This document shows, piece after piece, positions 1-6,308 of a DNA stretch of 6,308 nucleotides (position 1 is the first letter of the stretch; the number at the start of each line of letters is the position of its first letter). The notes below the pieces were generated by a model, which searched no databases, had not been told where the DNA came from, and was given only the letters and a program-made list of their open reading frames with translations. Both the position numbers and the translations under genes were made by a program. This stretch comes from a virus (lineage: Duplodnaviria > Heunggongvirae > Uroviricota > Caudoviricetes): the IMG/VR virus record IMGVR_UViG_2671180405_000010, one strand, 5' to 3'.

Positions 1-2
1 AA

Positions 3-221
3 AGTCATCGGGCATTATCTGAACATAAAACACTACCAATAAGTTGGAGTCATTACCAAACGGTTGAAATGTATGCCGCTACTTACGGGTCCTGTAATCC
101 TCTGAATAAACCAGAGGGAAAAGATGATTTCGACAAAATTTACCGCTTCTTGGAGGACCGCTATATCAAAAGCTTAGAGGACGCAGGGATCAAATCCCCA
201 GTGAAGTCACCATTGTCCTGA
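3..221 (+). CDS. Possible 3' end of a plus-strand gene entering from the left edge (C-terminal fragment, hypothetical protein)
   Basis: Frame 3 is open from the window edge to TGA at 219-221 and the translation (..FDKIYRFLEDRYIKSLEDAGIKSPVKSPLS) looks protein-like. It overlaps the 3' end of the minus-strand ORF 190..567 by about 30 bp, so one of the two may be wrong. No start or RBS is visible for the full gene. Confidence 0.25.
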   Translation, partial: SHRALSEHKTLPISWSHYQTVEMYAATYGSCNPLNKPEGKDDFDKIYRFLEDRYIKSLEDAGIKSPVKSPLS

Positions 222-567
222 GAACTTGCAGAACGTCATGATCATAACTTCCATCCAAACCGCGACGGCGAATTGCTTCTCGTATTACCGGAAGCAGTTC
301 GCTGGAAATCTCGGTGCATATTTCACCTGATAATACGCTTGGCTCAAGTGAGAATATTGGTGAACTTACGGTCTTGGTCTCGACAGTTTCAGAGTCAGTG
401 CCAACATTATAAAGCTCAACGAAAGCGGTCTTGATTTTCCGGGCCAGATCTTTTGCTGGCTCGCTTGCAATATCTTTCCCGATTTCTCGCAGCACAGAAT
501 GCAATGTATGAGCTGCTGTTTTCTGTACATCAGACGGTAAATCTTTAAATTCCATCGTCAGCCTCAT
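190..567 (-). CDS. Hypothetical early-left protein (125 aa, or 121 aa from the ATG at 555)
   Basis: ORF from the six-frame track. Its start ATG (567..565) shares one base with the stop of the upstream ORF (TGATG). The in-frame ATG at 555..553 has GAGG 8 nt upstream, so it is the likelier start. Hydrophilic protein with no family I recognise. Confidence 0.55.
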   Translation of the reverse strand: MRLTMEFKDLPSDVQKTAAHTLHSVLREIGKDIASEPAKDLARKIKTAFVELYNVGTDSETVETKTVSSPIFSLEPSVLSGEICTEISSELLPVIREAIRRRGLDGSYDHDVLQVLRTMVTSLGI

Positions 568-773
568 CAGTCAGTGTTTCTGGCTAACCAGCAACGCGCG
601 CCAGATTCGGTTTTAAACGTTTTGCTTTTGGTATACGTCATGGCGGTAAACGTTCCATCCTGGTTAGGGAACACGCCGCACACCAGAGATTCGTTGTTGC
701 CAAGATCGATAGTATCCATGCTGACCTCATTTCCCCTTAACGCCGGGGTGGCGGAACAAAAAACCTGCTGCAT
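567..773 (-). CDS. Small hypothetical protein (68 aa from 773; 50 aa if started at the internal ATG 719..717)
   Basis: ORF is directly upstream of and coupled to the 190..567 ORF. The internal in-frame ATG at 719..717 has a GAGGT Shine-Dalgarno 4 nt upstream, whereas the ATG at 773 has no clear RBS. A plus-strand ORF (574..786) covers the same DNA, so the coding strand is not certain. Confidence 0.4.
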   Translation of the reverse strand: MQQVFCSATPALRGNEVSMDTIDLGNNESLVCGVFPNQDGTFTAMTYTKSKTFKTESGARCWLARNTD

Positions 774-899
774 AGTTAAAGATTGAACCCTGCCGTCATG
801 TTCTTACGCCTCGGGCTGGCTACTTAACCCCTGACCACTGTCTGGTAACTCGAAGTATTGCCCTGCATTCTGTGGGGCGGGGTGGGTTGACGCCTGAAA

Positions 900-945
900 C
901 AATAGCATCATTATTTTTTTTGATGTAAATAGCATCGCTATTGTT
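900..945. promoter_or_regulatory. Putative OL-like operator/promoter region: palindrome AATAGCATCGCTATT (930-944) plus a degenerate copy AATAGCATCATTATT (901-915)
   Basis: AATAGC / GCTATT inverted half-sites around a 3-bp centre. The same motif recurs in the repressor/cro intergenic region (2039-2053). Position is upstream of the leftward genes and just beyond the terminator of the repressor operon, as for lambda OL/pL. Confidence 0.35.
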
Positions 946-954
946 TTTTGTTGG

Positions 955-982
955 GGCAAGAAAAAACCACCCTAAGGTGGTT
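955..982 (-). terminator. Rho-independent terminator downstream of the toxin gene
   Basis: On the minus-strand transcript: 7-bp stem AACCACC / GGUGGUU with loop UUAG, followed by UUUUUUCUU. It lies 17 nt past the toxin stop codon (999-1001). Confidence 0.65.
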
Positions 983-998
983 CTGTCGGCGGGAATAA

Positions 999-1289
999 TT
1001 AACTGTTTTTGCCTGGATACTGTCTTCGAGAATGCACAATATTTACTACTTCTATGCTTGATGCTGTTACTCGGTAAAGGATGATGTAGTTAGGATGAGT
1101 TACAATTTCACGAAGACCAAGAACTCGCTCGCTTGGAGGATACAGGTAAGGATGCTCTGTGAGCGGCAAAACGGATGTTTCAATTCGAATTTTCATTCTG
1201 CGTGCTGCCGCGGGATTTTCTTTAGCTATGTAGGCTACGATCTGGCGCAAATCATCACGAGCAGATGGTAGCCATAAAACGGGTAACAT
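999..1289 (-). CDS. parE: Type II toxin, RelE/ParE superfamily (ParE2-like), 96 aa
   Basis: Translation (MLPVLWLPSARDDLRQIVAYI...EHPYLYPPSERVLGLREIVTHPNYIILYRV...) matches the ParE-family pattern as I recall it. Size is typical, and the start overlaps the antitoxin stop by one base (TAATG). Confidence 0.88.
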   Translation of the reverse strand: MLPVLWLPSARDDLRQIVAYIAKENPAAARRMKIRIETSVLPLTEHPYLYPPSERVLGLREIVTHPNYIILYRVTASSIEVVNIVHSRRQYPGKNS

Positions 1290-1483
1290 TATTCACCTCT
1301 GTGAGTTGCAGCAGCAATTTGGGCAATAATTTGTTCCATTTCCGCCATTACCTCATCATGCGGAATCGCCGGGCGGGGATCCGCGAGGCTTGCTGCTACT
1401 TTGGCCCGCAGCCATTCGTTGTAACTATTTTCTTGCTCAACTGTCTCAAATTCTGAAACCATTGGGGAAAGGACTGTACTCAT
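1289..1483 (-). CDS. paaA: Antitoxin of the ParE toxin (PaaA2-like), 64 aa
   Basis: Small acidic protein (..SPMVSEFETVEQENSYNEWLRAKVAASLADPRPAIPHDEV..) immediately upstream of and coupled to the toxin gene. AGGAG RBS 8 nt upstream of the ATG. Resembles the PaaA2 antitoxin of E. coli O157 prophages from memory. Confidence 0.82.
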   Translation of the reverse strand: MSTVLSPMVSEFETVEQENSYNEWLRAKVAASLADPRPAIPHDEVMAEMEQIIAQIAAATHRGE

Positions 1484-1502
1484 TTTACATATCTCCTCTG
1501 AT

Positions 1503-2003
1503 TTAGGCGCGACGGCCTTTTTGTGCAGCTAACCACCGCGCAACCGTACGATCCATTGATTCTTTTTTATCTTTCATCTCCTGAAGCATGTGTTCTTGAT
1601 CTTCTTTCGGAAAAGCTCTGAACGTATGGATTAAATCTCGTTCCATCGGCTCTACGGCAAACGGTAGTTCATCCTCTGTTTGTTCTGTGTCTGCTGGTAA
1701 TGCGACTATGTTATCTTGCTGTGGTTCTCGACAATACATCCTTGCAATTTGCAGCAAATCTACCATGTCTGGCCTGATTGACTCAGGGGGAACTTTCAGT
1801 AAGCCAGCAAACTTTAGAACAGCCTCAAGGTTTAGTGGGGTTTGACCATTTAGGTAGTGACTTACCGCCCCTTGTGTTGAAAACCCCATAATTTCCGCCG
1901 CACGTTCCTGAGTCAATCCCAACTGAGATTTCTTTGCCATCCAGATTTCTTTCAGTCTTCTGGCGGCGTTGAGGTCGGTGTCTGACAATGATTTTCTTTT
2001 CAT
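1503..2003 (-). CDS. paaR: cI-like prophage repressor with XRE-type HTH (PaaR2/RacR-like), regulator of the downstream TA pair
   Basis: HTH signature (LGLTQERAAEIMGFSTQGAVSHYLNG). Same strand as and 19 nt upstream of the antitoxin gene; divergent from the Cro-like gene. Start chosen at ATG 2003..2001 (MKRKSLSD...); the track ORF extends to a GTG at 2033 with no RBS. No obvious S24 peptidase Ser/Lys domain. Confidence 0.8.
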   Translation of the reverse strand: MKRKSLSDTDLNAARRLKEIWMAKKSQLGLTQERAAEIMGFSTQGAVSHYLNGQTPLNLEAVLKFAGLLKVPPESIRPDMVDLLQIARMYCREPQQDNIVALPADTEQTEDELPFAVEPMERDLIHTFRAFPKEDQEHMLQEMKDKKESMDRTVARWLAAQKGRRA

Positions 2004-2038
2004 ACATCCAATTCTAATAAGATTGCTAATCACTTTGA

Positions 2039-2078
2039 AATAGCATCACTATTTACTTTTAAAAATAACAGTGCTATT
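2039..2078. promoter_or_regulatory. Putative OR-like operators: AATAGCATCACTATT (2039-2053) and related AATAACAGTGCTATT (2064-2078), with divergent promoters
   Basis: Palindromic half-sites AATAG / CTATT in the 111-bp gap between the divergent repressor and Cro-like genes. Candidate rightward promoter: -35 TTTACT (2052-2057), 17-nt spacer, -10 TATTAA (2075-2080). Confidence 0.4.
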
Positions 2079-2114
2079 AATTATGCATTGGTAACACATC
2101 ACATAGGGCGGATT

Positions 2115-2378
2115 ATGAATCTTGGAGAATATTTGCATCATTTTCATATAACCCAGAGTTCATTTGCTGAGATTGTTGGCGCATCCCAAGGGATGGTCAG
2201 CCACGTTATAACGGGGCGTGCAAAACTTACAGGAGAAAAAATATTACGTTGGTGTGAAGCAACGGGATGGGTGGTGACCCCACATGAGATTGACAGTAAA
2301 ACCTACCCCAACCCAACTGACGGCTTGCCTGCTGAGTTTCAGGCTAACACACAACCATCGGCGGGGGTTGATTCATGA
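2115..2378 (+). CDS. ydaS: Cro-like HTH regulator (YdaS-like), about 87 aa
   Basis: Divergent from the repressor. HTH-like segment (SQSSFAEIVGASQGMVSHVITGRAKL). ATG at 2115 has AGGG 6 nt upstream; the track ORF starts at a TTG at 2088. Stop overlaps the next gene's start (ATGA). Confidence 0.75.
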   Translation: MNLGEYLHHFHITQSSFAEIVGASQGMVSHVITGRAKLTGEKILRWCEATGWVVTPHEIDSKTYPNPTDGLPAEFQANTQPSAGVDS

Positions 2379-2800
2379 AAATCAAGCATGAACACATCCG
2401 CATGGCGATGAAAGCCTGGGCGCATCCGGACGGTGAAAAAGTTCCGGCAGCTGAAATAACCAGGGTTTATTTCGAACTGGGAATGACGTTTCCGGTTCTG
2501 CATAACGACAGCAAGCACAACACGCTTTATCTCAACACCCAAAAGATTTTCCGTTGGCTGGATAAAGACACCCCTGACGCTGTTGAAAAAATTCAGGCGT
2601 TGTTACCTGCGATCGAAAGGGCAATGCCACCTCCGCTGGTGGCTCGAATGCGCAGCCACAGTTCAGCTTATTTTCGGGAACTGGTGGAGACGCATGAACG
2701 ACTGGTGAGAGACGCTGATGATTTTGTCGCAGTGGCAATCGCCGGTTTCAATCAGATGAACCGTGGTGGCCCGGCAGGAAATGCTGTGGCAGTACATTGA
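2375..2800 (+). CDS. ydaT: YdaT-like protein (cII-like regulator, formerly annotated as a toxin), 141 aa
   Basis: N-terminus MKIKHEHI... matches Rac prophage YdaT as I recall it. Position directly after the Cro-like gene with a 4-bp overlap. Confidence 0.8.
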   Translation: MKIKHEHIRMAMKAWAHPDGEKVPAAEITRVYFELGMTFPVLHNDSKHNTLYLNTQKIFRWLDKDTPDAVEKIQALLPAIERAMPPPLVARMRSHSSAYFRELVETHERLVRDADDFVAVAIAGFNQMNRGGPAGNAVAVH

Positions 2801-2871
2801 CTGACAATAGCCATATCGAATCGCTCCCGGCAACTCGTGAGTAAAAAGATTCGGTATCAGAAGAGGTGAGT

Positions 2872-3936
2872 ATGGCTAACGCCTGGCTCAGATTATGGCA
2901 TGACATGCCAAATGACCCTAAGTGGCGAACAATTGCCAGGGTGTCAGGGCAGCCAATTGCAACAGTGATGGCAGTGTATATCCACCTCCTGGTGAGCGCG
3001 TCACGAAATGTCACGCGAGGTCACATTGATGTCACGACAGAAGATTTGGCAAGTGCGCTCGACGTGACAGAAGAGGTAATTGATTCAATTTTGCAGACGA
3101 TGCAGGGGCGGGTACTTGATGGTGATTTAATCACTGGATGGGAAAAACGCCAGGTGCTTAAAGAGGACAACGGCAATATTTCGCAAACCGCAAAATCTCC
3201 TGCAGAGCGCAAGAGGGCGCAGCGAGAGAGGGAAAGAAAGCGGGAACAAAATGGCGATTGTCACGGCGCGTCACGAAATGTCACGCACATGTCACGACGA
3301 GTCACGACAGATACAGATAAAGATACAGATAAAGAAGATCAAAACACTATGGTCCATGGCGTAAAAAACGCCACGAACCAGGCAGGGGATGTTCAGACCG
3401 TCAATCCTGGTCAGCCAGCAGGCTCGACACCGGAAGCCGATTCAGCGTATGCGCTGAAAGCCGATTCGGGCGCTGTGCAGCAGGTGATGACCGCAAGGCC
3501 GGAGCAATCACTCCAACTGCAGCAGCCTGAAGCCGATTCCGCCATTCAGCGGGAAGCCGATCGGGTAGCCCCGGAAAACACCGGGCAGCCTGTGGGACGA
3601 GTGGATTATCCGGATGTGTTCGAACAGGTCTGGCGGGAATACCCGTTGCGTGCCGGGGCAAACCCGAAGAAATCCGCATTCAGTGCCTGGAAGGCCAGAT
3701 TGCGCGAGGGGGTGCCACCAGAGACCATGCTGGATGGTGTGAGGCGTTACGCGAGATACCTGGCGGCGACCGGGAAAGCGGGAACGGAATTTGTTCAGCG
3801 AGCGACGACGTTTTTTGGGCCGGACCGGAATTTTGAAAACCCCTGGTTGCTCCCGGTAAGCGGCACGAACAACCAGCGTTGTGTGAATCATATTTCTGAA
3901 CCGGATACCGAAATTCCGCCGGGATTCAGGGGGTGA
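2872..3936 (+). CDS. ydaU: Phage replisome organizer / replication initiation protein (YdaU-like, lambda O analogue), about 354 aa
   Basis: ATG at 2872 with AAGAGG RBS 5 nt upstream. N-terminal region (WLRLWHDMPNDPKWRTIARVSG...) resembles phage replisome-organizer DNA-binding domains; C-terminal region (..VWREYPLRAGANPKKSAFSAWKARL..) resembles a conserved phage replication C-terminal domain. Contains internal DNA repeats and is followed 6 nt later by a DnaC-like gene. Confidence 0.85.
   Translation: MANAWLRLWHDMPNDPKWRTIARVSGQPIATVMAVYIHLLVSASRNVTRGHIDVTTEDLASALDVTEEVIDSILQTMQGRVLDGDLITGWEKRQVLKEDNGNISQTAKSPAERKRAQRERERKREQNGDCHGASRNVTHMSRRVTTDTDKDTDKEDQNTMVHGVKNATNQAGDVQTVNPGQPAGSTPEADSAYALKADSGAVQQVMTARPEQSLQLQQPEADSAIQREADRVAPENTGQPVGRVDYPDVFEQVWREYPLRAGANPKKSAFSAWKARLREGVPPETMLDGVRRYARYLAATGKAGTEFVQRATTFFGPDRNFENPWLLPVSGTNNQRCVNHISEPDTEIPPGFRG
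2996..3334. repeat. Iteron-like array inside the organizer gene: nine GTCACG/GTCACA hexamers in two clusters plus a tandem 12-bp A-rich repeat
   Basis: GTCACG at 3000, 3010, 3031, 3260, 3270, 3280, 3291, 3301 and GTCACA at 3020, spaced 10-11 bp. A perfect 21-bp direct repeat GCGCGTCACGAAATGTCACGC occurs at 2996-3016 and 3266-3286. ATACAGATAAAG is tandemly repeated at 3311-3334. Confidence 0.55.
3433..3563. repeat. Four copies of GAAGCCGAT(T)C within the organizer gene linker
   Basis: Copies at 3433-3443, 3457-3467, 3529-3539 and 3553-3563 (last copy imperfect). Spacings are 24, 72 and 24 bp, all in frame, encoding E/K-A-D-S/R peptide repeats. Confidence 0.4.
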
Positions 3937-3942
3937 TGTGGC

Positions 3943-4689
3943 ATGAAAAACATTGCGGCAGCCGGGGTTCTTGAACGTATTCACAGACTTGCACCACAGG
4001 GGGCGGTTCCACCGTACCGGACGGTGGAGGAGTGGCGGGAATGGCAACTTGCTGAAGGACGAAAACGCAGCGAGGAGATTAACCGCCAGAATCGCCAGTT
4101 GCGGGTGGAAAAAATCCTGAATCGTTCGGGCATCCAGCCTCTGCACAGCAAATGCTCGTTTGCGAATTATCAGGTGCAGAACGACGGGCAAAAATACGCG
4201 CTGAGCCAGGCCAAATCCATAGCTGACGAACTGATGACCGGGTGCACGAATTTTGTGTTCAGCGGTAAAACCGGCACCGGGAAAAATCACCTTGCAGCGG
4301 CGATGGGTAACCGGCTGATGGCGAAGGGGCGCAGCGTGATTATCGTCACCGAGTCTGATGTCATGAGCGTGTTGCATGACAGCTACGACAACGGCAAATC
4401 CGGTGAAAAATTTTTACAGGAGCTTTGCGGGGTTGATTTGCTGGTCCTGGATGAAATAGGCATTCAGCGGGAGACGAAAAACGAGCAGGTGGTATTGCAC
4501 CAGATAATTGATCGCCGGACAGCATCACTGTGCAGTGTCGGGATGTTAACAAACCTGAATCATGCCGCAATGAGCACGCTTCTTGGTGAGAGGATTATGG
4601 ACCGCATGACCATGAACGGTTGTCGGTGGGTGACGTTTAACTGGGATAGCTGGCGTTCAAATGTCAGCTTTCCGGGAGTTGTGAAGTAA
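3943..4689 (+). CDS. ydaV: DnaC-like replicative helicase loader (AAA+ ATPase, IstB/DnaC family), 248 aa
   Basis: Walker A (FSGKTGTGKNHLAAAMG) is near-identical to the DnaC motif as I recall it; Walker B (LLVLDEIG). Located directly after the organizer gene, as for lambda P or DnaC-type loaders. Confidence 0.9.
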   Translation: MKNIAAAGVLERIHRLAPQGAVPPYRTVEEWREWQLAEGRKRSEEINRQNRQLRVEKILNRSGIQPLHSKCSFANYQVQNDGQKYALSQAKSIADELMTGCTNFVFSGKTGTGKNHLAAAMGNRLMAKGRSVIIVTESDVMSVLHDSYDNGKSGEKFLQELCGVDLLVLDEIGIQRETKNEQVVLHQIIDRRTASLCSVGMLTNLNHAAMSTLLGERIMDRMTMNGCRWVTFNWDSWRSNVSFPGVVK

Positions 4690-4710
4690 TTTTTGTTGGA
4701 GGATGTTTTA

Positions 4711-5436
4711 ATGGAAACTGTATTTGACGCACTGAAAGCACTGAAAAGAGCCTCTTCACATGTGGTGGCGTCCCGCCTTGGAATCAGCCGTGAAGATGCG
4801 GTCAACGAACTGTGGAAACTGAAGCGCCGTGGTGAAGCGGATAACAAGGGTTCGATGTGGTGGCTGATTCAGGCTGGTGAAAGTGAACCAGTGTCACCGG
4901 TACCGAAAGTGACAGCGCAAATGCTGACTGAGGCGATTGAACAACATGGCCCACAAACGGCGGATGAGCTGGCACTGATGTTCGGGATTACCTCCCGCCG
5001 GGCGAATTCATCGCTGGCCATGGCAATCAGCAAAGGGCGTCTGATTCGCGTGAATCAGGGCGGTAAATTTCGGTACTGCATACCGGGCGCTGATTTACCG
5101 GCAGAGCCGAAAGCCGCATCCATAGCGGAAACGGATGGTAAAGTCTTTCCTCAGCCAGCAGGTGTTGCGTTACCGGTACAGGAAGCTGCAACACAGGAAG
5201 AAATTAAAACAGAAACTGTGGCGGACATTGTGCAGTCGTTGCCATCGTTCACCGAAACGCAAGCGGATGACCTGGTTTTACCATCGCTGCATATGGCAAA
5301 CCGCGAACTGCGTCGGGCGAAAAGTCATGTCCAGAAGTGGGAGCGTGTCTGCGCCGCGTTGCGGGAGCTGAACAAGCACCGGGATATTGTTCGACAGATT
5401 GTCGATTCCTCCGGTCGTATTGTGTCGGAAAAGTGA
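4711..5436 (+). CDS. Hypothetical phage protein, possible winged-helix DNA-binding N-terminus (YdaW-like position), about 241 aa
   Basis: ATG at 4711 with GGAGGA RBS 7 nt upstream; the track ORF begins at a TTG at 4693. Stop TGA at 5434-5436. Same strand and tight spacing with the replication genes. Confidence 0.7.
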
Positions 5437-5451
5437 TTGCCGGGGGCGCTT

Positions 5452-5833
5452 ATGGCAAAAGTATTTACACAGGAAGAGCGGGAAAAAATTAAGGGGCAGG
5501 TTGTTGAACTCGTACGCCAGAGTGGGCGCGAGACGTTACGACAACTGGAAGCTAAAACCGGGGCGACAAGATATTTAATAAGCGTTCTCGCCAGAGAGCT
5601 GGTTGCCAGTGGGGATGTATACAACTCTGGCTACGGGTTATTCCCGTCTGAACAGGCTCGTAAGGACTGGCAAAACGCCCGCAAAAAACTCTCGAGGGCA
5701 AAGCTGAAGAAACCATCTGTGGTTGATCCGGACCTTATCTGGTCATTACCAGACGGAGAAATACGCCGCTACGACAGACATCAGAACATAATCTGTCGCG
5801 AGTGCCGGAAGAGTGAAGTTATGCAGCGTGTAC
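5452..5833 (+). CDS. Hypothetical protein, 5' portion; interrupted by the N-run and possibly continuing to a stop at 6181-6183
   Basis: ATG at 5452 (MAKVFTQEEREKIKGQ...), 15 nt after the previous stop. The reading frame is open up to the N-run. If the N-run length is accurate, the frame reconnects to ...GFLSG and a TAA at 6181-6183. Contains a CxxC motif (CRECRK) just before the gap. Confidence 0.55.
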
Positions 5834-6165
5834 NNNNNNNNNNNNNNNNNNNNNNNNNNNNNNNNNNNNNNNNNNNNNNNNNNNNNNNNNNNNNNNNNNN
5901 NNNNNNNNNNNNNNNNNNNNNNNNNNNNNNNNNNNNNNNNNNNNNNNNNNNNNNNNNNNNNNNNNNNNNNNNNNNNNNNNNNNNNNNNNNNNNNNNNNNN
6001 NNNNNNNNNNNNNNNNNNNNNNNNNNNNNNNNNNNNNNNNNNNNNNNNNNNNNNNNNNNNNNNNNNNNNNNNNNNNNNNNNNNNNNNNNNNNNNNNNNNN
6101 NNNNNNNNNNNNNNNNNNNNNNNNNNNNNNNNNNNNNNNNNNNNNNNNNNNNNNNNNNNNNNNNN
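5834..6165. other. Run of 332 N (assembly gap or masked sequence)
   Basis: Directly visible in the sequence. It lies inside an apparent CDS. Confidence 1.
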
Positions 6166-6308
6166 GGCTTTCTATCAGGGTAATTTTCAGAAGGTGCTGT
6201 TGTGAGCCAAATTAACAATCGGAACTTCGTGAAGAGAAAGCATAATCCAAAATCTGAATAATTAAGTTCAGCACTGTGGTGATGCTGCCAACTTACTGAT
6301 TTAGTGTA

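Follow-up and report, generated by a model that had tools for sequence, protein, structure and literature searches.

Palindromic sites flanking a prophage repressor-PaaA2-ParE operon as candidate operators of a lambdoid immunity switch

Background

Closest among the described systems to the locus considered here is the immunity region of CP-933P (Sp12), a prophage of Escherichia coli O157:H7 that carries paaR2-paaA2-parE2 and ydaS-ydaT (PMC8630535, PMC9986795). EMSA, footprinting and gfp fusions have established OR and OL operators in this prophage, which control PR, PRM and PL (PMC8630535). These operators are 18-bp palindromes with the consensus GTTTAGTAA, of which four inverted repeats or three operators have been counted at OR and three at OL. 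Leaderless mRNAs have been described for both paaR2 and cI (PMC8630535). Two further points of reference are phage lambda, with its CI repressor, and the DicA/DicC system of the Qin prophage. The right-hand operator sites of lambda are spaced 24 and 23 bp apart.

We analyzed a stretch of viral DNA of 6,308 nucleotides (hereafter the window), in which a sequence-only reading had noticed a near-palindrome on both sides of a repressor operon and had proposed it as the OL and OR operators of a lambda-like switch. Sequence comparisons lead us to interpret five sites in this window as the probable operators of a lambdoid prophage immunity switch, served by a repressor and its Cro-like partner, a reading to which we assign a probability of roughly 0.88.

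Gene organization and comparison with the described systems

The following genes, together with a candidate regulatory element at one gene junction, make up the immunity region:

567..722, minus strand: ydfA-like DUF1391 gene, first in the predicted pL transcript (PF07151, E = 1.3e-28)
999..1289, minus strand: ParE-family toxin, 96 aa (PF05016, E = 1.8e-17; ParE2 structure 5cw7_B, E = 6.7e-37)
1289..1483, minus strand: PaaA2-type antitoxin, 64 aa (PF21217 PaaA2, E = 3e-23)
1503..2003, minus strand: putative immunity repressor, 166 aa (lambda-CI-like N-terminal HTH, disordered linker, DicA-like tail)
2115..2378, plus strand: Cro-like HTH gene, 87 aa (recognition helix SQGMVSH)
2368..2385: candidate YdaT operator, a perfect TTGATTCATGAAAATCAA where the Cro-like gene meets ydaT (motif search)
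2375..2800, plus strand: YdaT gene, CII analogue (3c4r, E = 3.9e-79; 8bt1, E = 3.1e-70)

The order is thus ydfA-like small genes, a left cluster of sites, a terminator, ParE, PaaA2, the CI-like repressor, a right cluster of sites, the Cro-like gene and YdaT. The genes for the repressor, the PaaA2-type antitoxin and the ParE2-type toxin overlap or abut, forming a single operon with the toxin-antitoxin pair downstream of the regulator. This is the gene order of CP-933P, and the likeness extends to a further operator cluster past the operon, associated with a pL-like promoter, a leaderless repressor mRNA (predicted here), a repressor without a peptidase domain, and the matches of ParE to ParE2 (E = 6.7e-37) and of YdaT to 8bt1 (E = 3.1e-70). 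In addition, the perfect TTGATT-N6-AATCAA palindrome at the ydaS/ydaT junction corresponds in motif and position to the element OM of CP-933P (PMC9986795).

The two systems differ in their repressors and operators. PaaR2 begins with MQKKE and has a mass of 15,081 Da with its tag, whereas the repressor of the window has 166 residues, begins with MKRKS and carries a lambda-CI-type domain; going by the published N-terminus and mass of PaaR2, it is most likely not a PaaR2 orthologue. In place of the CP-933P consensus we find AATAGC-N3-GCTATT, with two to three sites at OR and two at OL, and the half-site of GTTTAGTAA, with one mismatch or none, has a single, chance-level match in the window (53-61), which belongs to neither cluster. 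The identification of the locus as CP-933P paaR2-paaA2-parE2 itself was rejected on account of the repressor's misfit to the N-terminus and mass of PaaR2 and the absence of the CP-933P half-site from the clusters; it is also opposed by the best matches of the immunity region in E. coli, where two genomes reach 99% and about 70 others lie near 80%.

With lambda, the locus shares a homologous N-terminal domain of the repressor (39% identity, rmsd about 2 Å), a basic N-terminal arm, acidic residues aligned with lambda E34 and D38, a right-hand site spacing (25 and 23 bp) comparable with that of lambda, a site abutting the pRM -35 element at OR2, a cI-type leaderless mRNA (predicted here) and accessory genes between the repressor gene and OL, which are rexAB in lambda and a toxin-antitoxin pair here. 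It departs from lambda in having a short DicA-like helical tail instead of an S24 peptidase/RecA-cleavage domain, a 15-bp operator with other half-sites, only two detectable OL sites, and YdaT as the CII analogue. The affinity to DicA is seen in the C-terminal 55–60 residues of the repressor, which match the DicA C-terminus (E = 7e-8), and in the leftward genes, which are of the ydfA type and lead to dicB in relatives; a 99%-identical E. coli locus (L001) is annotated ydfA-ydfB-ydfC...dicB. Repressors of 132 residues with an HTH, encoded in the same prophage frame, have tails 60–79% identical to that of the repressor here. The DNA-binding domain, in contrast, is not DicA-like, and loci with DicA-like repressors use other palindromes.

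Two clusters of a shared 15-bp palindrome

A pattern search detected four copies of AATAGC-N3-GCTATT in the window, and a relaxed search added a fifth candidate:

901..915: OL1, AATAGCATCATTATT, degenerate; its promoter-proximal half contains the predicted pL extended -10
928..942: OL2, AATAGCATCGCTATT, a perfect palindrome; its edge overlaps the predicted pL -35
2016..2030: OR3 candidate, AATAAGATTGCTAAT, three mismatches, within the predicted pRM spacer; tentative
2039..2053: OR2, AATAGCATCACTATT; adjoins the pRM -35 and shares bases with the pR -35; at the fixed -50 position in relatives
2064..2078: OR1, AATAACAGTGCTATT; holds the predicted pR extended -10; at the fixed -75 position in relatives

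With up to two mismatches to AATAGCNNNGCTATT, the window has these four matches against 0.17 expected, and none of 200 dinucleotide-preserving shuffles yields four sites. A repeat finder independently recovered the same four copies, with spacings of 27, 1111 and 25 bp, and showed the left and right clusters to be mutually inverted copies. The repetition on both sides of the operon, as the sequence-only reading had it, is therefore borne out, including the degenerate neighbors at 901-915 and 2064-2078; for the site it had placed at 930-944 the quoted sequence was right but the coordinates were 2 bp off, the actual position being 928-942. Its placement of the pairs also agrees with the gene map: the divergent HTH genes flank 2004-2114 with the right cluster inside, and the left cluster lies between the operon terminator (hairpin at 963-984) and the ydfA-like gene, ahead of the leftward early genes.

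Allowing three mismatches to AATAGCNNNGCTATT adds a sole match in the window, AATAAGATTGCTAAT at 2016-2030 in the repressor/cro intergenic region. The right cluster would then comprise three copies of one palindrome between the divergent CI-like and Cro-like genes, with spacings of 25 bp (OR1-OR2) and 23 bp. This likely third right-hand site, weak as it is, had been overlooked in the earlier reading. The outer positions of OR3 are conserved across relatives, yet they overlap pRM elements, and with its three mismatches OR3 may be no true site. Rfam recognizes no RNA family within the window.

Predicted promoters and the operon terminator

Elements of three promoters, recognizable at the consensus level, overlap the sites and keep their positions among relatives. 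All three are predictions of this kind, and the promoter scan called pRM only:

899..929, minus strand: predicted pL; -35 TTTACA (929..924), TGc plus -10 TATTGT (907..899)
2011..2039, minus strand: predicted pRM; -35 TTCAAA (2039..2034), -10 TAGAAT (2016..2011); from the promoter scan
2052..2080, plus strand: predicted pR; -35 TTTACT (2052-2057), 17-nt spacer, TGc plus -10 TATTAA (2072-2080)
957..984, minus strand: intrinsic terminator of the repressor-PaaA2-ParE operon; stem AGAACCACC/GGTGGTTTT, then a T-run

The predicted pR and pL were read from the sequence. For pR, TTTAC/TTGAC and TGnTATT are conserved in relatives; aligned downstream regions share the pL layout, and 39 distinct upstream regions share that of pRM. 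The pRM -10 ends 7 nt ahead of the repressor ATG (2003), hence the prediction of a leaderless repressor mRNA. OR2 is centered at about -43 relative to the predicted pRM start. The overlap of the predicted pR, pRM and pL with the sites thus has a lambda-like layout, which would be expected to place all three promoters under the control of proteins bound there.

The terminator hairpin (963-984, minus strand) stands between the ParE stop codon (999) and the left cluster and folds with -15.1 kcal/mol (z = -3.0); relatives have a hairpin and T-run at the equivalent place in the alignment. A terminator scan missed it because the stem extension consumed part of the T-run, and it was folding that confirmed it. 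The OL1-OL2 spacing in the window is 27 bp as against the usual 25, with the consequence that the pL spacer is 19 nt, rather than the 17 nt of most relatives, and that the helical phasing of the two sites is altered; pL and cooperative binding may be impaired in the window.

Conservation of the sites across related loci

A representative set of 31 loci (220 kb) was assembled from E. coli/Shigella, Citrobacter, Yersinia, Rouxiella and metagenomic viral contigs. All 64 sites with no or one mismatch in these loci lie upstream of the repressor or in the downstream pair (0.55 expected), and two-mismatch sites elsewhere in the set are at chance level (10 versus 8.7 expected). Counted from the repressor ATG, the upstream sites stand at fixed positions, -75, -50 and -27; the -27 site has two mismatches in the Citrobacter loci and in L069 and L075. 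The downstream pair is found in 29 of the 31 loci and tracks the end of the operon regardless of whether the cargo is PaaA2-ParE, HipA_2/DUF3037 or none; the HigBA loci L004 and L005 have just one two-mismatch site at this position. The comparison with related prophages thus reproduces the arrangement that the earlier reading had anticipated, namely sites upstream of the repressor and another pair beyond the operon.

In different genera and next to different cargo genes, the motif stays with the TQGAVSHYLN domain, and it is replaced where the repressor is DicA-like. In control loci that keep the PaaA2-ParE-DUF1391 frame but encode a 132-aa DicA-like repressor, the motif is absent and other palindromes stand at both places, although the flanking leader and terminator are still homologous. 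[quoted passage not shown] Together with the predicted promoters that overlap the sites, this association over the 31 loci lends support to the OL/OR interpretation.

Beyond the representative set, the OR1-OR2 module occurs in 71 of 5,426 complete E. coli genomes, at a median of two places per genome and always in intergenic DNA; the 71 genomes are about as many as carry this immunity region. In an exact search of IMG/VR with the paired pattern, 50 of 80 among the matches listed adjoin an HTH pair of the QG.VSH type and several others adjoin related CI-like repressors, a specificity that is only rough in that the 80 loci include a few AT-rich chance matches (GC 0.20–0.34) and incomplete loci.

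The repressor, the Cro-like protein and other candidate ligands

The N-terminal domain of the repressor matches lambda CI with E = 2.9e-9 (HMMER), and its predicted structure superposes on the lambda CI fold with a TM score of 0.81–0.93 and an rmsd of 1–2 Å (Foldseek). It begins with an MKRKS arm. Similarity to lambda CI is strong only in this domain, HMMER matches stopping at residues 81–90; a weak tblastn alignment of 31% identity reaches residue 158. The C-terminus is a two-helix tail matching that of DicA (E = 7e-8). No S24 peptidase domain is present, and Pfam gives HTH_3 and HTH_31 only, so that induction would not proceed through RecA-stimulated self-cleavage; the sequence-only reading had been silent on this point. 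Deposited phages yielded no close relative, lambda CI being the best match at 31%. A profile search of genome contigs with the whole repressor gave no match, and a second one, with an alignment of N-terminal domains as query, gave four loci.

The helix TQGAVSH is invariant among repressor relatives with N-terminal domains as low as about 58% identical. The SQGMVSH helix of the Cro-like protein resembles it (BLASTP, repressor versus Cro-like: 38% over 48 aa, E = 5e-7), and Cro-like proteins conserve (S/T)QG(M/Y/A)(V/I)SH among loci. Relatives of 240–255 aa carry both HTH domains in tandem, and a search with the L156 motif found no second operator type serving their second HTH.

This resemblance raises the question of whether the Cro-like protein, as the analogue of YdaS, could be the sole or main ligand of the sites, with the 166-aa protein recognizing something else. 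The Cro-like protein, whose HTH has the helix SQGMVSH, does co-occur with the motif in all loci, and its gene is transcribed from the same intergenic region. However, the repressor bears the same helix signature, invariant across its relatives, and in the distant loci L013, L075 and L076, where the Cro-like protein is of another type, the motif persists alongside the CI-like domain. Furthermore, the repeat finder detected no alternative repeated motif for the repressor in the repressor/Cro-like intergenic regions, and in lambda, 434 and CP-933P the operators are common to both proteins (PMC8630535). We therefore consider exclusive or predominant binding by the Cro-like protein improbable; the relative roles of the two proteins cannot be separated from sequence.

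The clusters might instead resemble each other as duplicated promoter modules (the -35 and -10 of pL and pR), devoid of a dedicated protein-binding palindrome. Such an origin would fit with the -35 and extended -10 elements lying within or beside the sites and with the clusters being inverted copies of each other. Yet each site is two-fold symmetric and conserved in both halves, although a promoter element overlaps just one of them; the outer bases of the half-sites are fixed while the central 3 bp vary freely among close relatives (A1 and A2 among them); and at OR3 and OR2 the motif is found in places lacking pR elements. The switching of the motif with the repressor's DNA-binding domain, between leaders and terminators that remain homologous, is equally hard to reconcile with this explanation, which we regard as highly improbable. 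Autoregulation by a PaaA2-ParE complex in the classical type II style, as the position of the right cluster upstream of an operon with toxin-antitoxin genes might suggest, can practically be dismissed: PaaA2-type antitoxins have no DNA-binding domain (PMC8630535), Pfam finding the PaaA2 domain only in the present one, and the motif is present in loci with HigBA, HipA_2/DUF3037 or no toxin-antitoxin genes and absent from a locus with PaaA2-ParE but a different repressor.

Proposed operation of the switch

In the immunity switch that we favor, dimers of the 166-aa repressor would bind AATAGC-N3-GCTATT, each monomer reading an outer AATA(G/A)C half-site and leaving the central 3 bp unread. On OR1 and OR2 the repressor would cover the -10 and -35 of pR and turn off the Cro-like, YdaT and replication genes, while OR2 is so placed that it could activate pRM, from which the operon of repressor, PaaA2 and ParE would be transcribed as a leaderless mRNA. 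The weak OR3 inside pRM might provide autorepression at high repressor levels. On the other side, occupation of OL2 and OL1 would cover pL, silencing ydfA and the downstream early-left genes. The Cro-like protein, with its nearly identical recognition helix, probably competes for the same sites. Judging by the analogous PaaR2 and CI, the repressor probably oligomerizes through its DicA-like C-terminal tail, by which OL and OR could perhaps also be looped together across about 1.1 kb.

Implications

The sequence evidence portrays this system as an ordinary lambdoid switch and a heteroimmune relative of the characterized PaaR2 switch of CP-933P: it changes no concept, but would add a new specificity to the lambda paradigm. 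A full-text literature search for AATAGC as a prophage repressor operator returned nothing relevant, and we did not find this specificity described. The operator consensus and predicted promoter map would serve a repressor family annotated only as "helix-turn-helix domain-containing protein". About 1.3% of the complete E. coli genomes carry this family, which also occurs in Shigella sonnei and in prophages of Citrobacter, Yersinia and Rouxiella. Immunity groups could thereby become predictable from sequence. The locus also suggests how the transcription of a PaaA2-ParE toxin-antitoxin pair is tied to a prophage switch, and it offers a heteroimmune counterpart of CP-933P, a system studied by experiment.

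The joining of a lambda-CI-type domain to a DicA/PaaR-type tail, and an A/T run between OL1 and OL2 that lets the site spacing differ (24–28 bp) between Shigella/E. coli loci that are nearly identical, invite a speculation that we hold to be rather unlikely: that the family switches immunity by exchanging the DNA-binding module while the oligomerization tail stays the same, with the A/T run as a slipped-strand switch. Such a switch, if real, would set pL strength and repressor cooperativity and thereby govern the toxic genes in the early-left region of a cryptic prophage.

Operator-like palindromes and the repressor

Two clusters of a 15-bp palindrome, AATAGC-N3-GCTATT, lie on either side of the repressor operon. 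Strong comparative evidence supports the proposal of the sequence-only reading that they are OL and OR operators, through which the repressor would control pR/pRM-like and pL-like promoters. The relevant features are:

567-722, minus strand: DUF1391 ydfA-like gene, beyond the left cluster
901-915: OL1, 15-bp near-palindrome, AATAGCATCATTATT
928-942: OL2, 15-bp perfect palindrome, AATAGCATCGCTATT
963-984, minus strand: terminator hairpin (-15.1 kcal/mol, z -3.0), followed by the left cluster
999-1289, minus strand: ParE toxin (ParE2 structure 5cw7, E 6.7e-37)
1289-1483, minus strand: PaaA2-type antitoxin, downstream of the repressor (PF21217, E 3e-23)
1503-2003, minus strand: repressor, 166-aa HTH protein
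2039-2053: OR2, 15-bp near-palindrome, AATAGCATCACTATT
2064-2078: OR1, 15-bp near-palindrome, AATAACAGTGCTATT
2115-2378, plus strand: Cro-like HTH gene
2368-2385: perfect YdaT operator, inverted repeat TTGATTCATGAAAATCAA, at the cro-like gene/ydaT junction
2375-2800, plus strand: YdaT (8bt1, E 3.1e-70)

The gene order is as that reading had described it: the divergent repressor and Cro-like genes flank the right cluster, and the left cluster lies between the operon terminator and the leftward small genes. Its four copies stand and the sequences it quoted are right; three of the copies also stand in position, the second being at 928-942 rather than 930-944, a shift of 2 bp. Replication genes accompany the Cro-like gene and YdaT on the plus strand.

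At two or fewer mismatches to AATAGCNNNGCTATT the window has 4 matches against 0.17 expected, a number reached in 0 of 200 dinucleotide-preserving shuffles. A repeat finder independently retrieved the same four copies, the left and right clusters being mutual inverted copies. Allowing three mismatches adds a single match in the window, 2016-2030 (AATAAGATTGCTAAT), inside the repressor/cro intergenic region.

Residues 2-81 of the repressor are homologous to the lambda CI N-terminal domain (E 2.9e-9). In its AlphaFold model (mean pLDDT 79) five helices form the N-terminal domain, and a disordered linker (residues 92-112) joins this to a tail of two helices. The N-terminal domain matches lambda CI structures at target TM 0.81-0.93 (rmsd 1-2 A, 37-40% identity), lambda E34 and D38 have acidic counterparts in the alignment, and the tail is similar to the DicA C-terminus (E 7e-8). 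A 100% identical protein occurs in Shigella sonnei; no close relative was found among deposited phages. The loci L006-L010 and L057-L060 encode 240-255-aa relatives (P0013-P0023) with a CI-like domain and a DicA-like HTH in tandem. These share the C-terminal tail of the 166-aa repressor, which looks like the tandem form minus its second HTH; a search of these loci for a second operator type returned AATAGC-type sites only.

Conservation across related loci

We gathered loci by the repressor-type DNA-binding domain from E. coli genomes, assemblies and IMG/VR (63 loci from IMG/VR), and also sampled species-representative genomes (Citrobacter braakii, Yersinia frederiksenii, Rouxiella aceris) and a Pseudohongiella metagenome-assembled genome, whose locus had no site at two or fewer mismatches. 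The recognition helix TQGAVSHYLN is invariant among loci sharing this domain. Relative to the repressor ATG, motif starts lie at -75 and -50 in almost every locus, and often at -27 too. A second pair of sites, spaced by 24-28 bp, lies beyond the repressor operon, 2 bp to 2.2 kb past the repressor stop codon, and is kept whether the operon cargo is PaaA2-ParE, HipA_2/DUF3037 or none; the HigBA loci L004 and L005 have only one two-mismatch site downstream.

For specificity, sites were counted over 220 kb from 31 representative loci, no two of which share a repressor sequence. Each of the 64 sites with 0-1 mismatch fell upstream of the repressor or in the downstream pair (0.55 expected), and two-mismatch sites elsewhere were at chance level (10 versus 8.7 expected). 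The outer half-site bases AATA...TATT are almost invariant and the central three vary freely, close relatives included, as expected if a symmetric dimer reads a pair of half-sites separated by roughly one helical turn.

Control loci had the PaaA2-ParE-DUF1391 frame, a homologous pL leader and YdaT, but a 132-aa DicA-like repressor. No AATAGC sites were found in them; other palindromes, ACTTTTAAAGT or ACAGTAAATTACTGT, occupy the upstream and downstream places alike (L156, 2379-2500 and 3403-3680; L159, 2392-2500 and 3416-3705). Operator and DNA-binding domain hence change together at both loci, the property by which an immunity region is defined; the ACTTTTAAAGT/ACAGTAAATTACTGT loci define additional immunity types.

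Two IMG/VR loci of distant relatives, L075 and L076, have AATACC-N3-GGTATT at equivalent positions, with an N-terminal domain about 40% identical and the helix SQGAVSH; half-site position 5 may co-change with the residue preceding the conserved QG. Further IMG/VR contigs also carry the paired AATAGC-type palindrome: L077 (5979-6018) and L106 (4035-4074), of GC 0.57, and L100 and L115, of GC 0.38-0.49. These pairs adjoin CI-like repressors with related helices (TQGAFNQYL, TQGAFSAYL, TQGGVGHYL); that of L077 has 265 aa, its nearest deposited relatives being Pseudomonas phage CI proteins (~43-46% identity).

Among complete E. coli genomes, the immunity region is present at 99% identity in two and at ~80% in about 70. 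By BLAST, the OR1-OR2 module occurs in 71 of 5,426, about as many as the 72 with the immunity region. A genome has it at 2 places (median), and every such place is intergenic.

Predicted promoters and mechanism

Promoters and mechanism were inferred from the sequence together with the conserved layout:

2039..2034 (-35 TTCAAA) and 2016..2011 (-10 TAGAAT), minus strand: predicted pRM
2052-2057 (-35 TTTACT), 17-nt spacer, 2072-2080 (TGcTATTAA), plus strand: predicted pR
929..924 (-35 TTTACA) and 907..899 (TGcTATTGT), minus strand: predicted pL

By these positions OR1 covers the predicted pR -10 and OR2 touches its -35, and OL2 and OL1 cover the predicted pL. The centre of OR2 lies at about -43 from the predicted pRM start, where lambda CI on OR2 contacts sigma-70. 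OR3 (2016-2030), within the predicted pRM spacer, is a tentative operator site, since it has three mismatches and its conserved bases coincide with promoter elements. Only 7 nt separate the end of the pRM -10 from the repressor ATG (2003), and because this layout is kept in 39 distinct upstream regions the repressor mRNA is predicted to be leaderless, as demonstrated for paaR2 and lambda cI (PMC8630535).

The T-run between OL1 and OL2 (916-927) differs in length among near-identical loci. The OL sites are 27 bp apart in the window and L014-type loci, 24 bp in L021, 25 bp in L001, L016, L019 and L022, and 28 bp in L020. With this variation the predicted pL spacer ranges over 16-20 nt, that of the window (19 nt) looking suboptimal both for the promoter and for helical phasing of the OL sites.

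The Cro-like recognition helix, SQGMVSH versus TQGAVSH in the repressor, keeps its signature across related loci, so the two proteins (38% identical over 48 aa, E 5e-7) probably share operators. By analogy with PaaR2 and CI, the DicA-like tail might serve repressor oligomerisation, and OL and OR could loop across ~1.1 kb. No peptidase S24 domain was found in the repressor (Pfam), and it therefore cannot be inactivated by RecA-stimulated self-cleavage.

Relationship to characterised switches

Of the characterised systems, the nearest is the immunity region of CP-933P in E. coli O157:H7, where PaaR2 and YdaS bind the paaR2-ydaS intergenic region (EMSA, DNase I footprinting), gfp fusions show both regulating the PR, PRM and PL promoters, and PL, with OL1-3, lies past the toxin-antitoxin genes (PMC8630535). 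The window locus has the same architecture, and its TTGATTCATGAAAATCAA matches the high-affinity YdaT operator OM in sequence and position (PMC9986795). However, PaaR2 begins MQKKE and is ~15 kDa with its tag, whereas the window repressor has 166 aa and is most likely a different protein; CP-933P operators are based on GTTTAGTAA, which is absent from both window clusters. With this shared architecture, a most likely different repressor and a different operator specificity, the window locus is, to judge from sequence comparison, a heteroimmune member of a known, ordinary kind of switch. A literature search found no paper describing an AATAGC-N3-GCTATT operator; the gain is a consensus for the operator, with a map of the predicted promoters, in a prophage repressor family that is fairly widespread and so far without a name.

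Other elements in the window

An N run at 5834-6165 (masked or unassembled) breaks up the last ORFs. The leader that runs from the predicted pL to ydfA (722-899, minus strand; ~180 nt), which has no Rfam match, opens with CATCAACCCACCCCGCCCCACAGAA, a stretch conserved even among loci of other immunity types. Within the replication-initiator gene, the stretches 3000-3038, 3260-3308 and 3309-3332 contain clusters of four or five GTCACG repeats and two tandem copies of AGATACAGATAA, which look like origin iterons inside an O-like gene.

Follow-up and report, generated by a model that had tools for sequence, protein, structure and literature searches.

The window, that is, the whole stretch of 6,308 nucleotides that was analysed, harbors the module that governs immunity and the lysis/lysogeny switch in a lambdoid prophage of the Rac/Qin/CP-933 kind. 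In this module, a minus-strand set of genes encoding a repressor, an antitoxin and a toxin is divergent from a pair encoding Cro and CII analogues, and the following features were found:

899..930, minus strand: putative PL-like leftward promoter, with the -35 TTTACA (930..925) and the extended -10 TGcTATTGT (907..899)
901..942, no strand: OL-like operator pair, AATAGCATCATTATT (901-915) and AATAGCATCGCTATT (928-942), repeat family D1
958..984, minus strand: intrinsic terminator of repressor-paaA-parE, with a 9-bp stem (963..984), a UUAG loop and a U-run
999..1289, minus strand: parE, ParE-family toxin of 96 aa
1289..1483, minus strand: paaA, PaaA-family antitoxin of 64 aa
1503..2003, minus strand: immunity repressor gene, 166 aa from the ATG at 2003
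~1506..1670, minus strand: C-terminal helix-turn-long-helix segment of the repressor, common to PaaR1, PaaR2 and DicA (invariant columns, NF007257)
~1671..1724, minus strand: disordered linker of the repressor, residues 94-111 (structure model)
~1725..2003, minus strand: lambda-cI-like five-helix N-domain of the repressor, residues 1-93 (1LMB match, AlphaFold/Foldseek)
2011..2039, minus strand: PRM-like promoter, with the -35 TTCAAA and the -10 TAGAAT, matched by the promoter scan
2016-2030, no strand: weak OR3-like operator, AATAAGATTGCTAAT
2039-2053, no strand: OR2-like operator, AATAGCATCACTATT
2052..2080, plus strand: putative PR-like promoter, with the -35 TTTACT, a 17-nt spacer and TGcTATTAA, conserved in relatives
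2064-2078, no strand: OR1-like operator, AATAACAGTGCTATT
2115..2378, plus strand: Cro analogue gene, encoding an 87-aa HTH protein
2368..2385, no strand: candidate YdaT operator (OM equivalent), TTGATTCATGAAAATCAA, at the cro/ydaT junction
2375..2800, plus strand: ydaT, CII functional analogue

A previous sequence-only reading had proposed three co-directional genes with a 19-nt gap and a 1-bp overlap, which were indeed present, on the minus strand, in the ORF listing and in the sequence. The gap between the repressor gene and paaA (1484..1502) harbored a GAGGAGA ribosome-binding site, and paaA, placed directly 5′ of parE, was translationally coupled to it by a one-base TAATG stop/start overlap at 1289, a GAGGTG ribosome-binding site being placed within the paaA end. 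A separate HTH regulator gene was found directly upstream of paaA-parE in the same direction, and one terminator followed parE, which corresponds to the layout of the three-component PaaR-PaaA-ParE systems (Hallez 2010; Jurenas 2021). The genes stood as proposed, but not the right limit of the span at 2033, which reflected a mechanical ORF start at GTG (1503..2033, 176 aa); the ATG at 2003 is the start annotated by RefSeq, and it also fits the lambda cI alignment from residue 2 (N-terminal arm) and the promoter/operator layout. The same arrangement was annotated by RefSeq in a 99%-identical E. coli prophage, in which int, exo, dicB and ydfABC lie on the left side and genes for replication, lysis and the head on the right. 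This prophage is defective, with its Q, terminase and portal genes frameshifted or IS-interrupted. An Rfam E-value scan of the whole window returned chance-level matches only and no known RNA.

The toxin and antitoxin identities suggested by the sequence-only reading were both confirmed by similarity searches. The 96-aa protein matched the Pfam family ParE_toxin (PF05016) with 64.1 bits (cutoff 23, E = 1.8e-17) over profile positions 1-89 of 89, TIGR02385 with 29.3 (cutoff 27.9), and the ParE2 structure 5CW7_B with E = 6.7e-37 and 67% identity over residues 1-93, and it was 83% identical to the other O157 copy (L003) and 87.5% to an O145 relative. The 64-aa protein matched the Pfam family PaaA2 (PF21217) with 81.9 bits (cutoff 27, E = 3e-23), NCBIfam NF050103 with 94 bits (cutoff 50), and the PaaA2 structure 3ZBE with E = 1.4e-23. 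Its residues 5-45 were nearly invariant across subtypes, and its tail was of the L003 type, not of the PaaA2 type. It was 78% identical to the other O157 copy, and the identity of PaaA and ParE to PaaA2 and ParE2 was ~67%. Homology to ParE2 suggests that the 96-aa protein would be toxic and neutralised by its cognate antitoxin. ParE2 induces SOS, and its target was not yet identified in the published work (PMC8630535). No HTH, RHH or AbrB match was found for PaaA in the Pfam and NCBIfam profile searches, and PaaA antitoxins are described as devoid of a DNA-binding domain (PMC8630535). Since PaaA cannot bind DNA, transcription of paaA-parE would depend on the phage switch. The two cargo proteins, being PaaA and ParE, showed no RexA/RexB homology, and only the operon position is shared with RexAB.

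The repressor combined two parts of different affinities. Its N-domain matched the lambda cI NTD (PDB 1LMB) with E = 2.9e-9, the AlphaFold model reached a pLDDT of 86-94 in this domain, and Foldseek aligned it to the lambda cI NTD with TMt 0.81-0.93, 37-40% identity and rmsd 1.1-2.1, so that the term cI-like, given to it before any search, was justified. Moreover, its acidic residues E33 and E37 aligned with lambda cI E34 and D38, which constitute the positive-control patch of lambda cI. Past residue 93, the model comprised a disordered linker and two helices only, and no Peptidase_S24 match was found in Pfam; for both reasons, the repressor lies outside the LexA/cI S24 family, while holding the same functional position as its members. 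The C-terminal ~45 residues were common to the window repressor, PaaR1 and PaaR2, with most of the 25 invariant columns placed there and shared by the L003 and L004 repressors. The N-terminal DNA-binding domain differed from those of both PaaR1 and PaaR2, and 7NKV and 8C3K, the structures of the PaaR2 NTD, were absent from the matches of the window repressor in PDB. As this N-domain is unrelated in sequence to that of PaaR2, PaaR2 biochemistry carries over by analogy only. On domain evidence, the protein could be assigned neither to the PaaR2 orthologues nor to cI proper, and membership of the DicA family was rejected as well, since the match to NCBIfam NF007257 (DicA) was partial (positions 74-130 only) and, at 32.4 bits and E = 7e-8, far below the cutoff of 101. 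Among sequenced phages, no close relative of the repressor was found, the best match being lambda cI (31%). The likeness to PaaR2-PaaA2-ParE2 claimed earlier therefore holds for the organisation, but PaaA and ParE are closer to those of the other O157 copy, and the repressor is not a PaaR2 orthologue.

On the opposite strand, the divergent Cro/cII-like pair that had been noticed corresponded to an HTH Cro analogue and to YdaT, a published CII analogue (8BT1). The Cro analogue gene, annotated by RefSeq in its 264-nt form, encoded a protein with a weak Pfam HTH_3 match (20.5 bits, cutoff 23) and no solved relative found; its N-terminal HTH part was ~30% identical to the Cro analogues of other immunity types, with which its C-terminal tail (TPHEI..YPNPTDGLP) was in common. 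YdaT matched the Pfam family YdaT_toxin and the structures 8BT1 (CP-933P YdaT, E = 3.1e-70) and 3C4R (E = 4e-79), with 77-87% identity across immunity types. The candidate YdaT operator was an exact match to the published 5′-TTGATT-N6-AATCAA-3′, and the sole match in the window against 0.04 expected; the published operator is likewise located at the end of ydaS (PMC9986795).

Both control regions harbored copies of a 15-bp palindrome, AATAGC-N3-GCTATT, with three sites at OR and two at OL. Allowing up to 2 mismatches, four matches were found against 0.17 expected, all of them in the two control regions, and none of 200 shuffles reached four. A variant with a 4-nt spacer (ATAGC-N4-GCTAT) gave zero matches, the correct spacer being 3 nt. 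The OR-like sites were spaced 23 and 25 bp from centre to centre, the OR2-like centre lying ~43 bp upstream of the predicted start. All three OR-like sites were kept in the relatives L002, L006, L007 and L008, and the OL half-sites were kept, with variable centres, in four relatives with the same repressor type. From the CP-933P experiments and from lambda, it is probable that the repressor binds these palindromes.

The PRM-like hexamers were both kept in all five loci of the window type. Since only 7 nt separate the PRM-like -10 from the A of the ATG at 2003, a leaderless repressor mRNA is predicted; paaR2 is experimentally leaderless, with a similar geometry (PMC8630535). The PR-like promoter was overlapped by the OR2-like and OR1-like sites, and the PL-like promoter presented the same -35 and operator arrangement (inverted repeat I1). 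The spacer of the PL-like promoter measures 19 nt in the window, with a T8 run, and 17 nt in L001, with a T6 run, as well as in the 80% relatives. This promoter is analogous to the published PL933P of CP-933P (PMC8630535), and, judging from the sequence, it would drive ydfA (DUF1391) and genes beyond. The ~120-nt leader between this promoter and ydfA was conserved across all immunity types; a structured leader RNA considered there was discarded, as it folded no better than shuffles (z = -0.1). A consensus promoter scan of positions 700-2500 found 3 promoters against 3.1 expected, which is not above chance, and included neither the PL-like promoter nor the PR-like one; the latter does not satisfy the demand of the scan for a T as the sixth base of the -10. 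The intrinsic terminator, which begins 15 nt past the parE stop, consisted of the stem followed by UUUUUUCUU (centroid energy -14.3 kcal/mol), and was missed by a simple scanner, probably since its stem reaches into the U-run. Having escaped these scans, the terminator, PR-like and PL-like calls rest on manual reading and conservation. A hairpin with a T-run was found at the same place in all relatives, with a different sequence in other immunity types. Described beforehand as strong, the terminator is better called canonical, as the whole 71-nt segment folds with z = -2.1. Just past parE and this terminator, the second operator pair and the leftward promoter bear out the view that the toxin-antitoxin genes occupy the rexAB position.

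Comparison among relatives revealed the mosaic construction of the module. Homology breaks delimited a block comprising the repressor N-domain, OR and the cro N-domain (~1647-2306), and the OL (~867-1046), and parE, paaA, the repressor C-terminal segment and ydaT held 65-98% across these breaks. In the five loci with the window repressor type, operator half-sites were kept and centres were variable, while the L003/L005, L004 and L046 types presented unrelated palindromes at both OR and OL, the L004 type reproducing the published GTTTAGTAA repeats. Across relatives, a change of repressor N-domain is thus accompanied by a change of operator sequence. In E. coli, 842 genomes carry paaA-parE, and at each locus that was examined the pair was placed between the repressor gene and the terminator plus OL; relatives with the same repressor N-domain carried HigB-HigA and HipA_2-DUF3037 in the rex slot. 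The dN/dS was ~0.05 for parE, ~0.05-0.09 for paaA and 0.11-0.14 for the Cro analogue, and it was 0.05-0.13 for the repressor, paaA and parE when the relatives compared had dS above 1. Purifying selection acts strongly on each of the four genes tested.

These results altogether are, with high probability, best explained by a lambdoid immunity module in which a repressor-controlled paaA-parE operon occupies the rexAB slot. A PRM-like promoter would drive a leftward operon encoding the maintenance repressor, PaaA and ParE, stopping at the intrinsic terminator; the short gap of 19 nt, the operators that cover the PRM-like promoter and the experiments on CP-933P suggest a single transcript repressed by its own regulator. 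ParE would act as a toxin of the gyrase-poisoning family, neutralised by direct binding of PaaA. The repressor would occupy OR, which separates its gene from the divergent cro-like/ydaT operon, as well as OL over the PL-like promoter, shutting the early-lytic promoters and setting the expression of its own operon, hence that of the toxin-antitoxin pair. The Cro analogue would compete for the sites of the repressor, and YdaT, bound to TTGATT-N6-AATCAA at the cro/ydaT junction, would provide an alternative leftward start. The toxin-antitoxin pair would be cargo in lambda's rexAB slot, with addiction, stabilising the immunity region or the prophage, as its most likely role. Activation, looping, toxicity and addiction are all expected here from the CP-933P experiments and from lambda.

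The role of the pair may also be conceived otherwise. As paaA-parE sits in the rexAB slot (PMC9986795), which in relatives holds HigB-HigA and HipA_2-DUF3037, as is typical of exchangeable defence or accessory cargo, it could serve chiefly as a superinfection-exclusion or abortive-infection device analogous to RexAB. Such a proposal concerns the role only and is compatible with the architecture described above, but we regard it as unlikely: PADLOC returned no defence-system match for ParE, PaaA, the repressor or YdaT, and the published work on the CP-933P system supports plasmid stabilisation (addiction), ParE2 activity having been undetected in either switch state.

Another proposal, which we judge quite improbable, is that paaA-parE constitutes an autonomous type II module, with its own promoter in the 3′ part of the repressor gene and outside the control of the switch. 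In other taxa, among them Bartonella, Acetobacteraceae and sphingomonads, the pair was in fact found together at 36 of 36 loci, and no PaaR, Cro or YdaT homologue was found at these non-enteric loci; outside enterics no third component was found, the upstream genes, judged by eye, being heterogeneous, e.g., Rep-like or metabolic. It follows that the cassette can be expressed without the repressor and, since the pair stands alone outside enterics, that it must be able to use another promoter. However, a PaaA devoid of a DNA-binding domain argues against autonomy at this locus, as do the gap to the repressor stop, with its 19 nt and nothing but a ribosome-binding site, and the constant placement of the pair in E. 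coli; in addition, the homologous paaR2-paaA2-parE2 genes form an operon down-regulated by PaaR2 (PMC8630535). Finally, the idea that the module is now functionless and decaying within a cryptic prophage is almost certainly wrong, although the 99%-identical prophage is defective and CP-933P is itself cryptic (PMC8630535), since the selection analysis disfavours decay, the three ORFs are intact and full length, and the operators, the promoter hexamers and the YdaT site are conserved.

Most of the interpretation offered by the sequence-only reading is already in the literature, and the current picture is unchanged: published work on CP-933P (PMC8630535, PMC9986795) describes both a regulation common to switch and toxin and the substitution of rexAB. 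The locus represents a further immunity specificity among the published PaaR-PaaA-ParE prophage systems. Because its N-domain is a genuine lambda cI homologue, the lambda rules (operator order, positive control, looping) become testable in a switch that bears a toxin-antitoxin pair. Repressor N-domains, operators and toxin cargo reassort separately around a constant C-terminal segment and the YdaT/CII arm, and this reassortment provides a natural data set on the origin of heteroimmune prophages and on whether the toxin-antitoxin pair guards the immunity region from replacement. It may also be that the position downstream of the repressor gene serves generally as an exchange site for toxin and defence cargo (ParE, HigB, HipA_2, Rex), in which case cargo expression would report the lysogenic state. 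As the C-terminal segment travels with paaA-parE across at least four DNA-binding N-domains, it is also conceivable, but very improbable, that this segment is a docking site for PaaA-ParE feedback on the switch, beyond oligomerisation; conditional cooperativity would then be split, coupling the toxin-antitoxin balance to the lysis/lysogeny decision.

A close parallel in organisation is CP-933P/Sp12 of E. coli O157:H7, with the same gene order and orientation, in which PaaR2 takes the CI role, YdaS/YdaT act as Cro/CII, and paaA2-parE2 are placed instead of rexA/rexB (PMC8630535, PMC9986795). Experiments in that system have covered the operon, repression, PL933P, bistability, addiction, the leaderless paaR2 and YdaT binding (PMC8630535, PMC9986795), and its paaR2-paaA2-parE2/ydaS-ydaT alleles were also found in ATCC 25922 (locus L004). 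Both loci present a repressor-antitoxin-toxin operon, divergent Cro/CII analogues, OL/PL past parE, a YdaT operator where cro meets ydaT, DUF1391/dicB genes on the left side and O/DnaC-like ones on the right, an antitoxin without a DNA-binding domain, a repressor without S24 and with the same C-terminal segment, and a promoter geometry compatible with a leaderless start. However, the repressor comprises 166 aa here vs 123 aa in PaaR2, with an N-domain unrelated in sequence; the operators are AATAGC-N3-GCTATT here and GTTTAGTAA repeats there; and the Cro analogue is ~30% identical, against ~67% for ParE and PaaA.

In the DicA/DicC/dicB operon of the Qin prophage of E. coli K-12, the DicA C-terminus matches the repressor C-terminal segment and the leftward genes belong to the same ydfA(DUF1391)-ydfB-ydfC-dicB family, whereas the DicA N-domain differs from that of the window repressor and, to our knowledge, no toxin-antitoxin pair separates dicA from the promoter of ydfA. 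Among characterised toxin-antitoxin alleles, the nearest are those of L003 (ATCC 43894), which we take, by elimination, to be the CP-933M copy, with L005 as its relative; the second O157:H7 copy was reportedly named paaR1-paaA1-parE1 by Hallez et al. in 2010. That second copy is located on CP-933M (PMC8630535). L003 and the window have the PaaA C-terminal tail, the repressor C-terminal segment and the Cro analogue tail in common, and differ in that the L003 repressor has 133 aa, another HTH N-domain and operators of the type CAATAAAAAACTGT...ACAGTTTTTTATTG.

Compared with lambda, the window repressor lacks the S24 autocleavage domain, so that RecA-mediated cleavage is not expected, and its C-terminal part is a helical segment of ~47 residues; the cargo is PaaA-ParE instead of RexAB, the CII role belongs to YdaT, with a POU-like fold, and the OL, with two detectable sites, is placed ~1.1 kb from OR, the operator sequence being different. 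Nonetheless, both systems rely on homologous repressor N-domains (~39% identity) and present three OR sites spaced 23-25 bp apart, a divergent cro with a CII-type activator downstream, and a distal OL past two cargo genes and a terminator.

The three co-directional genes proposed by the sequence-only reading were confirmed on the minus strand by ORF listing and inspection of the sequence. Gene identities and architecture were observed directly. The proposed operon limits, 999-2033, held for the genes themselves; position 2033 corresponded to the GTG of the mechanical ORF only, and the repressor is counted here from ATG 2003.

Genes and candidate regulatory sites of the immunity region
901-915 and 928-942: OL-like operators, just past the parE terminator
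930..899: candidate PL-like promoter, sequence read by eye
958..984, minus strand: intrinsic terminator, 9-bp hairpin and U-run
999..1289, minus strand: parE toxin, 96 aa
1289..1483, minus strand: paaA antitoxin, 64 aa
1503..2003, minus strand: repressor, 166 aa from ATG
2016-2030: OR3-like operator, a weaker third site
-35 TTCAAA 2039..2034, -10 TAGAAT 2016..2011: PRM-like promoter, promoter scan
2039-2053 and 2064-2078: OR2-like and OR1-like operators, divergent intergenic region
2052-2080: candidate PR-like promoter, sequence read by eye
2115..2378, plus strand: Cro analogue, HTH protein of 87 aa, divergent from the repressor
2375..2800, plus strand: ydaT, matching PDB 8BT1 (CP-933P YdaT) at E = 3e-70

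The 19-nt gap described between the end of the repressor gene and the antitoxin start codon was present and contained a GAGGAGA ribosome-binding site, the overlapping antitoxin stop and toxin start shared TAATG, and the terminator was found 15 nt past the toxin stop (hairpin centroid energy of -14.3 kcal/mol; z = -2.1 for the fold of a 71-nt segment). The suggested ParE identity of the 96-aa protein was borne out by a match to the whole Pfam ParE_toxin model (64 bits vs a cutoff of 23) and to the solved O157 ParE2 (5CW7, E = 7e-37). Its presumed antitoxin was recognised by Pfam PaaA2 (82 bits vs a cutoff of 27), NCBIfam NF050103 and the solved PaaA2 (3ZBE, E = 1e-23). On the divergent side, the 87-aa HTH gene and ydaT lay where a Cro/cII-like pair had been placed.

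To the left of the operon a DUF1391/ydfA gene was identified by Pfam, and to the right O-like and DnaC-like replication genes and a DUF1627 gene. A 99%-identical stretch, L001 (E. coli FDAARGOS_944), is found inside a defective lambdoid prophage integrated beside tRNA-Ser/mtfA, flanked on one side by int, exo, dicB and ydfABC and on the other by replication, Q, lysis and head genes. The flanks of the window are unlike those of L001, where ydfB/ydfC lie to the left and ECs1072 and a different O-like gene to the right; since they differ around a 99%-identical core, the window is itself a mosaic. Two further ORFs, of 125 aa (190-567, minus strand) and 356 aa (2866-3936, plus strand), had no Pfam match, the latter occupying the position of the replication O gene, and an N run (masked or unsequenced) at ~5830-6170 breaks the ORF starting at 5437. 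On the minus strand at ~775-898, in the leader from the PL-like promoter to ydfA, ~120 nt containing a CCCACCCCGCCCCAC tract were 92-97% conserved in all immunity types; the predicted RNA fold of this leader was no better than shuffles (z = -0.1), and an Rfam scan of the whole window gave hits at chance level only.

The repressor carried a Pfam HTH_3 domain, its residues 2-81 aligned to the lambda cI N-terminal domain (E = 3e-9), and its sequence was identical to Shigella sonnei entries, which makes S. sonnei the probable source of the window. An AlphaFold model based on 26 homologues comprised an N-domain of five helices, modelled with confidence (residues 8-91), a disordered linker (94-111), and a short then a long helix (119-165). 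Foldseek superposed the N-domain on that of lambda cI with TMt 0.81-0.93, 37-40% identity and an rmsd of 1.1-2.1 A. In lambda cI, E34 and D38 form the positive-control patch, and a PDB alignment pairs them with E33 and E37 of the repressor. The recognition helix differs from that of lambda cI and holds a one-residue insertion, which fits a predicted difference in operator specificity. An S24 peptidase domain was absent in both the Pfam search and the model, and therefore RecA-stimulated self-cleavage is not expected; PaaR2 has been reported in the same sense (PMC8630535).

Likeness to PaaR2 was confined to the C-terminal segment. In alignment, only the last ~45 residues, reading ...FRAFPKEDQEHMLQEMKDKKESMDRTVARWLAAQKGRRA in the window, were common to this repressor, PaaR2 and the repressors of the L003 type (ATCC 43894, the other O157 copy), and this segment also matched the C-terminus of DicA. 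Relatives of 240-255 aa with tandem HTH domains (P0013-P0023, loci L047 and L048) were also observed, and the 244-aa form runs from a lambda-cI-like HTH through a PaaR1-like HTH to the common C-terminal segment. Either the 166-aa repressor may have lost an internal HTH, or the long form may be the product of a fusion.

The motif AATAGC-N3-GCTATT, with up to two mismatches, occurred four times in the window vs 0.17 expected, a count reached by 0 of 200 shuffles; these four are the two OL-like sites and the OR2-like and OR1-like sites. All five operator sites were kept in four relatives with the same repressor type, with invariant half-sites and variable centres. Loci with other repressor N-domains carried unrelated palindromes at both OR and OL: CAATAAAAAACTGT...ACAGTTTTTTATTG in L003 and its relative L005, the published TTTAGTAA/CACTAAAC repeats in L004 (ATCC 25922), and ACACTTT/AAAGTGT in L046 (E. 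coli OkiPb01714). That the N-domain co-varies with both operator sets is, among the computational results, the best evidence for the 166-aa protein as the immunity repressor of OR and OL. The arrangement is lambda-like, with OR centres spaced 23 and 25 bp apart and the OR2-like centre ~43 bp upstream of the predicted start.

The PRM-like promoter was kept in relatives. Its distance of 7 nt to the A of ATG 2003 nearly reproduces the layout at paaR2, whose mRNA was shown by experiment to be leaderless, and a leaderless start is predicted here by analogy. In the putative PR-like and PL-like promoters, a TTTAC(T/A) -35 overlaps one operator and a TGcTATT extended -10 lies within the next. Between the OL-like operators, at 907-916, the window has T8 vs T6 in L001; the operator spacing is 27 bp in the window and 25 bp in L001 and the 80% relatives, and the PL-like spacer is 19 nt vs 17 nt. 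Either the homopolymer was misread in sequencing, or the extra Ts are real and would make the leftward promoter weaker. A single exact copy of the YdaT operator, TTGATTCATGAAAATCAA, was present in the window (2368-2385; 0.04 expected), spanning the ydaT start codon, and the published CP-933P OM site occupies the equivalent position (PMC9986795). At the first base of the operator, 2368, the window has the T of the TTGATT consensus and L001 has a G.

Proteins from several E. coli loci were compared with those of the window. At L004, ParE2 was the same as in the PDB entry, and the repressor, of 123 aa and beginning MQKKE, is PaaR2; ParE and PaaA of the window were 67% identical to the L004 pair. 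Identities rose to 83% (ParE) and 78% (PaaA) against L003, by elimination the CP-933M homologue mentioned in PMC8630535, and to 87% and 86% against a group in O145:H28 and other strains; the PaaA tail was of the L003 and not the PaaA2 type. DNA resembling paaA-parE was present in 842 of 5426 complete E. coli genomes, and the whole window-type locus in 72 at ~80% identity and in only 2-3 at >=99%. Sliding identity against other immunity types gave the following profile.

Identity of the window to L003 and L005
567-866: ydfA and leader, 78-98%
867-1046: OL, terminator and parE 3' end, 45-65%
1047-1646: parE, paaA and repressor C-terminal segment, 65-90%
1647-2306: repressor N-domain, OR and N-terminal part of cro, 7-70%, mostly <55%
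from 2367: YdaT site and ydaT, 63-100% (93-98% at the YdaT site)

Against L004, identity was lower inside the toxin-antitoxin genes (33-88%). This is classical immunity-region exchange, one break falling within the repressor gene and another within cro; the toxin-antitoxin cargo stays homologous. At L045 (E. coli 2013C-4974, 2932-3795), tandem repressor genes precede paaA-parE, one PaaR2-like (123 aa) and the other PaaR1-like (153 aa) with an altered C-terminal end overlapping paaA; the locus resembles an intermediate of recombination between immunity types. L046, with the fourth operator type, has a PaaR1-like repressor of 132 aa next to a ParE2-like pair, and therefore toxin-antitoxin subtype and repressor type reassort independently.

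Beyond E. coli, surveyed at one genome per species, the paaA-parE pair was found in 36 loci from Bartonella, Acetobacteraceae, Sphingomonadales, Burkholderiales and others, with parE directly downstream in 36/36. At these 36 loci no homologues of the repressor, Cro or YdaT were found, and upstream genes were heterogeneous. The bare cassette (L009-L044) is widespread outside enterics, often on short plasmid-like contigs, and its PaaA has no DNA-binding domain. These bare non-enteric loci support the published idea of a two-gene cassette inserted into a lambdoid immunity region. At L047 and L048 the tandem-HTH repressor is followed by HipA_2 (PF20613) and DUF3037 in place of PaaA-ParE, YdaT and an HTH gene being retained on the divergent side. 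In a Salmonella enterica subsp. diarizonae prophage (L049, L050), the repressor has 154 aa and the same N-domain (47% identity), and after it come genes for a HigB toxin and a HigA-like HTH protein; thus the slot after the repressor gene takes interchangeable toxin modules.

We regard the reading of the locus as a switch, an operon and toxin-antitoxin cargo as very likely. In lysogeny, the repressor would bind OR and OL and silence the PR-like and PL-like promoters, while sustaining its own operon, and with it paaA-parE transcription, and limiting both at high level. An autonomous paaA-parE unit with its own promoter is a weaker explanation. The Cro analogue would compete for the repressor sites, and YdaT would give an establishment start. 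PaaA would bind and neutralise ParE, and through addiction the pair would stabilise the immunity region. A role of the pair in exclusion or defence is again the weaker reading, and PADLOC returned no defence match. Binding, regulation, looping via the C-terminal segment, toxicity and addiction are all predicted from CP-933P and lambda. A decaying remnant is likewise the weaker account: dN/dS was 0.05-0.13 in the three operon genes (parE, paaA and the repressor gene) and 0.11-0.14 in cro, at dS of ~1 or above, which indicates maintained genes.

The paaR2-paaA2-parE2 operon was studied in the CP-933P immunity region by Jurenas et al. 2021, who showed PaaR2 to be a CI analogue translated from a leaderless mRNA and binding repeats in the 97-bp paaR2/ydaS interval. 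In that work YdaS proved analogous to Cro and YdaT to CII, the PL933P promoter and its OL operators were located beyond the toxin-antitoxin genes, the locus was bistable and the module was addictive (PMC8630535). Prolic-Kalinsek et al. 2023 defined the YdaT operator as TTGATT-N6-AATCAA, and paaA2-parE2 were said to 'replace rexA and rexB' (PMC9986795). The sequence-only reading, in which lysogeny switch and toxin control share one regulator in the rexAB slot, is correct and matches CP-933P; it is not new, since the CP-933P work already describes such a system. The feature is real and well formed and of a kind already described; this locus enlarges that group by one member, whose DNA-binding domain is of the lambda-cI type and whose operators are its own.

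Follow-up and report, generated by a model that had tools for sequence, protein, structure and literature searches.

In phage lambda, as in the Stx phages 933W and P27, the replication origin lies inside the initiator gene O, in the region of the interdomain linker; repeated initiator-binding sites are followed there by an AT-rich tract, and the N-terminal part of the protein pairs with the origin and the C-terminal part with a helicase-loading partner. The lambda iterons, to which dimers bind, are about 19 bp long and internally symmetric, with a spacing of about two helical turns. Satellite phage P4 carries initiator-bound octamer repeats in two separate regions, ori and crr, which lie kilobases apart and are both needed for replication; its alpha protein is a primase-helicase. 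In phage SPP1, oriL is located inside gene 38 (PMC6316719), and the replisome organizer G38P binds direct repeats in its own gene that adjoin an AT-rich unwinding element (PMC6316719). The Rep protein of the SaPI elements uses a winged-helix domain to read penta- or hexanucleotide iterons, present in 6-12 copies around an AT-rich region (PMC9371898), and the Rac prophage of Escherichia coli K-12 has been described with an active origin, oriJ (PMC3945230).

Within the window analysed here (the whole 6.3-kb stretch of viral DNA, 6,308 nucleotides), a replication initiator gene contains short, helically phased repeats next to an A-rich tract. The stretch 3000-3349 is very probably where replication of a lambdoid prophage begins, an origin carried within the gene for the prophage's own initiator. 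A first-pass annotation had proposed a candidate origin in this replisome-organizer gene, and comparison of sequences lends the proposal support on several counts: frozen synonymous sites, phasing, concerted change of the motif, the A/T-rich tract and the uniqueness of the array in the genome of phage Tritos. The features of the locus are:

2115-2378, + strand: Cro-like gene (Pfam HTH_3), in an early rightward operon reading into the initiator gene
2375-2800, + strand: YdaT/CII-like gene (Pfam YdaT_toxin), in the same early rightward operon
2872-3936, + strand: replication initiator ('phage replisome organizer') gene, 354 aa (phrog_3729 'replication initiation protein', E=3e-250)
2996-3016, + strand: 21-bp two-iteron unit GCGCGTCACGAAATGTCACGC, copy 1
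3000-3036, + strand: iteron cluster 1, with GTCACG at 3000, 3010 and 3031 and GTCACA at 3020
3063-3068, - strand: inverted hexamer copy (CGTGAC on the + strand), codons 64-66 (D-V-T)
3260-3306, + strand: iteron cluster 2, with GTCACG at 3260, 3270, 3280, 3291 and 3301
3266-3286, + strand: 21-bp two-iteron unit GCGCGTCACGAAATGTCACGC, copy 2, an exact repeat 270 bp from copy 1
3307-3349, no strand assigned: A-rich tract of GATACA/GATAAA repeats, candidate DNA unwinding element, encoding TDTDKDTDKEDQ
3350-3380, no strand assigned: imperfect inverted repeat (hairpin) directly 3' of the A-rich tract (DNA fold -8.7 kcal/mol, z = -3.1)
3943-4689, + strand: DnaC/IstB-like AAA+ helicase-loader gene (IstB_IS21 3e-19; phrog_50 'DnaC-like helicase loader')

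The array comprises ten hexamers, nine GTCACG and one GTCACA, all within 3000-3306. Its two same-strand clusters lie 224 bp apart, with successive spacings of 10, 10 and 11 bp in cluster 1 and of 10, 10, 11 and 10 bp in cluster 2; the positions agree with an earlier description of nine hexamers in two clusters at 10-11 bp spacing, which had missed the tenth, inverted copy. All nine GTCACG sites of the window fall within 307 bp, against a window-wide expectation of 2.6, and the random chance of nine sites spanning 307 bp or less is about 4e-10. A perfect 21-bp repeat and a tandem A-rich 12-mer, both reported at the outset, also proved exact: the two copies of GCGCGTCACGAAATGTCACGC lie in one reading frame and specify the peptide ASRNVT each time, their length equalling both 7 codons and 2 x 10.5 bp, and ATACAGATAAAG occurs twice in tandem at 3311-3334. 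A comparable long repeat is common to both clusters at a second locus (L033), and these shared repeats suggest that sequence may have been exchanged between clusters 1 and 2. The hexamers had been noted to fall in different codon frames; all three frames are in fact used, giving A-S-R or M-S-R, V-T, and G-H or C-H.

The hexamers and the A-rich tract are held by selection on the DNA itself. Across 21 homologues from Gamma- and Betaproteobacteria, with about 64-91% protein identity, 33 fourfold-degenerate sites outside the hexamers are saturated (mean 1.64 bits, minimum 1.14), whereas the 11 such sites inside hexamers have a mean of 0.19 bits and a maximum of 0.96 (Mann-Whitney U=0, p=4e-7; the homologues are interrelated, and the weight of the statistics is borne by an internal control, the saturated synonymous sites, rather than by independent samples). 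In cluster 1, the fourfold sites of codons 43, 44, 47, 48, 50, 54 and 55 show 0-0.55 bits and spacer codon 49 shows 1.78 bits in the same 21 homologues; codons 141, 144 and 145 of cluster 2 show 0-0.96 bits, and the third base of codon 65, in the inverted copy, is invariant in 18 of 18 sequences. The conserved core is 6 bp with uninformative flanks, and the third copy of cluster 1, GTCACA here, is GTCACG in most homologues. Spacing is kept as well, 130 of 162 adjacent intervals across homologues being 10 bp (102) or 11 bp (28). An alignment of homologues had been proposed as the check on whether a DNA motif or a peptide repeat is conserved, and its outcome favours the DNA motif: hexamers and phasing are retained beyond what the protein needs.

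Of 36 genome loci, about 24 carry cluster 2 in the corresponding position. Not every family member has both clusters: a few (loci L028, L034, L035 and L037) show no clear cluster 1. The loop encoded by cluster 1 also admits insertions, one example being a 21-bp, two-iteron insertion in E. albertii. In the complete 46-kb genome of phage Tritos, 9 of 25 GTCACG hexamers lie in the initiator gene; no other GTCACG pair at 10 or 11 bp spacing and no second array occur in that genome.

Inspection of the A-rich tract (3307-3349) shows 28% GC and 58% A on the + strand, in a gene of 55% GC overall. The gene's lowest-GC 30-nt segment starts about 0-20 nt from the last iteron in 28 of 30 homologues, a placement that holds even in genes of 65-68% GC. 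Synonymous choice within the tract is strongly skewed, with a GAT:GAC ratio of 67:2 against 202:222 elsewhere (p=3e-17) and an AAA:AAG ratio of 59:9 against 140:155 elsewhere (p=1e-9), and tract length differs by 6-bp steps among near-identical contigs. The adjoining hairpin at 3350-3380 was the only element above shuffles in a scan for promoters and terminators. This hairpin falls in the exchangeable, C-terminal coding portion and lacks conservation among family members; it may or may not form part of the origin.

For the initiator itself, the ATG at 2872 is favoured over the GTG at 2866 as the start because homologues begin MANxW. An AlphaFold2 model predicts an N-terminal winged-helix domain (aa 1-95), a basic helix (aa 110-128) and a disordered linker (aa about 134-224), followed by a helical C-terminal domain. 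Foldseek matches to the winged-helix model are weak and below significance (E > 0.4) and are almost all winged-helix DNA binders; the helix at the usual recognition position (aa 67-77) is acidic. No Pfam or NCBIfam family matches the N-terminal domain above threshold, and a sequence search of the PDB gave no solved relative. Matches to Phage_rep_org_N (PF09681; 12.8 bits versus a cut-off of 23.3) and TIGR01714 (15.4 bits versus a cut-off of 49.8) fall below threshold, as does a match to the DnaT C-terminus; distant homology to Phage_rep_org_N, with a match that covers the whole model (aa 5-125), is possible. Mapped onto the protein, cluster 1 occupies codons 43-55, the end of helix 29-45 and a variable loop preceding the helix-turn-helix, and cluster 2 occupies codons 130-145, within the disordered interdomain linker. 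The loop of aa 43-55 has the sequence S-R-N-V-T-R-G-H-x-D-V-T and lies beside the wing of the winged helix.

Compared with lambda, the locus has the candidate origin in the same setting, inside an initiator gene that occupies the same place in a cI-cro-cII-like operon, and a similar division between an N-terminal part that would pair with the origin and a C-terminal part that would pair with a helicase-loading partner. The initiator, however, is unrelated in sequence to the O family (no Pfam family at E <= 0.001, and nothing O-like even up to E = 10), the asymmetric 6-bp cores follow one another at a single helical turn, the two clusters lie 224 bp from one another with one inside a folded DNA-binding domain, and the loader is DnaC-like rather than P. 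The parallel with lambda drawn in the first-pass annotation holds for iterons followed by an AT-rich segment inside the initiator gene, but iteron size, spacing and the two-cluster layout differ. Extra iterons add residues to the initiator in both settings, 13 in the Stx phages (PMC7466680) and 7 (21 bp) in the E. albertii homologue. SPP1 resembles the locus in having a replisome-organizer gene with repeats and an AT-rich element, then a loader gene, and two separated regions (PMC6316719); in SPP1 about 13 kb separates the regions, which are distinct origins, whereas here 224 bp within one gene separate the clusters. The SaPI system shares the combination of winged-helix domain, short iterons and AT-rich region, binding being predicted in the present case, but its origin is found downstream of rep and not within that gene, the AT-rich region stands between iterons of opposite orientation, and its Rep is itself a helicase, unlike the initiator here, which has no ATPase domain. 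P4 offers a precedent for a two-part origin, although its repeats are not known to lie within the coding sequence of the DNA-binding domain itself.

The K-12 Rac prophage has the same operon position (ydaS-ydaT-ydaU-ydaV), a DnaC-like protein, YdaV, that is 80% identical to the helicase loader here, and it shares the A-rich AAAGATACAGATAAAGAT and the C-terminal ...IPPGFRG tail. In K-12 ydaU, however, AAAGATACAGATAAAGAT follows different repeats, three copies of TGTTCAAAC just 5' of the tract, and the YdaU N-terminal domain (DUF1376) is unrelated in sequence: DUF1376 gave no hit in the initiator protein, and BLASTP against YdaU aligns nothing beyond the final 19 residues and the low-complexity linker. 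On this basis we reject homology to YdaU in the N-terminal domain, and the label 'ydaU-like' used for the gene at first holds for operon position and fails for the N-terminal domain. A second repeat site sought in K-12 ydaU was likewise set aside, a single TGTTCAA at +149 being not significant alone.

The C-terminal domain, the DnaC-like gene and the Cro- and YdaT-like neighbours are not conserved among array-bearing loci, and the N-terminal winged-helix domain alone travels with the repeats. The helicase loader, which is the presumed partner of the C-terminal domain, is not essential to the module of N-terminal domain and iterons, because it is absent from phage Tritos and from most of the distant loci. 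The copy of the array examined here may no longer be active, because it sits in a fragment bounded by IS1 ends. Rfam gave no match at gathering thresholds in the window, and PLSDB, searched for plasmids that replicate by this module, yielded prophage-like or phage-like records only. A DnaA-dependent origin was also considered and rejected: TTATCCACA, with two mismatches or fewer, has 22 matches in the window against 16.4 expected, one of them in 2990-3350.

More distant relatives carry GTAACG, GAACGC or GTAACGC at the same two places and with the same phasing. Further motif classes number at least three; every one of them occupies both clusters and goes with a sub-clade of the N-domain. Classes coincide with clades, so they represent few independent switches. 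Clusters 1 and 2 always change motif together. Own-class motifs recur 2.86 times in the region designated B, against 0.23 for other-class motifs, and among 110 cluster representatives the class of the loop peptide equals that of the linker peptide in 68 of 69, 19 of 20 and 8 of 10 cases, with a 4-residue peptide common to loop and linker in 40 of the 110. At one locus of the GTAACG type (L024), a synonymous GTG-to-GTT change in codon 65 makes the inverted copy GTAACG. Comparison of L026 with L022 and L024 gave no consistent candidate specificity residue.

Within a folded domain that is otherwise highly conserved, class specificity is greatest in the cluster 1 loop, and the loop's sequence tracks the motif in all three frames. 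It is conceivable, if doubtful, that the loop (aa 43-55) helps to read the iterons, in which case the binding sites would encode part of their own recognition surface; counting against this idea, the basic helix at aa 100-125 is likewise class-specific, and some members have no cluster 1. If the loop does read the iterons, one exchange between the clusters would shift the specificity of origin and initiator together, which would explain how new classes (GTCACG, GTAACG, GAACGC) arise without a non-functional intermediate.

The properties looked for in an iteron-type origin are at least three regularly spaced copies inside the initiator gene, an adjoining AT-rich element, conservation of the DNA beyond the needs of the protein, and a motif that changes with the initiator variant. 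Here the copies number ten, the AT-rich element is evident from composition and codon bias, the DNA is conserved beyond protein need, and the motif changes with the initiator variant, with classes equal to clades. We infer origin activity, initiator binding, looping, melting and helicase loading along the following lines. Protomers of the N-terminal winged-helix domain would line up head to tail on the 6-bp GTCACG cores, with one protomer for each helical turn. Cluster 1 would offer four such sites and the inverted copy, cluster 2 five. Protein-protein contacts would join the clusters across 224 bp, wrapping or looping the DNA, and the resulting strain could then melt the adjoining A-rich (GATACA/GATAAA)n tract. 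The swappable C-terminal domain, which is DnaD/DnaT-like, would recruit host DnaB, here by way of the phage DnaC-like loader.

Plasmid iterons also act in control, and the repeats could be initiator sites for autoregulation, copy-number 'handcuffing' or exclusion of related phages, with initiation taking place elsewhere. The 224 bp between cluster 1 and the A-rich tract, the lack of cluster 1 in some relatives and the suitability of two separate clusters for pairing or looping all agree with a control role; yet cluster 2 abuts a synonymously held AT-rich tract in the standard layout of iterons plus unwinding element, and the complete Tritos genome offers no second array. Such a role in place of initiation seems to us unlikely, and control could coexist with origin function. 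A different protein, either a regulator of the repressor, Cro or CII type or a host factor, might instead bind the hexamers for regulation or another process, an idea to which the several DNA-binding proteins encoded immediately upstream lend some appeal. About 20 distant loci, however, retain the array without the Cro-like, YdaT-like and cI-like neighbours. The region upstream matches a CP-933P-type immunity region, in which PaaR2 and YdaS operators have been mapped to the intergenic region (PMC8630535), and that intergenic region contains no GTCACG. The reading of the hexamers as repressor or Cro operators is rejected on these grounds, and a host factor would not explain motif classes that differ among relatives. 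DnaA boxes are not enriched, and a different binder is altogether very unlikely.

The tract and repeats could also mark a recombination boundary between N- and C-terminal modules, the repeats being by-products of slippage or gene conversion that bind nothing. Swapping of the C-terminal domain just 3' of the array region, the presence of AAAGATACAGATAAAGAT in the otherwise unrelated K-12 ydaU, the 6-bp steps in tract length and the long identical units common to both clusters are what such a history would leave, but slippage fails to explain a 6-bp core frozen at synonymous sites between free spacers at about 64-91% protein identity, the strict 10-11 bp phasing or the converted inverted copy. 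We regard this account as highly improbable as a replacement for origin function, with which a boundary role is compatible; in lambda, boundary and origin coincide. Selection on amino acids, with the repeats reflecting a repeated peptide needed by the protein, might be read from the two occurrences of ASRNVT and from the 40 representatives whose loop and linker have a peptide in common. Those shared peptides are cases that use one frame in both clusters; the hexamer is read in three frames into unrelated peptides, and no fourfold positions but those in hexamers are invariant. We reject this explanation on the evidence of reading frames and synonymous-site entropy and give it next to no probability.

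An origin inside the initiator gene, the reading we favour, would belong to a well-known type. The initiator family is a common one, and our search of the literature found no experiment on it and no described origin; what is unusual is the position of cluster 1 inside the variable loop of a folded DNA-binding domain. The locus is a clean natural case of overlapping codes, with a folded protein domain accommodating one DNA signal in three frames. DNA matching 2800-4000 is present in 2524 of 5426 complete E. coli genomes, 1646 of them with most of the region; the N-domain family comprises about 2400 clusters at 50% identity, and the initiator module is also present in temperate phage isolates of Escherichia, Pseudomonas and Aeromonas. 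With predicted cores, an inverted copy, an unwinding tract and motif classes in hand, replication of these prophages becomes directly testable, their origins could be annotated from sequence, and the motif could serve to predict cross-reactivity and incompatibility classes.

The GTCACG array lies within a gene whose close relatives are named 'phage replisome organizer' by NCBI. No Pfam family scored above threshold for the encoded protein, Phage_rep_org_N reaching 12.8 bits where the cut-off is 23.3, and the description of the gene as 'ydaU-like' in the first-pass annotation holds only for its place in the operon, homology to K-12 YdaU being limited to the last 19 residues. Its upstream neighbours encode a cI-like repressor, associated with a PaaA2/ParE toxin-antitoxin pair, and Cro-like and YdaT-like proteins, and a DnaC/IstB-like loader gene lies downstream; positions 999-2003 match the paaR2-paaA2-parE2 arrangement known from CP-933P, a cryptic prophage of E. 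coli O157:H7, and the immunity region is of the same type as in that study (PMC8630535). The features are as follows.

Features of the window
999-1289, minus strand: ParE toxin
1289-1483, minus strand: PaaA2 antitoxin
1503-2003, minus strand: cI-like HTH repressor
2872-3936, plus strand: array-bearing gene, 354 aa, matching phrog_3729 'replication initiation protein' (E=3e-250)
2996-3016 and 3266-3286: 21-bp unit GCGCGTCACGAAATGTCACGC, exact in both
3000, 3010, 3031, 3260, 3270, 3280, 3291 and 3301, plus strand: GTCACG (motif scan)
3020, plus strand: GTCACA (motif scan)
3063-3068, opposite to the other copies: inverted hexamer (motif scan)
3307-3349: A-rich tract, 28% GC and 58% A
3311-3334: tandem duplicate of ATACAGATAAAG

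Several isolated phages of Escherichia, including Tritos and Evi, share the gene region at 97-98% identity, and matches to it occur in 2524 of the 5426 complete E. coli genomes. Positions 1-57 match the 3' terminus of IS1, where the annotation is IS1 family transposase, and positions 6276-6308 match a sequence that enterobacterial plasmids contain thousands of times, as would fit an IS1 terminal repeat; with IS1 ends at both termini, the window is thus a prophage fragment bounded by IS1. Its source is probably Shigella, since a partial protein of identical sequence is assigned to Shigella sonnei. A DUF977 gene starting at 5452 is broken by a run of 332 N at 5834-6165.

All nine GTCACG occurrences in the 6308-bp window fall in the array (expectation 2.6), and nine sites placed at random would fit into 307 bp or less with a probability of ~4e-10. 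Spacings are 10, 10 and 11 bp in cluster 1 and 10, 10, 11 and 10 bp in cluster 2. These scans bear out the first-pass annotation, which had described two phased clusters at 10-11 bp spacing, a perfect 21-bp repeat, a tandem A-rich 12-mer and the reading of the hexamer in different codon frames; all three frames are used (A/M-S-R, V-T and G/C-H). That description did not include the inverted copy.

A scan of one genome per species with residues 1-160 as query returned 36 loci at 43-98% identity, from Enterobacterales, Pseudomonas, Bordetella, Acidovorax, Aquitalea, Chromobacterium and others; in about 24 of these loci, GTCACG clusters are present at both equivalent offsets. In a codon alignment of 21 genes with such clusters, the fourfold-degenerate third positions that fall within hexamers (codons 43, 44, 47, 48, 50, 54, 55, 65, 141, 144 and 145) scored 0-0.96 bits (mean 0.19), whereas the 33 other fourfold sites scored 1.14-1.96 bits (mean 1.64; Mann-Whitney U=0, p=4e-7); codon 49, a spacer between two hexamers, scored 1.78 bits. 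Synonymous positions are thus near-invariant within hexamers and saturated elsewhere, and the homologue comparison suggested in the first-pass annotation supports its reading. Conservation is confined to a core of exactly six bases, the flanks being uninformative, and most relatives have GTCACG where the window has GTCACA at 3020. The conserved entity is the DNA motif, not the peptide. The Escherichia albertii locus (L004, 1629-1681) carries a 21-bp insertion in cluster 1, equal to 7 codons and bringing two more hexamers, which shows that the array grows in two-helical-turn units that preserve the reading frame.

More distant relatives have different motifs in the same two places and with the same phasing: GTAACG in loci L022 and L024, GAACGC in L029, L030, L032 and L036, and GTAACGC in L031 and L033. 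When the commonest 5-mer of the cluster 1 side (gene nt 115-215) was counted on the cluster 2 side (gene nt 331-520), it recurred 2.86 times in its own gene, against 0.23 for motifs of other classes, and neighbouring copies across homologues were spaced by 10 bp (102 cases), 11 bp (28) or 21 bp (6). In L024 a synonymous substitution, GTG to GTT, has brought the inverted copy into line with the motif class. An exhaustive protein search (2395 clusters at 50% identity, E ≤ 0.001) yielded 110 usable representatives, in which the class of the loop peptide equals that of the linker peptide in 68/69, 19/20 and 8/10 cases; because the classes are clades, independent switches are few. In none of the DNA examined do the two clusters differ in class. 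The linkers of five representative proteins (P0143, P0174, P0175, P0188 and P0198) contain runs such as NVTDVTDVTKNVT, which, read back from protein sequence, imply hexamer arrays with 9-bp, in-frame spacing, not 10-11 bp. Two Serratia/Pantoea relatives (L035 and L037) are without cluster 1 and carry ACTACG and its inverse right after the N-terminal domain (gene nt 329-365); an inserted segment there bears a weak resemblance to MUG113, a member of the GIY-YIG-like group (18.3 bits, under the cut-off).

The A-rich tract is also conserved. In 28 of 30 homologues, the 30-nt window with the lowest GC content anywhere in the gene starts at most about 20 nt from the last iteron, and a GC minimum at this point is seen even in genes of 65-68% GC. 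Over the 12 codons after the last iteron, compared with the rest of the gene, GAT:GAC is 67:2 versus 202:222 (p=3e-17) and AAA:AAG 59:9 versus 140:155 (p=1e-9). Among viral contigs of 98-100% identity (L039-L118), the (GATACA/GATAAA) tract equivalent to 3307-3334 measures 12, 18, 24 or 30 nt, and behaves like an in-frame microsatellite; the ten hexamers are intact in 73 of these 80 contigs. Directly 3' of the tract, a 13-bp inverted repeat, imperfect and closed by a 5-nt loop (3350-3380; DNA fold -8.7 kcal/mol, z = -3.1), also has a terminator-like score when read on the minus strand; its location is the C-terminal part of the gene, which is swappable, and the family as a whole does not conserve it.

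Inspection of an AlphaFold2 model, confident for the N-terminal domain, gives the following protein anatomy.

Predicted protein features
aa 3-11, 16-25 and 29-45: helices
aa 46-55: loop
aa 56-63 and 67-77: helices
aa 78-86: hairpin completing a winged-helix topology
aa 110-128: basic helix
aa ~134-224: disordered linker
after the linker: helical C-terminal domain

Cluster 1 (codons 43-55) codes for a helix end and an insertion-tolerant loop, the inverted copy codes for the turn of the helix-turn-helix, and cluster 2 codes for the linker start. Foldseek returned weak matches (E > 0.4), nearly all to winged-helix DNA-binding proteins, and a profile search of PDB sequences returned none.

The window's C-terminal domain recurs in full at only one other locus, a DnaT DNA-binding domain replacing it in E. 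albertii, and the DnaC-like gene and Cro/YdaT-like neighbours are missing from most of the distant loci. In phage Tritos (L119, 32105-33638) initiator and array are present, the DnaC-like gene is absent and a 140-aa hypothetical gene follows, indicating that a phage-encoded loader is dispensable for the initiator/array module. The complete Tritos genome has 9 of its 25 GTCACG inside the initiator gene, the remainder occurring at 0.35 per kb, and has no pairs at 10 or 11 bp spacing outside that gene. The N-terminal domain alone always accompanies the repeats, and by parsimony it is the candidate binder.

Together, array and tract have the anatomy of an iteron origin within an initiator gene, in which the initiator would bind the iterons, with DNA looping, melting and helicase loading as further proposed steps. 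Iterons and an AT-rich tract likewise lie mid-O in lambda (PMC7466680), oriL of SPP1 lies inside gene 38 (PMC6316719), and hexanucleotide iterons of SaPIs are read by winged-helix domains (PMC9371898). Unlike lambda, the initiator here belongs to an unrelated family, the cores are 6 bp, asymmetric and one helical turn apart, and the iterons form two clusters separated by 224 bp, the first of which falls inside the folded DNA-binding domain. K-12 Rac ydaU (L001, 4012-4122) has an unrelated DUF1376 N-terminal domain and its own repeats, TGTTCAAAC, at gene +393 and +426 and, in inverted orientation, at +450; immediately after them comes AAAGATACAGATAAAGAT, which is identical in the window, and the Rac origin oriJ may lie in this segment.

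The repeats might instead serve control only, be bound by a different protein, mark a pure recombination boundary or be peptide repeats, yet no single one of these explanations covers the frozen synonymous sites, the helical phasing, the class switching of both clusters and the inverted copy, and the neighbouring AT-rich tract that codon choice maintains. Full-text literature searches turned up neither these repeats nor an origin in this initiator family, and an earlier mention is possible. We consider the finding of a probable origin within the initiator gene solid, directly testable and in principle unsurprising; a more novel, less likely reading is that the cluster 1 repeats encode part of the very surface that recognises them.
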